A DNA stretch of 64,000 nt, taken from positions 89,051 to 153,050 of the forward strand of contig JACPKC010000006.1 of assembly GCA_016187225.1 (NCBI GenBank), written 5' to 3'. The translations under genes were made by a program, and so were the position numbers. The DNA is from Candidatus Berkelbacteria bacterium (GTDB taxonomy: Bacteria; Patescibacteriota; UBA1384; JACPKC01). Each line of letters begins with the position of its first letter. Position 1 is the first letter of the stretch. The notes under the pieces were generated by a model. That model saw only the letters and a program-made list of their open reading frames with translations. It had not been told where the DNA came from and did not search any database. This document shows, piece after piece, positions 1 to 64,000 of the stretch.

Positions 1-168
1 GGACGATTTGAGGTGCGGCCAGGGCAGGCCGTTAATGTTGGGTCGTCGTGGAATATTGCGCCACTTAACCGCCTTTAACGTCAGTTACCCAACCAAAACC
101 TGACGGTTCTTACGAAGAACTATCCACACCCAGAATAATACTGTTATGGGTGCGAGTAGCTCTTCGCA

Positions 169-1152
169 ATGCTTATTGCGAAGATAAAAATTCCCTGCGA
201 TATTAAATGTATGATTGATAAAAATGAACCATCCCCACTGGAAGATCAGTCAGCGGAGGTAGCCAAAAAATGGCCCCTGCTTGAAAAATACAGGGAGAGT
301 TGGGAAATTCCTACCAAAGAAGAGCGAGATGAATACTATAATCAGAGGGAAGAATACCAACGCGCACGCGAACAAGAGTACAACCTTCAGGCCTACCATC
401 GCTGGGACGGCTTGCGCAGGGCAATGACGGACTTTCGCCAATTAGTTGCTAAACAGACTAATCTCGATTCGGCTATAATTGGTCCGGCGCCTCCGCTCGA
501 CTTGCGCGAGACACGGGCATGGGCAGAGCGTTGGGACGAATTGCGTTTGGATGTTTTGGTTGAAGATGAGGTTAAACCTTGGTTGCGTCAACATGCTCGT
601 CTTCCTAGAAACCTCGACTGGCCAAGGGCAATTATCGTTTTTCAATTTCCAGTGCAAGGTGAATTAGCCAATATAAAACCTTTATCGCGCGGCGATCGAT
701 TAGAACGCAAAGAACGCAAAAATTTTCCAGACTTATATCTACCAAATCCGATGTCTTCCGAAAGCGAAATACAACCCCAAACTAAACAATCCAATAATCT
801 ATCTCTAAAGAAAATGAAGAGTGTCCATAAGATCATTGATCGTATTATGGGGCGTGACACTCGTCAGCCGCCTAACGCTGAATTCCAGGCAATGGTTGAA
901 CGCATCCAAAGTGAACTCAAACCCTACGGTGGTTTTGGCCACCGCCTAACGCCGCCTGGTCTTCACGACCCTGAAGCCTATTATTATGTTTGGGGCTGGT
1001 GGGCCAACGGCGAACCTTACCATCCACGCACATTAAAGACATTCTACAGTCGTCCTTTAGGCTGGAGGACTTTAGAAACTCTCAAACAAGGATTCTATGA
1101 TAAATTCATGGAGCGATTCCCTGATCACGAGCAAGGATCAAACCACTACTAA
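169..1152 (+). CDS. hypothetical protein (charged, Tyr/Trp-rich C-terminus)
   Basis: 327-aa ORF with no recognisable motif. A 9-bp inverted repeat (TCTTCGCAA/TTGCGAAGA) spans the ATG, so the true start may be an internal Met. Confidence 0.45.
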   Translation: MLIAKIKIPCDIKCMIDKNEPSPLEDQSAEVAKKWPLLEKYRESWEIPTKEERDEYYNQREEYQRAREQEYNLQAYHRWDGLRRAMTDFRQLVAKQTNLDSAIIGPAPPLDLRETRAWAERWDELRLDVLVEDEVKPWLRQHARLPRNLDWPRAIIVFQFPVQGELANIKPLSRGDRLERKERKNFPDLYLPNPMSSESEIQPQTKQSNNLSLKKMKSVHKIIDRIMGRDTRQPPNAEFQAMVERIQSELKPYGGFGHRLTPPGLHDPEAYYYVWGWWANGEPYHPRTLKTFYSRPLGWRTLETLKQGFYDKFMERFPDHEQGSNHY

Positions 1153-1321
1153 TCCGGCGCCTAGATTCAAGTTTTAATGCGTTGTTTTGGTTGATTGCAT
1201 TCCGCCGAGCAACCTGCTCCGGCACAGAAGTGATCCAATTAGATCTGCCGAAACAGGTTCCTCGGGAGAATACTTTTGCCAACACCAAAAGGGGCCCGGC
1301 GGATTAATCGCCAGACCCCTC

Positions 1322-1762
1322 TTAAAGATCGAGTAAGGAATCGACCGGCAGGTCGGTTTCAATGAGCCGAACCTGCTGCCGAAGCGGCTCTGGCAATTGG
1401 TTCACCAGAACCGACATCTTGCTCGAGAGCGCGTCGATGCGAACTGGGGTCAAATCCCGCTCCGCCATCCGCTCGATCGCGCGCACCAATAGCGCTCGGG
1501 CAATGCCCTGCCGGCGCCACTCCGGATGAACCCAGAGGGCGACAATCGTCGGCTGGCCGGACATCTGCTCGCCCTTGGGCGCCAGCGTCACCGCGCCGAG
1601 CAATTCCTCTCCCTCAAGGGCGACGAAAACCTCGTCGCAACAACTCAAACGATCGCCGCCAAACAGAATGGCGATCGCAAATCGCTGATAGTGCGGCCGC
1701 AACGCGTCTACCAGCGTTGATTTGGAAACCGTTCGAATCTCCAAATCTCCTCCTCCTTTCAT
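1322..1762 (-). CDS. GNAT family N-acetyltransferase
   Basis: Acetyl-CoA binding motif (VALWVHPEWRRQGIARALL). Start moved to an internal Met preceded by GGAGGAGGA at 8-nt spacing. GC-rich. Confidence 0.8.
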   Translation of the reverse strand: MKGGGDLEIRTVSKSTLVDALRPHYQRFAIAILFGGDRLSCCDEVFVALEGEELLGAVTLAPKGEQMSGQPTIVALWVHPEWRRQGIARALLVRAIERMAERDLTPVRIDALSSKMSVLVNQLPEPLRQQVRLIETDLPVDSLLDL

Positions 1763-2158
1763 CTTAATTGCAAGATCGAAATTAGTTTCGACACTGCAAA
1801 AAGAGCCCCTCCTGCCCATAATCCGCCGGCTGGCGAAGGCAAGAGGGGAAAGTAAAAACTTTGCGGGCACGGAGTTATCAAGCTCGACGTGTCCGCATAT
1901 TCAGATTTTACCTCGCCGCGATGGTGGTCTCGGCTCGGGTTCGGTTCTGAAGAACCGGTTCCCGCCGTAGGCGGGACGGTATCGCCTTTCGCGAGGGTTA
2001 ACCGCCGTTTCGGTATCCCTCCTGCGCCCTGCATCTGATCCTTGCAAAACCATCAAACTTGCAAGAATCTCCTCGTTCCGTGCAGGGAACTTCGTCACGC
2101 TTTTTCAAGCGGACCGGGCTTCTCCGAGTCACGTCGGAGGAACAACGCCCAAAAAAAA

Positions 2159-2521
2159 CTACCAGACCTTCGACGTCCTTACGTACCCGGTCCTGTTTTC
2201 CGTACAGGATCGGTACGACAAGACGGGACGGCCCTCGAATCGGCCTTCTACGATGGGCCCATCGTAAGAAGAGCCGAAATGGCCCTGGGCTTCATCCCAC
2301 CAAGGATAGAAGTCCAGGCCCCGCGGGGCTAACTCCATCCCCTTGGGAGCCGGACTAAAAGTCCAGAACTCCCAGGGGGGTTGCTGCCCCCACTCGAGAG
2401 CCGTCAGCCAACGGCGCCACTCTGCCGCCCGCGCCTTATAGCGAGCATCGAGTGCCGCCTTGACTTCCCAGAGCAGGCTTTCTAATTCCTGCTCTGAAAG
2501 GTCGGCCAGACGGTCGTCCAT
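2159..2521 (-). CDS. hypothetical Trp-rich small protein
   Basis: ORF starting at MDDRLADL with GGAGGA RBS 8 nt upstream. No recognisable domain. Confidence 0.5.
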   Translation of the reverse strand: MDDRLADLSEQELESLLWEVKAALDARYKARAAEWRRWLTALEWGQQPPWEFWTFSPAPKGMELAPRGLDFYPWWDEAQGHFGSSYDGPIVEGRFEGRPVLSYRSCTENRTGYVRTSKVW

Positions 2522-2750
2522 TCGATGATTCCTCCTTCCTTTAATGATGGCCGTATTTATGGATAACGGCGGAACCAAGCCATTCTTGGCCAGCGAGGCG
2601 AGTTTTGAAAGATCTATTTCACGTCAGTGACACGCGAACGATCTTTCAGACTCGCCAGCCGCGATGCGGCGGTGAAGCTTGATTATCCATCAAACCTCGC
2701 CGCCACAACTTGAGTTGCTCAACTTCTACCGATCTCCTATACACCACTAT

Positions 2751-2775
2751 TAAACCGACTCTTCCAGTCCGACAC
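2751..2775. repeat. 25-bp direct repeat copy 1 (CTTCCAGTCCGACACTAAGTGTCGG) containing a perfect 19-bp palindrome TCCGACACTAAGTGTCGGA
   Basis: Exact 25-mer recurs at 3743-3767. The palindrome was seen directly. Confidence 0.85.
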
Positions 2776-3035
2776 TAAGTGTCGGAATATCGGAATATAG
2801 CTACCACGAGGAATTAGCCGATGCCATCTACCGGGCCCTTCCGCCGTTGCCGCCGTTGATCGACGACTTGCTCGATCACCTGCAGCACTAAGGCTCACCT
2901 CCTAAGAAGCGCCATGTTCTATTTTTAAACGCCAAAAAAGGCCGAATTACTTCGGCCCTCCTTGATTTTACGTTCACGCTCCCAAGAAGAGCCCAACCCA
3001 CAGGCTCCCTCTTGACTTCGCAAACGTTAGTTTGC

Positions 3036-3272
3036 TTACTCCTCCAACCGGCGGTATTCGCCCCGCAAAGCTTGACGAACGTCGTAACCCACAAACTTAA
3101 CGCCTTGAGTTGGCGAATCAGCTTGGCCTAGCGCTGGAGCCCGCCCCTCTTGATTTAGCCCGGCATCCTCTACTACCACTTCGTCCGTTCCCTCATCTTT
3201 CGGTTGACACGAGTTGGCGGCCGTTTGGGCTTCCAATTCATGCAAACTTATTTCTGTTGGCTCGTGTTCCAT
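3036..3272 (-). CDS. hypothetical acidic small protein (78 aa)
   Basis: Internal start MEHEPTEISL with AAAGGA RBS. Lies downstream of the 3301-3678 gene on the same strand. Confidence 0.4.
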   Translation of the reverse strand: MEHEPTEISLHELEAQTAANSCQPKDEGTDEVVVEDAGLNQEGRAPALGQADSPTQGVKFVGYDVRQALRGEYRRLEE

Positions 3273-3300
3273 CTTAAATCCTTTCTTTTTAAGGACCTGG

Positions 3301-3678
3301 TTAATTCTTGCGTGGTTTCCACCAACCTGCTGGCTCGGGGCCGCCGACCGCCTCGCCATCCCAAGTCGATTCAGTCCAATCCCAGATAGCTTGTGGTTCA
3401 TTGGGAGCATATTGCTCCGCAAGTCTGACAGTGCTAAAACAGTTCCCGCCGGTTACTCCTTTGTCATCTTCAAGACCAATAAAATCCATTGATTCTTTCG
3501 GCCCCCAAAATGGCTTTAACTCCTTTAATCGTTTACCTTGTCCAACCTGACCGTAACGAGGCCAGATGTGTAATCCAAAATAATCTACCGTTTGTTGGTC
3601 AGAGATTTTTTGGAGGATGTCATTTGCTTTACTCGCGCAACGCTCTTCATCGGGTATTCCTAATGGTTCTCTTTCCAT
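3301..3678 (-). CDS. hypothetical protein (125 aa)
   Basis: ORF with several conserved-looking Trp/Gly residues. No family recognised. Confidence 0.5.
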   Translation of the reverse strand: MEREPLGIPDEERCASKANDILQKISDQQTVDYFGLHIWPRYGQVGQGKRLKELKPFWGPKESMDFIGLEDDKGVTGGNCFSTVRLAEQYAPNEPQAIWDWTESTWDGEAVGGPEPAGWWKPRKN

Positions 3679-3742
3679 ATTTCTCCTTCTGATAGCACGA
3701 ATAACTCCTGCTATCAGTGAAGACCCCGATCCTCTGCCGACA

Positions 3743-3767
3743 CTTCCAGTCCGACACTAAGTGTCGG
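3743..3767. repeat. 25-bp direct repeat copy 2 with the same palindrome
   Basis: Identical 25-mer to 2751-2775. Together the copies bracket the two-gene minus-strand operon. Confidence 0.85.
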
Positions 3768-3836
3768 GAATACAGGAACCACTAATCCTTTTTTACGATC
3801 TCTAATTTCCCTTATTCGCGCCTCTGAAGCCGCCAG

Positions 3837-4760
3837 TTAGACGGATTCAGAAAGGCAAAAAGAGAGCTCATCCGCCAGCCGGCGGATGAGCTCATAGCTG
3901 ACCTGCAACCTTGCCAAGCCGGCAAGGCGGGTCGGAAACACGGCGGTCATCAGCGTGTTTCCCAAGTCCCTGACTCCGGCGCGCTCCCACTGCGGGGACG
4001 CCGGAGCGATCACGGCCGGGACGGCCGGTGATGCTTGTCTCGCCGGCGCTATTGCGACGACGAGACTTGGTCTAAGGCAAAACGGCATCACACGCCTTGC
4101 CTTAAAAAAAGTTATCCATGAGTGGCCATCGGGGAACCCGACAGTCCTGTTCGGTGCGAATGGGTTCGCACCGACGACCACTCTTAAAACTCCGCTGCAC
4201 CTGTGCCACCCGATGGTGACTTGCAGTGGGGTCGGACGTGGACGCGCCCGGTTCCAGTCTCCGACCCTAAAGAGAGTCGGAGTAACGTGCCGGCGGCAGG
4301 CTGGAACACCCCTGCCGCCGCCGGTTGGTCAGCTTACGGGGTCTGAAACCCCGTGCCGACTTTAAGGTGACGCATCGCGCCACCTCCCTTCCCCCCTTCC
4401 GGGGGAGGATTGATTTGCTGTTCGCTCCGCCGCGGCGTGTAGGCCACAGGGTTGCCGCATGGCCGAAGCCGCGACGGAGCGCAGGTTGCAAACCTAGGTG
4501 AGATTACCCCCTCACCCACGGGGAAATTTTCATTCCGGCCCTTTGCCCCAAAAAGGCAAAGGGGGCACCGCAGTCGTTCTACGCCCATCCAGGTGCACCC
4601 GGGTGAGTGGGGACGTAGCTCCCATTAAGCGTCGTTTTTTGCGCTCGTTCGGCCAGGAAGACGGCCTAGTGCTTGTACTGCCAGCGTTCGCACCCTGCGC
4701 TGGAGACATCAGTCCGTATTAACTACCCGCGCTGATGCGCCACGGGCAGATTTTTCAACC
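3837..4760. other. GC-rich ORF-poor segment dense in stable hairpins (candidate structured ncRNA or decayed element)
   Basis: No plausible protein in any frame. There are at least 8 stem-loops of 8-14 bp, e.g. GAGCTCATCCGCC/GGCGGATGAGCTC, CCGGCGGCAGG/CCTGCCGCCGCCGG, and CCCTTTGCC/GGCAAAGGG. Confidence 0.3.
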
Positions 4761-5707
4761 TAGGAGTTGATCAGCGCCTCGAGAACGAGCGCGATGATCT
4801 TCTCGGCGGGGATCGCCGACGTCATCCCCTGGGGCGACGCGACGAGGTCGGCGGGGCCACCCCAGCCCTGCTCCAGCTCTGACAGGCGCGCCTTGAGGGC
4901 CGCCATGTCGAGCGGCGCGGCCGAGGAGTAGCGGGCCACCGTCCACTTCTGGACGGGGCTCTCGTCGGGGCCGGCGCCGGGACGCAGGAAGGACGGGCTG
5001 AAGGCGATGACGACAGGGACGCCGGTAGCGTACCCGACGTCGAAGCCGCGGGGGCTATTGCCCACCACGATCCCGACGCGGTTGCCCGGCAGCACGCTGA
5101 CCTGGAGGGAGGCTTTCGCCTTCTCCAACTCTTCGCGCGCCGTGAACGCGAAGCCACCTATGACCGCGTCGCTGACCTCACCGATCAGGAGGTTGGACAT
5201 CCAGTCCACCTTCTGGTCGATGGTCAGCTTGCGGTCGAAGCAGACGTAGTCGCTGGCGGTGATGGCCTCCTGGTTCTCCTGGACGACCTTCAGGTCGCGG
5301 GCCTGCGGCCCGAGCCCGTCCATGCGGCCGATGGCCGCCACGAGGCGGTTGTCGATCTGCTCGCTCTTGCCGGCCGCCCGGAGGGCGAGCACGGCCATCG
5401 CACCGATGCTGTCCTTGTCGGGCCGGACAGTGGCGAAGATGGAACCCGGCGCGGGCAGGTCGACCGTCAGCGCCGCCTCGATGGCGGACGTCCTCGGGTC
5501 GCCGGTTGGGCCGTGCTGCGGGTCGAGGTTGAACGAGCACCGCTTGGAGAGGGGCGGGCTCGTCACCTCGATCCCGTAGACCGGGGCGCCGGCGCCGAAC
5601 ACCTTCGCGTTGGCCTCGGCCGCGGCCGGCACCTTGTCCTCAGGCCTCGGGTCGAGGCTCGCGAAGATGTAGGTCTGGGTCGTCTGCGGGGAAGGCATGC
5701 CGTTCAT
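4760..5707 (-). CDS. hypothetical protein (315 aa, very GC-rich)
   Basis: Strong AAAGGAGG RBS 7 nt before the ATG. No family recognised. Confidence 0.6.
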   Translation of the reverse strand: MNGMPSPQTTQTYIFASLDPRPEDKVPAAAEANAKVFGAGAPVYGIEVTSPPLSKRCSFNLDPQHGPTGDPRTSAIEAALTVDLPAPGSIFATVRPDKDSIGAMAVLALRAAGKSEQIDNRLVAAIGRMDGLGPQARDLKVVQENQEAITASDYVCFDRKLTIDQKVDWMSNLLIGEVSDAVIGGFAFTAREELEKAKASLQVSVLPGNRVGIVVGNSPRGFDVGYATGVPVVIAFSPSFLRPGAGPDESPVQKWTVARYSSAAPLDMAALKARLSELEQGWGGPADLVASPQGMTSAIPAEKIIALVLEALINS

Positions 5708-5889
5708 AGCAATGCCTCCTTTCTAGTTTCGACGTTTTTTGCCTGGCGTCACCCAGAGTGTTTTCCGGCCACGTGCCGGTGACATCTCGCTTTCCGTCAC
5801 AGACGGATTGAGGCGCAGCTACGCGCCCGGGGCAGTCACGCTCCCCGCCGAGAATCCGTAGCTATGGTGCTACGGGCTCGGTCGCCAAA

Positions 5890-6561
5890 ATGTCTTGTTG
5901 GTGGGTCACTCGTTGGAGTGGCGCACCAAGAGACATGCAACGAAAACATTGCTATTCTCTCCATATGGAGGGTGAACAAATTTCGTCGATGTTCGCGGAA
6001 CCGTACGCCGAACGGCTGACGCCGGAAGAGCGTCGGCGGCTGGGTGCGGTGGCAAGTCAATTGCTCGGCGTTGAGCCGCCAGCTGAGGTTCCGATCTACG
6101 ACCGGACGGTTGTCGAGGCGACATCACGGGTGTACAATCCCGAGTCGCACCGCTACGAACCACTCGTCAACGTCCGCGATCCTGACCGCTTACCCGAAGC
6201 TGCTCGGGAGGCGATCTGGGAGCACGAACAGGTTGAAGTGCACTTTCACAACGGACTGCTGCGACTCACTGGCCCAGCGATTGAGGAGCTCGAGACGACC
6301 GGATTCATCCCGAACGTCTACGAAACCCTGCAGGAGCTGGCGGTGAGCGGCAATGTCTTGGCCCATCCCGAGACACCAAACCTCATTCAGACAAATGAGG
6401 CGCAGGCGGCACTCGTGTTTGGGATCGTCACCTACCTCAAGAAACTTGAGGAGGAATCGACGAAACCGGCGGGTGAAGACCTGGCAACACTTGAGCGACT
6501 CTGGCGCTTGGGAGTTCGGATTGAACCAATTCTGCTGCAGGAAGGGAGTGAGACACGCTGA
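5890..6561 (+). CDS. hypothetical protein (start uncertain)
   Basis: Long ORF whose stop overlaps the next ATG (ATGA coupling). Confidence 0.5.
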   Translation: MSCWWVTRWSGAPRDMQRKHCYSLHMEGEQISSMFAEPYAERLTPEERRRLGAVASQLLGVEPPAEVPIYDRTVVEATSRVYNPESHRYEPLVNVRDPDRLPEAAREAIWEHEQVEVHFHNGLLRLTGPAIEELETTGFIPNVYETLQELAVSGNVLAHPETPNLIQTNEAQAALVFGIVTYLKKLEEESTKPAGEDLATLERLWRLGVRIEPILLQEGSETR

Positions 6562-6926
6562 TGACCGAGCCTGGCCATACCCACGCATCCATCCACTACA
6601 CCGCGGCGGTGCCTGAGGAACGCATCGGTCGGATTCAGCTCACGCTGCGCGACCGAAGGACCGATGCCACAATCGCCGAGGTGATTATCCTCTACGACGG
6701 TGCCCAGCCCGAAGGCTGGTCGTACGACTACCAGATCCTGGCGAAAAACCAGGAAACGGTCACTCAGCTCGCGCACCAGTTCGACACACCGCTCAGTGCT
6801 GGCGATGCGCAACTTGCGCCACACTCGCACCAGCAGTTCGACCGGCTGTTGGCCGATCTGTGTAGTGAGTACAAACTCACCTACACGGCACGGCCACTCT
6901 ACAAGCCACCTGGCCTGCCGTGGTAA
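6561..6926 (+). CDS. hypothetical protein (121 aa)
   Basis: Translationally coupled to the upstream ORF. Confidence 0.5.
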   Translation: MTEPGHTHASIHYTAAVPEERIGRIQLTLRDRRTDATIAEVIILYDGAQPEGWSYDYQILAKNQETVTQLAHQFDTPLSAGDAQLAPHSHQQFDRLLADLCSEYKLTYTARPLYKPPGLPW

Positions 6927-7103
6927 ACACAGCGAGCGGTGGTTGGCCGGGGGTATTCTGCCTCCGGCTTTTTCGTGGGTTTTTAGCGTGTTTTACCACA
7001 CGGGCCGCCTTCGGCCTTCACTCCTTTTGCATCCCGATCCGCCAACTGACGGAAAGGATTCGTCGGTTTAATCCTATTCGGACCAACTGGCTGTGCTAGG
7101 CAG

Positions 7104-7183
7104 CCTGGGGCGAGTGTTTCCCTATATTGGGTGTTGAAACATCCAACACACAATCCTGAACTATTTCAGGGTGCTAGTTGAAT
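7104..7183 (+). repeat. attC-like site 1 (prefix CCTGGGGCGAGTGTTTCCC, then ATCCAAC ... central palindrome CCTGAA..TTCAGG ... GTTGAAT)
   Basis: Fits the inverse core RYYYAAC and core GTTRRRY. Near-identical copy at 8401-8452. Prefix repeated at 7899-7918. Confidence 0.5.
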
Positions 7184-7363
7184 AGTTCCTTCCCTCATGT
7201 CGAGCCAAAATGTTCCCAAGGAGACCAACGAAACCGAAGGGTCGTTGGAGGTTTCCTTGAAGAAATGACGGCTCGATATGCGCGAGTGGGGAGGTTGGAT
7301 CGTAAGGATGGGAGGGGCGACCTCAAGATGAGCTCCGCCTGTCCTTACAAAAAACATTATTAG

Positions 7364-7408
7364 ATCCAACACCATTTGCTCAAATAGTCTTGAGCGTTCT
7401 AGTTGAAT
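7364..7408 (+). repeat. attC-like site 2 (ATCCAAC ... GCTCAA..TTGAGC ... GTTGAAT)
   Basis: Same architecture. Near-identical to 7931-7975. Confidence 0.5.
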
Positions 7409-7437
7409 CCAATGCAGCCATTCGATAGACTACTGCT

Positions 7438-7665
7438 ATGCGCAAGTTTTCAGTGCCAACCACCGTCCGAATCACACTCCACCAGGAAACCGACGGCACA
7501 TACTGGGCCGATAGCCCTGATGCGGTGGGCTGTTTTACAGTTGGTGCAACTATCGACGAGACATTGTTGAACATGAAAGATGCGGTTCGCACCCACTTTG
7601 AATTACCAGCCCGCGCGCCTGTCCAGCTTTCACCCACGCTCTCGGCCAAACTCTCCCTCACATGA
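7438..7665 (+). CDS. hicB: HicB-family antitoxin (UPF0150-like)
   Basis: Sequence YWADSPDAVGCFTVGATIDETLLNMKDAVRTHFE is typical of HicB-like antitoxins. Its stop overlaps the hicA start. Confidence 0.75.
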   Translation: MRKFSVPTTVRITLHQETDGTYWADSPDAVGCFTVGATIDETLLNMKDAVRTHFELPARAPVQLSPTLSAKLSLT

Positions 7666-7898
7666 CTGAACGCTGGCCAGCATTTGCATCGACTGACCTC
7701 ATCCGAGCCTTGCGAAAGCTCGGATTTCTGGTTGTGCCAGGTGGAAAGGGCAGCCACACCAAGCTGGTTCACCCCCGTCACTCCGGCGCACTGACGATTC
7801 CCCAATCCAAATCGCTTGGTAGGGGCATTCGGGCTGCCTTACTCAAACAGATCCACGCCATGGGCGTCGATCTTAGTGCACTGAAGCGCTCTCTCTAG
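7662..7898 (+). CDS. hicA: HicA-family mRNA interferase toxin
   Basis: GSHTKLVHP motif and small basic protein. ATGA overlap with hicB. Confidence 0.75.
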   Translation: MTERWPAFASTDLIRALRKLGFLVVPGGKGSHTKLVHPRHSGALTIPQSKSLGRGIRAALLKQIHAMGVDLSALKRSL

Positions 7899-7975
7899 CC
7901 TGGGGCGAGTGTTTCCCCATGTTGGATTAGATTCAACACCGTTCGCTCAAATAGTCTTGAGCGTTCTAGTTGAAT
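7899..7975 (+). repeat. attC-like site 3 (prefix CCTGGGGCGAGTGTTTCCCC, then ATTCAAC ... GTTGAAT)
   Basis: Starts immediately after the hicA stop. Same modules as sites 1 and 2. Confidence 0.5.
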
Positions 7976-8130
7976 CCAAAGCCAAAAATTTATCAAGTTA
8001 ACTTGATTAAAACCAGGCTCGAATCTTAGGTTTTTAACGTGATTTACCACACGGTGTTTTTCAACCCACCCAATCATGGCGAGGCGAGCGTGCTAGACGC
8101 CAATCTCCTTTCCGATATAGTAAAAATGTT

Positions 8131-8428
8131 ATGGTTAAACTGGCATCACAAAAATTTGCCAAACCTAAAATGGTCAAAATATCGCTTGATCGTGTTAGGA
8201 AATTTTACGCGGCGAGCGCCGTGATGCTTGATTTAGCCGAAGAGATTCTTGAGGAGCATGGCGAGTACACCAAGGAGTTTCTCGCTCGATAGTCTCAAAA
8301 GAGCCGAGGCCGACGTCAGGGCGGGCCGAGTGCAGACTATCCTGTCGCTGGACGAACTACCTAAACACGCCGAGAGCCACGCTATCGCGCGCCGTCGGTT
8401 TGTTGAAAAATCCAACACACAATCCTGA
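8131..8428 (+). pseudogene. frameshifted addiction-module antitoxin-like gene
   Basis: Frame 1 gives MVKISLDRVRKFY...EEHGEYTKEFLAR*. Frame 2 (ATG 8258) gives ...SLDSLKRAEADVRAGRVQTILSLDEL, resembling the C-terminal motif (RRLAEyeAGkvkTI..EE) of RelE/ParE-partner antidote proteins. Its stop lies inside attC-like site 4. Confidence 0.3.
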
Positions 8429-8452
8429 ACTATTTCAGGGTGCTAGTTGAAT
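8410..8452 (+). repeat. attC-like site 4 (ATCCAAC ... CCTGAA..TTCAGG ... GTTGAAT), with a second GTTGAAT at 8492-8498
   Basis: 43/43 match to the site 1 core module. Confidence 0.5.
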
Positions 8453-8541
8453 GCTTCCTTCAATCAGCCGACGATTGGACATCGAATCGTTGTTGAATCC
8501 AAGAATAATGACTGTTATTATCGAATTTGAAAGGTTTAGTT

Positions 8542-8784
8542 ATGATTTCACCTCGTCGATTTAATATTGTTCTCACGCCGGAGCCGGAGGGTGGCTACAC
8601 AGTGACAGTGCCATCTCTGCCGGGTTGCGTAACTTACGGAAAAACAGTCGATGAGGCACATGATATGGCCGCCGATGCGATTACTGGCTATCTGGCCAGT
8701 CTCCGCAAACATCACGAGCCATTGCCAAGCGATCAAGAACCGCTGATTAGCTCGCTTAATCTTGATCGTCGAGTTCGAAAATGA
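8542..8784 (+). CDS. hicB: HicB-family antitoxin
   Basis: Sequence TVTVPSLPGCVTYGKTVDEAHDMAADAITGYL. AAAGG RBS. Confidence 0.75.
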   Translation: MISPRRFNIVLTPEPEGGYTVTVPSLPGCVTYGKTVDEAHDMAADAITGYLASLRKHHEPLPSDQEPLISSLNLDRRVRK

Positions 8785-8794
8785 TGGATCAGCG

Positions 8795-9010
8795 ATGCCA
8801 AAATTACCGCGCTTAACCGCGAAACGCGTCATTACTTTACTGCTCAAACATGGCTTTGTTTTGGATCACTCCACCGGCAGTCATCAGATTTTCTACCACC
8901 CAACAACTCACTGTCGCGTAACGGTACCGTTTCACAATCGAAATCTGCTCATTGGCACGCTCTACTCCATTTTGAAACAAAGCGGCATTCCACGAGATGA
9001 GTTTCGCTAA
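8795..9010 (+). CDS. hicA: HicA-family toxin
   Basis: GSHQIFYHP motif. Starts 11 nt after the hicB stop. Confidence 0.75.
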   Translation: MPKLPRLTAKRVITLLLKHGFVLDHSTGSHQIFYHPTTHCRVTVPFHNRNLLIGTLYSILKQSGIPRDEFR

Positions 9011-9608
9011 CATGCTATTCACGCGCCGTCGAAACCCTCTTACGAGGGTTGGGAATTGATAATGAGGAATATCGAACCCCAATCCTGGCAAGAAGTTAAA
9101 TATACGTTAGATTGGATCCGACAATCAGCCGACGATCGTGTATCAAGATATCTGCTGTCAAAACAGCGACGTGGCCTCGTGAGTTAGGCTTTGAAAGTCT
9201 GCCCCTCATATTAAGACCACGTCGCTGTCCCTAATCGTCCCCTCTTATTTAGATTAGGAAGCAGGCGATCTGGTAGGCGAGAAGTAGGTAAATTCACCGT
9301 CCTAACTCAAACGCTTGAACAAGCGCGAGCTGGAGCGCCGTCTCCTGTTCATGGAGCGGCTGGGACAGCGATTCATCACTGCTTTTCGGTTGCCCTTGGG
9401 AGTGGGAAGGCGCTTATCTCCTTCCATCATCAAGAGGCCAGATAGATAGGGTAAATCGGCAATAACTCCTGTTAAATTGCCGCTTCACCATAAGATTTCG
9501 TTTTGGTGCACCTTACCCTCTAGTGATAGGGCGCACCAAGCGAATTCCTAGGCAGATTTGTGGCTCGAGAGTGAGCCTCATTGTGTTTGTGCCCCTCTGG
9601 AACCACAA

Positions 9609-9680
9609 ATCCAACCTGGGAAACGTGGCAGGTCTGTGACGGCGGATGTGAAATGCAACCGCAACTAGTGAGGATTGAAT
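9609..9680 (+). repeat. degenerate attC-like site 5 (ATCCAAC ... CTAGTGAGGATTGAAT)
   Basis: Shares ATCCAAC and the CTAGT..TTGAAT end with sites 1-4, but the GTT core is degraded. Confidence 0.25.
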
Positions 9681-10520
9681 ACCACACCCCTAACATTCAG
9701 CCTCCGCAAAAAACGGGGCCAAATGGGGTCGATATGGCCGCAGGGGGCCGCCATCACAGACCTGCCGGCAACTAATGTTGCCAACAGGATTAAATAGAAT
9801 GATTACTTACGACCGTTATAAAATTGACGATCATTTTTTACTATCGATGCATCCATACGCAGGGCGCAATGATAGAGATCACAAATACTCATCTATTTTG
9901 ATGCATTCTAGTTTCGCATCCGAGATGAGACCCCGGACAGCCGCCAAACCTGCATCATGCGCTACACTCTGGTACACGTAAACCCTCGTCTTTGATTTAC
10001 CGCCTCTCTAATATGAGATCGCTATGCCCCCCAAATACAGACTTGCAATCGCAGTAGAGAGAGTAGCCACTTTGAGTTGTAAAAGTTCGCCCGACATCTC
10101 TTTCCATCAAAAAAACCTCCAGGAGCGTTGAATATAGGTTGGCAAAATACCAGAACCTGTATCCAGCGGTAGATGCTCCTGACACCTATTCCGAAGGTTT
10201 TCTCGTTTTGTTTGGATGTGCTTCCCATCCGTGTGGGTGGGACTAGCGGCGTTCGGTGAGGAGGGGAACACCGGACGCCACTAATCGCACACACTTTTTG
10301 TCTTTTTGTTAACGCAGAGACTCTAGCATAGGTTATTGGCTTTGTCAAGACCCCGCCGGAGAGTCATTTCTGCTTAATTTATACGAACGTGAAATGTATA
10401 AATTTATCTTAAGGTTACGCGTATTTTATACCACTCGATGACTCACTTGTCAAGTATACATTATACGTTCGTATAAAGAATAACCTGCCACAGAGGGCAG
10501 GCTATCGGGTAGGGGAAATG

Positions 10521-11807
10521 CTAGTATTCAAACCAGATCGGAGAAGAAATAATATCCTTCCTAAGCCCCAGCGCAAGACGAAATGTAGCCTTGGCGTAAA
10601 CACAGCAAACGCCTTGGGTTCGAATCTCTCCCACGGTTGGGATGTCACCCAGATTGTCCGCCTCGCCGTTGAGCGGTGGCGAGGTATAGATTCGATCGCT
10701 TTCCAGCCTTGGAGCGACCACCACGATTGAGATGCTTTCCACCTTCCCCTTAGGTGGAAGAGCAACGGCGTTGACGATAAAGGATTCATCTGGCTCGAAA
10801 TCAGCCGTCAGCGGTATTGTTTGCCCCATTGTCCAGGTAATACCCCGCTTTGGCGCCGAAACTATAAGGTAAATCACGGCGCCTGGAAGTTCGGTGCCAA
10901 ACACTCGCCGCGCTCGAAGCGCCTCAAGAATGCCTGACTCCGTCCGATCTTTAACAAACAAGCCGGCGACTGTTTCAGCATTCCCATAGGGCGGAAAGTG
11001 CTCATCGCCAGACATGACTGCTCCCACGCGCCACTTGTTACGAAGGAGTTCGCGATAGCAGGCTTCGTTACTACTTCGAAGCTCTTTGCCATCACCCAGA
11101 CCAGTGTATTCTGGCCCATGACTAGAGAGCTCGCAGGCGACCATTTTTTCCCTGGCTCCAGGCAAATCGTCAGGGCAAGCCTTGAAACCATTAAAAGTCT
11201 GTTCAATCCCACCCCGCTCGGTCATATAGAGTTCGGGGTGGGCGAAAATGCCCACTGCGCCCGGTTCATTTGCCATCCAAGTGAGGGGGGAAATAAAATT
11301 ACTCTCATTTGGAAGAATGGGTGAATTACCATCTCCTTCTTGCCGCGCGGCTACCCGCCGTTCGGTATCGAATACAAGAATATGACCCCAACCCGGATTG
11401 TACTGGGGTAATTTTTGGAGCAGGTTTTCAGGTTCAGGTGTACCCGTCAGTTCAAAACCGCGAAGGAGAACTTTACCATCAGTTGAGTACTCTCGGGTAA
11501 ACTGCGCCTGTTGCGCCCATTCCCAATCCGACAAATGCTCGGCATGATCAGTGAGCGCCATTCCATCGAAACGCTTCAAATTTGCGTTAATTACCTGATC
11601 CGGCGCGGCGAGATCTCGATCAATCTTGGTCGCAACCACTCCAGGCAAATCCGATTTGGCATCGGAAAACCGAGTATGGGTATGCAAATTCGCATACACG
11701 AGCCGGTAATCCTGAAATTCTTCCTGTGGCTCCGGAACAAGCGGTTCAGCTGTAATCAAACCGCGGAGCAAAAAAATTGCCAGAACTACCACGATTATTT
11801 TCTTCAC
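10521..11807 (-). CDS. secreted PHP-domain (CehA/McbA-like) metallohydrolase
   Basis: LHTHTRFSD motif. GTG start with AAGGTGG RBS gives a signal peptide KKIIVVVLAIFLL. Confidence 0.7.
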   Translation of the reverse strand: MKKIIVVVLAIFLLRGLITAEPLVPEPQEEFQDYRLVYANLHTHTRFSDAKSDLPGVVATKIDRDLAAPDQVINANLKRFDGMALTDHAEHLSDWEWAQQAQFTREYSTDGKVLLRGFELTGTPEPENLLQKLPQYNPGWGHILVFDTERRVAARQEGDGNSPILPNESNFISPLTWMANEPGAVGIFAHPELYMTERGGIEQTFNGFKACPDDLPGAREKMVACELSSHGPEYTGLGDGKELRSSNEACYRELLRNKWRVGAVMSGDEHFPPYGNAETVAGLFVKDRTESGILEALRARRVFGTELPGAVIYLIVSAPKRGITWTMGQTIPLTADFEPDESFIVNAVALPPKGKVESISIVVVAPRLESDRIYTSPPLNGEADNLGDIPTVGEIRTQGVCCVYAKATFRLALGLRKDIISSPIWFEY

Positions 11808-11886
11808 GTTACCTGCACCACCTTGGAAAAGAAAAGTCGACCCTGATGGGTCGCTTTTCATAGTAGAGCAAAAATTGGGGAGTTAT

Positions 11887-13029
11887 TCAAGCCGCGACGA
11901 GTTCAGGCTTTTTAACCGCTTTTTCGAGTTTTCGATCCTCGGCGGCTTTTTTAGCGGCGGGCGGGCGACGATCTTCAGGATAAGCCAAGCTCACTTTGCG
12001 TGAGTTAGTATCAATCGATAAAATTTGAAAAGTATCAGCATCACCGGCCTTCACCTTGCCTGCCAGCCCCTCGTCAACACTTACGCCAAATTCAGAGATG
12101 TGCATTAAGCCAACTACATCTTTGGCGATCTCAATAAACGCGCCAAACGGCGAAATTCTCACGACCGTTCCGGTAATAGCTTGTCCCGGGACAAATTCTT
12201 TAATCGCGCTCTGCCATGGATCAAGTACCAAGCGTTTCACTGAAAGAGAGACTCGGCCGCCCTCAATACTAATGACTTGCACTCGTACCTTATCGCCAAC
12301 CTTGTAGAGACGATCGAGATTATCGACTCGATCCCAGGAAATTTCCGAGATATGCACAAGCCCTTCCAGCTCGCCAATATTGACAAAGATGCCAAAATCA
12401 ACGATGCCAGTAACAGCGCCTTCGATTTCCTCACCTATTTTCAACTGACTCGCTCGCTCCTCGGCCAGACTATCACCGGCCGCCTTTTCAGAAAACACAA
12501 TCTTGTTATTTTTTGCATCGAGGGTAATGACTTTAGCCGAGAGCTCCTTGCCAATCAAGGTTTTGAGAGCGTCACGAATATCATCTTTGCGCCCACGCGG
12601 CTGATGCTGGGAGGCAAGCTGGGAAACAGGCAAAAAACCTTCTATGTTGCCATATTCAACAACAAGTCCGCCGCGATTGGTGTCTTTAACTAAAATTGTG
12701 ACTGGCATTTTGGCGTCGTAGTTTTCTTGGAGTGAAACGAGATGTCGCTCTTTATCGGCTCGACGCAAAGAGAGGATGGCGTACCCGTCGTCGTTTTCAG
12801 CCAAGAGAACGTAGGACGAAATTTCATCGCCAATTTTAATATTCGAGACAAGTGATGAAAATTCCCGCGCCGGAATAAGTCCCAACGCCATGCCATCGAG
12901 ATCAACGATGATGCGTGCGCGAGAAACGGAAACGACAATACCTTTGATTGTGATGCCCTGTTTGATCGAAATAAGTTTTTCGCCCAACTCCTCTGCCAAG
13001 CTATCCATGGTTTGAACAAGTGTAGACAT
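11887..13029 (-). CDS. rpsA: 30S ribosomal protein S1
   Basis: Repeated S1 domains. Confidence 0.85.
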   Translation of the reverse strand: MSTLVQTMDSLAEELGEKLISIKQGITIKGIVVSVSRARIIVDLDGMALGLIPAREFSSLVSNIKIGDEISSYVLLAENDDGYAILSLRRADKERHLVSLQENYDAKMPVTILVKDTNRGGLVVEYGNIEGFLPVSQLASQHQPRGRKDDIRDALKTLIGKELSAKVITLDAKNNKIVFSEKAAGDSLAEERASQLKIGEEIEGAVTGIVDFGIFVNIGELEGLVHISEISWDRVDNLDRLYKVGDKVRVQVISIEGGRVSLSVKRLVLDPWQSAIKEFVPGQAITGTVVRISPFGAFIEIAKDVVGLMHISEFGVSVDEGLAGKVKAGDADTFQILSIDTNSRKVSLAYPEDRRPPAAKKAAEDRKLEKAVKKPELVAA

Positions 13030-13112
13030 TAAGAATTATTTTCCTTTACGCTCCTGGTAACCAGAAGCGACAATGGGAGGACTATATCAGATTCAATCCT
13101 ATTCTGCAAGTC

Positions 13113-13188
13113 TGGTGCCGGAGGTCAGAATCGAACTGACTACACGAGGCTCTTCAAGCCACTGCTCTGCCAATGAGCTACTCCGGCA
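13113..13188 (-). tRNA. tRNA-Phe(GAA)
   Basis: Cloverleaf folded by hand. Anticodon loop TTGAAGA, 7-bp acceptor stem, encoded CCA. Confidence 0.8.
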
Positions 13189-13194
13189 TACGCT

Positions 13195-13270
13195 TGGTGG
13201 ATCCACTCCGACTCGAACGGAGGACCTTCTCGGTGTAAACGAGACGCTCTGCCAACTGAGCTATGGATCC
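13195..13270 (-). tRNA. tRNA-Val(TAC)
   Basis: Anticodon loop TTTACAC. Acceptor GGATCCA/TGGATCC. Confidence 0.85.
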
Positions 13271-13358
13271 TGGTGGGCAAGAGAGGACTCGAACCTCCAC
13301 GACCGCAATGGCCACAGGCCCCTCAAGCCTGCGCGTCTACCAGTTCCGCCACTTGCCC
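13271..13358 (-). tRNA. tRNA-Leu(GAG)
   Basis: Long variable arm. Anticodon stem CAGGC/GCCTG, loop TTGAGGG. Confidence 0.8.
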
Positions 13359-13412
13359 AAATTCTTAGAGCAGTCAAAATTTATCAGATGTGCGCGCTTG
13401 TGCCAAGACGCG

Positions 13413-13500
13413 TGGTGCCGCGGGGGAGATTTGAACTCCCACAAGCTTGCGCTTACAGCGCCCTGAACGCTGCGTGTCTACCAATTTCACCACCGCGGCC
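13413..13500 (-). tRNA. tRNA-Leu(CAG)
   Basis: Long variable arm. Anticodon loop TTCAGGG. Confidence 0.8.
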
Positions 13501-13564
13501 TACCTCCTGAGGGATTATACATTGAACTCATTGCATAATTATATTGGTAGCTGCAATGAGTTCA

Positions 13565-14911
13565 TTATTCAACTGGTTTGCGGCGGGATTTCCGATACCA
13601 TTCGGCAATATTTGAAAACCGATCCGCAACTGAAAGACCAGGCTGGGATTTAGCGCCTTGAATCCCCTTATCAACTGCAAATGAGACCGACACTTGTTCG
13701 AGTTCAATCGCCGGAACGAGGCGCTCAAAAATCTCATCAAACTGATCATAGAGTTTTTCACGCTCGGAAACTTCGACGGTCTGGCGCGCTTTTTCCAAAA
13801 TGCGATCGGCGTCAATGTTGGCAAAATTGGAAAGGTTCAAACCAGTTGGACTGATTTGCGATGAATGCCAAAAAGGATAAGGATCAGGGTCACCGCCAAA
13901 ATCCAGCCCATAGATAAGCGCGTCGTAGTTGCGATTTGGAACAACATCTTTAGCTAGCTCGGTGGCAGTATGTGTTTCTACAATTACTCGCACACCTAAA
14001 GGTTGCCAGCGTTCGACGATTTCTTGAGCGATACGTTCGTTTTTTGGATTTGCAAGGGTAACTAACTTAATCTCAAGCGTTTGCGCTAAAGCTGTTCCAT
14101 CTTTTAAATTTTTTCTCACCGCTTCTTTTTTAAGTTCGTCTTTTTCGGTATTAAAAAAGAGATAAATTTTGCGGGGAACTTCGATCTGAAATACTTTAAG
14201 CGGCTCTAACAAATGTTCGTTTTCAATCATCGAGATATCCGCGACACCCTGAATATCACCGACTGAAAGCGCGCGAGTGAGATTAAAAGTATCGGCATAG
14301 ATGCGTAGAATCAACTCTTGAAGATAGGGCGTGCTAGCAAAGGCATTCGAGCGCGGGCGCAGGCGCACAATGCCGCGCTCCTGCTCTGTAATTTCATAAG
14401 GGCCGAGAGGGAAAATGGGAATGGCAGTGGTTGCCAAAAAGGGCGTGAAGGATTGTTTAAGGTTAAAAATTACCCGCTGATCGTCTGTCACCTCGATATC
14501 GATGTCCTTAAAAGTCTCTTTATTCCGGTCGAGAGCGGCTTGAGTAGTGCTTTTGTCGATCGCTGTATCCATTTGAAAGATATAAGTTTTACCGTCGTCG
14601 CTCACCTCCCAACTCTTCGCCGCCGCGGGTTCAAATTGATTCTCTTGACCGTAACGCACAAAACCAATGTTTGTTAAAACGTCGAGAGTCGATTGAATGT
14701 CGGCAAGTGACGAGGCAACGATGCCTTCTGTATAAGTACCACCGGAGACCGGCTGTTGAGTTGTTTTTTTAATCCAGTAGCGATAACCAAGAGCGCTCGT
14801 GCTCAAGAGGACGACTAGGAAAAGAATCGCCATCGTCATTTTTTCTACGCGCGTTAGAGATGTAAGAAGGCGAAAAATAAACGAACGTGAATTGTATAGC
14901 TTTGGTTGCAT
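13565..14911 (-). CDS. ABC transporter substrate-binding protein (family 5-like)
   Basis: Large secreted solute-binding fold protein. True start may be the internal Met at 14839 (MTMAILFLVV signal). Confidence 0.75.
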   Translation of the reverse strand: MQPKLYNSRSFIFRLLTSLTRVEKMTMAILFLVVLLSTSALGYRYWIKKTTQQPVSGGTYTEGIVASSLADIQSTLDVLTNIGFVRYGQENQFEPAAAKSWEVSDDGKTYIFQMDTAIDKSTTQAALDRNKETFKDIDIEVTDDQRVIFNLKQSFTPFLATTAIPIFPLGPYEITEQERGIVRLRPRSNAFASTPYLQELILRIYADTFNLTRALSVGDIQGVADISMIENEHLLEPLKVFQIEVPRKIYLFFNTEKDELKKEAVRKNLKDGTALAQTLEIKLVTLANPKNERIAQEIVERWQPLGVRVIVETHTATELAKDVVPNRNYDALIYGLDFGGDPDPYPFWHSSQISPTGLNLSNFANIDADRILEKARQTVEVSEREKLYDQFDEIFERLVPAIELEQVSVSFAVDKGIQGAKSQPGLSVADRFSNIAEWYRKSRRKPVE

Positions 14912-15132
14912 CAGCGCAAAGTGATATTCAAAATTGCGACGGTCACAAAAAGGATCGCAAAAATAATGCTGGCGTTAAAAAGCACTTTTTCAACTCCCCG
15001 CTTACTTCGATAGACATTACTTGTTCCACCGAAGGCGCCGCCCAAACCAGTGCCTCGATGCTGAAGTAAAATCGAAGCGATTAGAAGAAAAGAAAGAATA
15101 ATTTGCAGGCTATTGAGAATGAGGGGATTCAT
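14911..15132 (-). CDS. secG: preprotein translocase subunit SecG
   Basis: LLQ..GLGGAFGG motif and two TM segments. Start set at the internal Met (MNPLILNS). Confidence 0.6.
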   Translation of the reverse strand: MNPLILNSLQIILSFLLIASILLQHRGTGLGGAFGGTSNVYRSKRGVEKVLFNASIIFAILFVTVAILNITLR

Positions 15133-15267
15133 ATTTAAGAACCAAATGGAGGCGCCGGCGGGAATTGCACCCACGTGTAGAGGTTTTGCAGACCTCTGCC
15201 TTACTGCTTGGCTACGGCGCCTCATTCTGCCCGCGCCAAGAACATAAATAAATTAGATAAATTTGCT

Positions 15268-15342
15268 TGGAGCGGGAGACGGGATTCGCACCCGCGACCT
15301 CTACCTTGGCAAGGTAGCATTCTACTGCTGAACTACTCCCGC
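15268..15342 (-). tRNA. tRNA-Gly(GCC)
   Basis: Anticodon stem CTACC/GGTAG, loop TTGCCAA. Acceptor GCGGGAG/CTCCCGC. Confidence 0.85.
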
Positions 15343-15424
15343 CAACATGGATTTACAAGAGCAGAGTTGATGCTAACATAGGCATACATGCGTGTAAACC
15401 ATGCTTTAAGGATTGGAGGCTTTT

Positions 15425-15676
15425 ATGCCACGTAAACGTCGCTGGCGCGCCGCCGTCAAGCTCGATGACACTCAACCAACAGATCGCGCTATCCAAGCTT
15501 CAAATCGACCCCTACTTGCGAATTCTTTGCGTAAAATTGTGACTCAAGACGTTTTAAGAGTAGTTTTTGCACTGGCGATCATACTGGTCCTACTTGGCGG
15601 CGCTTTAGCGCTTGAACAGTTTTCTAATCTGCCGGATCGAATTGCTCAATCACTTTACGAATTCCTCGGGTTTTAA
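15425..15676 (+). CDS. hypothetical small membrane protein
   Basis: GGAGG RBS 6 nt upstream. One TM helix. Confidence 0.5.
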   Translation: MPRKRRWRAAVKLDDTQPTDRAIQASNRPLLANSLRKIVTQDVLRVVFALAIILVLLGGALALEQFSNLPDRIAQSLYEFLGF

Positions 15677-16378
15677 AACTCTAAATTCTCCTGGCTTCAA
15701 TTGTCCTAAAGAAATTGGACCGTGCTGAATCCGCTTCAAGCGAAGAGTTGCGAGTCCGGCGCAATCAAGTAGACGGCGCACCAAGTGCTTTCTCCCCTCA
15801 TGTACTTCAAGTTCAAAGATTAACCCTATCTCATCTCGACCAAGATATTTTACCCGATCAAATTGCGATGCTCGATTAGCAAGACGATGAGGACGTTTGA
15901 GCTTGCTCTCTAATTCGGAAAGATCGTAACGATTCGGAACTGGCACCCAGGCTTGATAAATCTTTTTGTGTTCGAAGCGAGGATGAGTGAGTCGGAAGGC
16001 CAATTCGCCATCATTGGTGACCAGCACAAGGCCCTCGCTCTCCTGATCGAGGCGTCCGACTGAAAAAACTCTCGGCTCGCCTGGAACAAGCGAGTTTACA
16101 TCGGTAATGATAAGGCCACGCGGTTTATAGAGCGCATACACTACCCGTTTCTGGTCTGGCATTACTGTTTCCCCGTCGACGGCAATAATTTCACGCTCTG
16201 CATGAATTAGAGTGCCAAGCTGGGTAACAATTTTCCCATTTACCGCTACTCGTCCAGCTTGAATAAGTTCATCGGCCTTGCGCCGTGCCGCAATCCCCGA
16301 CGAAGATAAAAATTTATTGAGCCTCACTAACTTGCTTCTCGGCAACTTTTGGCTGGCTAGTGGTGTAGGTAGAGTCAT
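15650..16378 (-). CDS. pseudouridine synthase (RsuA/RluB family, S4 domain)
   Basis: S4 RNA-binding N-terminus plus RsuA-type catalytic core. Confidence 0.85.
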   Translation of the reverse strand: MTLPTPLASQKLPRSKLVRLNKFLSSSGIAARRKADELIQAGRVAVNGKIVTQLGTLIHAEREIIAVDGETVMPDQKRVVYALYKPRGLIITDVNSLVPGEPRVFSVGRLDQESEGLVLVTNDGELAFRLTHPRFEHKKIYQAWVPVPNRYDLSELESKLKRPHRLANRASQFDRVKYLGRDEIGLIFELEVHEGRKHLVRRLLDCAGLATLRLKRIQHGPISLGQLKPGEFRVLKPEEFVK

Positions 16379-16508
16379 AATGTTGATCTGTAATTATACT
16401 TCGATAGATGTAAGTCGCGATGATTAACAAAATACTCACGAGCGTGAGTAATATAAGGATTCCATTTTCATTCCGGTCAAAAAGTGACTGCATATTTCCT
16501 TTATACAT
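16314..16508 (-). CDS. hypothetical small membrane protein
   Basis: Single TM helix. TTCACGTTCGCAA motif immediately 5' of the start. Confidence 0.35.
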   Translation of the reverse strand: MYKGNMQSLFDRNENGILILLTLVSILLIIATYIYRSIITDQHYDSTYTTSQPKVAEKQVSEAQ

Positions 16509-16574
16509 TTTGCGAACGTGAAAATATAGCAGACGAAGATCGAAAACACAAGAGCGCTAGAACGCATATAAGTT

Positions 16575-18089
16575 CTAGACATATTCCTCCTGGAAGCCAA
16601 CTCTATACTGTAGAGCTTCGGTCACATGTTGACCTGCAATCTCTTTACTTGCCTCCAAATCTGCAATCGTTCGGGCCAACTTTAAAATGCGATGGTAGGC
16701 ACGCGCCGAAAGCTTGTAGTGTTCAAGCGCTTGGATTAAAAGATGTTCGGTGGCGTTATCTATTTTGCAGAGCGCCTGAACAATTTTAGCAGGCATTTCA
16801 GCATTGCAGGCGATCGTGCCACTTAAGCGTTTCTGTTGACGAACTCGAGCGCCGGCCACACGTTTACGAATTCTGTGAGACGTTTCACCTTGATTGCGCT
16901 TAATTAAAGCCTGACGCTCAACGGGTGCAACATGAAATTGCATATCAATTCGATCCAAAAATGGACCGGAGATTTTACGTTGGTAGCGCTGAAGTTCTTG
17001 AGACGAACAAGTGCATTCCGGTGTTCCAGCTCGGCCGCACGGACATGGGTTCTGGGCGGCGAGCAGGATAAACTTAGCGGGGAAGGTAAGCGATCGAGCG
17101 GCACGAGAAACCGTAATAATGCCATCTTCTAAGGGTTGACGGAGAACTTCTAAAACCGAACGCGGGAATTCAGGCAATTCATCCATAAAAAGAACACCTC
17201 TATGAGCTAGTGAGATCTCTCCGGGTTTTGGCCATGCGCCGCCGCCGATAAGAGAAATGGCGCTTGCGGTATGGTGCGGTGAGCGGATTGGGCGAGTCGT
17301 CAGTAAACCAATCCCAAATGGCAGAACGCCAGCGATACTGTGAATCTTTGTCACTTCGAGAATTTCTTCTTCAGTCATTGGGGGTAAAATTGAGGGGAAG
17401 GCGTTTGAGAGTAGAGTCTTGCCGGCGCCAGGCGGACCGCTCATGAGAACATTGTGGCCACCAGCCGCGGCGATTTCGAGCGCGCGTTTGGCAAATTCCT
17501 GGCCTTGAATATCTCCAAAATCGGTTGAGAACTGCTGTTGATCTTGAGAAAAAGTTGTTGCTTGAACCGGATTCAGCAAAGTTTGTGAGGCCAAGTGAGC
17601 AATTAACTCTTTTAGTGTCCGTATGGCATAAATAGTTAAATCTTTTACCGAGGCGGCCTCGGCCGAATTATCCATCGGCACATAGAGTGTATCGAGTCCA
17701 CGTTTTTTTGCCGAAAGAGCCAAAGCCAGAACACCAGTGATTGGCCGCACGGCGCCATTAAGAGAGAGCTCGCCCAAAAATGCGCTCGTGTCGGACAAGG
17801 GCTTAATTTGCTGATCGGCCGCCAAAATGCCGAGGGCGATCGACAAGTCATAAGCCGGACCGACCTTCTTAAGATTGGCTGGCGCAAGATTGATAATGAT
17901 ATGTCTGACCGGGAAATTTTGACCGCTATTGATAATCGCGCTTCGAACACGTTCTTTGGCCTCCTCAACCGATTTGTCAGGTAAGCCCACAAGTGTCAAG
18001 CCGGGCAAGCCCCGTGTAAGATCGACTTCAACTTGAACCAATTCTCCTTCCAGGCCAACTAAAGCTAAGGATGTAATAACTGCAAGCAT
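16575..18089 (-). CDS. comM: YifB/ComM family Mg-chelatase-like AAA ATPase
   Basis: N-terminal Lon-like domain plus AAA+ core (GPPGAGKT). Confidence 0.9.
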   Translation of the reverse strand: MLAVITSLALVGLEGELVQVEVDLTRGLPGLTLVGLPDKSVEEAKERVRSAIINSGQNFPVRHIIINLAPANLKKVGPAYDLSIALGILAADQQIKPLSDTSAFLGELSLNGAVRPITGVLALALSAKKRGLDTLYVPMDNSAEAASVKDLTIYAIRTLKELIAHLASQTLLNPVQATTFSQDQQQFSTDFGDIQGQEFAKRALEIAAAGGHNVLMSGPPGAGKTLLSNAFPSILPPMTEEEILEVTKIHSIAGVLPFGIGLLTTRPIRSPHHTASAISLIGGGAWPKPGEISLAHRGVLFMDELPEFPRSVLEVLRQPLEDGIITVSRAARSLTFPAKFILLAAQNPCPCGRAGTPECTCSSQELQRYQRKISGPFLDRIDMQFHVAPVERQALIKRNQGETSHRIRKRVAGARVRQQKRLSGTIACNAEMPAKIVQALCKIDNATEHLLIQALEHYKLSARAYHRILKLARTIADLEASKEIAGQHVTEALQYRVGFQEEYV

Positions 18090-19021
18090 TCTCCCTCTTT
18101 CGCTAGCCAGTCGTATGCGTCTGCTTCAAATGTAGCATAGTTGCGTACCCAATGAACGGCAGGATTGCGGCGCCACCAAGTAAGTTGACGACGCACATAA
18201 GCATGTAATCTACCTTGGAGTTGGGTGCGAAATTCCTCAAGCGCGATTACGCCTTCGACATGCTCAAGGGCAAGCTTATAGATTAAACCAAATTCCTGGA
18301 TTCGTACGCGTGGCACGCCCTGATCTAAAAATTTGCGCACTTCACTAAATAATTGACCCCGCGTCCACGCCTCAACCCGAGCGTCGTTACGACGATAAAG
18401 TTCCGCCCGAGGTCGATCAATCACATAGAGACGCGATTGAAATATTGGCCTCTGTTTCTTTTGATTTTTAAGAAAACTTTTCTTTTGAACTAGAGTATAG
18501 GCGAGGGCGCGTTCTATTCTGACTCGATTGCGTGGATCAATATGAGAAGCTGTTTCGGGGTCGATTTGGGAAAGTTTTTTTATAAGCTCAACGGTCGTAG
18601 AATGTTTAAATTCGACCGGCAATTCAGCCTGGGCTGGCAGGTGATAACCTGCCAAAACCGCTTCAACATAAAGCCCTGTGCCACCGACTAGGATTGGCAA
18701 GCGGCCAGCTCGCCAAAGTGTCGGCAAGAGATTATTCACGAACGTTTGAAATTTGCCGACGGCGTACATTTCATTGGGATCGGCTAAATCGAGGCCATAG
18801 TGTGGAACATTTTGAATATTGTAAACCGGACCGTGGGGTGAGTTAGTTTGAGAAGACTGATGGTCTTGTGTGATTTTTGCTGTCCCGATATTCAATCCTC
18901 GATAAACAGTTCGTGAATCGGCGGCGATAACAGAGCTTGGAATCTTTTGAGCGAACTTAAGCGCCCAATCAGACTTTCCGCTCGCCGTTGGCCCAACAAG
19001 AGCAAGAACAAGGGGTTTCAT
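18065..19021 (-). CDS. miaA: tRNA dimethylallyltransferase
   Basis: GPTASGKS P-loop at the N-terminus. MiaA length. Confidence 0.9.
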   Translation of the reverse strand: MKPLVLALVGPTASGKSDWALKFAQKIPSSVIAADSRTVYRGLNIGTAKITQDHQSSQTNSPHGPVYNIQNVPHYGLDLADPNEMYAVGKFQTFVNNLLPTLWRAGRLPILVGGTGLYVEAVLAGYHLPAQAELPVEFKHSTTVELIKKLSQIDPETASHIDPRNRVRIERALAYTLVQKKSFLKNQKKQRPIFQSRLYVIDRPRAELYRRNDARVEAWTRGQLFSEVRKFLDQGVPRVRIQEFGLIYKLALEHVEGVIALEEFRTQLQGRLHAYVRRQLTWWRRNPAVHWVRNYATFEADAYDWLAKEGECLQLLHP

Positions 19022-20002
19022 CTAAAATTCTACGAACGTGAGTTTGTTGTCGATCTGCAGGAGCGACCAAATTATTTTTGCTAATTTTTGAGAATCGTGT
19101 CTTAAGAGATTACCTTTCGCGGCGATTCGCGCCTGAACAAAACGACAAGAAAATTCTTTCGGATTAGCAAGCGTGAATCTGACTGGATCGGCGTGTTCAC
19201 GAGCATAGATCGCTTTGGTTTTTTTATCTAAACGCAGATTGCCGACAATTACATAGTCTAGAACACCTTTCCCGAGATATTTTTCAAGCGACCGCATGAA
19301 ATCCTCGACTGTATAGTTGTTGGTTTCACCGTACTTGGTCATCAAATTACAGATGTACACAATAGTTGCGCGCGAGTGCCTAATTGCCCGCGACATCCCG
19401 CTCACCAAAAGATTGGCGATCACGCTCCCATAGAGATCGCCGGGGCCAAGAATAATCATATCGGCACGATTGATTGCTTTTAGTGCCTTGGGGTTGATTT
19501 TGGCAGGAGAGTTTAAGAACAGACGTTTGATTTTTAGGTTCGGATCGTGTTTAGGGATATCAATATTTGTCTCGCCAATGATAATCTCTCCATTTTCTAA
19601 TTCTGCTTGAAGACGGCGATTTTCGAGCGTGACTGGGTAAACTTTCCCCTTGACTCGCAAGAGGCGAGCGGCTTCGCTGATCGCCTGTTCGTCTGAACCA
19701 GTGAGTTCCCGCAAAGCAGTGATAAAAAGATTGCCAAATGAATGGCCCGCAACGGCGCCTTTAATAAAACGATATTGGAAAAGTTCTTTCATCATTTCAG
19801 GCGACTCTGAAAGCGCAACGATACAGCGACGAACATCGCCGGGTGGCAGGATCCCAAATTCATCGCGCAATTCACCCGTACTGCCACCATCATCTGTCAT
19901 CGCCACAATCGCAGTTAAGTCTAGATCATACTCACGCATACCCTTCAGAAGAGTATAAAGACCCGTGCCGCCACCAATTGCAACTACACGTAAACGCCGC
20001 AT
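19022..20002 (-). CDS. yvcK: gluconeogenesis factor YvcK (UPF0052/CofD-like)
   Basis: VVAIGGGTGL start and conserved family core. Confidence 0.85.
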   Translation of the reverse strand: MRRLRVVAIGGGTGLYTLLKGMREYDLDLTAIVAMTDDGGSTGELRDEFGILPPGDVRRCIVALSESPEMMKELFQYRFIKGAVAGHSFGNLFITALRELTGSDEQAISEAARLLRVKGKVYPVTLENRRLQAELENGEIIIGETNIDIPKHDPNLKIKRLFLNSPAKINPKALKAINRADMIILGPGDLYGSVIANLLVSGMSRAIRHSRATIVYICNLMTKYGETNNYTVEDFMRSLEKYLGKGVLDYVIVGNLRLDKKTKAIYAREHADPVRFTLANPKEFSCRFVQARIAAKGNLLRHDSQKLAKIIWSLLQIDNKLTFVEF

Positions 20003-20015
20003 GTGGAATATATTA

Positions 20016-21230
20016 TCAGTTTTTCACTCGCGTGAAGCCTAAGTTTTTTAACTTTTTCTGGTACTCACCTATCGAATAGAGTGAGCCGGTGCAAACAATG
20101 GGTAAAAAATTTAGCGTGAGTGCGGCTTCGAGCGCTTGACTTGGGTTCGGTTTGGCAAGAGCTTTAAGCCTGAAATGAGAAAAAATCTGCATGAGCTTAT
20201 TTAACGCAAAGTGGCGACGTGTTGCAGTTTTAAACTCTGTTGCGACCCAATTGATAGTAATCGGCAGGAGTGCTTTCAGCATCCCTTCAACATCCTTGCC
20301 ACACGAAAAATTAATTATACAATTCACGTTCGTATCAGAAAATATTCCTTGAATTGAGACTGACAGGGCTTCCGTTTTCTGCGGATTATGCGCGCCGTCT
20401 AAAATTACAAAACGTCTATCTCTCTGCCAGATTTCAAACCGGCCGGGCAGGGTCGCCGTGTCAAGCACTTTACGAACGTGAGTTTTTTGTATTTTATCCT
20501 TCGAACGTTCGGAAATTAATTGCAAAGCAGAAAAGGCAAGGGCGAGATTTTCTCGCTGGTGATTACCCAAAAGATTGAAACGCAAATTTCCCCAAATCCC
20601 GTTTTGTGTTTGCAGTGAAAGCAAAGTGCCTTTTAAGGTTGGATGAAATTCCGGTACAATTTTGCGCGGGTCGATCGAAGTCACCAGTGCCCCAACCTGC
20701 CTTGCTCGCTCATGGATTGGCCCAAGAATTTCAGATGCTTGATCTAATACAATAACTCGACTGCCGCGCTGAATAATGCCGGCCTTTTGGGTAGTAATTT
20801 CAACTAGGGTTTTGCCTAATATCCGGGTGTGGTCTAGGCCGATCCGCGTAATCACAACAATTTTGTCGCCCTGCATTGCATTTGTCGCATCGTATAATCC
20901 TCCTAAACCGGTTTCGACGACTGCATATTGAACACCTTGGTTTTTAAAAGCGACCAGAGCAGTGGCAACTAAAATTTCGAAATAAGTTGCCCGAACCGAC
21001 GTCCTTAAAACCTTTTTGAGCGCGAGAATGAAGCGCTTTTTGCTGATTAGTTGACTATTAATTTGAACCCGTTCTCGAATATCAATGAGATGCGGCGAAA
21101 GTTGAAGTCCAACCTTAAAATGATGGGCGGAAAGAAATTGGCTGATGAGCGTTGCCGTCGAACCTTTGCCAGATGTGCCCGCCACATGAATTATTTGCAT
21201 CGAACGTTCTGGATTGCCAAGCGCTTTCAA
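20016..21230 (-). CDS. folC: folylpolyglutamate synthase/dihydrofolate synthase (Mur ligase family)
   Basis: HVAGTSGKGST ATP-binding motif. Confidence 0.85.
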   Translation of the reverse strand: MKALGNPERSMQIIHVAGTSGKGSTATLISQFLSAHHFKVGLQLSPHLIDIRERVQINSQLISKKRFILALKKVLRTSVRATYFEILVATALVAFKNQGVQYAVVETGLGGLYDATNAMQGDKIVVITRIGLDHTRILGKTLVEITTQKAGIIQRGSRVIVLDQASEILGPIHERARQVGALVTSIDPRKIVPEFHPTLKGTLLSLQTQNGIWGNLRFNLLGNHQRENLALAFSALQLISERSKDKIQKTHVRKVLDTATLPGRFEIWQRDRRFVILDGAHNPQKTEALSVSIQGIFSDTNVNCIINFSCGKDVEGMLKALLPITINWVATEFKTATRRHFALNKLMQIFSHFRLKALAKPNPSQALEAALTLNFLPIVCTGSLYSIGEYQKKLKNLGFTRVKN

Positions 21231-21387
21231 AAGTTTTTTTGTTCGTTCTAGGCCAAGCGCGCCAGGAAAGCGTGTACTCCGACTATGCGGAACCAGGCGA
21301 TCTAAATATTCAACCGCTTCTTGAAATGTATTCGGGAAAAGTTGATGGGAAATAATTATACTCTGTGAAAAGTTTTGTCTTGGCGCT

Positions 21388-21680
21388 GTAATTATACACT
21401 TTGCGCGAACCTACTACGAACGGAAAACCGACTAAGGAAGCCAGCTCGCCGCCGCTCGCTAACACTCGCCGCCCAGCAAAAAAGTTTTCTCTGCGTTTCT
21501 GATTTCGCGCGCACCCGATTTTTTCTTCTAAAAGGAAAAGAAAACTTTTTTGCTGGCTTCTGCTCTCTCCGAGCAGGGCGGCGGGCTTGGCCTCTGTTTT
21601 TTGCAAGAACACGGCGGAATTCCCCCCACACCCCCCTTCCGCCGTGTTCTTGCGGGGACGGACGGAATTTTTGGCGGTGG
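21388..21680. repeat. ~290-bp inverted repeat, left copy
   Basis: About 90% identical to the reverse complement of 25724-26009. Contains a perfect 17-bp stem GCAAGAACACGGCGGAA/TTCCGCCGTGTTCTTGC with a C-rich loop, and an internal IR CAGCAAAAAAGTTTTC/GAAAACTTTTTTGCTG. Confidence 0.85.
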
Positions 21681-22634
21681 CTACTTTTCTAAATCTACTT
21701 CTTTATCTCCGAATTTCAAATTTTTCTTCGCAATCCACACAAATCCTTTTTCTGGTGTGATCACGGCAACATCAATTGAACCGCCGACGCCGGGCATATC
21801 ACCCGGGTCGCCTGCGATACCATCAGAAAATCTTTGAATGGCCGTAGTTGTTCCGATTGCCAAGGTGCTAAAATCAATGCCGTCCTGCAAAGTCATGGTA
21901 CCCCATTGGATGACGTATTCTAAACTCCTCAATTGTTTCTGAACTTCTTGCGAACCCATATCCGAAGCCATTTTTTGCATGACCGGCAAATTGCCAATTC
22001 GTCCATCAAAACCAAGAACGATTCTCGATACCACATCAATCTGACCTATCCAACTGGCACCATATTCTTGCCCTCGCTTTGTGCTATCTCTCTTGAGCTC
22101 AACATCGCCGGGAACATAAACCATCGCAACTTGGTGTGATTCATCCTGATTGTAACCAGCAACAATAAACTGCAACTGTTCTACACCAGCAACGCCTTCT
22201 TTTTGGATTCCTTTCGGGTCTTTGAATTTGAACTTAACATGACCCTTTTCTTCTTTGATCTCAATAATTTGACAGCCCTGTCGCTCCAAATCAGCTTTTA
22301 TTTGATTAGGAAGGATTTTTAACTGCTCTTTGTATTGATACTTTGTCTCAAAAAATTCTTTTATCTTTTGGGCGGTTTCAAGCATTGTTAATTTTTCGGT
22401 CTCGATACTTTTCTTAAACTCTTCGATAAACCTGCTTATGTTTTTCAAGACGCCATTTTCCGGCAAAAACGCAAGCCCCGCAACTATTAAACCTGCCCTA
22501 TCATTTATCTTGAAAACTTTTGACGCAGAATCGGAGCCGATTCTGCTCATACCTTTTTGATTTCGGTAGGACTGCCGACTATCAGCGGCTAAAACGATTC
22601 CTTCTGGTGTAGTTGTGTTGATTCCGAGACTCAT
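21681..22634 (-). CDS. proteasome beta-subunit-like Ntn hydrolase with a ~60-aa internal insertion
   Basis: N-terminal TTTPEGIVLAADSRQS resembles the proteasome-beta/HslV TTI..GVVLAADSRAT motif. C-terminal VGGSIDVAVITPEKG resembles GSGSNIDLCVI. Confidence 0.6.
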   Translation of the reverse strand: MSLGINTTTPEGIVLAADSRQSYRNQKGMSRIGSDSASKVFKINDRAGLIVAGLAFLPENGVLKNISRFIEEFKKSIETEKLTMLETAQKIKEFFETKYQYKEQLKILPNQIKADLERQGCQIIEIKEEKGHVKFKFKDPKGIQKEGVAGVEQLQFIVAGYNQDESHQVAMVYVPGDVELKRDSTKRGQEYGASWIGQIDVVSRIVLGFDGRIGNLPVMQKMASDMGSQEVQKQLRSLEYVIQWGTMTLQDGIDFSTLAIGTTTAIQRFSDGIAGDPGDMPGVGGSIDVAVITPEKGFVWIAKKNLKFGDKEVDLEK

Positions 22635-22640
22635 AGTATT

Positions 22641-23306
22641 TTATTTGTTAAGAAAATTGTTAATAATAAGTACCGCAATAATGGAATAAACAAGTGCGGT
22701 AAGGCTGTTTCCGATTATTGTGACATCCACCCAAGTCAATCCTGCGAGCAATAAAGCCCAGCTAAAGTTTCTAACAACTCCGGCGTCTTGAAATACCGTA
22801 TGCACAATGGCACCAATTCCTTTCGCTAATGCGTGTGTTGAAGTTTGACCAGATGACAGCGTGCCATTGAAATATCTGCCGATGGCCAAATTAACAGCTG
22901 TCTCAACAACAGTACGCAGATCATTTTCTATATTTGTGCCATCGGTTTTAAGCGCACCACCGTTGTAGCCAATGTTGTCAGATGTTGGCAACGATACGGT
23001 TACTCCGTTCATAAGTTCCGTCGGCTGTTTAAGCTGTTGTGGTGGTAACGATCCGGCCCGATACTGCATAGGGAAAAAGGAGACTCCTAAAAAATCCAGC
23101 GCCTTGTCAGTGAGCAGTATGGAACGCGTCTTTTGCGTTCCTTTCCGCAGATAACCGTGTCTTGTAAGTGCGGCGATGATTCCAAGGATAGATTTGTTGT
23201 CCGAAACACTAATCCCACTCACCATTTCGCGGAGAGTTGGAGAACTCCCGTATTTGAGCCGGTAGCCACTGATGTATTGGAGTAATTTCTTCTGATTATC
23301 TGTCAT
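22641..23306 (-). CDS. LexA-type winged-helix DNA-binding domain protein with C-terminal transmembrane helices (no S24 peptidase domain)
   Basis: N-terminus KKLLQYISGYRLKYGSSPTLREMVSGISVSDNKSILGIIAALTRHGYLRK fits the LexA DNA-binding domain pattern. Last ~50 aa are hydrophobic. 6-bp gap to the downstream Ntn hydrolase gene. Confidence 0.55.
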   Translation of the reverse strand: MTDNQKKLLQYISGYRLKYGSSPTLREMVSGISVSDNKSILGIIAALTRHGYLRKGTQKTRSILLTDKALDFLGVSFFPMQYRAGSLPPQQLKQPTELMNGVTVSLPTSDNIGYNGGALKTDGTNIENDLRTVVETAVNLAIGRYFNGTLSSGQTSTHALAKGIGAIVHTVFQDAGVVRNFSWALLLAGLTWVDVTIIGNSLTALVYSIIAVLIINNFLNK

Positions 23307-23371
23307 ATAAAACCATTATACTCCACCAAATGGTGGAGTCAAGTGATTTTCGCGGCCTATCCTGTGGATAA

Positions 23372-24199
23372 TTAGTAACCGAGAGCTAACTGGTCGAGCA
23401 TATCTGGCCCTTTTTCCTTGCCTACTTCTTGGTAAATACTTAAAACTTCCTCGTATGTACCCTTACCGCCAACCATGTCCCAAAATTCCTTTCCGACCAA
23501 AACCTCGTTTTCCAAATCCATGTAATTAAGAATGAAACTATGACGATACGTTGATTTTTCGATACCATAGGGATTGTATGCGGTAGCATAAAACGCTTTT
23601 GTCTTTCCGTACTTCGCGTGAGTGATTGCATGAATTTGCAAAAGTCGTCCCGTTGCTTCCAAGCATTGGCCCTTGTTCGGCTTAGGACTTTTGATTTCGA
23701 AAAACCACTCCTCGCCGGATTTTGTCTCAATGTATAAATCAGCAATGCTTACGCGCTCAACGCCCGCAACAGTTTTACTTAAATCAACAACTTCTTTTAC
23801 TAAATCGGGATATTTCGATTTCATCCCACCGCTTCCGATCCTGTTCGTTATATCTTCAATACGCTTAATTGCTTTTGCCGTAACAACACCTCGAACGCGA
23901 TATCCGCGTTCAGCGTTTTTGTGAACAGATTTTGCTACAAGACGCGCACACTCTTCAAAGGTCGTTCCGAGCTTCGTGGAAAAGGAGCGTTCAAATTCGC
24001 TTACTCGCAAAATTCCGTCCGGCAAAAGCGATTCGTGAAATGGTTTGAGATCTCCGGCTTTCGATTCGTTGCGCAACGGACGCAATTGCTTAGGGTCGAA
24101 ACCATTTTGCTTGGCTTCATCAACCATCCCTTGGATAAATCCTTCAAGATAGCCCTTGATTGTGTTTCTGACTTCTTTGGTAATCATATTCTTTGCCAA
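23372..24199 (-). CDS. putative Type II restriction endonuclease (PD-(D/E)xK-like)
   Basis: Overlaps the methyltransferase gene by 16 bp. Candidate D...EIK catalytic motif (IADLYIET...FFEIKSPK). Confidence 0.5.
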   Translation of the reverse strand: MAKNMITKEVRNTIKGYLEGFIQGMVDEAKQNGFDPKQLRPLRNESKAGDLKPFHESLLPDGILRVSEFERSFSTKLGTTFEECARLVAKSVHKNAERGYRVRGVVTAKAIKRIEDITNRIGSGGMKSKYPDLVKEVVDLSKTVAGVERVSIADLYIETKSGEEWFFEIKSPKPNKGQCLEATGRLLQIHAITHAKYGKTKAFYATAYNPYGIEKSTYRHSFILNYMDLENEVLVGKEFWDMVGGKGTYEEVLSIYQEVGKEKGPDMLDQLALGY

Positions 24200-25377
24200 A
24201 TTAAAATGCTTTCGTAAAATGCACCTTCGCGTCTTCCAGTTCGGCGGTTCACATGACGCTCAACACGTCCAATTTCCTTAAATCCCGCGTCTTCTGCTTT
24301 GTAAAGTCCGTATTTGTCGTTTACAACAATGAGAGCCAAACCTTTTGGGGCCATATATTTACGAGTATGGAGCAAAACGTCATTTATGCCTTTGATATAG
24401 CCCTGTTTTGCTTGCTGGGACTGTCCATTTTTTGCAGGCCCGATTTCTTTCGTCTCGTTATTTTTTAGACCAAGTAATTCGTAAGCGTATTTATGCTGTT
24501 CGTGGTAATCAATTAAACCAATGTAGGGGGGAGAAGTAAAAACCATATCAATGCCCTTCGGTAGCTCAACCTCGCGCGAATCCGCATGGTTTACAACTAC
24601 TTTTGCTTTTGTCTTAATTTTAGAAAATTCTTTAACGCGATCTAGAGTATCAATAGTGTAGCGCGATAAGAATTTATATGCTTCTTCAACTGGTTGGCAA
24701 GTTCGTTGGTGTTTATAGCATTGATACGGTTTTATCTGCGGCTCTTTGGGAAAATCTAAGTCATAGTGTGTAACGAGCCGAGCAGAACGCGCCGAACGAG
24801 ATAAAACAATTCTTAGTAAATCTTGGTAAGTATAATCCTTAATCAATCGCGAATAACATAAAAGCTCTTTTTGCGTGTTCGGCGCAAACCATTTTTGTAT
24901 ATATTCGTTTTTGGTCGAAAACAACTTATTTACCTTCTCGTCTTTGGAAAATTTACTTTTGTAAGTATCAAGGCGTTTCAAAATATCGTAAATTTCTTTT
25001 TCAAGAAGCGGAACATCATAATCGGCAGTTTTAACTTTTGAAAGTAAAACATTAAAAATAGATATGTCGGTGCCGACCGAATCTATGCCGAGAGCATTTG
25101 CCTCAACCAAAGTCGTTCCGCTTCCCGCGAACGGATCATAAACAAGGGTTGGTTTATATTTCCGCAAAAATATCTCTACAAGTTGTGGAATGAATTTACC
25201 GAGATAAGGATGTAAGCGATGAACATGCTTTGTTCTCTGATATTCCGGCAAATCGCTCTCGCGCCAATTCAAATTTAATGTTTCAAGGGCGGTTTCCGGT
25301 TTTACACTCGCAAAATCGGTCAGCGGTTGCTGATTATATTGCTTTGCTATTTTTTGTGCGATTGTGTTGTCGTACAT
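24184..25377 (-). CDS. DNA methyltransferase (N6-adenine/N4-cytosine class, alpha architecture)
   Basis: Motif I DPFAGSGTT and motif IV TSPPY. Confidence 0.85.
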   Translation of the reverse strand: MYDNTIAQKIAKQYNQQPLTDFASVKPETALETLNLNWRESDLPEYQRTKHVHRLHPYLGKFIPQLVEIFLRKYKPTLVYDPFAGSGTTLVEANALGIDSVGTDISIFNVLLSKVKTADYDVPLLEKEIYDILKRLDTYKSKFSKDEKVNKLFSTKNEYIQKWFAPNTQKELLCYSRLIKDYTYQDLLRIVLSRSARSARLVTHYDLDFPKEPQIKPYQCYKHQRTCQPVEEAYKFLSRYTIDTLDRVKEFSKIKTKAKVVVNHADSREVELPKGIDMVFTSPPYIGLIDYHEQHKYAYELLGLKNNETKEIGPAKNGQSQQAKQGYIKGINDVLLHTRKYMAPKGLALIVVNDKYGLYKAEDAGFKEIGRVERHVNRRTGRREGAFYESILIWQRI

Positions 25378-25381
25378 AGTT

Positions 25382-25582
25382 TTATTTTTTCAAAAGATCA
25401 TCAACAGACACATCAAGGGCTTTCGCAATCCTTTGGATTGTCTCAATAGTCGGGTTGGGGCTTTCATCCAACTCTATCTTAACAACCGTATTGAGCGACA
25501 AATCAGCAAGTTTTGAGAGCTTATCTTGCGAAAGCCCCTTGTCTTGTCTAAATCGTTTTATGTTCTTGCCTATTGTGGACAT
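25382..25582 (-). CDS. XRE-family HTH controller (C) protein of the R-M operon
   Basis: 66-aa HTH protein (GLSQDKLSKLADLSLNTVVKIE) 4 bp upstream of the methyltransferase gene. Confidence 0.75.
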   Translation of the reverse strand: MSTIGKNIKRFRQDKGLSQDKLSKLADLSLNTVVKIELDESPNPTIETIQRIAKALDVSVDDLLKK

Positions 25583-25723
25583 AGTAGATTATAATGTATG
25601 GAAAGTGATATAATACTTGTATGGCTTGCATATCAATAATATCAACTTTCCATTCTTTTAACAAATTAGGGAGTTCCTTTACCTTTTCCGCGCAGGGAGG
25701 GAGGGGCAAGGAAAAGAATAATG

Positions 25724-26009
25724 CCACCGCCAAAAATTCCGTCCGTCCCCGCAAGAACACGGCGGAAGGGGGGTGTGGGGGGAATTCCGCCGTGTTCTTG
25801 CAAAAAACAGAGGCCAAGCCCGCCGCCCTGCTCGGAGAGAGCCGAACCCAGCAAAAAAGTTTTCCTTTCCTTTTAGAAGAAAAAATCCGGCGCGCGCAAA
25901 AGAAAAGCAGAGAAAACTTTTTTGCTGGCTGGCGAGCGTCAGCGAGCGGCGGCGGAGCGAATCAGTTGCCGTTTCGTTCAAAAAAGGTTCGCGCAAAGTG
26001 TATAATTAC
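25724..26009. repeat. ~290-bp inverted repeat, right copy
   Basis: Reverse complement of 21388-21680. Outer end is 4 bp from the 3' end of tRNA-Leu(TAG). Confidence 0.85.
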
Positions 26010-26013
26010 TACT

Positions 26014-26099
26014 GGTGCCCGGGAGAGGACTCGAACCTCCACGCCCAGAGGGCACATGGTCCTAAGCCATGCCTGTCTGCCAGTTCCAGCACCCGGGCA
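26014..26099 (-). tRNA. tRNA-Leu(TAG)
   Basis: Long variable arm. Anticodon stem CATGG/CCATG, loop CTTAGGA. Acceptor GCCCGGG/CCCGGGC. Confidence 0.8.
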
Positions 26100-26145
26100 G
26101 GTGAGCTACTTTAACAGATTTTACCTTGGTTTTCTAGAGCCAATC

Positions 26146-26676
26146 CTAGGGTGCGGTAATGAGTGGTTCGAGTTGAGCATAGGTTTTATCGCCAATGCCC
26201 TTCACTTCGAGGAGCTCCTCGATTGCTTGGAAACCATTATTGGCTTGGCGGTAATCGATAATCGCTTGGGCCTTACTTGGTCCGATGCCAGGCAGAGTAT
26301 CCAGCTCTTCAACAGAAGCAGTGTTAAGATTGATTTTACCGTTAGTTGCCATGGGAGCAGTTTTAGAATCTTCTTCTGGTTCGAATTCAGTTCTCACGCC
26401 CTTAACAACCGGCTTGGCTTGCCCTTCTTTTAATTGATTCAATTCTGCTTGAATGCCGTTATTCTCTTCATGTAATGATTCGAGCGCTTGTAAGATTTCG
26501 GGATTCAATTCAGCAGTTTGAGGTTTTGTGGCGACATTCCGCTCCCAATAGGCAATCGCAAAACTACTCGACGCTAATGCCAAAAATAGAAAAAAGAGCG
26601 GCCAACGATACTCACGAATCCATTCAATCAGCTGATTTTTCACCTTCCCTCCTGTGCCAGGCGCGCCAAGCTTCAA
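26146..26676 (-). CDS. comEA: ComEA-like helix-hairpin-helix DNA-binding competence protein
   Basis: C-terminal tandem HhH ([13 protein letters not shown]...[12 protein letters not shown]). N-terminal TM helix. TTG start. Confidence 0.8.
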
Positions 26677-28612
26677 GCTCTTGAGGCGGATCTTCTAACC
26701 ACTTTTTTGCAATTACTCTTGCTTGTTCCATTTTGAGCGTATCAGTGAGCGAGGCAAGTCTCAACGGTGGCAAACCCGCTTGATCTATACCAAGCAAATC
26801 GCCTGGACCACGAAGTTTTAGATCAAGCTCGGCAAGCGCAAATCCGTCCTCGATGCGAACAAACGCTTCCAAGCGTTCACTCGCCACGGCATTGCTCGAA
26901 ATCACAATGCAAGTACTGGCGTTTTTACCACGACCAACTCGACCACGAAGTTGATGAAGTTGCGCCAGACCAAACTGTTCGGCATATTCAATCACTATCA
27001 AGGTTGCATTCGGAACATCGATCCCGACTTCGACGATTGACGTTGCAACCAAAAAATGAATCTCTCCTTTAAGAAATGCGTCGACTGCTGTTTGCTGAAC
27101 TTTCAGTGGGAGTTGCCCATGACAAACCTCAATTCGAGCCGAAGGAAGTTGTTTTCTATACCGCTCGCAAACTTCCTGAATTGATTCCAGTTGAGATTCA
27201 ACCGATGCATTGATTCTGGGTACGACAATGAAACCCTGGCTACCGGAAATGAATGTTTTTTCAAGCTCGCGATAAACCGATGCATAATTCTGCGTTTGCA
27301 AGAACACTGATCGGATGGGCTGTTGATGCAAAGGCTTCTCTTTGAGCAGACTAACGTTTGTCTCGCCATAAAGACTTAGCGCCAAGGATCTAGGAATCGG
27401 TGTGGCCGTCATGATTAGTGTATGTGGCACACGTCCGTTAGATTTTTGTTTTAACACTTCACGTTGCTCAACGCCAAAACGATGTTGTTCATCGATAATG
27501 ATTAGCCCAAACGGAGCCTGCCAGTCGCGAGTGAGAAGCGCGTGAGTGCCAATAACCAAAGTTGGCTGAATTAAGTTTGGCGTTTGAATGCCAGCGACAA
27601 CAAGCGTGGATTGAATCTTAAGTTGGCTCAAAAGTGATTGGATTCGATCATGCAACTGGCGCGCCAAAATTTGCGTCGGCGCCATCCAAGAAACATGCTG
27701 TTTGTTATCTAAAACAGTCAATGCGACAAAAAGTCCAACAATCGTTTTCCCGCTTCCCACATCTCCTTGCAAAAGATAGTTGAGCGGCTTGCCGTACGAC
27801 ATTTCCTGAACGATGCGCCATGCGCTTCGCCTCTGGCCATCTGTTAAAGTAAAGGGTAAAACATCACGAAGTTTCCGAAGAATTTTTTCATTCACTCTAA
27901 TAATCGGACTTCTGGTTCTCTTAAAATTCTGTTTAGTAAGCATGAGTTCATATTGTAAAAAGAGGAGTTCATCCAAAGCAATTCGTTTACGAGCGCAAGC
28001 TAATTGTTTTGGATCTTGCGGGCGATGAAGTGCATACACTGCTTCATTAAGTTGCGGCGACAGATCGGGGAGCGGATTTGGAATCGATAGTTGCTCTACC
28101 AGGGGTTGAATAAGTAAGCGTATCAAGCGCGAGGTGATGCCGGCAGTTTCCGGATAAATTGAAAGCATTCCACGCGTTGATTCTCGTTGAGGATTCACAA
28201 GTGTTACTCGGTTTTCTTGCCAATCCCAACGCGCATAACCAACAAGCAGAAGCTTCTTGCCTGCCTTAAGTGTGCGAGCGAGATAATCTTGCTGGAACCA
28301 AACGATCGGCAGTTCATTGCCCTTGCCGTCGCTCAAAAGCGCTGTGATTCGACTCTTGCGTTTACCAATTCTACGTTCGTGGTGAATTTGACGAAGAGAG
28401 CCTTCAACGACAACAAGCTCATCTCTGCGAATTGATTCAAATGGTTGAGGCGAACGTAAATCAAGCCAAGCGCGAGGCCAGTGTAAAAGCAAATCATTCA
28501 CGGTCGTGATGTTAATCCGAGCAAGCTTTGCCGCGATCGCCGGACCAACCCTCGGTAAAATTGTCACTGGGCGTTCAAGTAAGATCGGCGGGATAGCTTG
28601 AGAAACCGACAT
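26624..28612 (-). CDS. recG: ATP-dependent DNA helicase RecG
   Basis: Wedge domain plus helicase motifs GDVGSGKT and DEQHRFGV. Confidence 0.9.
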
Positions 28613-28613
28613 A

Positions 28614-29174
28614 TCAAACTTGAGCGGCCTCTCTTAAAGCCCAAGCGACTTGCTCTTCGAGCGACGTTTTTTCCTTAGGTAGTCTCTTCAAGATTTCCTG
28701 AATTTCTGCAGACGCATACCCAAGTGTGACAAGCGCATCGTAGAGCTCACTGCCGCCACCAGGAATGGTTATTTCTCTGCCTGCAACAATCTTGCCTTTG
28801 AGTTCAACGATAATTTTAGCCGCGCCCTTTTTACCGAGCCCTGGAATTGACTGAAAAAAACCAAGATTATCCCGTTCTACCGCCGCCGCGATCTCGTCAG
28901 GAGTCGCGGTCGAAAGAATCGTCAGACCGAGCTTCGGTCCAATACTCGGCACGGTGAGAAGAAGTTTAAAAAGTTCGAGTTCAGCAAGCGTTGCAAACCC
29001 AAACAACGCCAACTCGTCCTCGCGCACATGTTGATAGGTAAACAGAAACACCTGTTCCCCTATCTGTGGCACCGACCGCGCCGGTACCGCCACCAAGTAC
29101 CCAACCCCCGCCACCTCAATCACCACCCCAACTGGAAAGTGATGTGTCATCTCGCCACGCAATGTCCGGATCAT
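28614..29174 (-). CDS. ruvA: Holliday junction branch migration protein RuvA
   Basis: OB-fold plus HhH pairs and C-terminal domain. Canonical length. Confidence 0.9.
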   Translation of the reverse strand: MIRTLRGEMTHHFPVGVVIEVAGVGYLVAVPARSVPQIGEQVFLFTYQHVREDELALFGFATLAELELFKLLLTVPSIGPKLGLTILSTATPDEIAAAVERDNLGFFQSIPGLGKKGAAKIIVELKGKIVAGREITIPGGGSELYDALVTLGYASAEIQEILKRLPKEKTSLEEQVAWALREAAQV

Positions 29175-30250
29175 ACTTTACCTGTCGCAATTTCCCTAAA
29201 ACAAAGTTCATACTTACGCGCCATTGTTGCAGTCGAGAAATGCTCTTCTACATACGCACGACAGAACGTCCGAGATATTTTGGCCACATGACTCAAAAGC
29301 TGAGGAATCTCAGAGACATCATTATAAAGATAGCCGCTTTCCCCGTGAACGATCGTCTCAAGAAACGCACCCATTCGGGGGCCAATGACTGGCGTCCCTG
29401 CTGCCATCGCTTCAACAACTACCATGCCGAATGGCTCCAGACCATCAGATGGGAAAAGAAGTGCCTGCGCGTTTGCCATCAGGGTGATAGCGTCTTCCTG
29501 CGTGACACGCCCAAGATACTCTACATTCGGCAACGCTTTCAGGCGAGGCTCAATTTCCCTGGCGAAGTATGCTTCATGATTTGGCGAAGATGGACCCGCA
29601 ACTTTGAGTTGCATACCGACTGTCGAAACAGCGTCAAGAGCGTGGTGAAGGCCTTTCGAAGGAACAATGCGTCCGACCCAAGCAATGTACTCTTTTGGCT
29701 GTTTCACGAATGTAATTTCATGAACATTTACACCATTAGTCGCGACAAAGAGTGGTTCAAGCTCGTCACCAAGTGAACGGCAGTACGCTTGCATATCTTT
29801 GGAATTCGTTACGAAGTACACTTCTTCCCGACCATGAGCTTCACAAAGTTGTCGAGCCTGCTGGACACTTGTTCGGTCGTGCAAACTCATAACTAGGGGG
29901 ACACTTCTCTTTCCGGGATACTGAGCGATGGCCGGCAAGACAACACGTGGATCCCACCCAAGGACTACATCCAACTTCTCTCGTTCGACGTACGCAAGTG
30001 CACGCTCAAAAATAATGCTGTCAATTTGAAGCTTCTCCTCATTGGTAGCATCTGCCGACACCCCTGGCAGTGTCCCAAACGTCTCAACATGAAATTCTGG
30101 CTCGCGGTCAGTGATCCCAAGAAACCTCACATCGTGACCATTGCTTTGCAACCATTCAGCCAATTCATAACAGAGCTTCAGCGATGCATTGATTTTTCCA
30201 GGTGTATATGGTGCGTTCAACGTTGCTGAACCAAAAATGCCGATCTTCAT
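29171..30250 (-). CDS. glycosyltransferase family 4
   Basis: GT-B fold with EPFG/E-x7-E-type C-terminal motif. Confidence 0.85.
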   Translation of the reverse strand: MKIGIFGSATLNAPYTPGKINASLKLCYELAEWLQSNGHDVRFLGITDREPEFHVETFGTLPGVSADATNEEKLQIDSIIFERALAYVEREKLDVVLGWDPRVVLPAIAQYPGKRSVPLVMSLHDRTSVQQARQLCEAHGREEVYFVTNSKDMQAYCRSLGDELEPLFVATNGVNVHEITFVKQPKEYIAWVGRIVPSKGLHHALDAVSTVGMQLKVAGPSSPNHEAYFAREIEPRLKALPNVEYLGRVTQEDAITLMANAQALLFPSDGLEPFGMVVVEAMAAGTPVIGPRMGAFLETIVHGESGYLYNDVSEIPQLLSHVAKISRTFCRAYVEEHFSTATMARKYELCFREIATGKV

Positions 30251-30267
30251 ATACTTCCCTAACTGCG

Positions 30268-31416
30268 CTAAGCGACAAGTTTTACGAAGAGGCGCTCGTA
30301 ATCATCCAGCATGCGCGAGGCGCTGAAATAGTCTTCGACACGCTTTCGACAGGCTTGGCGCATTGCTTTGTAAGCATCATTCGAAAGCGCATAAATGCGT
30401 TCAACTGCCTCACAGAGACCAGCTTTTCCTGTGGCTTGAACTATCCAGTTCCCACGACGTCCCTCGAGTGAAGGATTCACAATAAATCCAGTAACTCCAT
30501 CTTCGATGACCTCGGGAATCGCACCTCGCGCATATGCTACCACGGGTGTCCCTGTTGCCATTGCCTCTATGAGTACCATACCGAAACCTTCTTCGAATTT
30601 CACCGGGTGGATGAGAAGTCGCGCCTGGTATGCTGTATATACCTCTGACTGACTCAATACTCCGACATATTCAACCATTGAATCTTTCAATAATATCTCT
30701 AACTGCTTCACATATGCCGCGTTACTGACTGATCGACTCAACTCTCCTATCAAGCGTATACGCTTTTTTACTTCTTGCGCTACTCTGATGGCAAGGTCGG
30801 GCTGTTTTTGTGTCCCGAGGCGACCAACGAATAAAATCTCATCACTTCCAATTGGCTGAAACGGCACTTGCTGAAGGTCAATGCCATGATAAATTCGATC
30901 TACAACTTGGAATGATGGTTGGAGCTCAGACCTCTGGTAGTCGGAAATAGCAACAAAAAGGCTACTCGCATGAAACCGCTTCAATCTTGCCTGCTGTATT
31001 GGCTCTTGGTGATCGGTGATAGGCTCTGAGCCGTGGTAGGTGTATACAAGGGGACACTGGGCAAAAGAAGAAAAGTACATAAGTCGAGCAGGGTCGTGAG
31101 CATGGATGATATCGTACTGTCCGCTTGCTTCGATAATTGCCGAGGCCATATAGAGCTCGTACTCAACCATGAGCCTCGTGTAATATGCTGGGTCATTGTT
31201 CAATTTCTCAGCATACTGGGCATAGATTGACCCTAGACCGAAGGATTTGAGCGTTGCATTTTGAAGCTGGGAGTCGCTGGCTGCGTACACATCGACCTCA
31301 TGCCCACGAGCAGCCAGCCCCTCAGCAATTGTACCCGCCAATGTCGTAGGCGCTGCAATCGCTTTTTCATTTGTGAATAAGTTTCTGCTCTCAAGCGGCA
31401 AAACTCCAATTCTCAT
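30268..31416 (-). CDS. glycosyltransferase family 4
   Basis: Start set at internal MRIGVLP. GAGGGG RBS and ATGA coupling with the upstream GT gene. Confidence 0.8.
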   Translation of the reverse strand: MRIGVLPLESRNLFTNEKAIAAPTTLAGTIAEGLAARGHEVDVYAASDSQLQNATLKSFGLGSIYAQYAEKLNNDPAYYTRLMVEYELYMASAIIEASGQYDIIHAHDPARLMYFSSFAQCPLVYTYHGSEPITDHQEPIQQARLKRFHASSLFVAISDYQRSELQPSFQVVDRIYHGIDLQQVPFQPIGSDEILFVGRLGTQKQPDLAIRVAQEVKKRIRLIGELSRSVSNAAYVKQLEILLKDSMVEYVGVLSQSEVYTAYQARLLIHPVKFEEGFGMVLIEAMATGTPVVAYARGAIPEVIEDGVTGFIVNPSLEGRRGNWIVQATGKAGLCEAVERIYALSNDAYKAMRQACRKRVEDYFSASRMLDDYERLFVKLVA

Positions 31417-32612
31417 ACGAACACCCCTCTTTGTATGACTTCCCGGTAGATAGCTTCGAATTGATCTGCCTGTCGACCTATTGAGAACCTCTGGAGAACT
31501 GATGTTCGCGCTGCTCTCCCCACGCCCTTTTGAGCAGGCAAGGTTTCGATAATTTTGCAAAGTATTCTGGCAAGACCTTCATGATCATCACTGTCAACAA
31601 GGTATCCAGTTTTACCATGCGTGATTATTTCTTTTGGTCCACCTGAATTCCCAGCAAACACAATTTTCTCCATACTCATTGCCTCCACATGTGCGATTCC
31701 GAAACTTTCGCGAAACGAAGGGAGACAAGAAATCTGTGCAAGTTGCAGTAATTGTGGCACGAATTCATGAGCGACCTGCTCTATAAAGAGTACATGATTC
31801 TTTAGTCCAAGCGAAACGATTTCGTGCCGGAAATCAGCCAGGGTTTTTTCTAGCTGTTCACTCGGCACATCTTGCCTGTTCACCGGCGCGAGCAACATGA
31901 TGGTGGGATATTGCTCAACAATTGCAGGCAAAGCTCGAAGAACGGTGCGAAAACGTTTCTGTTCTTGGTATTTCCCGGTTGACATGCTGGCCAACCTGCC
32001 AGGAAACAACACGGACAGCCTACCACCTAATTGCTCTTTAAGAGAACGAATTAAAGGATGCTGAATTTGCACTCTTGGATGGAATGCATCTGGGTCCACG
32101 GCATTGTAAATGACTTGAACTGTGGCCTGGTTGGCTCCTTGTCGAAGATATGCATCCTTACCATACTGGCTCACCGTAACAATTTTTCCCCAACGCAATT
32201 GAGCAATTTTCTGGGTTTTTTCAGGTTCACGAGCCTGCGCATCGTGTGCATGAAGTATGAAAGGAATCTGGAACTTCTGACTAAGTCGAAAGGCGACAAG
32301 CGACCGATCTATATCAAAAGGTAATGCCATGTTATGCCCGTGTAGGGCATCAGGAGCCGACTGCTCCAGTATAGCCTCCATATCTCTTTCAAAGAGCTTC
32401 CGGGATTCAATTGAAATCTGCTTAGGATGGAAGCTCGGTAAACATACTACGGTGACACCATTCAATTGGTGATTATGACGCGCCGTTTCGCTACCGGTGA
32501 CGACAGTCATTTGGTGGCCTCTGCGCGCCATTTCTTCCGCTAGCTGCTGAGCGACCAATTCGGCTCCACCAACGACCGGAGAATAATAACGGGAGAGAAC
32601 AAGAATCTTCAT
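31413..32612 (-). CDS. glycosyltransferase family 4
   Basis: GT-B fold and GT4 signature. Confidence 0.85.
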   Translation of the reverse strand: MKILVLSRYYSPVVGGAELVAQQLAEEMARRGHQMTVVTGSETARHNHQLNGVTVVCLPSFHPKQISIESRKLFERDMEAILEQSAPDALHGHNMALPFDIDRSLVAFRLSQKFQIPFILHAHDAQAREPEKTQKIAQLRWGKIVTVSQYGKDAYLRQGANQATVQVIYNAVDPDAFHPRVQIQHPLIRSLKEQLGGRLSVLFPGRLASMSTGKYQEQKRFRTVLRALPAIVEQYPTIMLLAPVNRQDVPSEQLEKTLADFRHEIVSLGLKNHVLFIEQVAHEFVPQLLQLAQISCLPSFRESFGIAHVEAMSMEKIVFAGNSGGPKEIITHGKTGYLVDSDDHEGLARILCKIIETLPAQKGVGRAARTSVLQRFSIGRQADQFEAIYREVIQRGVFV

Positions 32613-32622
32613 AATAGCCAGT

Positions 32623-33894
32623 CTATATGTAGTCGAGCCCTTTTTTCTTTATCTCAAGTGTCTCAAACTCAACATTGATCGGTAGCTTTCTTCGCTTCCG
32701 GTGCTCAATCCCTAGTTGCACAGTCTGTTCATAATAATCGTGAAAACGGTCTGTGATTTTTTTCCAATCAAACCTGTCTTCAACAAGCTCACGCGCGGCC
32801 TTACCCAGGCGCTCTTCTACTTCTGGGTGTTCTAAAATGTAGTTTACTCGTTCGGCAATTGCTTTTGCGCTTCTCGCTCGGACTAAGTACCCAGTGACAT
32901 CGTTCTTCACTGCTAACGGAATGCCGCCTTTCCTACTTGCAACGACAGGGGTGTACGACGCCATTGCTTCAAGCGCGACCAAACCCAGCGCCTCATCAAC
33001 AACGGAGGGGAAAACAAACACGCTTGCTCTCCGATAGAATTCCCTGAGCTCGTTCAGATACTCTTTGCCAAAATATCCAAGGAAATGTACGTTATCCGCA
33101 CCGAGATCCTGGGCCAATTTTTCAAGATCTTTTCTACCTTCCCCGCTCCCTAAAATAAAAATTTCTGCTTTGATGTTTGGCGCAGCTTTAATGAGGTAGT
33201 TTACACCCTTGTGTTCACTGAGTTTTCCAACGAAAATCACAATTTTTTTATTACCGAGATGGTATTTTCCGTTGATAATCTTTATGGGGAGTTCTTTCGG
33301 ATACGTTTGAAGGTCAATCCCTCCAGTAATAACTTTTGTTTTATGCGCTATCCCCGCCTTCCCGAACGTTTTAAGAAACCATTTCTTTGTATGCCCAGAA
33401 ACTGTGTTGATGATCGTGGCGTGCTTCAACGCTGATCTTGTTAAGGGTATCCATCGCTTATCTTCGGCAGCGGTAATTAATGACGTCCCATGAATGGTGA
33501 CCAGGTATTTTATGCCGTAGATCGCATTGATGTATTGGGCGATCCAGGTGAAATAAGAAGCATGATTCACATGGATAACATCTGGCTTAAACTCATTCAC
33601 CACCTGTAGGATTTGCCTGAAAGCTGAAGAGTATAATTGAACAATCTCAGCATTTGTGAGATCTGAAAATCGCTTCGCATCGGGCCAATCAGGATGCGAT
33701 GTTGCAACGACTCTTATTGGAAGATTAAGCGCATACAGCTTGACCCCACGCAACGTATGGTTTGCCTCATTGGGGCAAAGAAGAGCAACACTATCATCAG
33801 AGAATCGTGCCGCAACATGCTCAGACAGCTTGCGCACGTAGGTCCCACTACCACTCCCAAATAAAGGGTACTGTAATAGGAATAAGATGCGCAT
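32623..33894 (-). CDS. glycosyltransferase family 4
   Basis: GT-B fold and GT4 signature. Confidence 0.85.
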   Translation of the reverse strand: MRILFLLQYPLFGSGSGTYVRKLSEHVAARFSDDSVALLCPNEANHTLRGVKLYALNLPIRVVATSHPDWPDAKRFSDLTNAEIVQLYSSAFRQILQVVNEFKPDVIHVNHASYFTWIAQYINAIYGIKYLVTIHGTSLITAAEDKRWIPLTRSALKHATIINTVSGHTKKWFLKTFGKAGIAHKTKVITGGIDLQTYPKELPIKIINGKYHLGNKKIVIFVGKLSEHKGVNYLIKAAPNIKAEIFILGSGEGRKDLEKLAQDLGADNVHFLGYFGKEYLNELREFYRRASVFVFPSVVDEALGLVALEAMASYTPVVASRKGGIPLAVKNDVTGYLVRARSAKAIAERVNYILEHPEVEERLGKAARELVEDRFDWKKITDRFHDYYEQTVQLGIEHRKRRKLPINVEFETLEIKKKGLDYI

Positions 33895-33954
33895 CTGAAG
33901 GCCTCACTTTCTCTGATAATCAGAATCAGAATGTTTAGTATAGCAGTGGAACTA

Positions 33955-34938
33955 CTAATTACTATCCTTGAGATACTTTGCCGCGTCTTCGGGGCTCATC
34001 ACATCGATAATCATGCCACTGCCGATCTCAAAGCCGCCATAGGTTGAAAGACGAGGAGTGATTTCAACGTGCCAATGGTAATGGTCAGCGCTTTCAACGC
34101 TGGCGGGCAAGGTATGAATAGCATAGTTAAGCGGCGGATCGTCAAGCGTCTGATCAAGAGCGCCGAGCGTTTGACGCATCGCCTCTCCGAAGGCGGCCAA
34201 TTTCCCCCCGTCGATACCCTCAAAACGGGAAGAGTGGCCTTTGGGTAGGAGCCAAATCTCAAATGGGAAACGAGCGGCATAGAATGTAAAAGCGATAAAC
34301 GTCTCGCTCTCAAAAACAATCCTTTTAGACAATTCGCGTTCGTGAGTAATTAAATCACAAAAAACACAGGCGCCATTTTTTTCGAAGTACTGTTTGGCGC
34401 CATGAAGTTCATGGCCAATTGTGTTCGGCACAACATTTGAAGCAAAAATCTGCGCATGAGGATGCAAAATTGACGCCCCAGCTTCATTGCGATGATTATA
34501 AATCGGCATCACGCTGACGACGTTGCAAGTCGTATAAAAATACTCGACTCGCTTCTGAATCATTGTATTCAGATCATGCCAGACCTCTGGAGTAAATTCC
34601 GGCAAGTTTATTGCATGCTCCTTAATGATCACGACATCGTGACCACCTGTGCTCGGCCGAACCGTATAAAATCCATTCTCTATCTGCGCCGAACGCGAAC
34701 TGCACCGCTTTGAATCCTCAAGAAATGCCGGGTATTTGTTGGGAATAACATACACGCGTTCAGTCTCAAAACTTGGCAGGCGCTCGAGATACGCCGAGCC
34801 ATGAATACAAAAATTACACTCCGCGGCGGCGTCAGTGCGCACCGCTCGCTTGACAATATAATCTGTTGGGCGTTTGGCGCGCTCGGGTGCGATCACCACC
34901 CACTCGCCAGTGACAATGTTTTGACGCAGTTGTGGCAT
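33955..34938 (-). CDS. galT: galactose-1-phosphate uridylyltransferase (HIT-like)
   Basis: HPHAQI catalytic histidine motif and CxxC...H zinc site. Confidence 0.85.
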   Translation of the reverse strand: MPQLRQNIVTGEWVVIAPERAKRPTDYIVKRAVRTDAAAECNFCIHGSAYLERLPSFETERVYVIPNKYPAFLEDSKRCSSRSAQIENGFYTVRPSTGGHDVVIIKEHAINLPEFTPEVWHDLNTMIQKRVEYFYTTCNVVSVMPIYNHRNEAGASILHPHAQIFASNVVPNTIGHELHGAKQYFEKNGACVFCDLITHERELSKRIVFESETFIAFTFYAARFPFEIWLLPKGHSSRFEGIDGGKLAAFGEAMRQTLGALDQTLDDPPLNYAIHTLPASVESADHYHWHVEITPRLSTYGGFEIGSGMIIDVMSPEDAAKYLKDSN

Positions 34939-35439
34939 CTAAACTCCAACTAAATTTTGCAGACTAATAGTAGTTCGGCTGGTGACATGAGTAACGGCCA
35001 CCGCCACCGCGTCGGCGGCATCATCTTGATTAGGGATAGCCGCCCCTTGGACATGATGAAGCAACATACGTCCGACTTGTTGTTTAGTGGCCTTGCCATA
35101 ACCAGTAACGGCTAATTTAACTTGAAGCGGGGTGTACTCGTAGATTGGCAGATTATATTCCGCAGCCGCCAGTAAAACAATCCCGCGCGCCTCGCTCACC
35201 TTAAGCGCTGTGGTTACGTTGCGGCTAAAAAAGAGTCGCTCAACGGCCATTTCACGCGGCTTGAAACGTTTAATTAGGGTGCGAATTTCTCGACAAAGTT
35301 CAGCTAAACGATAGGCCGTGGCAAGCCCAAGCGTTGTTGTGATCGTACCTGCGGCCTCAAGTATAGCCTGGTGGCCACTTGGCTCAACCACACTCCAACC
35401 AGTCGTTCCAATCCCTGGATCAATACCAAGAATCCGCAT
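34939..35439 (-). CDS. ruvC: crossover junction endodeoxyribonuclease RuvC
   Basis: Canonical MRILGIDPG start, set at the internal Met. Confidence 0.85.
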   Translation of the reverse strand: MRILGIDPGIGTTGWSVVEPSGHQAILEAAGTITTTLGLATAYRLAELCREIRTLIKRFKPREMAVERLFFSRNVTTALKVSEARGIVLLAAAEYNLPIYEYTPLQVKLAVTGYGKATKQQVGRMLLHHVQGAAIPNQDDAADAVAVAVTHVTSRTTISLQNLVGV

Positions 35440-35440
35440 G

Positions 35441-36364
35441 TCAGCTTTTTCGATTCTTATACCAATCGACTGTGCGTTGAACGCCTTCTTTAAGTTCAAT
35501 CATCGGTTCCCAATCAAGTTCAGTTTTAGCGCGTGCGCAGTCAAGCGCCGAGCGCTTTTGTTCACCCGGACGCGCTGGTCCAAACTGTGCTTCTTGAATA
35601 AGATCAGTCGCTTTTTGAAGAAAAGCATAAATTTCTTTGACGTTTGTCTCCTGGCCAGTGCCGATGTTATAGGCGCCATTGCCCTTATCGAGAGCCGCCA
35701 CATGCGCGCGCGCCACATCCTCAACAAAAACATAGTCACGCGTTTGCAAACCGTCACCATAGATCGTGGCCGCTTGCCCAGTCATCATTCGCTCGAGAAA
35801 AACCGCGATCACACCGGTTTCGCCTTTAGGATTTTGCCGTGGGCCGTAAACATTGGAATACCGAAGCGCTACCCAGTTAATTTCGGGGTACTCGGTATGG
35901 TAAAAGTGCAAGTACTGTTCGGCTGTCAATTTAGTCACGCCGTAAGGCGAAACTGGCAAAGTCGGATGGGTTTCGGGTGTCGGCACCTGATCGGTGTCGC
36001 CGTAGAGCGCGCCGCCGGTTGAGGCAATAATTACGCGCTTAACCGATCTACGAGCGGCTTCCATTAAATTAAGAAAGCCCAAGATATTGACCGTGGCGTT
36101 GAACTGCGGCTTCTTCACTGATTCAGGCACTGAAAGATGAGCCGCTTGATGATTGATGAGTTCGGGCTCGAATTCTCGCACGGCGCGCTCTACGGCCGAT
36201 TGATCGGTTAAATCAACTTCATAAAGTTTGGCGTCCGGGTGCACATTTTCACGCAATCCTGTTGAGAAATTATCGAGAATGGCAAGCTCATGCCCTAACG
36301 ATCGATATGCTTCAACGATATGCGACCCAATAAAACCCGCTCCACCCGACACGAGAATTCTCAT
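35441..36364 (-). CDS. NAD-dependent epimerase/dehydratase (GalE-like)
   Basis: GGAGFIGSH Rossmann motif plus YxxxK. Confidence 0.85.
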   Translation of the reverse strand: MRILVSGGAGFIGSHIVEAYRSLGHELAILDNFSTGLRENVHPDAKLYEVDLTDQSAVERAVREFEPELINHQAAHLSVPESVKKPQFNATVNILGFLNLMEAARRSVKRVIIASTGGALYGDTDQVPTPETHPTLPVSPYGVTKLTAEQYLHFYHTEYPEINWVALRYSNVYGPRQNPKGETGVIAVFLERMMTGQAATIYGDGLQTRDYVFVEDVARAHVAALDKGNGAYNIGTGQETNVKEIYAFLQKATDLIQEAQFGPARPGEQKRSALDCARAKTELDWEPMIELKEGVQRTVDWYKNRKS

Positions 36365-36393
36365 ATTCCTCCTTTATTCAGTGCCCCACGCTC

Positions 36394-37092
36394 TCATAAA
36401 GTGGCGTTCGTTTCAACTGAATCTATATCTTCCAGATCATCGATCTGTTCAAGAAGTGTCAGGAGCTTGTCGCGTGTTGGCTCATCAATCTCGATTGTCA
36501 TTTTAGGCACAAAGGCGAATCTAGTTTCCAACGGCACGATGGTCTGCAACTTAAGCATTTGGGTGACCGACTCTAAATTTTGAGGCGTTGTATAACCAAT
36601 CACCCGTTCATCTTCAATCAAAACGTCATCAACTCCGGCCTCAATAAGCGCAAGCTGGGTTGCGTCGGGATCTTCTCCCCGCGCGACTTCAACGATCCCA
36701 CGATAATCAAACAGATGTCGCACCCCTCCAGCTTGGGCAAGATTGACTCCATATTTATTAAATATCGCCCGAAGCGCTCCAAGAGTGCGCCTGCAATTAT
36801 CTGTTAAAACAGTGATCAGTAGCGCCGTTCCACCTGGCGCGTACGCCTCATAGAGCGCTTCTCCAATTTGATTTTCGCCCGCCACGTTTCCGACGCCGCG
36901 TTGAATCGCTCGCTCGATATTTTCCCTAGGCATATTGGCGGCGCGCGCGGTGTTAATGGCGATTTCAAGATTTCTGTCTAAACGCGCGGCCACGGTAATT
37001 TGTTTTGCGAGTTTGCCAAAGAGAACGCCTCGTTTGACATCAGTCGCTCCCTTCTTGCGTTTAATCTGCGCCCACTTGGAGTGACCAGACAT
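36394..37092 (-). CDS. yebC: YebC/PmpR family transcriptional regulator
   Basis: MSGHSKWAQIKRKK start. Confidence 0.85.
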   Translation of the reverse strand: MSGHSKWAQIKRKKGATDVKRGVLFGKLAKQITVAARLDRNLEIAINTARAANMPRENIERAIQRGVGNVAGENQIGEALYEAYAPGGTALLITVLTDNCRRTLGALRAIFNKYGVNLAQAGGVRHLFDYRGIVEVARGEDPDATQLALIEAGVDDVLIEDERVIGYTTPQNLESVTQMLKLQTIVPLETRFAFVPKMTIEIDEPTRDKLLTLLEQIDDLEDIDSVETNATL

Positions 37093-37149
37093 AACTGAAG
37101 GGTAATTGGTTACGTGTGAAGAGTAAAGAGCCAATAACTATGAAAAATT

Positions 37150-38034
37150 TTATTTTTCACTGCTTGCGTGGAACGATAGACCATCACTCACAAATGTTAA
37201 AGTCCCCTGTAAATCGGTGCGATAGGTCTCAATGCCATGCTCCGCCAAGCGTTCAAGCGCTTGAGCGTGCGGGTGGCCATAACGATTCTCGGCGCCAGCT
37301 GAAATTGCCCCATATTTTGGATGCACGGCCTCAAGAAACGCATCCGTACTGCCATGTTCAGAGCCATGATGGCTAACCTTTAAGAGCGTTGCCCCTAAAC
37401 TCGCCGAATCTCTGGCTACAAGCGCCGCTTCCTGTTTTTCATCCAAATCGCCCGTAAAAAGTGCGCTCGTTAAGCCATAGGTGAGCTTAACAACTAGCGT
37501 GGCGTCATGATTCTCGTCCGGCCGACGACCGGTAAAATCCTCGAAAGGATGGAGAACTATGAGGCGAGTCGTTCCAATTAAGCGTTCAACGCCTGCTTTA
37601 ACAATTTGAACCTTCGCACCCGAAGATTGCACTGCTCGCAACCAGGCCTGAAAAGTTTGCGTGGTGTGGATCGCACCCGAAAGCCAGACCTCATCAACCT
37701 GGATACGTTCAAATAGCCCTGGAAAACCGCCAATATGATCGGCATCGTTATGCGTTGCAACGACTAGAGTTAAGCGTTTTGCAGGCAAAAAGCGTAAAAT
37801 CACCGGCACGGCTTCAGCGCCGGGTCCGGCATCAATTAAAATCTGATCTCGCTCTGGGGTTGTGACGAGAATCGCATCCCCCTGACCAATATCCAAAACA
37901 CGGACTATGAGTTGACCGCTGGCTTCGATTGGCTGGCGGAGAAGTTGGACAACAAAACCAACCACAATCAGCGCGGTCAAGAAAAAAAGATTAAAGCGAG
38001 TGGCGCGAACGCGCCTAGCGTTCATCACCCACAA
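37150..38034 (-). CDS. ComEC C-terminal metallo-beta-lactamase domain protein with its own N-terminal TM helix
   Basis: MBL motifs (HNDADHIGG). Overlaps the upstream ComEC membrane-domain ORF by 20 bp in a different frame. Confidence 0.8.
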   Translation of the reverse strand: MWVMNARRVRATRFNLFFLTALIVVGFVVQLLRQPIEASGQLIVRVLDIGQGDAILVTTPERDQILIDAGPGAEAVPVILRFLPAKRLTLVVATHNDADHIGGFPGLFERIQVDEVWLSGAIHTTQTFQAWLRAVQSSGAKVQIVKAGVERLIGTTRLIVLHPFEDFTGRRPDENHDATLVVKLTYGLTSALFTGDLDEKQEAALVARDSASLGATLLKVSHHGSEHGSTDAFLEAVHPKYGAISAGAENRYGHPHAQALERLAEHGIETYRTDLQGTLTFVSDGLSFHASSEK

Positions 38035-39364
38035 CCTCCTGGAAATTTAATCTAATTCTAATGACCGACATAATTCCAATCATTCCCAGTAAAATTATGA
38101 GCAAGATCGACTTTGCCGAAGCCGAGATTAAATCAGCGCTCGCCCAAGTTTGCGCGCTGAAAAATGAGACGACTGTGAGAATAACTGTGCTGATGCCATT
38201 AGTTACCCAAGGAATAATTGGCAACCAGCCCAAAATTAGCGCCAGGAAGCCAAGGCCCATAAGCGCCGGCACAAAAGGTAAAACAAGGACATTCGCTAAC
38301 GGCGCGACAATGCTGACTTCATTAAAGTAATAGAGAATAATTGGCAGAGTTGCCAGTTCAGCCGCCAGGGTGGGCGCAAGATACTCCCGACCGGACCAGG
38401 CAGGTAGCCATTTCAAAAAAACTGGCGTGAAGATGAATAGACCCGCAACAGCAGCAAAAGATAACTGGAATGAGATATCAAAGCGCGGCGCCCATGGGTT
38501 AATAAGGGCAAGCAAACCAGCAACACTCAAAAGTGTGGTCGGAAGATGGACTTGACGACCCATCAAGAGCGCAAGAACCGTGAAAGCATAAAAGATACCG
38601 GCACGGACCACTGACGCGTCGAGCCCCGCAAGAATCATGAAGATAACCACTAATGCAAGACTTACATACAAACTCAAGCGGCGGCCGAACGGCAGAAGCA
38701 AAAATTGAACCGCTAGCGCTAGCACTAAAACATTTGAACCGCTCGCAACTAAAATATGGGTTAGTCCGGTGCGCTGAAACGCCTCTTTGAGATTCGCCGC
38801 GAGTTCTGTTCTGGCGCCTAAGAGAATCCCAGCAATGAGCGTATCATTCGGGGGCTCAAGCGTTTGAGAGAGATGCTTTAAGAGCCACGCGCGCAGACGA
38901 AAAATTTTATCAATAATTGGATTACCCAAGTTCTGGCCAGTTTTTTCAATCGTTTCGTTTTCTAAAACACCAACAGCGCCATGCGCTAGGAGAAAACCAC
39001 GTTCGTTAAACTCTCGATTCCATTCGGGTGGGCGCAAGGCGCCGGTAATTAACAGCTCATCTCCATAATGCACTTCTGTCTCCAGTGATGGCGCAAACAC
39101 GAGTCGGACGCGAAGCCCCGAATCTAATTCACCATAAGCGGCGAACTGTCGCCCGGCTGGCCCCGGCTCCGACTGGATAATAATTCGCCCAATATATTCA
39201 GATTCTTCAAGAATGATCGGGAGCGCGGCCTGACGCCAAAGAGTGAAGCCGATTCCAAGTAAAAGAATTAAAATTGCCAACGGTACCTGCACCCAAGAAT
39301 AGGCGTTGTGCAAAGCTAAAGCCGACGCCAAAAGCGCCGCAATCGCACCGAGAACAGCGATCAA
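38015..39364 (-). CDS. comEC: ComEC/Rec2 competence channel membrane domain (DUF4131 plus competence domain)
   Basis: Multi-TM protein with ComEC-type topology. Lacks its own MBL domain. Confidence 0.8.
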   Translation of the reverse strand: MIAVLGAIAALLASALALHNAYSWVQVPLAILILLLGIGFTLWRQAALPIILEESEYIGRIIIQSEPGPAGRQFAAYGELDSGLRVRLVFAPSLETEVHYGDELLITGALRPPEWNREFNERGFLLAHGAVGVLENETIEKTGQNLGNPIIDKIFRLRAWLLKHLSQTLEPPNDTLIAGILLGARTELAANLKEAFQRTGLTHILVASGSNVLVLALAVQFLLLPFGRRLSLYVSLALVVIFMILAGLDASVVRAGIFYAFTVLALLMGRQVHLPTTLLSVAGLLALINPWAPRFDISFQLSFAAVAGLFIFTPVFLKWLPAWSGREYLAPTLAAELATLPIILYYFNEVSIVAPLANVLVLPFVPALMGLGFLALILGWLPIIPWVTNGISTVILTVVSFFSAQTWASADLISASAKSILLIILLGMIGIMSVIRIRLNFQEVVGDER

Positions 39365-39491
39365 CGGCAGATGTTTTTGAGCTAAAAATGTGCCCGCGAA
39401 AAGACCCGCGAGTAAACACGCGCTCGTTATGAGTAATGGATAGGATTTAAAATTTATTTGATTCCTTCATAATTTCAAATTCAGAGTTGAA

Positions 39492-39521
39492 CTTGACCCT
39501 CCGGCTAAAACTAGTGTAACA
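39492..39521 (+). promoter_or_regulatory. sigma70-like promoter TTGACC-N18-TAACAT (TG-extended) upstream of grpE
   Basis: Sequence read directly, about 35 nt before the grpE ATG. No CIRCE element seen. Confidence 0.35.
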
Positions 39522-39554
39522 TCGAATGTTTTATAGGCGAGAGGGAGGCTAAGA

Positions 39555-40061
39555 ATGAAAAAAAGTTCGCAAACAGGTAATCGGGAAGAGGTGGAAAAAC
39601 TAAAAGCTGAATGCGCCGAGCTCAAAGCGGGCTGGCAACGCACACAGGCTGATTTTGAAAACTTTCGACGTCGACATGAAGAAGAACGGAAATTCATGCG
39701 TGCATGGGCCGTGCTCGATATTCTCCTCGAACTTGCCCCCATACTCGATAACTTCACACGTGCTTTTGAGCATCTGCCCGCCAAAGAAACGACCTGGGCA
39801 ATCGGTTTTCAACATATCCAAAAACAATTTGAAGAAGTTTTTAAAGCTCACAATCTCAAACGGATCCAAACCCTGGGTGAAACTTTTGACCCAACCAAGC
39901 ACGAAGCTCTTACCGAAGAAGAAACGACTGACTATCCTCCAGGCGCCGTGATCCGTGAGATAGAGGCAGGCTATGAATATAATGGTAAAATAGTGAAACC
40001 AGCGCGCGTGGTAGTCAGCGCCGAGAAGCAAACAGGGGAGAGAGTAGGGAATCATGAGTAA
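39555..40061 (+). CDS. grpE: nucleotide exchange factor GrpE
   Basis: GrpE fold. GGGAGG RBS. Confidence 0.9.
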
Positions 40062-41913
40062 AATTATCGGGATTGATCTTGGTACAACTAATTCAGTTGT
40101 CGCAGTGATGGAGGGTGGCAAGCCGAAAGTTATCCCCTCGGCCGAAGGGAGCAATATCACGCCCTCAATTGTTGCGTTGAGTAAAACCAATGAACGACTC
40201 GTCGGCCAAATCGCCAAGCGTCAAGCGATTACAAACCCTAAAAATACTATCTATTCGGTTAAGCGTTTCATCGGTCGACGCTACGATGAAGCTGAAGTCC
40301 AAAGAACCAAGAGTCTCGTGCCCTACGAACTCAAACAAGGCGCCGACGGCGCAATTCAAGTTAAAATGGGCGATAAAGATTACTCATCGCAAGAAATTTC
40401 AGCTTTTATTTTGCAAAAACTTAAAACCGATGCCGAAGCTTATCTAGGCAACAAGGTAACCGAGGCGGTGATTACGGTGCCAGCTTACTTTAATGACGCA
40501 GAACGCCAGGCGACTAAAGATGCGGGCAAAATTGCCGGCCTGGAAGTGAAACGCATTATCAATGAACCAACGGCTTCCGCCTTGGCTTACGGTCTCGACA
40601 AAAGCAAAGAAGGCAAAATTGCCGTTTACGATCTGGGTGGCGGCACATTCGATGTAACGATCCTCGAGATTGGCGACGGTGTTTTTGAGGTCAAGTCAAC
40701 GGCGGGCGACACTCATCTTGGCGGTGATGATTTCGATCAAAAAGTTATGGAATGGATTATCGACGAATTTAAAAAATCTGAAGGAATTGATCTTGTTAAA
40801 GACACCATGGCGCTCCAACGTATTAAGGAGGCGGCTGAAAAAGCTAAGATCGAACTCTCATCAAACTTGGAAACGGAAATTAATCTGCCTTTTATTACTG
40901 CCGACGCCAGCGGCCCGAAGCATTTAGTGATGCGCTTGACGCGCGCCAAACTTGAGGCGCTGGTTGATGATCTCATTGAGCGCACGCGCCAACCAATCGA
41001 GCAGGCGCTCAAAGACGCCAAGCTTTCAAATAAAGACATTGGGGAGGTAATTCTAGTCGGCGGCCAAACCCGCATGCCAAAGGTTACTCAATTTGTCACT
41101 GAAATGTTTGACAAGGAGCCACATAAAGGCGTTAACCCCGACGAAGTTGTGGCGCTCGGCGCGGCGATTCAAGCTGGAGTATTGGGCGGCGAAGTTAAGG
41201 ATTTGCTTCTTTTAGATGTCACGCCGCTGACACTTGGCTTGGAAACTCTCGGCGGCGTTGCAACGCCTCTCATCGAGCGCAACACCACAATTCCAACGAG
41301 TAAGGAACAAATTTTCTCCACCGCCGCTGATTCACAAACTTCAGTTGAAATTCATGTTCTCCAGGGTGAACGGCAGATGGCGACAGATAATCGCTCGCTT
41401 GGCCGCTTTATTTTGGATGGCATCCCGCCCGCGCGGCGCGGTCTCCCCCAAATCGAGGTTAAATTCGATATCGACGCTAACGGCATTTTAAACGTTTCAG
41501 CCAAAGACAAAGCAACTGGTAAAGAGCAGAAAATCATGATTCAATCTTCCTCCGGACTTTCAGAAACAGAGATTGAACGCATGAAGAAAGATGCCGAGGC
41601 TCATGCAGACGAAGACAAAAAGAAACGGGAACTGATTGAGCTTAAAAATCGCGCCGATACAATGGTGTATACTGCTGAAAAGACCTTAAAAGACGCTGAA
41701 GGCAAGGTCAAGCCCGAGGGGAAACGAGCTGTGGAAGACGCAATTTTGGCGGTGAAAGGTTCGCTTGGAAAAAATGATCCTGAAGAACTGAAAAAGCACG
41801 TCGAAACGCTCGAACAAAAATTAAACGAAGTTGGCGCTGAACTCTACCAACAAACTTCCGAACCAAGTGGAGATGAAAAATCAACTGACCAGAAAACTGA
41901 CGAGAAAAAATAA
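40054..41913 (+). CDS. dnaK: molecular chaperone DnaK
   Basis: [18 protein letters not shown], and full Hsp70 architecture. Confidence 0.95.
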
Positions 41914-41949
41914 AGCTTGTCACGTAAAACTTTGAGGAGGGGAATGGGA

Positions 41950-42669
41950 ATGAAGCGGCATTACTTCTGGCTTGTGATTCTTGGACTTGCGGTGACGCTC
42001 ACCGGTTGCAAGAACTCTAAATCGAGTGATGAAACGAGCGAGACCGCGACCGAAACAGCTGATGAGACCGAGACTTCAAGCACAGCCGACGACCTGACAA
42101 CGATTTTACCCTCAAGTGTTGACACCACACTTGAGACTCATCTAAATCTAGCCAGAAATGCGGTCCAGGCCTGGCATCCTGATGCTGCGCTGACCTACGT
42201 TTCAATTGAACTGCCGGCCTCACTGGCGCTTGATTCTGGAAATGAAGTTTATGTGTTCGGATCAGCGCAAGATACTGGTAACTGGTGGACCTACTCGCTT
42301 TCCCAAGAAACAGGTAAATTTGTACGAGCAATTATTCCAAAAGAAGATTTTCTCGGCGCCGAATTAACGCCGGTTAACCTTGAATATTGGAAGATGAATC
42401 ATGTTGAAGCCTTGCAACTGGCTGAAGATAACGGCGGAAACGATTTTCGCCTTGCGAATACGGGCACACGTGTGACGCTCTTTCTCTCTCAACGCGCGCC
42501 CCGCGGCTGGCTCTGGTGGTCAGTCGAATATAAGGCGCCCTCGGGCGAGAGCTTCACGCTCCTTGTCAATCCGAATCGAGGCGAAGTTGTCGATGAAAAC
42601 GGCAATGAGCTTTCACCTTCAACTGAAAGCGCTGAAGATGCTACCGGACCGGCCGAGACTAGCCTCTAA
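41950..42669 (+). CDS. hypothetical lipoprotein
   Basis: Signal peptide with lipobox LTGC. GAGGAGG RBS. Lies between dnaK and the J-protein gene. Confidence 0.6.
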   Translation: MKRHYFWLVILGLAVTLTGCKNSKSSDETSETATETADETETSSTADDLTTILPSSVDTTLETHLNLARNAVQAWHPDAALTYVSIELPASLALDSGNEVYVFGSAQDTGNWWTYSLSQETGKFVRAIIPKEDFLGAELTPVNLEYWKMNHVEALQLAEDNGGNDFRLANTGTRVTLFLSQRAPRGWLWWSVEYKAPSGESFTLLVNPNRGEVVDENGNELSPSTESAEDATGPAETSL

Positions 42670-42708
42670 TCTTGAAGAACGTTCACGAGACGGGTATAGT
42701 TCAAGATT

Positions 42709-43287
42709 ATGGCTAAAGACTACTACAGCATTCTTGGTGTTTCTCGATCTGCATCCCAAGATGAGATTAAGCGCGCCTATCGCAAACTTGCCCAAGAGCA
42801 TCACCCGGATAAAGGTGGGGATTCCGAGCGATTTAAAGAAATTAACGAGGCCTACCAAGCGCTTTCAGACGTAAACCGGCGCGCCCAGTATGATCAATTT
42901 GGCACGACTGATTTTGGTGGCCGCGGCGGCAATTATCGATCTGAAGACATCTTCGGCGGCGCCGATTTTGGCTTTGGCGGTTTTGGAGATGTTTTCGAAA
43001 GTTTCTTCGGCCGGGCTTTTTCACAAATCCAAGTTGAGGTGCAAATTAAACTTACTCAAGCGTTGCTTGGTGATACCCTCAATCTACAAACTAATCAGGG
43101 TGAACAAATTGAGCTCAAATTGCCGCCTGGCACACAAGATGGCCAAACCTTTCGCTTTGCCAACAAAGGCGCTCCTTACCGAGGCGGAAAGGGTGACTTG
43201 CTAGTAACGGTGCGCATCGCCTATCCCAAACGTCTCTCTAAAAAACAACGGGAACTCGTCGAACAACTTCAACAAGAAGGAATCTAA
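42709..43287 (+). CDS. dnaJ: J-domain chaperone (short DnaJ/CbpA-like, no zinc finger)
   Basis: J-domain HPD motif, G/F-rich region, and a single C-terminal substrate-binding domain. Confidence 0.85.
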
Positions 43288-43383
43288 ATGCAACGTTCTC
43301 ATCTTACCCACAACTCTTCTCTTTTCTGCGCTTACAGTCCGCTGACTTGTGGTATACTGATAAATAATCAGGAGGGATAACCT

Positions 43384-43896
43384 GTGACACCAAGTTGGGA
43401 TTTGTTTCTCACAATTCTCTTCATTGTTGGCATTGCCTATGGCATGATGCTTCAACGCGAGCGCACCGTCGTGACGCTTGTGGCGGTTTATGTTGCTCTC
43501 GTGATAACCCAGGTGCTGACAGCACCTATCTCTCAATTCTTTGCCGGTGAAAAAACCATCAACTCTTTCTTTGTCAGTTCACAAGTTTCGCCATTTACAA
43601 TTCAAGCGTCGCTCTTCATCGGTCTCATGATTCTCGTCATCACTAAAGGCGGCCTCAACGGCGATCGTGGCACAGGCCTACTTTCACCGTTTGAGGTTTT
43701 TGTGTATAGCTTCTTGAATACGGCTCTAATCGTGACGACCCTGCTCTCGTTCTTGCCCGACGAAGCGCGCGCGGCTATGATGACTCAATCAAGTATGGTT
43801 GCTTTTCTAGTAAATCACCATACTTGGTGGCTGGCCCTGCCAATCGCCTCGTTAATATTTTTTGGCTGGAATCGCCATCCCTTTGTAAGTGCATAA
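43384..43896 (+). CDS. hypothetical multi-pass membrane protein
   Basis: GTG start after AGGAGGG. Four predicted TM helices. Confidence 0.5.
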   Translation: MTPSWDLFLTILFIVGIAYGMMLQRERTVVTLVAVYVALVITQVLTAPISQFFAGEKTINSFFVSSQVSPFTIQASLFIGLMILVITKGGLNGDRGTGLLSPFEVFVYSFLNTALIVTTLLSFLPDEARAAMMTQSSMVAFLVNHHTWWLALPIASLIFFGWNRHPFVSA

Positions 43897-43939
43897 TTAT
43901 TAAGTAGTAGACAATAAATGGCTCAAGAAAGGAGCAAAA

Positions 43940-44089
43940 ATGAAAAAATGGATGTTTTGGATCGGAATCTTGATCGTTGGGGTGACGCATTTGTATATAC
44001 TCTTCGCTGGCTTGCCAACAAGCCAAATGATAACACATGCGATTTTCAATCTCATTGCCACCGCTCTCATAGTTTTCTCACGAGAGTAG
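43940..44089 (+). CDS. hypothetical small membrane protein (49 aa)
   Basis: AAAGGAG RBS 6 nt upstream. Below the ORF-track length cutoff. Confidence 0.3.
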   Translation: MKKWMFWIGILIVGVTHLYILFAGLPTSQMITHAIFNLIATALIVFSRE

Positions 44090-44150
44090 GTTTCTAGTAC
44101 CTAGCGTTGCTTGTCGAATCGAGAATACTCGAGTACAATTTGCTATTCAC

Positions 44151-44225
44151 GGGCCTGTAGCTCATTGGTAGAGCAGGAGCCTTTTAAGCTTCGTGTAGTG
44201 GGTTCGATTCCCACCAGGCCCTCCA
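44151..44225 (+). tRNA. tRNA-Lys(TTT)
   Basis: Anticodon stem GGAGC/GCTTC, loop CTTTTAA. Encoded CCA. Confidence 0.85.
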
Positions 44226-44263
44226 ATTCAGAGCACTGACCCTTGGTCAGTGCTCTGAATTGG
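44223..44263. terminator. perfect 19-bp inverted repeat (CCAATTCAGAGCACTGACC / GGTCAGTGCTCTGAATTGG) overlapping the tRNA-Lys CCA end
   Basis: Seen directly. 3-nt loop, no T-run. Could be a processing/terminator hairpin or an att-like site. Confidence 0.35.
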
Positions 44264-44282
44264 AGCGAAGTAGGATTGAACT

Positions 44283-45179
44283 ATGAAAGAGTTTATGGAG
44301 AAACAGGTTCCAATAAGCAATCAGGCCGAAGGTGGCAGTGGCAGTGAGGCACCAGTAATAACCAATGCGCCGACACCGACCACAGAAAATCCTGTGGCAA
44401 ATTTTGTTGACCTGCAACTGATTGAAGAGCTAACAGAAACTAATGAAGAATTAGTCGAAGAGCAGATTGATGTTGGCGCAGATCAGTTGACGAAAGAGCA
44501 GTCGGTCAGCGAACAAAGGATTAAAGATACCTCTCATCAGCTGACAACTGTCCGCGAACACATCAGCGAAATTGCAGTCATTCTCCCAATTTGTAGAGCA
44601 AAAGCTGGGGAGTGGGATAATTCAAAGTTAGAAGGAAATGCAATTAAATTGGAGCTTCAGCCAAATGCATGGGTGGAAAACATCTGCGCAGTTGACTTTG
44701 AGCGATTAGCCGAAATGGGACGCAGACACGTCCTATTAGACGTTGACAACACACTATGCCTGCGCAACGACACTGCTGTGGCGGCAAGCGCGGTAGATTA
44801 TCTGAAGGCAATGCGTGAACAAGGAGCGATTGAACAACTTACTCTCATTTCAAACATTGGTGTCTGGACACGAGGCGGTGTGGCGCGTATCCGGCAGATT
44901 GCAGAAATGCTTGATACGCCACATTATGTGTGTGCCTGCTGGCCCAACATTAAACCCAAGCCCAAGCCGTTTCAGCAAGCGATGTCGCTGATCGGCGGAA
45001 CGCCGGAGAGTACCGTCATCGTCGGTGACCAAATCTTCTCGGACATCCGAGGAGGCAATCGTCTGGGTTTGTACACAATTTTGGTCGATCCGCTCGGTCC
45101 TGACCACCCGATCACTTTCTGGAAGCGACGCCGTCAAGAAAGGATACTCAAGCACCTCGAGCGACGCGGGGTAACGTGA
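44283..45179 (+). CDS. HAD-superfamily (YqeG-like, IIIA) phosphatase with ~130-aa N-terminal extension
   Basis: LLDVDNTL (DxDxT) and GDQIFSD motifs. Confidence 0.7.
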   Translation: MKEFMEKQVPISNQAEGGSGSEAPVITNAPTPTTENPVANFVDLQLIEELTETNEELVEEQIDVGADQLTKEQSVSEQRIKDTSHQLTTVREHISEIAVILPICRAKAGEWDNSKLEGNAIKLELQPNAWVENICAVDFERLAEMGRRHVLLDVDNTLCLRNDTAVAASAVDYLKAMREQGAIEQLTLISNIGVWTRGGVARIRQIAEMLDTPHYVCACWPNIKPKPKPFQQAMSLIGGTPESTVIVGDQIFSDIRGGNRLGLYTILVDPLGPDHPITFWKRRRQERILKHLERRGVT

Positions 45180-45247
45180 TGCAGAGATCTACGCCAGCTT
45201 AAAAATATTGATTCGCCGCTCTGCTCGCAAAATAAAGTTGGATGATT

Positions 45248-45790
45248 CTAGAAACGTTTTAATCTTGTTTGTATTTTTTTTGGATCCATCGAGTTAATAA
45301 AATCATCAACTGAATCGAACTCGAAAACAGTTTCATCATCAAGTTCGGTGAGTTGGCGCAAGCCATGATGGTTACTAATAGCACTATAAGCAGCCTGTTT
45401 TTCTGGTCGCTCATCACCGTCGCAAGCATCGAATTTCAGTTCGGCTTCAAAGAATGAACCATCTTCAGTTGGTCCGAGAAACGCGATGTAGCCGTTGGGT
45501 CGGACGACGCGGATTGCCTCATTGATGGCAGTAGTCATCTGGGGAATCGGTACGTGGTGAAGGGAAAGAGTAAAGATGACTGCATCAAATGATCGGTTCT
45601 TAAATTTGAGATCCTCGGTTTTTCCAGCTTCAAAAACAGTGTTAGGAATTTGGTCTAGCTTAGACTCGCGAATTTTGTCGATCTCGGGATCGATCGCGGT
45701 CAGTCGCTCGCAGCGGCGCGCAAGATTTAGCGACCGAGAACCATCACCGCAGCCAACTTCCAGTACCGACATCTTCTTGAGTTTGAACAC
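45248..45790 (-). CDS. class I SAM-dependent methyltransferase
   Basis: VLEVGCGDGSRS motif I. Confidence 0.8.
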   Translation of the reverse strand: MFKLKKMSVLEVGCGDGSRSLNLARRCERLTAIDPEIDKIRESKLDQIPNTVFEAGKTEDLKFKNRSFDAVIFTLSLHHVPIPQMTTAINEAIRVVRPNGYIAFLGPTEDGSFFEAELKFDACDGDERPEKQAAYSAISNHHGLRQLTELDDETVFEFDSVDDFINSMDPKKIQTRLKRF

Positions 45791-45916
45791 GCGTTCAAGC
45801 TGGTTGAGAAACTCTTCTTTGATTCACCGCATACGCAAAACAATAACAGAAAATCTCAATTGATTAAAACTTTTGCATCAACCCTGTCCAAACTTTAAAC
45901 ATGCTAAGATAACCTT

Positions 45917-46264
45917 ATGGCTAAGAAAAAGAAGGATGATCGCAACGGCAACCATTATTATTTTGGTGAGTTAGGGGAAAATCCTCATGGAATTTCCTAT
46001 GTGCGAGCCACAACCGATCAAAAACTTGACGTCGAACCGCGCCACTACAGTAAAACCGGCTACAAATACTTTTTAGTTTTAGAAGGCGCGCTGGAGATCG
46101 AAGTAGGTGGTCAATCAATCAGTGTTGATTCAAGTCGGGTGTTGATGGTTGAGCCAGGTGAGGTTCATCGGGTGACAAGGATGGTTGAGTCGCCATGCAC
46201 TTTTATTGTTTGCGGCACGATCAAGGATTCGACCGGCGCTGACAAAGTTATCTTGCATTCATAA
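45917..46264 (+). CDS. cupin domain protein
   Basis: Cupin motifs (G..H.V...E). Confidence 0.65.
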   Translation: MAKKKKDDRNGNHYYFGELGENPHGISYVRATTDQKLDVEPRHYSKTGYKYFLVLEGALEIEVGGQSISVDSSRVLMVEPGEVHRVTRMVESPCTFIVCGTIKDSTGADKVILHS

Positions 46265-46285
46265 AATTATTGAGGAACACATCGA

Positions 46286-46726
46286 ATGAATTTTGATTAT
46301 TTTATTTCTGCAAGGTATCGAAATAAAGAATTCGCATCAGAGTTGGTTCGAGCCCTAAGGCAACGTGACTATTCAGTTTATTTCTTTGCCGAATCACGTG
46401 CTTCGTTGGCGTATGTCGGCGCCGCAGACAGTAATGGTGAGATAGTAATGCAAGAGTTTGAAGCCCGTTCACCAACCGATCCAGCCATAAAGGAAATTTT
46501 TCAAATCGATCTAGAGGCGCTCAAACAAGCGCGCAATTTTATCTTGCTGTTACCAGCCGGCCAATCCTGCCACATTGAAGCCGGTATCGCCTACGGCCTT
46601 GGTAAACATTTAGTACTCATTGGCAAACCAGAGAAGACGGAAAGTCTCTATTGTATTTTTGATGAAAAATTCCTAACGACTAGAATGTTTTTAACAGCCT
46701 TAAAGAGAAAATTAAGAACCTCTTGA
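46286..46726 (+). CDS. nucleoside 2-deoxyribosyltransferase-like protein
   Basis: AGQSCHIEAGIAYGLGKHLVLIG resembles the catalytic-Glu region of NDT-family proteins. Confidence 0.45.
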   Translation: MNFDYFISARYRNKEFASELVRALRQRDYSVYFFAESRASLAYVGAADSNGEIVMQEFEARSPTDPAIKEIFQIDLEALKQARNFILLLPAGQSCHIEAGIAYGLGKHLVLIGKPEKTESLYCIFDEKFLTTRMFLTALKRKLRTS

Positions 46727-46757
46727 CAAATCCCCTATAGGGGGATATGATTGGAGC

Positions 46758-47027
46758 ATGAAAAAGCCTGCGCGAGAACGCGCTTTGCATCGCATTAAAA
46801 TTATCCAGGGGCATCTTAAGAAGATTGCTGATATGATTGAGAAGGATATCTATTGTATTGAAATTATGACTCAATCTTTAGCTGTTCAGTCGGGCCTAAA
46901 GAGTTTGAATAAATTACTACTTGCCCACCATCTTGAGCACTGCGCGGTCGATCAGGTGCGTACGGGAGAGACGGAAAAAATGGTTCAAGAATTAACCCAA
47001 TTATATGACTTGGAAGCAAGGTCATAA
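46758..47027 (+). CDS. csoR: CsoR/RcnR family metal-sensing repressor
   Basis: 89-aa helical protein with C...H...C metal-site pattern (IYCIE...HHLEHC). Confidence 0.8.
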   Translation: MKKPARERALHRIKIIQGHLKKIADMIEKDIYCIEIMTQSLAVQSGLKSLNKLLLAHHLEHCAVDQVRTGETEKMVQELTQLYDLEARS

Positions 47028-47040
47028 TTAAGGAGAATTT

Positions 47041-47301
47041 ATGTTAGATACAAATAGAGTGACTAGCGTCACCATCCAATGGACAACGATTACATACCTT
47101 GTTTGTAGTGCGTTTGTAGCGCTTTTCCCCGGTTTCGCTTTATGGGTGAGTCGGATGACCTTTCACTTGGCGCAAGTCGGCGATCTCGACCGAGCACGTT
47201 TGACTTTTCCGGGTTTCTTCGTAGGTCTTATTTTTTGGAATATCGTCGCTTATCTTGGTAGCGCCCTTTTCGCTTGGCTTTGGAATCAAAAAAGTAAATA
47301 G
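47041..47301 (+). CDS. hypothetical small membrane protein
   Basis: Two TM helices. Confidence 0.4.
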   Translation: MLDTNRVTSVTIQWTTITYLVCSAFVALFPGFALWVSRMTFHLAQVGDLDRARLTFPGFFVGLIFWNIVAYLGSALFAWLWNQKSK

Positions 47302-47310
47302 CGAAAGATT

Positions 47311-47799
47311 ATGGATAAAACCGTTTGGATAATTCTTGGTCTGACCGGTGTTCTGCTCGCCGGTTTGGTATTGATCGCAAGTAAAACTCCCTCGATGAGT
47401 TCTGCTTATTCTGCCGATGATCCAAACCGGCCAATTTTGGTTGCATCTGAAACAAATTTCAACTTTGGCAAGATGCGAACCGACGAAGAGCGAACCGCAA
47501 CGACCACCCTGCGCAACGACGGTAAGGCGCCGCTTGAAATCAAAGAAGTGACAACATCCTGCGACTGCACTTTTGCAAAATTAACTTTAGCCGACGGCAC
47601 TGCTTCGCCAGAATTCAGCATGCACGGCAAAACAACCTGGACGGGCAAAATCGCGCCCGGCGAATCAGCAACGGCCGAACTTATCTACCGACCAAGTGTC
47701 ATGCCAGTCAAAGGTAAAGTTGAGCGCTCGGCGCTTATCCACACCGATGATCCAGTCACGCCAAGCTTACAGTTAGCTTTCAGCGCCGAGGTAGAATGA
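47311..47799 (+). CDS. hypothetical membrane-anchored protein (CDC motif)
   Basis: N-terminal TM helix. Sits in the metal cluster. Confidence 0.5.
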   Translation: MDKTVWIILGLTGVLLAGLVLIASKTPSMSSAYSADDPNRPILVASETNFNFGKMRTDEERTATTTLRNDGKAPLEIKEVTTSCDCTFAKLTLADGTASPEFSMHGKTTWTGKIAPGESATAELIYRPSVMPVKGKVERSALIHTDDPVTPSLQLAFSAEVE

Positions 47800-48482
47800 A
47801 TTCACTCACTCTGACTGCTGTTTTGGGCGGCGCTGTCGCTGATTCTTGGAATCCATGTGCAATCGGTGTTCTTCTGCTTCTGATCGCTTTTATTGTCAGC
47901 GCCCGGCATGCTCGACGCTATGTAATTATTTTCGGCTTGGCGTATGTGCTTGGCGTCTATATCACCTATTTTTCAATCGGCTTGGGATTCTTAAAGGCGA
48001 TTCACCTTTTCGGTTTACATAACTTTTTTGGGTGGCTGACCGCCTTCTTATTGATAGTTTTTGGACTTGGCCACCTAAATCCACTTTGGGCGGCAAAAAT
48101 TCCTGGACTTCGCTGGTTGATGACCTGCAAGGTGCCGTCAAACTATCGCGCTCAAGCTGAACGCGGCGCGGTGATCGGCGGTTTAATTCTTGGCGCACTC
48201 GTGGGGATTTGCGAATTTCCTTGTAGCGGCGCAGTGTATTTAGCAATCGTCGGCTTGTTGGCTAAAACTGTTACATTCTGGCAAGGGGTTGGCTATCTAG
48301 CGCTCTATAACTTGATTTTTATTCTTCCGCTTGTAGTTATTCTGGTAGTTGTCGGGCGACCAAAAGTCTTGGAACGAATCGAAAACTGGCAACATCGACA
48401 TGTTTTACAAGCAAGTCGCATCCTTGGTCTCATTATGTTAATTAGCGGCATCGGACTCTTACTATGGCTCATGAATCCATAA
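47796..48482 (+). CDS. ccdA: CcdA/DsbD-type thiol:disulfide transmembrane transporter
   Basis: Two TM cysteines (WNPCAIGV and CEFPCSGAV). Confidence 0.75.
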   Translation: MNSLTLTAVLGGAVADSWNPCAIGVLLLLIAFIVSARHARRYVIIFGLAYVLGVYITYFSIGLGFLKAIHLFGLHNFFGWLTAFLLIVFGLGHLNPLWAAKIPGLRWLMTCKVPSNYRAQAERGAVIGGLILGALVGICEFPCSGAVYLAIVGLLAKTVTFWQGVGYLALYNLIFILPLVVILVVVGRPKVLERIENWQHRHVLQASRILGLIMLISGIGLLLWLMNP

Positions 48483-50611
48483 CCATCCCAACGGGCACCA
48501 AATGTGAAAAGTGCGGCATGCTCGCGACGCATGCTTTTTGCGATGCGCAAGGCATCACGCACTTTGTCTGCGAACACCACCAACCAATTGAACCAGCGGC
48601 AACACATCCGGGCAAACACACATCTCACGAACGTGAATCGCATAACAAGCACAGTGGCCATTCAGTTAATATGTTCCGCGATCGGTTCTGGATTACACTC
48701 ATTCTTACTATTCCCGTCATTCTCTACGCTGAATCTCTCCAAACTTTGCTCGGATTTTCTCTGCCAACTTTTCCTGGCAGTGACTGGCTCGCTCCAATCC
48801 TTGGCACATTTATTTTCTTCTATGGCGGCATCGTTTTTCTGCGTTCGGCCTGGGGAGAACTTAAGGCTAGACAACCAGGCATGATGACCTTGATCGCGAT
48901 TGCGATTACAGCGGCTTATACTTATTCAATCGCCACAACTTTCATTTTAGAAGGTTCGGAATTTTATTGGGAACTCTCAACCTTAATTTTAGTTATGCTC
49001 CTCGGACATTGGATTGAGATGCAATCAGTTTCAGCCGCTGGCAGTGCGCTTGATGAACTCGCCAAGCTCTTGCCAGACACCGCCGAAAGATTAGAAAATG
49101 GTGAGCCTAAAAAAGTCCTTCTCTCTGAATTGCGCGTTGGCGATCGCCTCTTAATTCGACCGGGCGCTAAAGTGCCGACCGATGGCCGGATCCTTGAAGG
49201 CGAATCAAATCTCAATGAATCGATGGTTACAGGTGAATCGAAGCCTGTTAAAAAGGGAGTGGGCAATGAAGTCATAGGCGGCACTCTAAACGGAAATGGT
49301 GTTCTCACGATTGAAGTGCTTAAAGTTGGCGAAGCAACAGCGCTGGCTGGCATCATGCGCCTCGTCGCCGAAGCACAACGCTCCAAATCGCGCACCCAGC
49401 TTCTCGCTGATCGCGCGGCCTTTTACCTAACTTTTATCGCGATTTTTGCAAGTATCGGCGCCTCGATTGGCTGGTTAGCGGCCGGCGCGGCCACGGCCTT
49501 TGTTCTTGAACGGGCAGTTTCAGTGCTTGTCATCGCTTGCCCGCACGCGCTTGGCTTAGCCGTCCCGCTTGTAGTTTCGATCTCTTCGCGGATTGCGACG
49601 CAAGGCGGACTTTTAATTCGAGATCGCAAGCAATTCGAGGCCGCCCGAAACGTAAATGTTGTTCTTTTCGATAAAACCGGCACGCTGACCACTGGTCAGT
49701 TTGGAGTCAGTGACATTTGGCCAGCGGCTAAAGTTCCTGCAACCGAACTCCTTGAACTTACCGCGGCTGTCGAAGCAACAAGTGAGCATCCAATCGCTCA
49801 AGCGATTTTGAAACGCGCAGGCTCTATCGGCAAAAAAGCTACGAACGTAGAGGCTCTAGCCGGCCGTGGCATTCGCGGTCAAGTTGGACAAGCTGAAATT
49901 ATTATCGGCGGGCCACAACTTATTAAAGAACGAGGGATTCAGCTCGAGGCCACTCTTCAGCAACAGATGAAAACCGACCAAGCGGCTGGAAAAACCGTAG
50001 TGGTGGCACTTAAAAACAATCAGCCACTGGGGCTACTTGCTCTCGCTGATCTGATTCGACCTGAATCAAAAAGCGTAGTCAGTTCATTGCACAAACTCGG
50101 CGTCAGGGTAGCAATGGTTACAGGCGACGCAAATGATGTTGCCCAAACGGTTGCTAAAGAGCTTGGAATTAAAGAAGTTTTTGCCGAAGTTTTGCCGGAA
50201 CATAAGGATCAAAAGGTGAGGGAACTGCAAAAAGATGGGAGCACCATTCTTATGGTCGGCGATGGCGTCAACGACGCGCCGGCGCTCGCGCGCGCCAATG
50301 TGGGCGTCGCGATCGGCGCTGGCACTGACGTCGCGATTGAATCGGCAGGTATAATTTTAATTAAAAGCGACCCGCGCGATATTGTGAAAATTATCGAATT
50401 GGCGCGCGCCACCTACCGCAAAATGATTGAGAATCTTATCTGGGCAACGGGCTATAATGTTATCGCAATCCCGCTCGCGGCCGGCGTTTTGGCGGGCCAA
50501 GGGATTATCCTGCCTTTGTGGTTGGGCGCTTTATTTATGAGCGCCAGCACAGTCATCGTAGCAATCAACGCCCAACTCCTCCGACGAGTCCGATTTTCTG
50601 ATAACAAATAG
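48464..50611 (+). CDS. copB: heavy-metal P1B-type ATPase (CopB-like, CPH motif, His-rich N-terminus)
   Basis: [22 protein letters not shown], and His-rich [15 protein letters not shown]. Confidence 0.9.
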
Positions 50612-50622
50612 AAGTTGTATGA

Positions 50623-50967
50623 ATGAAGGATAATATCTTAATTGGCCAAGAGGGTGAAAATGAAGCGGCCAAATACCTAGAAGAGCACGATTATAAAATT
50701 ATTACTCGAAACCTACGCCTCAAGAACGGCGAAATCGACATTCTCGCTCAAAAAGATGATGTTTTAATTCTGGTCGAAGTTAAAGCTGGCCGAACTGGTC
50801 GGTATGGTCTTGCCGCTGAAAGAATCAGCGCTAAAAAACGAGCCAAACTTCGGGCGCTCGCCAAGAACCTAGTTCGTCGCTACCCGAATAAACAAATCCG
50901 TCTTGATGCTCTAAATGTTGATGACCGCGGCCAAATCCTACATTTCGAGAACATTCTTGACTGTTAA
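50623..50967 (+). CDS. yraN: YraN family (UPF0102) endonuclease
   Basis: GE.EAA.YL...Y.I..RN.R...GEIDI signature. Confidence 0.8.
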   Translation: MKDNILIGQEGENEAAKYLEEHDYKIITRNLRLKNGEIDILAQKDDVLILVEVKAGRTGRYGLAAERISAKKRAKLRALAKNLVRRYPNKQIRLDALNVDDRGQILHFENILDC

Positions 50968-51605
50968 TTCTCATCGTTAAAATTGAGATCAATTTTGACT
51001 TTACCAGGCGTGATACTGCCGCCGTCTTCAATATCTTTAAATTTGTTGCCGCCGACATCGATATCTAGATCGACATCGGTATTACTCCTCGAGCTGGAAG
51101 TGTTTTCATTCACTGGTGGGTCATCAGTTATGGAAACTTCTCTGTTTATATCGACATCAACCGTTGTCTCGTTGCGGGAATCTTCAAGAGTATTGCTGTT
51201 ATCGACATCAATCGAGATGCCGTGTTCATCGATATTTTCAAGCGGGATCGACTCGCCATTCACCTTAACATCAACCTGGGTTTCTGCCTGTTCGCCACCG
51301 GCTGAAACACTGATTTCCTTGCTTTCCGTTACAGAACTTTGGTTTTCCTGTGATTCAGAGATATCTGTGACCAAGACTTCTGCTTGAACTTCGGGCACTT
51401 TTTCTTCACGCGTTGGTTCTGGCAAAGATAATGTTAACTCTAAAATCGGCGCTGCTTGAGGCACGGAAATTCGAGTTGCGTACAAAAAATCATCAACTCG
51501 ACTTCTGGTCTCAAGATAATTATCGGCCCGGGCGAGTCCAATCCCAAATGAAGCAAGCGTTGCAATACTTGTCACTGCTAGGATGCGTAAAGTTGTTGAA
51601 CTCAT
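50964..51605 (-). CDS. hypothetical secreted acidic repeat protein
   Basis: N-terminal TM/signal. D/E/S/T/N-rich low-complexity body with DVD/IDV repeats. Confidence 0.5.
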   Translation of the reverse strand: MSSTTLRILAVTSIATLASFGIGLARADNYLETRSRVDDFLYATRISVPQAAPILELTLSLPEPTREEKVPEVQAEVLVTDISESQENQSSVTESKEISVSAGGEQAETQVDVKVNGESIPLENIDEHGISIDVDNSNTLEDSRNETTVDVDINREVSITDDPPVNENTSSSRSNTDVDLDIDVGGNKFKDIEDGGSITPGKVKIDLNFNDEN

Positions 51606-51672
51606 CTATTCTCCCATCCTCTCTTACTTTCGACTTTACACGTCGCTTAAATAAATGCAAGGGCGCTACTAT

Positions 51673-52185
51673 TCACTTATGCTTCGCTTTGGCGGCGGAA
51701 ACTTTAGCTTCTGCCTCGGCTTCAGCTTGTTTTTCAGCTTCCACACGCGCCTTCGCTTCAGTCTCGTGTTGAGCTTTGATTTTTTCCTCCTCGGCCTCGG
51801 CTTCCTTCTCTTCCCAAGCAACGAATTCGGCTAACTCGCCCTTGGCGGATCGAGTAATTTGACGGGTGGTGAGATTGCGCACGTAATAAGGACGCGCCTG
51901 GCGGAACTTGATGTGTTTAATTTTTTCGACTTTGGTAATTGAAGGCAGGTGGAGCGGAAAGGTGCGTTCAATGCCGATTCCTCCAGAAATTCGCCGCACC
52001 GTGAAAGTGCCATCCATACCCCGGCCACCACGAACACGCAAAACTAAACCCTCAAAAACTTGGATGCGTTCTTTGTTGCCTTCGCGCACTTTTTGATGCA
52101 CTCGCACTACATCGCCAGCGCGCAAGGTTGGGGTATTCTTTTTTTGCGATCTTGCGCTAACCAGCGCAAGTAGCTTAGCATGCAT
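51673..52185 (-). CDS. rplS: 50S ribosomal protein L19 with Lys/Ala/Glu-rich C-terminal extension
   Basis: L19 core plus ~55-aa KAE-rich tail. Confidence 0.9.
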
Positions 52186-52474
52186 TATTTCCCCCCGATT
52201 TAGACTCTACATTTACTAATTGAACAGAATGCAAGGCGCCGGTAAAACGGTGTTGGCGTTTGCGTTCAAATTTTACTGTGCCGGCAACGAGCGACACCAA
52301 TGTGTCATCGCCAGCGCGCAAAACATTCTTACCAGGATGATATTTAGTGCCACGCTGACGGACAAGCACTTCGCCTGCATTCACTTGTTGACCGCCAAAA
52401 CGCTTGACACCGAGTCGTTTCGATTCTGAATCGCGACCAAGTCGAGTTGAGCCAGCCGCTTTCTTATGTGCCAT
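52175..52474 (-). CDS. rpmA: 50S ribosomal protein L27
   Basis: [28 protein letters not shown] signature. Confidence 0.9.
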
Positions 52475-53651
52475 AGATTAACCTAACAATGTCCCGACCA
52501 ATAATTTGATTTGAGCGTTTCACCCGAAATGAATCGACCATATGGTAACCAAACCGAGAAAACTTGTCAATGAAGCGATCGAGAAGCGACAAAGTTTGAA
52601 AGGCGGGAAAAACGATGACCGCCCCGGCTTGAGACTTTAAAATTTTCTGACCAGCGCGTAGGAGATTTGTAAATAACGGTTCAAGTTTGGTTAAAATCCG
52701 ATTTTGTTCTTCAAGTGATGGCAACGAGCGCCGGGGAGCGCCTAAAAACGGTTCAGTAATGATTAAATCGACTGATTGCGATGAAAGCGCCTCCGACAGT
52801 TTTTCAACTCTTGCCTGAATCAGATATTCACCCGGTAGCGACAGGTGGTATTCTTTCGAGAGCCAACTTAAATTTGCGCGAGTGTCTTGGAGCGCCTGTG
52901 GGTCGCTATCCGCGCCTAAAATCTGGGCGCCGACGAGTCGCGCTTCAATTAAGATTCGTCCGGCGCCGACACAGGGATCAAGGACGAATGGCTGGGCTTG
53001 GTTCGACACTAGACCGCGGCCAAGATTAACCATAATACGGGCAAGCTTTGGGGGTAACATCCCACGCTTTACATCGATGCGCGGTAAAGCGCGATCGCGC
53101 TTCGTGAAAGCATCAATATCTTGATTGGCTTGGATTAAAATAATCACCGCGCTTTGAGCTTCACCCAGAATTAACACTTCTTCAGTACAACTTTTTGCCT
53201 GCGCCGCCGAAATGAGTGCGCCGCGAGCAGGCAGTTTAAAGGCATGAATGAGTTTTAGTTTCTTCAAGCCAAGACCGATTTTTTGAGGCGATAACTTAGA
53301 GTGCAATATTGAGACGCCAAGAGTTCGACCCGGCTTCTTGAGCACTTTAGCCAAAGCCACAAGAACGGAAGCGAGATTCGACGAAGTAATTGCCTCAACT
53401 TGCCCAAGTTTAACGGCGCCTCCTAATGCATCAAACCATTCAGTATCCAGAACGCGAGGCGTTTTGACGCGAATGATGTCGCTTGTTAGCGTGAGATTAG
53501 AAATCGGCAATCGACTCACACGCAACATCGCTCGAATTTCTTCGAGCGAAAGCCGTGGTACTCGACCCGGCAAAATAATATAATCGTTGATTGTATCTTT
53601 GATCATTTTGATAAAAATATGAGCTTCGTCCACCTGCATACTCACAGCCAC
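52464..53651 (-). CDS. putative RNA methyltransferase (class I SAM MTase, THUMP/TRM11-like)
   Basis: [13 protein letters not shown] motif I and TEPF motif IV. Confidence 0.55.
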
Positions 53652-56600
53652 TACTCACTCCTCGACGGCCTTTCAAAAATTGATGGCCTGATTGAACGTG
53701 CTCAAAATCTTGGCATGCCGGCGCTCGCGCTAACCGATCATGGCGTAATGTATGGAGCGATCGAATTTTACCAGAAGGCAACCCAGGCGGGAATCAAACC
53801 GATCATCGGCGTTGAGGCCTACATGGCGCGGCGCACGCTCCACGATCGCGAGGCGCGACTCGACAGCCGACCCCACCATCTAACCTTACTGGCGCGCAAT
53901 GAAACCGGCTATAAAAATTTGATCAAAATGATCTCAATCGCCCATTTAGAGGGTTTTTACTATCGGCCGCGGATCGATAAAGATCTACTCGCCCACTCGG
54001 CTGAAGGTATTATTGTACTGACAGGATGTCTTAACAGCGAGTTGTCGCGTTTAATCATCGACAATCAGCTCGAAGCCGCTCGAGAACTCCTTGAATACTA
54101 CATGACATCGATTGGCCGCGAGCATGTTTATCTTGAAATCCAGCATCACCCTGCCCTGCAAGATCAGATTAAAGTTAATCTCGTCTTGGCGGAAATGAGC
54201 CGCAAATTAAAACTGCCGCTTGTCGCTACGGGTGACAGTCATTACTTAAACCACGACGACCAAGAGGCGCATGAAATTTTACTGGCGGTTTCAACAGGCG
54301 GCAAAGACGCCGACGATGCTGATCGCATGTCGCTCAAAGATGTCGACCTTTCGCTTGCCAGCCTTGACGAGGTGAAAACCAAATTTTCAGGTTTCGAAGG
54401 AGCGGTTGAAAATACGCTTAAAGTTGCCGAATCAGTTAATCTCCAGTTTGAGCTTGGGCAGAATATCTTGCCGAAGTTTCCCCTGCCTAAAGAGCAAATC
54501 GAAGCACAAACCTACTTCAAAGAACTGGCTTGGAAAGGGCTTGAACGCCTCTATGGTCAAAAAAATCAAACCGCCGCCGATCGACTCGAATATGAAGTTG
54601 GCGTGATCGGACGAATGGGTTTTGCCGACTACTTCTTGATTGTTCAAGATTTTGTTAATTGGTCGAAGCAGAACGGCATCGTTGTCGGCCCGGGGCGAGG
54701 TTCAGTTGCCGGCTCGATCGCCGCTTACTGTCTGGGCATTACCAGCCTCGATCCGCTTAAATATGACTTACTCTTTGAACGTTTCTTAAACCCCGATCGT
54801 GTCTCAATGCCGGACATCGATATCGACTTCGCCGACGATCGACGCGACGAAGTGCTTACTTATGTGCAAAATAAATATGGCCAAGATCGAGTGGCGCAAA
54901 TTATTACCTTTGGCACGATGGCGGCGCGCGGTTCAGTGCGCGATGTCGCGCGATCGCTTGGTCTTACATTCGCCGACGGCGATCGAATCGCCAAGTTAAT
55001 CCCAAGTAAGCCAGGTACAACTCTTAAAGGCGCTCTGGCCGATGTTAAAGAACTTAAAGCAATCTACGACGCCGAGCCGCCAATGAAACACCTCCTAGAT
55101 ATGGCGATGAAACTCGAAGGCGTTGCGCGCCACGCCTCCACACATGCCTGCGGCGTCGTAATTGCGGACAAACCCCTGACTGAATATCTCCCGCTTGCCA
55201 CCAATCAGAAGGGGCCCATGCAGGCTCTAACTCAATTTGGCATGAAAGACTGTGAGGCAATTGGTCTCTTAAAAATGGACTTTCTCGGACTTTCGAACTT
55301 AACCGTCATTAAAAACGCTCTGCGCATTCTTCGCAAACGCCGCGGAATTGAAGTCGAGATCGATAATTTGCCGCTCGACGATAAGCCAACTTACGAACTC
55401 CTATCGCGCGGTGAAACAACCGGTGTGTTTCAGCTGGAATCAGAGGGCATTAAGCGCTATCTCAAGGAGCTTAAACCAAGTGAGTTTGAGGATATTATTG
55501 CGATGTGCGCTCTCTATCGCCCCGGTCCGATGGATTTCATTCCGGATTTTATCGCCTGTAAGCATGGTCGCAAAGCGATAAATTATCTTCATCCAAGTAT
55601 GGAAACTGTTCTCAAACCCACTTACGGCATTATGATTTATCAAGAGCAGATGATGAATCTTTCGCGCCTCCTAGCCGGCTTCACTCAAGGCGAGGCCGAC
55701 ACGCTCCGCAAAGGCGTTGGTAAAAAAATTAAGGCCTTGCTCGATAAAATTGAATCCAAGTTTATCGAGGGTTGCATTAAAGTTGGTTATCTAACACGCG
55801 CTCAAGCCGAACAGCTCTGGCAAGAATGGCTAGCTTGGGCCCGCTACGGTTTTAATAAAAGTCATGCCGCTTGTTATGCTTTAATCGCTTATCAAACTGC
55901 TTATCTCAAAGCTCACTACCCCGCCGAGTTTATGGCGGCGCTGATGACTTCGGACATTCATAACCTCGATCGCATCTCAATTGAAATCACCGAGGCTGAA
56001 AAAATGGGCTTGAAAGTTTTACCGCCATCTGTGAATGAATCTTTTGTGGAGTTCGGTGTTGTGAGCGAAGGAAAGCGAGAAGTGATTCGCTTCGGATTAG
56101 CTGGCATAAAAAATATTGGCGATGCCGTTGCCGAACAAATTGTCAACGAACGTAAGAAGAGTAATCGCTATGCGAGTCTAGAAGACTTTGCAAGTCGTTT
56201 GGGCGCAAATTCAATCAACCGTAAGACCTTGGAAACGCTTGCGATGTGCGGCGCACTTGATGAGTTGGGAGAACGCCAACAAATTCTCGACAACGTCGAC
56301 ATGATTCTCAAATTTGTTAACACACTTGAAAAACAGCGTTCAAGTACTCAAGTGAGTTTGTTTGGAGAATTAAAAGATAATTCGGCGCCGCTCGCCCATT
56401 TACAATTTGTAGCCGGCACACCAGCGCCCAAACAGCAACGACTCGCCTGGGAAAGAGAACTTCTCTCGGTTTATGTAAGCGAACACCCACTAGATGAATT
56501 CAAGGAAAAATTGGCCAAAGTAGAGACTCAAATCAGCGATCTTGCAAGTAAAAAAGTTGAGGAAAAAATAACGATCGGCGGAATTTTAACGACCGTTAAA

Positions 56601-57104
56601 CAAATAACGACGAGGGCAGGCGATGCAATGGCGTTCGCCACGCTAGAAGACTACACCGGAAACGTTGAATTAGTCGTCTTTCCGCGAACCTATAAGGAAA
56701 ACCTAACTATCTGGCGGGTAGATCGTCTGCTTTTAGTGCGAGGCAAGATCAATGAGAAAGATGGCCAAAAGAAAATTTTAGTTGAGAGCGCAACCGATCT
56801 GTCAGAAGCGATCATTCGAACTAGACAGAAAAAAACTTTGCCGACGAGTGTTGCGCCAACGCAAGCAATGAGCGGTGCGGCACGCGAACTTCATCTTATA
56901 CTTGATACGAACGTAGACAAAATGTCGCTTGCAACGCTCAAAGAGACGCTCTCTCAAACTCCGGGCCAAACGCCGGTTTATTGCACATTAAGTGGCAAAC
57001 ATGCTCGTCGATTAGATACCCATCTCCAGGTCGCGGTTTCAGATGAACTTTTATCAGTGTTGCAAAAACAACTTGGTCAAGAGAGAATTCTAGTCATTCA
57101 ATAA
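53619..57104 (+). CDS. dnaE: DNA polymerase III subunit alpha
   Basis: PHP domain at the N-terminus ([15 protein letters not shown]), polymerase core, and OB fold. Confidence 0.95.
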   Translation: MSFVHLHTHSHYSLLDGLSKIDGLIERAQNLGMPALALTDHGVMYGAIEFYQKATQAGIKPIIGVEAYMARRTLHDREARLDSRPHHLTLLARNETGYKNLIKMISIAHLEGFYYRPRIDKDLLAHSAEGIIVLTGCLNSELSRLIIDNQLEAARELLEYYMTSIGREHVYLEIQHHPALQDQIKVNLVLAEMSRKLKLPLVATGDSHYLNHDDQEAHEILLAVSTGGKDADDADRMSLKDVDLSLASLDEVKTKFSGFEGAVENTLKVAESVNLQFELGQNILPKFPLPKEQIEAQTYFKELAWKGLERLYGQKNQTAADRLEYEVGVIGRMGFADYFLIVQDFVNWSKQNGIVVGPGRGSVAGSIAAYCLGITSLDPLKYDLLFERFLNPDRVSMPDIDIDFADDRRDEVLTYVQNKYGQDRVAQIITFGTMAARGSVRDVARSLGLTFADGDRIAKLIPSKPGTTLKGALADVKELKAIYDAEPPMKHLLDMAMKLEGVARHASTHACGVVIADKPLTEYLPLATNQKGPMQALTQFGMKDCEAIGLLKMDFLGLSNLTVIKNALRILRKRRGIEVEIDNLPLDDKPTYELLSRGETTGVFQLESEGIKRYLKELKPSEFEDIIAMCALYRPGPMDFIPDFIACKHGRKAINYLHPSMETVLKPTYGIMIYQEQMMNLSRLLAGFTQGEADTLRKGVGKKIKALLDKIESKFIEGCIKVGYLTRAQAEQLWQEWLAWARYGFNKSHAACYALIAYQTAYLKAHYPAEFMAALMTSDIHNLDRISIEITEAEKMGLKVLPPSVNESFVEFGVVSEGKREVIRFGLAGIKNIGDAVAEQIVNERKKSNRYASLEDFASRLGANSINRKTLETLAMCGALDELGERQQILDNVDMILKFVNTLEKQRSSTQVSLFGELKDNSAPLAHLQFVAGTPAPKQQRLAWERELLSVYVSEHPLDEFKEKLAKVETQISDLASKKVEEKITIGGILTTVKQITTRAGDAMAFATLEDYTGNVELVVFPRTYKENLTIWRVDRLLLVRGKINEKDGQKKILVESATDLSEAIIRTRQKKTLPTSVAPTQAMSGAARELHLILDTNVDKMSLATLKETLSQTPGQTPVYCTLSGKHARRLDTHLQVAVSDELLSVLQKQLGQERILVIQ

Positions 57105-57127
57105 TATATTTGAATTCAAGGAGGAAT

Positions 57128-58381
57128 ATGGCGGGTGAAAATCCATTTGAAAGTATGCGCGAGTTGGTGCGCGAAGCGGCTCAAACTCTTAAACTTGAAA
57201 CTGGAATCCTCGAACACCTGCTCGTTCCGGAGCGTGTGATTCATGTTAGCCTCCCGCTCCGCCGCGACACCGGCGAGGTAAATATCTACCAAGGTTACCG
57301 CGTCCAGTATTCTAACGTTCGTGGACCCTATAAAGGGGGACTGCGTTTTCATCCCGACGTCAACGAGAACGAGATCAAGGCGCTCGCCGGCTGGATGACT
57401 TGGAAATGCGCGGTTGCCGATATTCCTTACGGCGGTAGTAAGGGTGGCATCGTGGTTGATCCGAAAACATTATCAGCCGCTGAAAAAGAGCGTTTGAGTC
57501 GAACGTTTGTGCGCGCCCTAGCCTCCGTCATCGGCCCGCGACGGGATATTCCGGCGCCAGATGTGAACACCAACAGTCAAATCATGGCTTGGATGGTCGA
57601 CGAGTATAGCCAACTCCAAGGAGAGTTTACGCCTGGCGTCATTACTGGCAAGCCCCTCGAATTAGGCGGCTCGCTTGGGCGCGACATAGCCACAGCCCAA
57701 GGCGGAGTCGAGGTTTTACTGGCGTACTTAAAAACACTCAAACGATCAGCGCAGAGTTTGCGAGTTGTCATCCAAGGCTTTGGCAATGCTGGCGAACACG
57801 CCGCTCAAATTCTAACTTTAAAAGGAATGAAAATTATCGCCGTTTCTGATTCAAAAGGCGGCATCTATGCAACCGAGGGTTTCAATCTTGAAACCCTAGC
57901 AACAATTAAAAAAGCAAAACAAACGCATGGAAGTGTGAGCGCATTTGAGAAAAGTCGCAAAATCAGCAACACCGACTTACTGGAACTTGAGACCGACATT
58001 TTGATTCCGGCGGCGCTTGAAAATCAAATCACCAGAGAAAATGCGGCGCGGATTAAAACTTCGATCATTTTAGAACTCGCCAACGGACCGACAACGCCCG
58101 AAGCCGATGCGATTCTTGCTCGGAAAAATGTTACGGTGATTCCGGATATTCTCGCAAATTCTGGCGGCGTGACGGTGAGCTATTTTGAGTGGGTTCAGAA
58201 TTTAACAGGCGATTCTTGGACGCGCGAGCTGGTATTCGAGCGCTTAACGCAAAAAATGGAGCAAGCGCTCGCAACCCTGCTCGTAACCGCCAAACGTCAT
58301 CAAACTTCTCTGCGCAAAGCCGCTTACCTGGTTGCTATTGAGCGCGTTGCCCGCGCGCTCAAAATGCGAGGCGGGTTATAA
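57128..58381 (+). CDS. gdh: Glu/Leu/Phe/Val dehydrogenase (glutamate dehydrogenase)
   Basis: GG.KGG catalytic lysine region. Start at the ATG after the AAGGAGG RBS. Confidence 0.9.
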   Translation: MAGENPFESMRELVREAAQTLKLETGILEHLLVPERVIHVSLPLRRDTGEVNIYQGYRVQYSNVRGPYKGGLRFHPDVNENEIKALAGWMTWKCAVADIPYGGSKGGIVVDPKTLSAAEKERLSRTFVRALASVIGPRRDIPAPDVNTNSQIMAWMVDEYSQLQGEFTPGVITGKPLELGGSLGRDIATAQGGVEVLLAYLKTLKRSAQSLRVVIQGFGNAGEHAAQILTLKGMKIIAVSDSKGGIYATEGFNLETLATIKKAKQTHGSVSAFEKSRKISNTDLLELETDILIPAALENQITRENAARIKTSIILELANGPTTPEADAILARKNVTVIPDILANSGGVTVSYFEWVQNLTGDSWTRELVFERLTQKMEQALATLLVTAKRHQTSLRKAAYLVAIERVARALKMRGGL

Positions 58382-58399
58382 CGTGATACCATGTGAGCG

Positions 58400-59833
58400 A
58401 TGAAAAAACATGCCAGTCAGGTTCGAGTTAGATTTGCCCCCTCGCCGACGGGTGAATTGCATCTTGGAAGCGCGCGCACCGCGCTCTACAATTTTTTGTT
58501 TGCCAAAAAAAATCAAGGCGTTTTTATTATTCGCATCGAAGATACCGATCAAAAACGCTATGTGCCAGGCAGTATGGAGCGATTCTTCAAGGACTTAGCC
58601 TGGCTTGGCTTAAAACCCGATGAGGGACCATATATCCAATCGGAACGCCGCGACCGACACTTGGAGGTTGCGCAGGAACTAATTGAACGCGGCGCGGCTT
58701 ATTACGATTTTTCAGAGGGATTAGGCGCCGGCGAAAAACATGCCGACCTTGAATATCGCCAAGGTCGCGGCGTCTACCGCGGCCAAGATCGCGATTTGCC
58801 ACTTCAAGAGGCTAAGGAAAAAGCCCAAAACGCGCTCTTTGCAATCCGTCTTAAGATACCTCAATCAGGCGCCTGCATGCTCAAGGACCAAGTTCGAGGC
58901 AAGATAACTTTTGATTACTCTACGGTTGATGATACCGTTTTACTTAAACGCGACGGTCTGGCAACCTATCATTTGGCCGCAATGACAGATGACCATGATC
59001 TCAAGATCACCCATGTTTTTCGCTCGGAAGAATGGCTCTCAAGCACGCCCAAGCATCTCTTTATTTATGAAGCGATGGGTTGGTCTTTGCCTGAATTCGC
59101 GCATCTCCCCTTAATCTTGGCGCCCGATGGCAAGAAACTTAGCAAGCGTCTGCATGGCGCTTCAGTTTGGGTTGCGACTTATCGCGAACGTGGTTATCTG
59201 CCGGAAGCGCTGATTAACTATCTTGCCTTGCTCGGCTGGAATCCGGGCGGCAACCAAGAAATTTTTACCCTGGAAGAATTGATCAATTCTTTTTCCCTTG
59301 AGCGTATCCACCTCGCCGGCGCTAAATTTGACCAAGAAAAGCTTGATGCCTTTCAAACCCATTATGTTCGGACCTATCCGATTGAAAAACTCGCCGACCA
59401 GCTCAAAACTTTTTTGCCTCAAACAATCGATTCAGCCTTCCTTAGCAGACTCATTACAATTTCCCAAAATCGCATGGGGCCACTGGCTGACTTTCCCAGT
59501 TTCATTGCCTCGTTTCTGACACTGTCCGAATATCCACCCGAACTCTTGGTTTTTCGAAAATCAACTCGCGAAAATACACGCACTGGCTTGCAAGCCGCGT
59601 CTGACGCACTCGAAAAAACCGCACCCGCAACCTGGCAAGCTGAACCCAAGTTAGCCTCGCTTCTTGACCAAGTCGTCTCGCAAACCCAACTCGCGAACGG
59701 CGACGTTTTCTGGCCAGTCCGCGTAGCGCTCACCGGCGCTGAACGTTCACCGGCGCCAGCGGAATGCCTCTGGGCACTTGGCCGCGCAAAAAGTTTGAAT
59801 CGGCTTCGAAACGCTCTTAAAAAAATATGTTAA
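58400..59833 (+). CDS. gltX: glutamate--tRNA ligase
   Basis: HIGH-type (HLGSART) and KLSKR motifs. Confidence 0.9.
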   Translation: MKKHASQVRVRFAPSPTGELHLGSARTALYNFLFAKKNQGVFIIRIEDTDQKRYVPGSMERFFKDLAWLGLKPDEGPYIQSERRDRHLEVAQELIERGAAYYDFSEGLGAGEKHADLEYRQGRGVYRGQDRDLPLQEAKEKAQNALFAIRLKIPQSGACMLKDQVRGKITFDYSTVDDTVLLKRDGLATYHLAAMTDDHDLKITHVFRSEEWLSSTPKHLFIYEAMGWSLPEFAHLPLILAPDGKKLSKRLHGASVWVATYRERGYLPEALINYLALLGWNPGGNQEIFTLEELINSFSLERIHLAGAKFDQEKLDAFQTHYVRTYPIEKLADQLKTFLPQTIDSAFLSRLITISQNRMGPLADFPSFIASFLTLSEYPPELLVFRKSTRENTRTGLQAASDALEKTAPATWQAEPKLASLLDQVVSQTQLANGDVFWPVRVALTGAERSPAPAECLWALGRAKSLNRLRNALKKIC

Positions 59834-61425
59834 AAGCTTTACGATCTTTAGTTACGCATAAAAATTCTCTCTTGGGAGCGACTCTGCTTTTGGTTGGCAC
59901 AACGCTCGCTTCAAATTTTCTCGGCCTTCTACGAGATCGCTTTTTCGCCCAAAAAATTCCAACCGACCTTCTCGACACCTACTTTGCCGCCTTCAGAATT
60001 CCGGATCTTATCTTTAATCTCTTAATTTTGGGCTCGATCACCGCCGCCTTTATTCCAGTTTTTCTGGAATATCGCAAAAAAAGCGAGGCCGAAGCTTGGC
60101 GGATTACCCAAAGCATCTTCACTATTAGCATTATTGTCCTAATTATACTCGCCCTTCTTCTTGGCATCGCCATGCCCTGGCTTATCCCGCTGATCGTGCC
60201 CAAATTTTCACCCGAAAAACAACGGCTTACTCTCGAACTGACACGCTTGCTCTTAATCCAACCGATCTTTTTTGGTCTCTCTTATCTATTTTCAGGCATC
60301 TTAAATGCGCTTAAGCGTTTCTTTGTTTATGCCCTGGCGCCACTGGTTTATACGAGTGTTATCATTCTGGCCACGGTTCTATTTGCGGATCAGTTTGGAG
60401 TTTATGCGCCCGTCTGGGGCGTCGTTATAGGTTCATTTTTACACATGTTCATTCAATTTTTGGCGGCTTGCCGAGTGGGCTTTGTCCCAGCCTTAAATTT
60501 TTCTCTTGCGCATCCAGCGGTCCGCAAGATCGTCCGCTTAATGATTCCTCGTTCCATTGGCTTAGGCGCTTTACAGCTCATGCTGATCGCCTTCACAGCC
60601 ATCGCCTCATCGCTCGGCAGTGGTTCAGTGGCGGTTTATAATTTGGCAGATAACATTCAAACTATGCCAACGGCCGTTTTCGGCTTGGCGTTTATCACCG
60701 CGCTCTACCCAACCCTCTCTGAATCAACTACGCAACTTGCCAAAAGACGTTTCAGCCAACTCTTAACCGACGGCATCCGTTATTTATTTGTGATTTTAGT
60801 TCCGGCAGGGATCGGACTGATTCTTCTGCGAGCGCAAACCGTTCGTTTAATCCTTGGCACCGGGTTTTTCGGCTGGGAAGCGACCATCGCCACGGCCGAC
60901 ACGCTGGGTTTATTTGCTCTTGGTTTGATCTTTCATGCCCTAACCATACTTCTTTCGCGAGCGTTCTACGCCCTCCACAACACCCGCACTCCAACTCTCC
61001 TGATGGTGATGGGCTACAGTTGCGCCATTGTTTCCGGCTACTTCTTGACTCGTCCCGAGGGCCTCAATCTAGGCGTGCCCGGCCTCGCTCTAGCGTTTGT
61101 GCTCGGCAATCTCTTGAGCAGTCTTTTGCTGTATTGCAAACTCCGGGCCCAGACTCCGATTCTCAAAGAATATGAGGGAGACTTCCTGGTTCTATTTGGC
61201 CAACTCGCCGCCGCAATTTTAGCGCTCATTGTGAGCGTGCAATTTACCAAGGAAGGTCTCGCCAGCGTTGTCGACATGGATCGATTTTGGGGAGTCCTCG
61301 CACAGACTCTGGGTGCGATTCTCGCCGGAAGCATCAGCTATAGTCTGGTCCTTTCCTGGTTTGGAGTGACTGAAATTCAGAAGGTGCCAAAATTTATTTG
61401 GACTCGCTTAAATGGCGGACGGTGA
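59827..61425 (+). CDS. murJ: lipid II flippase MurJ
   Basis: 14-TM MOP-superfamily pattern. Confidence 0.85.
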   Translation: MLKALRSLVTHKNSLLGATLLLVGTTLASNFLGLLRDRFFAQKIPTDLLDTYFAAFRIPDLIFNLLILGSITAAFIPVFLEYRKKSEAEAWRITQSIFTISIIVLIILALLLGIAMPWLIPLIVPKFSPEKQRLTLELTRLLLIQPIFFGLSYLFSGILNALKRFFVYALAPLVYTSVIILATVLFADQFGVYAPVWGVVIGSFLHMFIQFLAACRVGFVPALNFSLAHPAVRKIVRLMIPRSIGLGALQLMLIAFTAIASSLGSGSVAVYNLADNIQTMPTAVFGLAFITALYPTLSESTTQLAKRRFSQLLTDGIRYLFVILVPAGIGLILLRAQTVRLILGTGFFGWEATIATADTLGLFALGLIFHALTILLSRAFYALHNTRTPTLLMVMGYSCAIVSGYFLTRPEGLNLGVPGLALAFVLGNLLSSLLLYCKLRAQTPILKEYEGDFLVLFGQLAAAILALIVSVQFTKEGLASVVDMDRFWGVLAQTLGAILAGSISYSLVLSWFGVTEIQKVPKFIWTRLNGGR

Positions 61426-61569
61426 TAATAAAGAATTTTACGCTGATCTAGATACGGTCAAAAACCAAGGCCGGGGTTCATGCTGTACAGTCTGGAGTTT
61501 TTTCTTGCTCTTCGGTACACTGCTTATCCTGGGCATAGGCCTGATTATGATTCTCATATAAGGAGCGAA

Positions 61570-62271
61570 ATGGTAGTTGTTAAACAGTCATTCGATCCGA
61601 CAGCCGAACCGAAGAGAAGGAATAAAGGTCAGAAAGATAAAGAATTCTACGCCGACCTCGATCGCGCCAAAAAACGTTTTACTTGTTTTTCCTGCTCGGG
61701 CTGTTTGGGAATCTTAATTCTGATTTTGCTCGCCGCGATCACCGGCATTCTCTTTGTGATTGCCCTGACTGGGTTTGAAGTACCTTTGATGACGAAACTG
61801 GTTTACAAACCGCCAACGCCAATTCGAGTCGTCGCACCGGCTGGAACGGAAAATATCGATGATCTAATTGAACAAAAACTCATGAATGGTCTGAAAACTG
61901 GCAAGCTCATTCTTACCGAACAGGAAATAACTGCTGCTCTGCGCGAGCCAAGTCAGAGTGGTGAATTGGCGCTCAAGCAGGGCCAAGTGTCAATTGATGA
62001 TGACCAAGCTGAAATTTATGGTCAAGTTACTCTTGTGGCCAATCAACCAATGATCGTGCGAGCAATTGTTGTGCCGAGCAGGACTGGAAACAGTTTAGAA
62101 CTTAAAAAATTATATCTGGGTAATCTGAATTTGCCGATCGAAATTGCTCGATCAGTTGCGGAAACTCTGCGAATGCCAACCTCCCTCGACCTCACTCCGT
62201 TTGGAATTTCTGGTGTTGATTTTCAGACCGGAGCACTTTCGGCCAAAGCAATCCTACCAGAACAAGAATAA
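61570..62271 (+). CDS. hypothetical membrane-anchored protein
   Basis: AAGGAG RBS 5 nt before the ATG. One TM helix. Confidence 0.5.
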   Translation: MVVVKQSFDPTAEPKRRNKGQKDKEFYADLDRAKKRFTCFSCSGCLGILILILLAAITGILFVIALTGFEVPLMTKLVYKPPTPIRVVAPAGTENIDDLIEQKLMNGLKTGKLILTEQEITAALREPSQSGELALKQGQVSIDDDQAEIYGQVTLVANQPMIVRAIVVPSRTGNSLELKKLYLGNLNLPIEIARSVAETLRMPTSLDLTPFGISGVDFQTGALSAKAILPEQE

Positions 62272-62287
62272 CTTACTACATCTTAAT

Positions 62288-63124
62288 TCATAAGCCTGGG
62301 ATTAATTTAATAATATCGCGTTCAGTTGGCACATAATCTTCAGATTGCTCCGCGGGCACAGCAGATGGGAGGTCCGATTCAACTGACGCGGGCGCGGTTA
62401 TAACGCCGCTTTCAGCTGGATAGACTCGCTTCAAGTCAAATCTCACAATTAACCGATTAAGCGAGGTGCCAACCGGCACGCATGTCATGAGCGATAGAAT
62501 GGGTTTTTCAGTCGCATCCGTTACACTGACATCGGCTGGCTTGACAACCACCGAATCGCGCACCTCATAAACATAAACTTTATTTTCAAATTGAATTAAC
62601 GCCTGGTCGCCAGCCACTAATTTATCCAGCAAGGCGAAGACGGTTTTATATTTGCCCTTATCCCACCAGTAGTAACTCGAATGACCGGTGATAAAAACAT
62701 TGCCGGTTTCTTCATTTGGCAATGCCGTAAAACCATAGTGCGCAACGCCCGACTGGAGGTTTTCAAGCATAATTTTTTCATCCGAAGAGGAGCGCCAAAC
62801 GATCGGCGCCCGCGCCTTGATTTTAGGCACTAAAAGAATATTCTCTCCAAGCTCAAGCGTCTCAACTGTTGAGACTTGCTCTTTTGGAGTTTCCTCAAGA
62901 GGCGCCTTGGCAAACGTGGGCTGAGTTAGAGCGGCGCCAACAGCGGCTGAAAACGAATTGCCTTCAAGGTCGGTCGCGATCACACGTTCAGCAATATTGG
63001 GTGCGCCTCGATGCTCGCGCCAATATTGAAAACGTTTCCAATAGGTTGGCGCGGTTAGAACTGAATAAGCGACTAAACCGGCCGCCAAAAAAGTGAGAAA
63101 TGTTCGAAGAACAGCGCCATTCAC
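62288..63124 (-). CDS. sortase family transpeptidase
   Basis: LMTC active-site Cys motif and GHSSY His motif. N-terminal TM anchor. Confidence 0.7.
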   Translation of the reverse strand: MNGAVLRTFLTFLAAGLVAYSVLTAPTYWKRFQYWREHRGAPNIAERVIATDLEGNSFSAAVGAALTQPTFAKAPLEETPKEQVSTVETLELGENILLVPKIKARAPIVWRSSSDEKIMLENLQSGVAHYGFTALPNEETGNVFITGHSSYYWWDKGKYKTVFALLDKLVAGDQALIQFENKVYVYEVRDSVVVKPADVSVTDATEKPILSLMTCVPVGTSLNRLIVRFDLKRVYPAESGVITAPASVESDLPSAVPAEQSEDYVPTERDIIKLIPGL

Positions 63125-63126
63125 AT

Positions 63127-64000
63127 TTACGCACCTTGAATTTTATGGCGGCTGGCAAAAATCGTGACTGTGGCGGCGATCCAAAGGGCGATTAAACCAA
63201 TTAGCCACGCTGGATTGCCGGTTGAAACCAACGTCGTGGGCTTGGTGGCATCGGTCGCGGTCGTTGAGTTGGCAAGCGTTGCGTTTGTTCCCGGGGTTGT
63301 GCCATTGATAAGCACGGCGCTCGTTCCACCGCCAGCGCTCGTTCCACCACTAAGACTGGCTGGCGCAGTCACCGTGACACTTTGCCGTCCAAGGAGCGTT
63401 GCGCCACGCAAAGTCACATTATAAATACCAGGTCGACTGAAAGTGTGTTTTTGGGTTGATGGGCCTTTCGCAACGGGAACCGTGGCGCCATCGTCAAAAT
63501 CCCAGACCAAATTGGCTTCGGTGCCAGTATATGTCGCCGTCACTTCAAGCGGCGCGACTCCGCTCGTTGGCTCAACCTTAAAGACTCCGGGGGGCGGTGG
63601 CGGGGGTGTATTATCAGCAATCGTGAAGGCGGCGCTCCGAGTAATTTGGTCACAAGTCACAGTTAAAATATAGGCGCCGACCGGCACCTGGACGCCGGCT
63701 GTATTCTTTTGATCCCAGTTCCAGCTCCGCGTTTCCGCTGGCGAGAGAGTTGGATCATCAGCGGCGGCAATGGCTGGCTCAAAAATTTTAGTCTCGCCCT
63801 GCCTGACAACGTACGGATCTTTATTTGGGCAGGTTAAATCGGTTGTGCCTGTATTGGTAAATGTAAACGCGACCGTCTCGCCTGGCGCATAAACACTCTT
63901 TGAAGTGCTCAAAGTTGCATTCGGTGTCCCAGGTGGCGGTGGTGTCGCGCCCGACTCGTAATCCAGGATCAAACCGCCAAGCGAAGGTGTGGCAGTCGGA
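63127..64000 (-). CDS. PKD-domain cell-surface protein, probable sortase substrate (5' end beyond window)
   Basis: PKD-like repeat (WDFDDGA...HTFSRPGIYNVTL). C-terminal LVSTG-like motif, hydrophobic helix, and basic tail. Frame stays open to the window edge. Confidence 0.6.
   Translation of the reverse strand, partial: PTATPSLGGLILDYESGATPPPPGTPNATLSTSKSVYAPGETVAFTFTNTGTTDLTCPNKDPYVVRQGETKIFEPAIAAADDPTLSPAETRSWNWDQKNTAGVQVPVGAYILTVTCDQITRSAAFTIADNTPPPPPPGVFKVEPTSGVAPLEVTATYTGTEANLVWDFDDGATVPVAKGPSTQKHTFSRPGIYNVTLRGATLLGRQSVTVTAPASLSGGTSAGGGTSAVLINGTTPGTNATLANSTTATDATKPTTLVSTGNPAWLIGLIALWIAATVTIFASRHKIQGA

Follow-up and report, generated by a model that had tools for sequence, protein, structure and literature searches.

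The orphan RNA motifs of the Weinberg/Breaker type that are held in Rfam combine a covarying fold with pseudoknots and a few invariant unpaired nucleotides, they keep a fixed link to a gene family, and they come from uncultivated bacteria or metagenomes. The domain that we describe here has all of these features, but its place is 3′ of the gene and not in a 5′ leader, and five copies of it are known. A complex conserved RNA situated 3′ of the gene with which it is associated is indeed unusual among bacterial cis-regulators. With OLE, ROOL, GOLLD, HEARO and raiA the present segment shares a length of 0.9 kb, a high degree of structure and a place in a variable mobile region; it differs from them in that no covariance model matches it and in that some 200 nt are conserved, the remainder consisting of local hairpins. 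The omega-RNA of TnpB/IscB, retron ncRNA and ToxI also come to mind, as pseudoknotted RNAs directly beside a nuclease-like gene in a mobile or defence-type setting, and in one of the loci related to ours (L008) part of the motif is present in 1.5 tandem copies. In contrast to those systems, however, the protein next to our segment has a predicted fold that is DHH/RecJ-like, not that of RuvC, RT or ToxN, the window contains no tandem array, and nothing that looks like a guide or a template can be recognised. The last relevant comparison is with intrinsic terminators and 3′-UTR stem-loops. The segment does end in a textbook terminator (3893–3853), but about 20 hairpins over 670 nt, together with a pseudoknotted domain of 200 nt, far exceed what termination or stabilisation would need.

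The window, that is, the full stretch of 64 kb that was analysed, belongs to a contig of Candidatus Berkelbacteria, and the segment studied covers positions 3837 to 4760. This segment is non-coding, as a preliminary description made from the sequence had proposed in calling it ORF-free. The period-3 signal-to-noise ratio, a test independent of the genetic code, is 1.0 there against 32.5 in the adjoining gene for a protein of 315 residues; GC content is flat over codon positions, when it reaches 0.87–1.0 at third positions of the neighbouring gene; and the longest ORFs (136 aa on the plus strand, 114 aa on the minus strand) have no match in Pfam. The flanking locus tags, HYW32_01735 and HYW32_01740, are consecutive in GenBank, which is consistent with nothing being annotated in the gap. 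No relatives of pseudo-peptides derived from the two halves of the segment turned up in the metagenome, genome and viral DNA collections, and a six-frame concatenated protein query was also negative, this last search being unreliable, as it missed even the known self ORF P0039. An independently assembled Logan contig of 4,515 nt (L009; run SRR12113424) is 100% identical to positions 2656–7170 of the window, so that the segment, junctions included, is no artefact of a single assembly.

The structure of the segment is far above chance. All eight hairpins of the preliminary description are found in place, the only correction being that the CCGGCGGCAGG stem, announced as 11 bp long, has 10 perfect pairs (4291–4300 with 4311–4320). 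Perfect stems of 9 bp or more that enclose loops of 3–12 nt number five, against 0.06 expected from 500 dinucleotide shuffles (maximum 2), and those of 7 bp or more number eight, against 0.7 expected. Windows of 924 nt that cover the segment rank first for hairpin density across the 64 kb. The minimum free energy of the whole segment is −436.5 kcal/mol on the plus strand (z = −8.55) and −473.4 kcal/mol on the minus strand (z = −8.96), and the folding z-score, in windows of 300 nt, runs from −5 to −8 over 3600–4650. This structure is asymmetric towards the minus strand: it contains 41 G·U pairs when read on that strand and 21 on the other, many hairpins gain 2–6 bp in the minus reading, and the mean energies of shuffled sequences differ by 13 kcal/mol between strands, composition being thus a small part of the asymmetry. 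The genes on both sides of the segment are on the minus strand, and the sole strong terminator, at the segment's 3′ end, faces the same way. Both the surplus of G·U pairs and the terminator thus point towards a minus-strand transcript. Read in this direction, the segment is composite, with a conserved motif of about 199 nt, a hairpin tail of about 670 nt and an intrinsic terminator (Table 1).

Table 1. Features of the segment and of its immediate neighbourhood (positions in the window)
Feature	Positions	Strand	Evidence or remarks
Structured 5′ leader of the 315-aa gene	5708–5890	−	Hairpin CCGGC-ACGUG-GCCGG upstream of the RBS
315-aa gene, HYW32_01740 (hypothetical protein; P0001)	4760–5707	−	ORF; period-3 signal-to-noise about 32; upstream RBS AAGGAGG
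Conserved structured RNA motif, about 199 nt, two pseudoknots	4561–4759	−	nhmmer; covariance model R1; pair counts
P1 hairpin	4723–4749	−	4749–4741 pairs with 4731–4723; 9 pairs
PK1 3′ strand, CUGAUG	4707–4712	−	Pairs with P1 loop CAUCAG; 6 pairs, 100% paired
P2 hairpin, CCAGCG / CGCUGG	4681–4703	−	Eighth hairpin of the preliminary description
P3 (GGCC / GGCC) and P3b (GAGCG / CGCUU)	4627–4666	−	Found by model R1
P4, CUACGUCC / GGGCGUAG	4579–4618	−	8 pairs, 4 with changes on both sides
PK2 3′ strand, GGUGCCCCC	4561–4569	−	Pairs with GGGUGCACC (4600–4592)
Hairpin-rich tail, about 670 nt	3894–4560	−	At least 18 local helices, including stems of 9–14 bp; GC 0.61
Intrinsic terminator	3853–3893	−	13-bp perfect stem (9 G-C pairs), loop GGCU, then UCUUUUUGCCU
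Repeat D3, second copy of 2755–2785	3737–3767	.	Between the terminator and the next gene (−)

The motif starts 10 nt past the stop codon (TAG, 4762–4760) of the 315-aa gene and is made of five helices and two pseudoknots, with 49 pairs in these seven helices. All cells of the alignment are paired in P1, where three of the nine pairs have changed on both sides, and its loop, GCGCAUCAG, holds the 5′ strand of PK1 (4737–4732), a pseudoknot in which the other loci have replaced C:G by G:C and A:U by U:A. P2 is missing from one locus (L006) and covaries in seven of its eight pairs among the window, L001 and L008. The loop of P3 is related to a conserved GACUUCG and that of P3b is A-rich (CAAAAA), changes on both sides being found in 3/4 and 4/5 of their pairs, respectively. 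A conserved junction, AYKGRAG, comes ahead of P4 (AAUGGGAG in the window, ACUGAAG in L001), and the interior of P4 contains the 5′ strand of PK2. This second pseudoknot comprises nine columns, eight of which have changed on both sides, with 97% of cells paired, and it follows P4 at a spacing of 8–15 nt in all five instances of the motif. Its 3′ strand and the 5′ arm of the next hairpin (4563–4539) overlap by 3 nt in the window, so that the two structures are mutually exclusive there. The unpaired stretches that have been conserved are the loop G-Y-G-S-W-UCAG, GACUUCG, AYKGRAG and CCCA.

In each of four loci the motif occupies the same position, and all of its helices show covariation. A search with nhmmer matches its region to L001 (E 9e-6), and the same order of elements is present 6–11 nt past the stop codon of the homologous gene in L001, L006 and L008, the proteins of which are 60–70% identical to the 315-aa protein. 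Support for the motif comes from no more than four loci and five copies. The alignment was padded with N and built manually, MAFFT and RNAalifold having misaligned L006 and returned a spurious long-range helix when applied to the raw sequences. Over the 49 pairs 98.3% of cells are paired, a percentage that is inflated by the fitting of the alignment to the structure and that the slid and shuffled controls correct only partly, and 31 pairs have changed on both sides. None of 500 shuffled controls reaches any of the pairing measures of the motif alignment, and moving the partners by 1–3 columns lowers the paired fraction to 35–47%. Some 15 paired cells read as G·U on the sense strand and therefore argue for an RNA of that strand. 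The covariance model R1 scores 76–99 bits on the five instances, when the next best score is 11.7 bits; it has no match in 706 kb of unrelated viral DNA and finds no further copy of the motif in the window. Viral contigs contain no match to a P3–P4 pattern and at least 120 chance matches to a P1/PK1 pattern, none of the 80 loci examined carrying the motif according to the covariance model. The more distant homologues of the gene, at 45% identity or less (L003, L005, L013, L014), have no motif, hence the protein does not need it universally. To judge from these alignments, the motif appears to be conserved as a fold and not as a sequence, and to accompany the closest homologues of the 315-aa gene.

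This fold is a previously undescribed RNA fold, absent from Rfam. The 4,227 models of Rfam 15 were compared with the whole window at gathering score, which yields only seven tRNAs, all outside the segment, and, by cmscan at E ≤ 10 under permissive filters, with both strands of 3600–4900, which yields 13 weak chance hits to miRNA and sRNA models and no group II model, so that even at this threshold no family can be said to match; the homologous regions of L001, L006, L008 and L012 give no match at E ≤ 1. Because no Rfam family matches, the segment is not a group II intron, GOLLD, ROOL or OLE, and these candidates of the preliminary description fall as far as covariance models can test them. A group II intron would be recognisable by its domains V/VI along with domains I–IV, and the segment sits between two complete genes, not within one. 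Failure to recognise RNase P, tmRNA or cobalamin elements by eye agrees with the Rfam models, which likewise find none. The more general proposal of a large structured RNA keeps its value for a conserved, strand-specific fold of 200 nt supported by covariation, and loses it for a single conserved RNA of 0.9 kb: covariation in homologues is seen for 4759–4561, and the other 700 nt or so have no homologues in the collections searched. Other candidates were considered and rejected. CRISPR arrays, tandem repeats and REP/MITE copies are at odds with a lack of repeats both inside the segment and elsewhere in the window. Type III antitoxin RNA forms a tandem array of direct repeats of about 35 nt beside the toxin gene, and the segment has no tandem or dispersed repeats, nor the window a second copy of the motif. 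Stimulation of readthrough or frameshifting by PK1 was discarded too: the downstream frames close after 0–16 codons and are not conserved.

Beyond the motif, the tail folds with z-scores of −5.6 to −7.8 on the minus strand, where its minimum free energy is −386.9 kcal/mol, against −351.1 kcal/mol on the plus strand. It is mostly a string of local, near-perfect hairpins rather than an assembly of multi-stem junctions with conserved single-stranded regions. Searches of the window and of phage, plasmid, viral, metagenome and genome collections brought up nothing similar, and comparison with the tails of L001, L006 and L008 by blastn, tblastx, nhmmer and covariance model was negative as well. Exact hairpin patterns had two matches in viral contigs (L010, L011), which are generic GC-rich terminator hairpins or chance. 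The stem-loop 3893–3864 is followed on the minus strand by TCTTTTTGCC, as is expected of an intrinsic terminator.

The 315-aa gene, which has a GC content of 0.70 against 0.49 for the window, encodes a protein that AlphaFold2 models with a pLDDT of 92.8. The best Foldseek matches of this model are pAp phosphatase and RecJ/RecJ2 (PDB entries 8a8k, 7yik and 6tvv, E 8e-6 to 3e-4, probability 1.0), with TM-scores of only 0.41–0.48. The fold is thus predicted to resemble that of the DHH/DHHA1 phosphoesterases, an assignment made by fold similarity alone. Enzymes of this group are identified by four sequence motifs (DxD, D, DHH and D, for motifs I–IV). The family of the 315-aa protein has a motif-I-like stretch, 'RPDxDSxGAMAVL', with invariant D97 and D99, and D130 is present; the DHH triad is not conserved at its usual place, invariant N60/D62/H65 being found upstream instead. 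None of the 31 family members matches the Pfam DHH profiles. The protein itself has no match in Pfam, PADLOC or PHROG, none in a profile search of PDB sequences, and none by tblastn against phages and plasmids. One distant member of the family adjoins type III CRISPR genes. Leaders related to that of the 315-aa gene are common to L001, L012 and L008 (nhmmer E 2e-10 to 1e-4), and folding z-scores of −6 to −7 extend across 5701–6150, the leader included.

Gene, leader, motif and tail all have a GC content of 0.60–0.73 in a genome of 0.49, so that they probably arrived as one block. Their setting is a GC-mosaic variable island, in which dispersed repeats accompany two HicBA pairs and a GNAT gene (1322–1870, Pfam); PADLOC, PHROGs and Pfam give nothing for the other hypothetical proteins near the segment. 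Repeat D3 marks the low-GC side of the block, the next minus-strand gene (125 aa) being at 3678–3301. A blastn search of phages and plasmids with the segment found nothing, and the neighbouring 446-aa gene retrieved no related genome from the genome contig collection. The 9-mer AGACGGATT has four exact copies in the window, counting both strands. A 9-bp target-site duplication made of this sequence was considered and set aside, its near-matches not being enriched and no terminal inverted repeats being evident.

We lean, slightly and no further, towards a reading in which the segment would form the structured 3′ portion of a longer minus-strand transcript: this would open with the 315-aa DHH/RecJ-like gene, continue with the domain of about 199 nt and some 670 nt of lineage-specific stable hairpins, and stop at the strong intrinsic terminator. 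The region 3′ of the homologous gene in L006, likewise free of called genes and highly structured, offers a parallel. We infer from sequence both the co-transcription of the segment with the gene and the position of its 3′ end. The domain of 199 nt would then be a dedicated companion of the gene and, in its folded form, would bind a target, most plausibly the DHH-like enzyme itself or a nucleotide that is its substrate or product; this binding would control the fate of its own mRNA or of the sequence downstream. Stable 3′ hairpins slow 3′-to-5′ decay, and the distal hairpins and terminator might both block 3′-to-5′ exonucleases and insulate the transcript from the next gene, or they may merely have been carried along with the transferred GC-rich block. 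As for the role of the motif, the leading ideas are that it partners or regulates the enzyme as an RNA, or that it is an element akin to riboswitches or ribozymes.

How the motif would act downstream, if it were such a riboswitch- or ribozyme-like element, is easily pictured: formation of PK2 would pick the downstream structure and hence affect termination, translation or processing. Two pseudoknots, conserved unpaired stretches and covarying stems are typical of aptamers and ribozymes; a riboswitch consists of a conserved aptamer upstream of the regulated gene and of an expression platform that overlaps it, and the mutual exclusion of the PK2 3′ strand and the next hairpin in the window would fit such a platform. 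In L001, a hairpin and U9 terminator come 8 nt past the PK2 3′ strand, then an RBS and a 116-aa gene, an order that fits the leader of a downstream gene equally well, and in L006 an AAGGAGG RBS lies 6 nt beyond the PK2 3′ strand. A nucleotide ligand would make regulatory sense, because DHH-family enzymes act on nanoRNAs and on cyclic or linear dinucleotides. We nevertheless find this account rather doubtful. The genes downstream differ among the four loci, in the window the motif is followed by about 670 nt that contain no ORF, and the "gene" after the RBS of L006 has just 10 codons; moreover, no riboswitch or ribozyme family of Rfam matches, and the alternative pairings sit in G+C-rich sequence, where they are easily found by chance. 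It would be still less probable that the whole 0.9 kb forms one independent large ncRNA of a new class, the size of OLE, ROOL or GOLLD, with only its 5′ domain detectably conserved. High structure is indeed continuous on one strand from 4759 to 3853, with a single terminator at the end, and long structured stretches free of called genes also lie 3′ of the homologous genes, in L006 over at least 624 nt (z = −9.1 despite a GC content of 0.42) and in L008 over about 560 nt (including the second, partial copy of the motif). The tail is, however, unlike those of the three other loci and mostly made of local hairpins, the RNA of L001 would stop at a terminator about 235 nt past the stop codon, and no promoter can be recognised between the 315-aa gene and the motif.

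The tail 3894–4560 may, for its part, be functionless, as foreign GC-rich intergenic DNA in which terminators or palindromes were left over after loss of genes in a variable island; this we hold to be a possibility of some substance, yet one on the unlikely side. The tail has no homologue in any collection searched, it lies among the mosaic composition, dispersed repeats, HicBA pairs and GNAT gene of the island, and the intergenic stretch 5701–6150 on the other flank of the same block is structured as well. It is worth emphasizing here that strong predicted structure alone cannot tell function from baggage. Yet about 20 hairpins with stems of 9–14 bp in 670 nt are far beyond a few relic terminators, perfect stems would not be expected to survive neutral decay, a surplus of G·U pairs on one strand (28 on the minus strand against 12 on the plus strand, in raw counts) is not what DNA palindromes that decay at random should show, and there is no trace of past coding. 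A role at the level of DNA seems to us very improbable, whether as a folded single-stranded recombination site of the attC kind, as an origin, or as the end of a transposon, located where a mobile cassette has its 3′ limit. Sites of the attC type come right after the stop codon of the cassette gene and are conserved in structure rather than in sequence, and the motif, directly past the stop codon of a cassette-like gene, follows this rule; short palindromic repeats nearby (7141–8498) have ends that fit RYYYAAC and GTTRRRY; and AGACGGATT, at 3839 and 5801, roughly brackets the GC-rich block. But in attC the RYYYAAC (R″) and GTTRRRY (R′) cores occupy the ends of a single imperfect hairpin of 57–141 nt, when the present fold has five separate helices and two pseudoknots, and no such pair of cores occurs within 3700–5900, the sole cluster being that of 7141–8498. 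The 15 or so cells that form G·U on the sense strand would become A·C mismatches on the opposite one, no integrase or transposase is found close by, whether inside the window or in the 5.3 kb on its left, and the bracketing may be due to chance, because copies of AGACGGATT with at most one mismatch number eight, fewer than the mean of 15 in shuffles. Least credible of all is a decayed or frameshifted protein-coding gene, the "decayed element" of the preliminary description: spurious ORFs of 114–163 codons exist and one of 83 aa is called as a gene in the Logan assembly, but this ORF is alone in its cluster, no relatives came out of pseudo-peptide scans in three DNA collections, Pfam has no match, and the flat codon-position GC and complete absence of a period-3 signal contradict the idea.

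Returning to a transcript that would carry the gene, its companion domain and the hairpins together, one may go a step further, and propose that the domain of about 200 nt is a new class of functional RNA tied to a DHH/RecJ-like enzyme of mobile or defence-type islands, as a sensor, a ribozyme, or an RNA subunit or inhibitor, the tail belonging to the same RNA. This proposal is speculative and we would not bet on it. As a sensor, it would be a riboswitch for the nucleotide substrate or product of the enzyme, for instance a nanoRNA or a cyclic oligonucleotide; otherwise it might be a self-processing ribozyme, or an RNA in complex with the enzyme as its subunit or inhibitor. A fold that is kept by compensatory mutations across proteins only 60–70% identical is very unlikely to be accidental, and bacterial folds of this complexity have in most cases proved to be riboswitches, ribozymes or RNA subunits of protein machines. 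The motif is unusual in its place, directly past a stop codon, it accompanies an uncharacterised DHH/RecJ-like family, and it offers a small experimental target, an RNA of some 200 nt and one protein of 315 residues. For the biology of the Candidate Phyla Radiation, it would mean that uncultivated genomes of this group carry horizontally acquired RNA–protein modules.

The ORF-free, hairpin-packed segment at window positions 3837-4760 is a minus-biased, non-coding and highly structured stretch with a terminator at its end, and its first 200 nucleotides, directly 3′ of a 315-aa gene, carry a motif whose fold has been kept by selection and is linked to that gene. The preliminary description had read the segment as dense in stem-loops and free of any credible protein frame. 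Every hairpin that it listed is present, one stem given as 11 bp measuring 10 bp, and five perfect stems reach 9 bp or more with loops of 3-12 nt, where 500 dinucleotide shuffles lead one to expect 0.06. The absence of coding also held, in any genetic code: the period-3 signal-to-noise ratio is 1.0, as against 32.5 in the adjacent 315-aa gene, whose third-position GC is 0.87-1.0. No other 924-nt window in the 64 kb is as dense in hairpins, and the whole segment folds at z = -8.55 on the plus and -8.96 on the minus strand. Sliding 300-nt folds give z of -5 to -8 over 3600-4650, and mostly 0 to -4 in neighbouring coding sequence, with few exceptions such as 5101-5400. The flanking genes, both on the minus strand, have consecutive GenBank locus tags, which fits with no annotation in between. 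A contig from an independent Logan assembly matches window 2656-7170 at 100% identity, which makes the segment and both its junctions reproducible.

From the agreement of several points we infer that the segment would be read on the minus strand. The minus fold is better than the plus fold by 37 kcal/mol, while the shuffled means lie only 13 apart; at minimum energy the minus strand forms 41 G·U pairs and the plus strand 21 (28 and 12 in the distal 707 nt alone). Because such pairs extend stems, many hairpins are longer on the minus strand, and the sole strong terminator faces the same way (see Table).

A cmscan of the window against all 4,227 Rfam 15 models returned at gathering score only tRNAs, all outside the segment, and over 3600-4900 at E <= 10 only chance matches to miRNA and sRNA models; no Rfam model matched the motif in any of four loci. 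The known-family identities are thus unsupported, be it the group II intron, GOLLD, ROOL or OLE proposed at the outset, or HEARO, RNase P, tmRNA, riboswitches and self-cleaving ribozymes.

There was no similar copy of the segment elsewhere in the window and no similarity in phage or plasmid records, and pseudo-peptides of both halves found no relatives among viral, metagenome and genome contigs. Homologues of the 315-aa protein number 37, and the four nearest are 70, 62, 60 and 60% identical to it; blastn and tblastx of the homologue contigs gave similarity limited to the gene itself. With nhmmer, window 4595-4757 aligned to the 156 nt directly past the stop codon in homologue contigs L001/L002 (E = 9e-6), and the downstream sequences of two others, L006 and L008, read side by side, show the same elements in the same order. 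The resulting motif, about 199 nt long in the window, starts 6-11 nt past the stop codon in all four loci, namely the window, L001, L006 and L008.

Table. Features of the segment, its motif and its surroundings (window coordinates unless a contig is named; L001, L008 and L012 are homologue contigs, L016 the region left of the window)
Feature	Position	Description
125-aa gene	3678->3301	minus
31-nt repeat CCGACACTTCCAGTCCGACACTAAGTGTCGG	2755-2785; 3767->3737	97% identical; ~50 nt alignable; 982 bp apart
9-mer AGACGGATT	3839-3847; 5801-5809	direct orientation; 1,962 bp apart
Intrinsic terminator	3893->3853	minus-facing; 13-bp stem, then UCUUUUUG
Segment	4759->3894	minus
Tail	4560->3894	minus
Hairpin	4106-4071	14 bp minus, 8 bp plus
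Hairpin	4386-4364	10 bp minus, 5 bp plus
Hairpin	4481-4423	14 contiguous bp minus, 6+6 plus
Motif	4759->4561	minus
P1 (helix)		9 bp; loop G-Y-G-S-W-U-C-A-G
PK1 (pseudoknot)		last six P1-loop bases with CUGAWS ~10 nt downstream
P2		6-8 bp; sequence differs per locus; missing in L006
P3		GGCY/RGCC (GUUC/GAAC in L006); loop GACUUCG
P3b		4-6 bp; A-rich loop
Junction		AYKGRAG conserved; AYGGRAG in most copies
P4		8 bp, then CCCA
PK2		P4 interior with strand 8-15 nt past P4
Partial second motif copy	L008 1588-1694	P3-P3b-P4-PK2, tandem
315-aa gene	5707->4760	minus
5′ leader	5708-5890 (minus); L001 4800-4970; L012 134-291; L008 280-346	conserved, structured; nhmmer E 2e-10 to 1e-4
Shared non-coding stretch	7190-7295 (minus); L008 1-105	~100 nt
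ATCCAAC-CTAGTTGAAT repeats	7132-7197; 7359-7415; 7926-7982; 8401-8466	GTTGAAT at 8492-8498
HicB-like antitoxin / HicA toxin	7438-7665 / 7662-7898; 8527-8784 / 8762-9010	plus; Pfam E 2e-6 to 5e-19
S1-like protein	11887-13029	chromosomal part
Seven tRNA genes	13116-13499; 15150-15342; 44151-44222	
1,411-aa DEAD/ResIII helicase-family protein and 243-aa hypothetical protein	L016 211-4446	within the 5.3 kb left of window position 1

The pairing of this motif is maintained while its sequence changes. Between loci, PK1 passes from C:G to G:C and from A:U to U:A, and the strands of PK2 are wholly unlike: GGACUCCC/GGGAGUCC, GGACUCUC/GAGAGUCC and AGAGAGGGG/CCCCUCUCU, with GGGUGCACC/GGUGCCCCC in the window, where P2 is the hairpin CCAGCG/CGCTGG, the eighth of those first described. 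The partial second copy in L008, some 80 nt past the first, has GAUUCC/GGAGUC as its PK2. In an alignment of the four loci only, made manually to fit the structure and with gaps N-padded, the 7 helices comprise 49 pairs; 98.3% of their cells are paired, and both sides have changed in 31 pairs. Covariation in homologous regions is thus present on this alignment for 4759->4561. None of 500 column shuffles reached any of five measures; with the 3′ partners shifted by 1-3 columns, pairing fell to 35-47% with at most 10 doubly changed pairs, and leaving out PK2 gave the same outcome. With a covariance model built on the P3-P4 module, the five copies score 76-99 bits, the partial second copy 76, and no other instance came up in the window (next best 11.7 bits), at the loci of more distant homologues or across 706 kb of unrelated viral sequence. 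It is well supported that the motif is a new structured RNA, outside any known RNA family; we rate it as an orphan conserved structured RNA, an already known kind. The first observation is thereby confirmed and the idea of a large structured RNA partly supported, by a new conserved motif in the first 200 nt; membership of a known family is unsupported, and the remainder is a hairpin-rich tail without relatives.

This tail, of about 670 nt, contains some 18 further local helices, most of the hairpins first listed among them; the searches detected no homologue of it, and the covariance model no second motif copy in it. Since its GC (0.61) is at the level of the gene block and unlike that of the host genome (0.49), the tail probably came in together with the 315-aa gene. 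In L006 the 624 nt past the gene (the motif and ~450 nt more) have no called genes and fold at z = -9.1 at a GC of 0.42; in L008 about 560 nt precede a convergent gene; in L001 a terminator hairpin with U9 follows the motif after 8 nt, and then a 116-aa gene. Compared with the window, these loci indicate that a variable-length structured trailer recurs and its sequence does not.

The AlphaFold2 model of the 315-aa protein (31 homologues) has a pLDDT of 92.8, and Foldseek matches it significantly in the PDB only to a pAp phosphatase and to archaeal RecJ/RecJ2, with TM-scores of 0.41-0.48 and E of 8e-6 to 3e-4. An invariant RPDxDSxGAMAVL resembles DHH motif I; a canonical DHH triad is missing from the family, as are matches to Pfam or to PDB sequences, and the protein is predicted to be DHH/RecJ-like by fold only. 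The GC of the gene against its surroundings is 0.70 versus 0.49 in the window (4760-5707), 0.60 versus 0.43-0.45 in L006 and 0.62 versus 0.45-0.53 in L008, which suggests repeated, recent transfer from a high-GC donor. Its leader has a CCGGCAAAGCCGG-type hairpin and a second, covarying hairpin just ahead of the RBS, and window 5701-6150 folds at z of -6 to -7. The non-coding stretch shared with L008, contig of a 60%-identical homologue, has a core hairpin, CCAACGAAACCGAAGGGTCGTTGG, 95% identical over 38 nt, far above protein conservation; it lies 270 nt upstream of the gene in L008, and in the window 223- and 121-aa opposite-strand genes stand between. Distant homologues in contigs L003 and L005 are without the motif. 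In L003, in the region 9201-12876, a 45%-identical homologue lies ~2.3 kb from type III CRISPR genes, those for Cmr2 (Cas10), Cmr3 and RAMP proteins, with an opposite-strand 729-aa gene between; in L005 the homologue comes after a radical-SAM protein and an AAA ATPase.

The host is a Candidate Phyla Radiation bacterium, the protein being identical to HYW32_01740 of a Candidatus Berkelbacteria MAG, on a 161-kb contig. Ordinary chromosomal genes run from ~10.5 kb onward, with tRNAs, a solute-binding protein and a pseudouridine synthase; six of the seven tRNA genes form two clusters just past the island and the S1-like gene. The first 10 kb, with GC of 0.40-0.73, short and mostly hypothetical ORFs, dispersed repeats and a GNAT acetyltransferase gene, is a variable, probably horizontally acquired island. 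Both HicB/HicA pairs lie in this island adjoining the segment, and the helicase and hypothetical protein directly left of the window are consistent with an island of defence or mobile type. The CCGACACTTCCAGTCCGACACTAAGTGTCGG copies lie upstream of minus-strand genes; the repeat is probably a shared promoter/operator or a unit boundary, and the copy at 3767->3737 probably part of the 125-aa gene's control region.

Two repeat families of 57-66 nt, 92-93% identical, run from ATCCAAC through a short perfect hairpin to CTAGTTGAAT; their ends fit the integron attC core consensus RYYYAAC / GTTRRRY, and 1.4 kb contains five such complementary pairs, as compared with a single chance pair in the remaining 62 kb. 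The repeats border small cassette-like units, HicB/HicA among them, and might serve as attC-like sites or as operator/promoter repeats for HicB; no integrase was seen. For the segment itself a DNA-level role fits poorly: 3700-5900 has no RYYYAAC/GTTRRRY pair, and the fold has pseudoknots and sense-strand G·U pairs. The 9-mer AGACGGATT has a copy close to each edge of the GC-rich block and may be either a recombination core or coincidental; L008 has related GAATCCGTC / GACGGAT strings ahead of its homologue, at 216-236. A serious alternative is a riboswitch- or ribozyme-like motif acting downstream, in keeping with the L001 terminator that follows the motif, with an RBS adjoining PK2 in L006 and with the 3-nt overlap of PK2 with the next hairpin in the window. 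All the loci share the upstream gene, and each has different genes downstream; we therefore think that the motif domain serves the DHH-like gene.

With no promoter seen between gene and motif, and a gap of 6-11 nt, the segment would be transcribed as the 3′ part of the 315-aa gene's mRNA. The tail hairpins and terminator may shield the 3′ end of the transcript and keep the next gene insulated, or they may be baggage. That we have here a new class of riboswitch, ribozyme or RNP tied to the DHH-like enzyme strikes us as rather unlikely. In serving the DHH-like gene, the motif may bind either the enzyme or the nucleotide that is its substrate or product, and would thereby control the transcript; alternatively, it is a candidate RNA partner of the DHH-like protein.

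Follow-up and report, generated by a model that had tools for sequence, protein, structure and literature searches.

Restriction-modification (R-M) genes have been described as transposon-like units lying between long inverted repeats (Furuta, Abe & Kobayashi 2010, PMC2853133). The repeats of these units are unique and tens of bp long (e.g. 60/65), and an 8-bp target duplication is present. A second group of systems is formed by the large serine recombinases (LSRs), including phage attP/attB, SCCmec ccr and Tn4451-type elements. Of the two site types used by serine integrases, attB has its ZD motif 5 bp nearer to the centre than attP (PMC3783163).

Here we analyse a 4.6-kb segment within a 64-kb stretch of DNA (the window) from a Candidatus Berkelbacteria bacterium. 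A structured element, here called E, lies at each end of the segment, the two copies being inverted. Like the units of Furuta et al., the segment has imperfect inverted repeats around R-M genes to which no mobility gene is linked, and its insertion is shown by comparison with an empty site. E differs from their repeats in its length (140–330 nt over the family) and structure, in forming one family over more than 100 genomes, in being duplication-free and in its tRNA-mimicking arm. We hold with moderate confidence that the segment is a non-autonomous R-M cassette which is mobilised by a serine recombinase, targets tRNA 3′ ends and was acquired horizontally.

Insertion site and inverted ends

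The site and the two ends of the segment are formed by the following features.
20016–21359, minus strand: folC, in synteny with L125/L126 and displaced from the tRNA
21381–21387, plus strand: TGGCGCT outside the left E; its reverse complement AGCGCCA is tRNA-3′-end-like (NCCA) and in direct orientation with tRNA-Leu
21388–21682, plus strand: left E, distal, at the operon end (blastn, inverted-repeat detection; nhmmer hmm5-298, score 187)
25716–26009, minus strand: right E, tRNA-proximal, at the operon start (inverted-repeat detection, blastn, nhmmer)
26013–26098, minus strand: tRNA-Leu(TAG) (ARAGORN; Rfam 48.6 bits)

The 3′ (CCA) end of tRNA-Leu faces the outer end of the right E at a distance of 3 nt (the repeat ends at 26009), which corrects the 4 bp given in a first-pass annotation. 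In folC, the first canonical start codon (21230) is preceded by 35 conserved N-terminal codons. The gene order in two syntenic relatives (L125 and L126) is ruvA..recG-comEA-tRNA-Leu(tag)-29 nt-folC-CofD-miaA-comM..tRNA-Gly/Cys, and both E and all five cargo genes are absent from them. Since tRNA-Leu lies island-free 29 nt from folC in a syntenic relative, the whole segment 21388–26009 is an insertion separating tRNA-Leu(TAG) from folC. The mobile or composite element proposed in the first-pass annotation is thus borne out as an insertion.

Judged from its sequence, TGGCGCT may be an attR remnant. NNCCA motifs are likewise observed beyond the 23-nt arm of E in L012, L028, L032, L051, L056 and L111. 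The proximal E lacks the TGGCGCT of the distal end, and its boundary is 27 nt, not 18, from the GTTC of tRNA-Leu. Thus the tRNA-proximal junction is no ideal attL, which counts against the LSR reading.

The arms (21388–21682 and 25716–26009) are inverted copies, each of 295 bases and 89.5% identical. A single blastn alignment of 295 columns joins them (21388–21681 versus 26009–25723, 89.5% identity, E=6e-109), in agreement with the ~290-bp repeats at ~90% identity noted before, and no third copy is found by blastn within the 64-kb window. Repeat detection resolves blocks of 179 nt (21503–21681/25723–25901, 97%), 54 nt (21447–21500/25901–25954, 91%) and 38 nt (21388–21425/25972–26009, 87%). From outside to inside, identity is complete over the first 25 nt, falls to 70–74% over the next ~100 nt and is 100% over the inner ~165 nt. 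The left E has its 5′ end outward, while its 3′ end meets the stop codon of the last cargo gene. Each E is composed of an outer 23-nt arm, an optional three-way junction (P1–P3) and a 17-bp hairpin, P4.
21388–21410, plus strand: left outer 23-nt arm, GTAATTATACACTTTGCGCGAAC; its reverse complement reads GTTCG-N18
21443–21587, plus strand: left P1–P3, with P1 21443–21452/21578–21587, P2 21471–21492/21534–21558 and P3 21563–21565/21571–21573 (RNAalifold consensus and pair counts from 38 copies; columns mapped to coordinates)
21603–21653, plus strand: left P4, 17-bp stem (21603–21619/21637–21653) with the invariant C-rich 17-nt mirror-repeat loop TTCCCCCCACACCCCCC
26009–25987, minus strand: right outer 23-nt arm
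25958–25751, minus strand: right P1 25958–25949/25826–25817, P2 25930–25909/25870–25846 and P4 25801–25785/25767–25751

The perfect 17-bp hairpin and the second internal inverted repeat (26 nt) previously ascribed to each copy are both detected. The predicted fold energy of either copy is ~5 sd below that of shuffles.

Cargo operon and horizontal origin

Five co-oriented genes, all on the minus strand, lie between the arms and are preceded by a spacer.
25668–25716, minus strand: module X, hairpin CUUUUCC/GGAAAAG with C-rich loop UUGCCCCUCCCUCCCUGCGC, then GUAAAGGAACUCCCU
25636–25664, minus strand: promoter-like site TTGTTA-17-TATTAT with TG, from a consensus scan only and with no evidence of function
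25382–25582, minus strand: gene 1, controller (C) HTH protein, 66 aa (Pfam HTH_3; PADLOC Control_protein)
24184–25377, minus strand: gene 2, N6/N4 DNA methyltransferase, 397 aa (Pfam N6_N4_Mtase; PADLOC MTase_II, E=2e-91)
23372–24199, minus strand: gene 3, Type II restriction endonuclease of the TdeIII family, 275 aa (Pfam RE_TdeIII, E=5e-61; PADLOC REase_II)
22641–23306, minus strand: gene 4, N-terminal LexA-type winged helix and hydrophobic C-terminus, 221 aa
21681–22634, minus strand: gene 5, putative proteasome-like Ntn hydrolase, 317 aa

Pfam and PADLOC support the complete C-M-R operon and the five co-oriented genes of the first-pass annotation, and its putative PD-(D/E)xK endonuclease is narrowed to a TdeIII-family enzyme. 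The SPPY motif of the methyltransferase is found at residue 282. Gene 4 barely passes the curated cut-off of Pfam LexA_DNA_bind (23.9 versus 23.7 bits), while gene 5 is below that of Pfam Proteasome (21.8 versus 22.4 bits). About 2000 homologs of gene 5, with 65–97% identity, are spread over the CPR, and the LexA-like/Ntn pair occurs again beside R-M systems in L051 and L127–L132. The promoter-like site falls in the AT-rich spacer upstream of the C gene. Module X is present on the operon-start side only; it is conserved downstream of E in at least 13 loci, where the stem varies in a compensating manner (CTTTTCC/GGAAAAG, GTTGCCC/GGGCAAC, CTTGCCC/GGGCAAG and CTTGCCC/GGGTAAG).

The best relative of the host folC product is at most 43% identical among 5.8 billion proteins searched. 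A Magasanikbacteria contig matches E together with the Ntn gene at 93.4% DNA identity over 1255 nt, and the M and R proteins are 91–92% identical to those on a Parcubacteria contig (against L078, 92% for the methyltransferase and 91% for the endonuclease). A distant folC beside cargo and E that are closely similar in other lineages argues for a horizontal origin.

The E family and its structured core

E represents a large family of structured end modules around variable, mostly defence, cargo in more than 100 CPR/Patescibacteria genomes. Among the matches listed, the 21-mer around the P4 loop is found in more than 120 genome stretches, nearly all of CPR, and a profile search with nhmmer gives 46 full-length copies and many short ones. 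Convergent E pairs with cargo number 19–20; the cargo is 1.3–4.5 kb in size, variable and often R-M, and the family as a whole carries C5 and N6/N4 methylases, HaeII/NgoPII/HinP1I enzymes, Vsr, AAA_15/21, ABC transporters and others. The earlier suggestion of a structured or MITE-like element captured twice therefore holds in the sense that the repeat belongs to a widespread structured family flanking variable cargo. Its occurrence at many unrelated loci without cargo would have spoken against the first-pass annotation; the many unrelated loci found usually bear cargo. A published description of the family was not found, and it is apparently new.

The length of the conserved structured part is 120–270 nt. 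Outer boundaries of E are sharp. Copies of E are enriched beside tRNA genes. A tRNA gene is located within 250 nt outside the 5′ end in 19 of the 106 evaluable copies, and LexA-like/Ntn cassettes of different genomes are found at tRNA-Gly(ccc), tRNA-Arg(gcg) and tRNA-Leu(tag) and between tRNA-Ala and tRNA-Val. Many related cassettes have the distal E alone or a degenerate proximal E (L127–L129).

A classical transposon is ruled out by the absence of target duplication and of a transposase. A related explanation is that E is a MITE, derived as a non-autonomous form from a transposase-type insertion sequence, two copies of which around genes make a composite transposon. E is indeed short, multi-copy and conserved in sequence, has internal inverted repeats and often sits at contig ends, as expected of a repeat at which assemblies break, and the R-M units of PMC2853133 were described as transposon-like. 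However, no target-site duplication is found at any E pair examined, E has no terminal inverted repeats of its own, a transposase is absent among cargo and neighbours, pairs are always convergent and not randomly oriented, and the inner boundary falls within about ±10 nt of the stop codon of the last gene at many loci. We regard a MITE as very improbable. An invertible (phase-variable) switch, also considered in the first-pass annotation, might be suggested by the 295-bp inverted repeats of the window with their identical inner 165 nt and by the serine recombinases linked to the family, but is not supported. Its probability is close to negligible: the operon has its own promoter region between the repeats and would be flipped together with it between symmetric ends, to no obvious effect; no invertase is encoded in the window, and every pair encloses a whole operon in a single orientation.

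The helices of E covary in an alignment of 38 copies, giving a positive outcome to the fold and covariance analysis proposed earlier. For the 47 consensus pairs, 96.2% of cells are paired versus 47–55% in slid controls, and double-sided changes are observed at 26 pairs versus 5–10. The observed paired cells, both-sides changes and covariation score are reached in 0 of 500 shuffles, and the further pair types in 1 of 500. In particular, positions of the lower P4 stem covary, for example in the pair CG19/AU11/UA5.

Such covariation, in four helices and the X hairpin, would also be expected if E and module X were a transcribed structured RNA regulating the cargo (terminator/insulator, processing signal or small RNA with C-rich loops), the inverted layout being a by-product of one RNA per end and mobility occurring by unrelated means. 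Both copies face inward, so that transcripts entering from either flank carry the sense strand. E often lies downstream of a co-directional tRNA gene, no terminator separating the two in the window, and a sense E is found 79–263 nt upstream of C-gene homologs in 27 of 34 evaluable loci. On the sense strand G:U exceeds A:C (67 versus 35), but this asymmetry depends largely on one pair, whose removal leaves a modest excess (41 versus 35). Furthermore, E matches no Rfam family, no canonical intrinsic terminator is evident in it in either direction, and P1–P3 is missing from one whole subfamily. A degenerate E without P4 still precedes intact operons (L127), the P4 loop is flipped in ~6 of 138 copies, and the tRNA-mimicking arm is left unexplained. 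We consider this account distinctly unlikely.

Terminal arms, serine recombinases and known systems

The evidence for the preferred reading, a cassette mobilised by a serine recombinase, is found at the termini. The arms end in CGAAC (21406–21410 in the left one) and mirror the T-loop/acceptor half of a tRNA with 4–5 bp of extra spacing. At both ends in the window the G of the GTTCG mirror motif and the repeat boundary are exactly 23 nt apart; the same geometry is observed at E termini in eight other loci, versus 18–19 nt at real tRNAs. The commonest neighbour cluster (13 loci) is an LSR with Resolvase, Recombinase and Zn_ribbon_recom domains, whose gene lies just outside the E 5′ end in nine related loci. 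In NCBIfam this LSR is most similar to CcrB/XisF, with a score far below the cut-off. These genes are flanked by 90–148-nt inverted repeats of 93–100% identity, and in 8 of 8 loci repeat identity begins 18–19 nt past the GTTC of a real tRNA and, on the other side, exactly 23 nt past the GTTCG of E. The difference between 23 and 18–19 nt equals the attP-versus-attB offset of large serine integrases, and the arms are therefore read as attP-type. The likely mobiliser is an LSR encoded elsewhere. No recombinase gene is found in the 64-kb window, which makes this copy non-autonomous; it may also be fixed.

The 23-nt arms would thus be attP-type half-sites of the E-linked LSRs. In a circularised cassette the two arms would form a ~48-bp palindromic attP, and integration would occur at or beside a tRNA 3′ end as attB, with the LSR acting in trans. 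Recombination inside E may also reshuffle cargo, because E copies are chimeric. The structured core would act as single-stranded nucleic acid, which is the weakest step; our best guess is that its sense RNA insulates the cargo, including the toxic endonuclease operon, from tRNA or flank read-through, because both copies meet incoming transcription in sense orientation. Cassettes with the distal E alone or a degenerate proximal E indicate that a two-arm palindromic attP is not universal. Since ~50 bp suffice for an LSR att site, the LSR model leaves the conserved core unexplained. A consistent mirror motif was not found inside the LSR-flanking repeats, which counts against the LSR reading, and no head-to-head junction of E termini (circle or attP) was found in JGI metagenome contigs for two subfamilies.

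Site-specific recombination would be unneeded if E served as portable homology, with taken-up DNA exchanged by RecA-type swapping between resident and incoming E or shared flanks. The window and L051 share E and the Ntn gene (93% identical; 97.5% at the aa level for Ntn), while their termini differ, the LexA-like genes are diverged (45%) and the R-M genes are unrelated. The chimerism of E fits this as well, the outer ~100-nt segments in the window resembling different subfamilies and the inner 165 nt being identical. In L128 the insert is flanked by a 243-nt perfect direct repeat, which fits a single crossover, suggests homologous or Campbell-type insertion there and counts against the LSR reading. 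In addition, a ComEA-like competence protein is encoded beside the site. Homology does not explain, however, how insertion first occurred at differing tRNA genes in E-free genomes, why at every locus E has a sharp outer edge 23 nt from GTTCG, or why partner copies have identical termini next to diverged sequence. Nor does it explain the recurrent LSR at the E boundary or the covarying helices and the invariant loop. As a replacement for site-specific recombination it is unlikely; a homology route could well exist alongside the site-specific one.

The preferred reading, LSR mobilisation, can be compared with known systems. With LSR elements the E-linked loci share the LSR domain architecture, the absence of target duplication and the 4–5 bp shift of the half-site motif, and with cassette chromosomes the variable cargo. 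Unlike in these elements, the E-linked recombinase is outside the cassette, in its own unit of 90–148-nt inverted repeats, and its ORF extends outward into the adjacent tRNA gene. Also unlike known LSR sites, the E ends, as putative recombination sites, carry 120–270 nt of conserved structured sequence. We know of no LSR site that requires such a sequence. Bacterial MITEs (Correia/CREE, RUP, BOX, REP-type) are, like E, short, highly repeated, hairpin-rich and intergenic, and can affect transcription of neighbours. They are species- or genus-restricted and mostly solo, and the mobile ones have target duplications as well as terminal inverted repeats, whereas E lacks both, extends over many CPR classes and forms convergent pairs around cargo. 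Tycheposons (bioRxiv 10.1101/2020.12.28.424599) mostly have their own tyrosine recombinases and replication modules, and their flanks are direct partial tRNA copies instead of a conserved structured inverted module. They resemble the E cassettes as small cargo elements of streamlined genomes beside specific tRNA genes; in both, the far end has partial-tRNA-like sequence, stacked arrays occur and degenerate remnants are frequent. Unlike integron cassettes (attC) and pdif modules, E is also conserved in sequence, and no link to IntI or Xer tyrosine recombinases is seen; attC sites are arrayed in direct orientation, while E pairs are inverted and E is 2–5 times longer. Like them, the E cassettes are discrete modules, promoter-poor or self-contained, which would be bounded by recombination sites and moved by an enzyme encoded elsewhere. 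The attC site in particular is conserved in structure, has covarying stems and starts right after the ORF stop, as does the distal E.

The island between tRNA-Leu and folC and its cargo

The island at positions 21388-26009 lies between tRNA-Leu(TAG) and folC, and consists of five genes enclosed by two inverted copies of a structured end module of about 295 nt, here called E. The inverted repeat noticed in the first-pass annotation was recovered by blastn, which aligned 21388-21681 with the reverse complement of 25723-26009 at 89.5% identity over 295 columns (E=6e-109). No third copy was found in the 64-kb window by blastn or repeat detection. The identity is distributed in zones: complete over the outer 25 nt, 70-74% over the following ~100 nt, and 100% over the inner ~165 nt. 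Repeat detection confirmed in both copies the perfect 17-bp hairpin with its C-rich loop (TTCCCCCCACACCCCCC) and the second internal inverted repeat (26 nt), and the folding energy of either copy is ~5 sd better than that of shuffled sequence. The repeat adjoins tRNA-Leu as described, with a measured gap of 3 nt instead of 4 bp.

Features of the window island
21388-21682, left E copy, distal, at the operon end
Minus strand, proteasome-like Ntn hydrolase (Pfam, below cut-off)
Minus strand, LexA-type winged-helix protein with a hydrophobic tail (Pfam)
Minus strand, TdeIII-family endonuclease (RE_TdeIII, E=5e-61 across the full profile)
Minus strand, N6/N4 methyltransferase (Pfam N6_N4_Mtase; PADLOC MTase_II, E=2e-91; SPPY at residue 282)
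Minus strand, controller HTH protein (HTH_3, E=5e-14; PADLOC Control_protein)
25583-25667, AT-rich spacer before the controller gene
25668-25716, module X, a hairpin on the operon-start side only
25716-26009, right E copy, tRNA-proximal, at the operon start
26013-26098, tRNA-Leu(TAG), 3 nt from the repeat

All five genes are on the minus strand, and Pfam agrees with the controller HTH, SPPY methyltransferase, LexA-like and Ntn genes proposed at first; PADLOC agrees with the first two. The gene put forward as a putative PD-(D/E)xK endonuclease does encode an endonuclease, now assigned specifically to the TdeIII family. With an HTH controller at the operon head, an (S/D)PPY methyltransferase and a cognate endonuclease, the cargo is an ordinary Type II controller-methylase-endonuclease (C-M-R) system. 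The spacer before the controller (C) gene contains imperfect inverted repeats, in which a C-box operator might lie, and a promoter-like site. The GC content of the restriction-modification (R-M) part is 0.35-0.40, compared with about 0.45-0.50 in the surroundings.

The LexA-like and Ntn genes form a two-gene module that recurs in CPR beside R-M systems of different types, among them Type II systems and one that pairs a methylase with a ResIII helicase. The LexA-like protein has ~183-221 aa, with a Pfam LexA-type winged helix in the window and L051 copies and a hydrophobic tail in the window copy; the Ntn hydrolase has ~317-322 aa. About 2000 homologs of the hydrolase are present across CPR classes at 65-97% identity, and it is far more conserved than the housekeeping proteins of the same hosts. 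PADLOC has no match for either protein, and the NCBIfam scores are far below cut-off (26 vs 111 bits for LexA, 22.5 vs 224 bits for archaeal proteasome beta).

Occurrences of the LexA-like/Ntn module and tRNA genes at the cassettes
Window, 21681-23306, at tRNA-Leu(tag)
L051, 807-2344, between tRNA-Ala and tRNA-Val
L127, 6326-7863, at tRNA-Gly(ccc)
L128, 3501-5038, at tRNA-Arg(gcg), as is the cassette in L129
L130, 698-2235
L131, 6448-7969

The host lineage is isolated. Its nearest FolC relative among 5.8 billion proteins searched has 43% identity, which ruled out a comparison with close relatives, and a distant syntenic relative, P0007 (loci L125 and L126), was used instead. Its gene order is the same as in the window over more than 13 kb (ruvA, recG, comEA, tRNA-Leu(tag), folC, CofD, miaA, comM, pseudouridine synthase, tRNA-Gly, tRNA-Cys). 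In P0007 tRNA-Leu(tag) and the folC start are separated by 29 nt, and its loci contain no repeat copy and none of the five island genes. Thus the presence/absence check proposed in the first-pass annotation finds the site empty in the syntenic relative, and the island was inserted. The P0010 locus has no synteny with the window. Exact-protein look-ups for FolC, ComEA and the Ntn hydrolase gave no match, and that for YvcK/CofD gave one contig, Logan unitig L001 from the same organism, which ends 27 nt into E (L001 1-27) and is the sole public contig with the CofD/FolC region of this organism. This unitig was rejected as presence/absence evidence and shows only an assembly break at the repeat. 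Parts of the island are closely matched in other hosts. The left repeat together with the Ntn gene has 93.4% DNA identity over 1255 nt to Magasanikbacteria contig L051, and the methylase and endonuclease have 91-92% protein identity (79% DNA identity over 2.4 kb) to Parcubacteria contig L078.

Upstream of folC, on the minus strand at 21231-21359, 35 N-terminal codons of FolC are conserved relative to the syntenic relative. The first canonical start, TTG at 21230, is downstream of these codons, and upstream no ATG, GTG or TTG occurs in frame as far as at least 21398, within E. It seems that the original folC start was lost or exchanged through the insertion, so that either a non-canonical start is used or FolC is N-terminally truncated. 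At 21353-21367 (TAATTATACTCTGTG), 36 nt outside the left E, there is a 15-nt near-copy of the E terminus at 21389-21403 (TAATTATACACTTTG); on the opposite strand both read as TATAAT boxes toward folC. The near-copy could be what is left of an earlier end, or else a promoter that points outward and now drives folC.

The E family and its conserved structure

The suggested search for further copies reveals that the repeat belongs to a large family, in which pairs surround variable cargo. The 21-mer around the hairpin loop (ATTCCCCCCACACCCCCCTTC) has exact matches in at least 120 stretches of species-representative genomes. Among the matches listed, most titles are from CPR/Patescibacteria (Saccharibacteria, Parcubacteria groups, Microgenomates groups, WWE3, Peregrinibacteria), some read only 'bacterium', and a few have other labels. 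A profile built from the listed matches recovers at least 46 copies of full length (about 290-330 nt), together with many shorter ones; in a short subfamily the ~27-nt outer motif and the hairpin are retained and the middle domain is missing. Phage and plasmid collections gave no match to E. The one IMG/VR contig, of 4.4 kb, is simply E-RM-E and nothing else, and a phage vehicle is not supported.

Two copies in one stretch are nearly always convergent, with 5' ends outward and 3' ends inward, and enclose 1.3-4.5 kb. The cargo varies between loci and is mainly composed of R-M genes, with AAA_15/21 ATPases, ABC transporters and redox enzymes also present, and the genes within any pair share one orientation. 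At the operon start the order is E, the module X hairpin (covarying stem, C-rich loop), an AT-rich promoter region and often a C-type HTH gene; a sense E lies 79-263 nt upstream of the C gene for 27 of the 34 evaluable C genes. At the operon end the E 3' end adjoins the last stop codon (median distance 21 nt, many within ±10 nt). Copies at the operon end (convergent) number 69, against 35 at the operon start, and some cassettes have a distal E alone or a degenerate proximal E. Many family members are located at contig ends, as with the break in L001, which argues that E breaks short-read assemblies; the defence and cassette content of CPR in MAGs is therefore probably under-assembled.

The proposed fold and covariance analysis was carried out on 38 full-length copies. 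The consensus contains four helices, in which P1 closes a junction that contains P2, a long AT-rich hairpin, and the small helix P3, and P4 is the 17-bp hairpin. Over the 47 consensus pairs 96.2% of cells are paired, compared with 47-55% when partners are slid by 1-3 columns, and changes on both sides are observed in 26 pairs, compared with 5-10 in the slid controls. None of 500 shuffles matched the observed cells paired, both-sides changes or covariation score, and one matched the further pair types. G:U pairs outnumber A:C pairs by 67 to 35, or 41 to 35 without one pair. The upper P4 stem and loop are invariant while the lower stem covaries, for example with CG 19, AU 11 and UA 5 at one position. 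The P4 loop (TTCCCCCCACACCCCCCTT) is a perfect 17-nt mirror repeat, and such motifs can form triplex DNA. About 6 of 138 copies have this loop in the opposite orientation to the remainder of E, so that it is G-rich on the sense strand (L007, L030, L031, L050, L081 and the second copy of L111). Rfam 15 has no match for E at gathering score, and only chance-level miRNA matches at E<=10. P4 was rejected as an intrinsic terminator, with no U-tract directly 3' of the stem on either strand.

We regard it as very well established that the island was inserted and acquired horizontally, and that E forms a family with the architecture and conserved structure described, and the early view of the island as a mobile or structured element was essentially right. 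Our confidence in any specific role of the structured core is low. The best guess, although weakly supported, is that it insulates the cargo from read-through, since the E sense strand faces inward at both ends and insertion occurs directly behind tRNA genes.

E termini, tRNA genes and serine recombinase units

The outer boundaries of E are sharp. No target-site duplication and no direct repeat common to the flanks of both ends is found in the window, L012, L019 or L051. A tRNA gene lies within 250 nt outside the E 5' end in 19 of 106 evaluable copies, a strong enrichment that involves many different tRNAs. The commonest gene cluster neighbouring E, at 13 loci, encodes a large serine recombinase (LSR) with Resolvase, Recombinase and Zn-ribbon domains. 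This gene is divergent from E and lies immediately beyond the E 5' end (9 related loci by one count), flanked by inverted repeats of 90-148 nt with 93-100% identity. One outer end of this unit abuts the E terminus and the other abuts a real tRNA 3' end in 7 of 8 loci examined. The LSR reading frame typically extends into or up to the tRNA gene; it ends inside the antisense tRNA gene in L012, L051 and L028, and 4 nt from the tRNA in L056. The LSR genes are separate small units of about 1.6-1.7 kb, usually with a tRNA 3' end on one side and an E terminus on the other. The terminal inverted repeat of L005 exceeds 300 nt and runs into two E copies.

LSR units
L012, 4994-6720
L051, 5639-7365
L056, 3641-5363
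L028, 5997-7601
L032, 5987-7556
L059, 3120-4817
L111, 3873-5566
L005, 4281-6291

On the tRNA side the shared sequence begins 18-19 nt past the T-loop GTTC in 8 of 8 loci. On the E side, with the terminus read as its reverse complement, it begins exactly 23 nt past GTTCG, also in 8 of 8, usually with the same NNCCA next. In serine integrases the distal (zinc-ribbon, ZD) motif is 5 bp nearer the crossover in attB than in attP (PMC3783163). Because the spacing of 23 vs 18-19 nt parallels this shift, we infer that the E terminus is an attP-type arm mimicking the tRNA 3' half, with GTTCG as ZD motif. At either end of the window island, exactly 23 nt separate the G of the GTTCG mirror motif from the inverted-repeat boundary, and the termini are identical despite the diverged adjacent 100 nt, as a shared recognition site would predict. 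At the distal end AGCGCCA is next, CCA-end-like and in direct orientation with tRNA-Leu, followed by the folC-side trailer; AGCGCCA is probably a CCA-end remnant. This end agrees with P(23)+NCCA+trailer. At the tRNA-proximal end there is a 9-nt deviation from the ideal B(18)+P'(23), the tRNA motif being 27 nt from the boundary vs 18 in an ideal attL.

A 243-nt direct repeat in L128 (860-1102 and 5344-5586, 100% identical) has the same 19/23 geometry. One copy starts with the final two bases of tRNA-Arg(gcg), the other directly behind the E terminus, and the two bracket HTH-REase-MTase-LexA-like-Ntn-E; the arrangement resembles a long target duplication or an insertion by single crossover. Around L034 373, L047 401 and L076 2816 a tRNA 3' end is fused to 10-33 nt of LSR-unit repeat, which leads into E at an internal position, with recombinase and E terminus missing, as if by deletion or imprecise excision.

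On balance, and with moderate confidence, we lean towards mobilisation by a serine recombinase through tRNA-mimicking arms. As expected of LSR elements, the insertion is at a defined site without target duplication, and the site is empty in L125/L126. No LSR gene is present in the whole 64-kb window, and the window copy is therefore non-autonomous: it could move only in trans, if it moves. No consistent mirror motif is present in the inner halves of the LSR-flanking repeats, and a good proximal E is absent in many cassettes. Head-to-head E termini, the predicted circle (attP) junction, were not found for two subfamilies in JGI metagenome contigs, assembled contigs being a weak test. A serine integrase site needs only about 50 bp, so the 120-270-nt structured core goes beyond the serine-recombinase model.

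Classical att duplications, in the form of tRNA 3' ends directly repeated, were rejected, the matches in L051 being just two tRNA-Pro isoacceptor genes. A transposase-type element (IS, MITE or composite transposon) does not fit, with no target duplication and no transposase among 66 cargo proteins or the neighbour clusters. An integron cassette does not fit either: no tyrosine recombinase occurs among recurrent E neighbours, and E pairs are inverted. On an invertible DNA switch, the material covered was a single assembly and the Logan unitig that breaks at the repeat. Homologous recombination inside E probably also operates, and may be a main exchange route, because E copies are chimeric and the cargo is partly exchangeable between cassettes. 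The window and L051, for example, have E and Ntn in common and differ in termini, R-M genes and the LexA-like gene (not close).

Significance and comparison with known systems

To our knowledge, the tiny genomes of CPR/Patescibacteria contain few recognised plasmids, transposons or conjugative elements. The E family provides a concrete exchange vehicle traceable in sequence data: R-M and accessory cassettes in >100 species-level genomes of many CPR classes bear a near-invariant 21-mer, and DNA identity is 79-93% between hosts with about 40% identity in housekeeping proteins. The interest of the island is mainly through this family, and less through the single island. The family makes testable whether tRNA-half mimics can serve LSRs as attP arms and whether LSRs can work in trans on cassettes that lack a recombinase, which function a covarying structure of 120-270 nt has at DNA element ends, and why R-M systems are accompanied by a proteasome-like Ntn hydrolase and a winged-helix membrane protein. 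For organisms with almost no genetic tools at present, the recombinase/site pairs could supply some.

A broader proposal, which we regard as speculative and rather doubtful, is that E cassettes and the inverted-repeat-flanked LSR units together form a CPR-wide, integron-like exchange platform driven by serine recombinase. Cassettes would dock at tRNA 3' ends via attP arms mimicking the tRNA half. The covarying core with its invariant mirror-repeat C-rich hairpin would be a new nucleic-acid module for transfer, synapsis or insulation, and the platform would be a main route of defence-gene trade among tiny, plasmid-poor genomes.

No description of E, its loop sequence or a CPR serine-recombinase cassette system was found in open-access literature text. 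Published R-M units between inverted repeats have short repeats that are unique per unit, with target duplications (PMC2853133). The integron attC is, as E, a structured site directly after a stop codon, but enzyme, orientation and sequence conservation differ. Tycheposons are similar as tRNA-targeting cargo elements of streamlined genomes, but carry their own, mostly tyrosine, recombinase, whereas the E cassette of the window has none. We rate the window island as a site-specifically integrated, recombinase-less gene cassette, with a real chance of being more.

Follow-up and report, generated by a model that had tools for sequence, protein, structure and literature searches.

Why should a proteasome-type peptidase be encoded next to a LexA-type DNA-binding protein that has no protease domain of its own? 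The question is raised by two genes in a 64-kb stretch of DNA (the window) from a Candidatus Berkelbacteria contig. Both ORFs are present as originally predicted: they share a strand, with the gene of the LexA-type protein (hereafter the partner) upstream and that of the peptidase following after a gap of 6 nt. Immediately upstream of the pair, on the same strand, lie the C, M and R genes of a restriction-modification (R-M) system, in keeping with the defence context that the original prediction had described. The features of the locus are:

21681..22634, minus strand: peptidase gene, PMI-3 proteasome homolog (317 aa; T1-type Ntn hydrolase)
22641..23306, minus strand: partner gene (221 aa; LexA-type winged helix, disordered linker and C-terminal hydrophobic hairpin)
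23082..23306, minus strand: LexA-type winged-helix DNA-binding domain of the partner (aa 1-75; Pfam, NCBIfam, PDB 3k2z, AF2)
22932..22952, minus strand: linker motif L-K-T-D-G-T-N of the partner (aa 119-125; candidate docking or cleavage site)
22647..22784, minus strand: C-terminal hydrophobic helical hairpin of the partner (aa 175-220; Kyte-Doolittle and AF2)
23315..23342, minus strand: promoter of the pair (TTGACT, 16 nt, TATAAT; 11/12 match)
23320..23339, no strand: operator-like palindrome ACTCCACCA-(AA/TT)-TGGTGGAGT (perfect; fills the promoter spacer)
23372..25582, minus strand: type II R-M system (Pfam and PADLOC matches; context of the pair)
25382-25582, minus strand: C protein (HTH_3)
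24184-25377, minus strand: N6/N4 methyltransferase (M)
23372-24199, minus strand: TdeIII-like endonuclease (R)
21388..21681, plus strand: left arm of a ~290-nt inverted repeat (begins at the peptidase stop codon)
25723..26009, minus strand: right arm of the inverted repeat (adjoins the 3' end of tRNA-Leu(tag))
26013-26098, minus strand: tRNA-Leu(tag)

The reading that we tentatively prefer, at somewhat less than an even chance, is that the two genes form an autonomous module, with an operator-like site inside its own promoter, that acts as a self-repressed proteolytic switch or effector.

The peptidase is a member of the PMI-3 family

Fuchs, Alva and Lupas (2021; PMC8665760) described 22 families of prokaryotic proteasome homologs, for which they found no clue to function and an uninformative gene context. 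OGZ26396.1, their representative of PMI-3 (PMC8665760), is 94% identical to our peptidase over its full length, which is therefore a member of the PMI-3 cluster and of a family already described. The gene next to that of OGZ26396.1 encodes OGZ26395.1, also a LexA-type partner. In fold, catalytic residues and insertions the peptidase is the same as the PMI-3/PMI-4 "proteasome homologs with multiple insertions", with no difference at the protein level; what is added here to the published PMI-3 (PMC8665760) is the LexA-type partner, the operator-like palindrome and the R-M association.

The assignment to the proteasome-type Ntn hydrolases agrees with the original prediction. The Pfam Proteasome profile matches with 21.8 bits, slightly below its gathering score of 22.4, and the protein has the alpha-beta-beta-alpha Ntn fold of proteasome subunits; a PDB search with the single sequence gave weak proteasome-alpha matches only. 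An M-S or M-T start is present in 37/37 aligned family members, and D18, R20, K39 and G53 are nearly invariant. In an HMM alignment with the beta subunit of T. acidophilum, position 2 falls on Thr1, and D18, K39 and G53 fall on E17, K33 and G47 of the archaeal protein. All T1 catalytic residues (Ser2, Asp18, Lys39 and Gly53) are thus kept, and the predicted nucleophile is Ser2, presumably exposed by removal of Met1. A TTT run at aa 7-9, which the prediction had quoted, was discarded as a candidate nucleophile because the alignment places Ser2 at Thr1.

The single insertion of ~60 aa proposed originally proved to be several, at about aa 120-150 and about aa 200-245, together with small hairpins. 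In both the peptidase and PMI-3 the insertions lie after H1/H2 and between H3/H4, and Fuchs et al. suggested that they may block ring assembly (PMC8665760).

The partner combines a LexA-type domain with a linker and a hydrophobic hairpin

Pfam LexA_DNA_bind (PF01726) matches aa 1-61 of the partner (E 3.5e-5, 23.9 bits against a gathering score of 23.7), so that both profiles anticipated by the prediction were found, Proteasome just under its gathering score. The partner family profile also matches the LexA N-domain of T. maritima in the PDB (3k2z, E 9e-5), and partner variants in relatives reach E 1e-13 for the LexA-type domain. The AF2 model contains a winged helix at aa 1-73, with a pLDDT of 72-82 for the DNA-binding domain. 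As predicted, no autoprotease follows it: there is no match to Peptidase_S24 in Pfam or NCBIfam, the NCBIfam lexA model covers aa 1-67 only (26 bits against a cut-off of 111), and both the S24 domain with its Ser-Lys dyad and the Ala-Gly cleavage site of LexA are absent. Since it lacks an S24 domain and its C-terminus is a linker and a hydrophobic hairpin, the partner is not a member of the LexA family.

The hairpin (aa 175-220) is modelled by AF2 as helices 175-198 and 201-220. Their 19-residue Kyte-Doolittle means, 1.62 and 1.97, lie between marginal and positive for membrane helices, and not all alleles reach the threshold: hydrophobicity is higher in L008 and L022, while L001 lies below it. 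Of the transmembrane helices originally proposed, the hydrophobic helical hairpin stands, with a hydropathy that in some alleles is marginal for membrane insertion; the model and the hydropathy suggest that it is probably a membrane anchor, a dimerisation element or both.

Between the two structured parts, the linker (aa 76-132) is modelled with low confidence (pLDDT 30-45). It nevertheless holds L-K-T-D-G-T-N, the sole invariant block of the partner outside the winged helix, with K120, T121, G123 and T124 invariant across partners of merely 42-53% overall identity, and this motif lies within the region of pLDDT<50. The K-T-D-G-T motif is absent from soluble LexA-type partners of 265-337 aa. 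We infer that the motif is a candidate docking or cleavage site for the peptidase.

The pair carries its own promoter and an operator-like palindrome

The prediction had placed the pair in one operon with the R-M system. The pair has a strong sigma-70-type promoter of its own (11/12), 30 nt past the stop codon of the endonuclease gene, with a palindrome in its spacer, so that it does not merely form one operon with the R-M genes. Between the -10 hexamer and the ATG of the partner gene there are 8 nt, so that the mRNA should be leaderless or nearly so, and in relatives the partner gene is preceded by a promoter of the same layout.

Palindromes with arms of at least 9 nt were found in 8/22 related upstream regions, as against 0.35% of shuffles. 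In relatives the equivalent position is occupied by six to seven different palindromes whose arms are compensatory (that of the L001/L014 allele is ACTCCACAA), and their half-sites co-vary with the partner subfamily. Allowing 3 mismatches, the 64-kb window holds no second copy of the palindrome, nor is there an operator-like palindrome near its R-M genes. Because the palindrome sits at the pair's own promoter only, no downstream regulon is visible. The own promoter and the unique operator also rule out the pair as a part of the R-M operon or as its controller.

A palindrome confined to the pair's own promoter would suit a plain regulator with its enzyme. The winged-helix protein would then do no more than control transcription of the gene for a peptidase or amidase, and the role of that enzyme, for example in protein quality control in reduced genomes, would have nothing to do with the fate of the partner or with R-M. 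PMI relatives do sit in housekeeping neighbourhoods, and the survey by Fuchs et al. turned up no accessory factors for these homologs (PMC8665760). We regard this explanation as quite unlikely: it does not account for an invariant motif in a disordered, fast-evolving linker, nor for further observations given below.

Distribution of the pair and exchange of partner alleles

In about 24 loci, most of them in CPR bacteria, the peptidase gene is immediately preceded by that of a LexA-type partner, which confirms the pairing in other genomes (the loci named with such a partner are L001-L022, L024, L025, L028, L029, L034, L037, L038, L040, L042 and L046). As the pair recurs on many unrelated contigs, the adjacency is not due to chance. 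The type of partner tracks the peptidase tree, with joint inheritance of the two genes within one clade. The hosts of the pair are tiny groundwater bacteria. Searches of IMG/VR, GenBank phages and PLSDB plasmids gave no relatives, and there is thus no evidence for a phage- or plasmid-borne pair.

A LexA partner is missing from many PMI-3 relatives, among them those of Methanobacterium and those of Atribacterota, where a TM-TPR protein takes its place. A universal LexA partner for the peptidase family is ruled out by these and by PMI-4-like relatives. Since many PMI-3 genes occur without it, the peptidase should have a partner-independent activity.

Comparison of the window with L014 shows how differently the two genes evolve. 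The peptidase gene and the 3' repeat share 93% nucleotide identity and the peptidase proteins 97%; the partner genes are ~47% identical, with no detectable nucleotide match, and outside the winged helix the two partners share only the linker motif and the hairpin. Partner alleles are exchanged modularly at the gene junction. Between loci, the identity of the partner is 45-47% and that of the peptidase 94-97%.

A fast-evolving partner, a conserved effector and swapping of alleles at the junction are features in favour of a toxin-antitoxin or abortive-infection module that works without cleavage. The peptidase would be a growth-arresting effector, and the partner would repress the operon and also bind the peptidase, perhaps at the membrane, so as to neutralise or sequester it until the labile partner is lost or titrated away and the peptidase is set free. 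The architecture points the same way (bicistronic, DNA-binding gene first, operator-like site in its own promoter, 6-nt or overlapping junction), as do the location in R-M/defence cassettes and the wide horizontal spread over CPR, Atribacterota, Clostridia and archaea. Set against this, solitary PMI-3 and PMI-4 genes occur in ordinary chromosomal contexts, which argues against intrinsic toxicity, antitoxins with a hydrophobic hairpin are unusual and PADLOC gives no matches for the pair. On balance we think that this explanation is unlikely. Like type II toxin-antitoxin modules and C proteins, the pair is a small operon whose promoter contains an operator-like site, whose operator and repressor specificities diversify and which is found among mobile R-M genes; its gene order and operator-in-promoter layout fit those of type II modules, with repression predicted only. 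We know of no toxin that is a T1 peptidase. C-protein circuits of R-M systems differ in that the palindrome of the pair is not upstream of the R-M genes and the island has a separate HTH_3 C protein.

Association with restriction-modification genes and flanking repeats

DNA methyltransferase genes make up 15/137 neighbours of 24 pair loci and 4/135 at loci without a partner, a ~4-fold enrichment (Fisher p = 0.015) from a small sample in which some loci are related. The R-M systems found beside the pair include type II, type III and Dam+Vsr, and the adjoining endonucleases are unrelated among loci (TdeIII-like, HaeII-like, type III Res and others). L005 has no R-M gene near the pair. Cassettes of the same kind also carry full LexA-S24 domains fused to Dam-type methyltransferases. 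In PADLOC-DB 2.0, neither protein of the pair matches any family at E <= 1; the C, M and R proteins match R-M models and the capH model matches only the C protein.

In many loci the pair lies directly downstream of R-M genes, which would suit a restriction-alleviation device: damage from self-restriction would induce the peptidase, which would degrade the neighbouring endonuclease, much as the HsdR of type I systems is degraded by ClpXP. That restriction can be alleviated by proteolysis is well established (PMC12707154), and the LexA-S24 fusions link DNA-damage sensing to R-M in like cassettes. With endonucleases so unrelated, one highly conserved peptidase would need many substrates; moreover, some pair loci, such as L005, have no nearby R-M gene and the operator-like palindrome is not near the R-M genes. 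We therefore rate this possibility as very improbable.

The 290-nt inverted repeats flanking the cassette belong to a widespread repeat family, copies of which stand mostly on either side of R-M and defence genes. The left arm holds two long perfect hairpins, and no Rfam family was found for the repeat. The repeats were rejected as specific transposon ends of the pair, since 119/120 repeat-bearing metagenome contigs lack it. For a plain regulator and enzyme, this generic repeat, with the pair on 1/120 contigs, is a point in favour, and R-M proximity would reflect shared integration hot spots. That explanation leaves aside the 4-fold methyltransferase enrichment, the patchy cross-domain distribution typical of accessory genes, and the fact that a hydrophobic or membrane-anchored protein is encoded upstream in each of the independent clades (LexA-TM, or TM-TPR in Atribacterota).

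A possible repressor-cleavage switch

In the self-repressed proteolytic module that we prefer, a partner dimer would bind the palindrome and repress its own operon, dimerisation and probably membrane attachment being provided by the C-terminal hydrophobic hairpin. On a signal, for which DNA damage from self-restriction, infection, or the loss or arrival of the cassette are candidates, the peptidase would cut the disordered linker at or near K-T-D-G-T. The cut would part the DNA-binding domain from the dimerisation/anchor element, the operon would be derepressed and the level of peptidase would rise. The peptidase would itself be the output, with further targets leading, for example, to growth arrest or abortive infection or to dampened restriction. 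Several observations weigh against this reading: the soluble LexA-type partners lack K-T-D-G-T, many PMI-3 genes have no LexA partner, no regulon is visible beyond the pair, the hairpin is of marginal hydropathy in some alleles, and the R-M enrichment comes from few and partly related loci.

It is plausible that the peptidase takes the place of S24 in trans by cleaving the partner. A bolder version of the proposal is doubtful: that the T1 Ntn peptidase acts in trans as the protease dedicated to a membrane-tethered, LexA-like repressor, and that the pair represents a so far undescribed class of regulated-proteolysis switch, riding R-M/defence cassettes and firing the peptidase as an abortive-infection or anti-self-restriction effector.

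The original prediction had not recognised the pairing as a known system. We found no description of a LexA-proteasome pairing, and neither of the two is referred to in a 2025 review of R-M systems; the peptidase family itself is known as PMI-3, and it is its gene context (LexA-type partner, palindrome and R-M) that looks new. The locus and its relatives give PMI-3 a first testable functional clue in the form of a co-inherited partner, co-varying palindromes, a linker motif and an R-M/defence home. If the proposal is true, a proteasome-type enzyme would join the repressor-cleaving proteases (S24, ImmA/IrrE), a function would for the first time be known for a PMI-type proteasome homolog, and one way in which ultra-small CPR bacteria regulate or supplement restriction would be revealed.

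Comparison with known systems

RecA-stimulated cleavage of LexA and of lambda cI separates the DNA-binding domain from the dimerisation part. The partner resembles these repressors in its N-terminal winged helix, which is homologous to that of LexA, in the palindrome in its own promoter, and in a flexible linker followed by a C-terminal element likely to be needed for dimerisation. It differs in having neither the S24 Ser-Lys domain nor the Ala-Gly site and in ending in a hydrophobic helical hairpin; the protease, if any, would be a separate Ntn enzyme of the T1 family.

ImmR/ImmA of ICEBs1, CapH/CapP of CBASS and DdrO/IrrE of Deinococcus are adjacent repressor and protease genes, often in mobile or defence loci, in which proteolysis of the repressor turns the locus on. 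They couple an XRE-type HTH repressor to a COG2856 Zn-metallopeptidase, and the operons that they control are neighbouring ones. Our pair shares the adjacency of a repressor-type and a protease-type gene, but these are LexA-type and proteasome-type and their sole visible target is the pair itself. On this comparison of parts, the resemblance is one of logic and not of homology.

Membrane-tethered regulators such as the anti-sigma factors RsiW/RseA, ToxR and CadC are, in the known cases, processed by site-1 and site-2 membrane proteases. The partner is similar in that hydrophobic helices would tether a regulatory domain whose activity is proposed to change upon cleavage. In contrast to them, the peptidase is a cytoplasmic Ntn enzyme, and release would probably inactivate the repressor, not activate it.

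Organization of the gene block

Five consecutive genes occupy the minus strand within an inverted repeat, and the last two constitute the pair; their open reading frames were confirmed, and the coordinates, spacing and gene descriptions of the original prediction are correct.

Features of the five-gene block
25723-26009: arm of the ~290-nt repeat (arms 87-97% complementary)
25382-25582, minus strand: HTH_3 controller (C) protein, 66 aa
24184-25377, minus strand: N6/N4 DNA methyltransferase, 397 aa
23372-24199, minus strand: TdeIII-like type II endonuclease, 275 aa (Pfam E 5e-61)
22641-23306, minus strand: LexA-type protein (the partner), 221 aa
21681-22634, minus strand: proteasome-like protein, 317 aa, beginning 6 nt past the 221-aa gene
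21388-21681: second arm of the ~290-nt repeat

The peptidase belongs to the PMI-3 family

Single-sequence profile searches with the 317-aa protein gave weak matches (21.8 bits to Pfam Proteasome, gathering score 22.4; 22.5 bits to the NCBIfam archaeal beta-subunit model). Much stronger evidence comes from the predicted structure, an AlphaFold2 model based on an alignment of 37 diverse homologs (mean pLDDT 95). A word-indexed search returned 1993 family members (777 representatives at 50% identity). All aligned members start with M-S or M-T and show almost no variation at D18, S19, R20, K39 and G53. In an HMM alignment, Ser2 corresponds to Thr1 of the T. acidophilum beta subunit, D18 to Glu17, K39 to Lys33 and G53 to Gly47. 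Because of this start, the near-invariant residues and the alignment of Ser2 to Thr1, the protein has the appearance of an active Ntn peptidase, with a nucleophile that loss of the initial methionine would bare. The TTT stretch (residues 7-9) was rejected as nucleophile, since Ser2 aligns to Thr1. Model and catalytic residues agree with the predicted proteasome-type hydrolase but not with a single ~60-aa insertion: in the model the extra length consists of several insertions, including small hairpins, a three-stranded sheet (~aa 120-150) and additional helices (~aa 200-245).

The family is already in the literature: a 94% identical relative (P0004, OGZ26396.1) represents PMI-3, a group of proteasome homologs with multiple insertions, for which neither a genomic context nor a co-occurrence pattern hinting at function was found (Fuchs, Alva and Lupas 2021, PMC8665760). 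A genome pattern scan detected relatives with 56-97% identity across CPR lineages, Atribacterota, Clostridia, Omnitrophota and Methanobacterium; since the family spans phyla and domains at these identities, the sequences indicate horizontal transfer. None was found in viral, phage and plasmid collections.

The LexA-type partner

The partner begins with a winged helix of the LexA type (Pfam PF01726 match at the gathering score; match of a 17-homolog profile to the LexA N-domain of 3k2z, E 9e-5) and Pfam and NCBIfam profile searches revealed no S24 domain, as originally described. In its AlphaFold2 model, residues 1-73 fold as a winged helix and a helical hairpin lies at the C-terminus (helices aa 175-198 and 201-220); the linker at aa 76-132 is modelled with low confidence (pLDDT 30-45). 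Kyte-Doolittle values for the hairpin of the window allele (1.62 and 1.97) exceed a membrane threshold, and those of other alleles do so more clearly, but the hairpin of the L001 locus falls short, so that the membrane location first proposed is probable rather than certain. Partners are 42-53% identical overall, and the only invariant block outside the winged helix is L/I-K-T-D-G-T-N, in the disordered linker.

Promoter and operator-like palindrome

The pair was initially thought to be co-operonic with the restriction-modification (R-M) genes. It is instead preceded, 30 nt past the endonuclease stop codon, by its own promoter, TTGACT-16 nt-TATAAT (11 of 12 positions agree with the sigma-70 consensus), whose spacer is filled by a perfect palindrome, ACTCCACCA-TT-TGGTGGAGT on the coding strand. 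The -10 hexamer ends only 8 nt before the partner ATG (23315-23306), with a similar layout in relatives, and the repressor mRNA is thus probably leaderless. In this it would resemble lambda cI, whose transcript from PRM is leaderless.

Partner genes of relatives are likewise preceded by TTGAC, a palindrome and a -10 element, with arms that differ but change together.

Palindrome arms in relatives (L-numbers denote loci)
ACTCCACAA: L001, L014, L015
ACCGCCACT and ACCGTTACT: L008, L021
ACCTGAC: L010
ACCTTAC: L029
TTTACTACA: L046

Arms of at least 9 nt occur in 8 of 22 upstream regions, compared with 0.35% of shuffles; a search of the 64 kb allowing three mismatches yielded no second copy of the window's palindrome. 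We infer that the operon is autorepressed, with the partner acting through this palindrome. The pair is an autonomous unit and more than a continuation of the R-M operon, though some transcription reading through from the latter is possible.

Conservation of the pair

A LexA-type gene lies directly upstream of the peptidase gene, with a 4-nt overlap or a gap of a few nt, in ~24 loci drawn from contigs identified by exact protein look-up and from 80 genome loci identified by pattern scan. The predicted tight linkage is therefore real within one clade of peptidases. Partners have either a hydrophobic hairpin (~190-225 aa) or, without the K-T-D-G-T motif, a soluble C-terminal domain of no recognised kind (265-337 aa), and partner type tracks clades on a neighbour-joining peptidase tree. 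Conservation is far higher in the peptidase than in the partner. Between L014 (Magasanikbacteria) and the window, the peptidase gene and 3' repeat share 93% nucleotide identity (97% for the protein), whereas the partners are ~47% identical and blastn finds no match over their gene, the similarity breaking at the gene junction.

In Atribacterota, a second and unrelated type of partner is encoded upstream: a conserved, membrane-anchored protein of 390-397 aa that carries TPR repeats and, at its N-terminus, two TM helices. Its gene ends 27-28 nt before the peptidase gene (L048, L050, L053, L055, L057, L060, L061, L065, L066, L070). No conserved partner was found at the Methanobacterium loci, where a gene for a methylpurine-DNA glycosylase precedes the PMI-3-like one (L058, L062, L069, L071; ~7330-7950 and neighbours). 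Glycosylase genes recur at the pooled loci lacking a LexA partner (three HhH-GPD/OGG-type and two Tag-type matches), which may connect the peptidase with the repair of DNA damage or be coincidence. Four sampled PMI-4-like relatives are solitary or in other contexts. On an Omnitrophota contig (L099/L100, 4173-6828), a 275-aa PMI-4-like homolog lies 14 nt past a ThiF/E1-like gene in a same-strand run including a Prok-E2_E gene, followed by ParB-methyltransferase and terminase genes; a bacterial genome thus carries a proteasome homolog in direct linkage with genes for ubiquitin-like conjugation.

A possible mechanism

While the peptidase family and both domains are already known, no description of the pairing, its operator architecture or its cassette context was found in the literature searched, in line with the original prediction. 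We rate its general kind as a repressor-protease or self-repressed effector module. Cleavage of LexA and cI separates the DNA-binding domain from the dimerisation element. By analogy, and tentatively, the partner would dimerise via its hairpin and repress the operon until the peptidase cut the linker near K-T-D-G-T; this would uncouple the DNA-binding domain from the dimerisation or anchor element and derepress the operon, with the peptidase as output. A toxin-antitoxin- or Abi-like module, in which neutralisation would occur by binding, is a less probable though still credible reading. Slightly less probable again is a plain regulator beside an unrelated enzyme.

Restriction-modification context

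Among genes within 4.5 kb, DNA methyltransferases account for 15 of 137 neighbours at 24 pair loci and 4 of 135 at 20 loci without a LexA partner (Fisher p = 0.015), in agreement with the R-M context noted originally. Other pair-locus neighbours include Res subunits, HaeII- and TdeIII-type endonucleases, Vsr and three large serine recombinases. The adjoining R-M systems are of unrelated types; since their endonucleases are so diverse, the idea that the peptidase is a dedicated restriction-alleviation protease is weakened, and we regard it as improbable.

A 515-aa fusion of a complete LexA (DNA-binding domain and S24 peptidase) with a Dam-type DNA methyltransferase is encoded at L010 (1293-2840, minus strand), L011, L013 and in two repeat-bracketed cassettes. 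It sits inside R-M systems and hints at DNA-damage-responsive control of methylation.

Inverted repeats and cassettes

The ~290-nt repeat, whose outer arm in the window abuts tRNA-Leu, contains two long perfect hairpins (17 and 20 bp) and matches no Rfam family. At L014, such arms (4167-4483 and 8945-9226) flank other R-M genes in the same way. The repeat is not pair-specific: groundwater metagenomes contain its 36-nt core in at least 120 contigs (L101-L220), only 1 of 120 among the matches listed carrying the pair, and in 12 contigs inward-facing copies 1.6-6.3 kb apart enclose mostly R-M or other defence genes (methyltransferases, BsobI, TdeIII, Res, Vsr, ThsB-TIR, AAA_13). The pair is thus optional cargo, one module within a broader family of cassettes. 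A tRNA gene 3' end is abutted by 12 of 96 repeat copies, and the repeat may mark where exchanged cassettes or a mobile element end in CPR genomes.

Just outside the left arm of the L014 island, a 567-aa large serine recombinase gene (2357-4060, minus strand) overlaps the 3' part of tRNA-Val; such recombinases lie near 3 of 24 pair loci and none is present in the window. Elsewhere in the window, ~1900-10500 looks like foreign or degraded DNA. Its G+C is much higher, up to 64% at 4-6 kb (~47% elsewhere), long ORFs are few, and direct repeats of 57-66 nt form two pairs (7132-8466); a HicB/HicA-like pair is encoded at 8527-9010.
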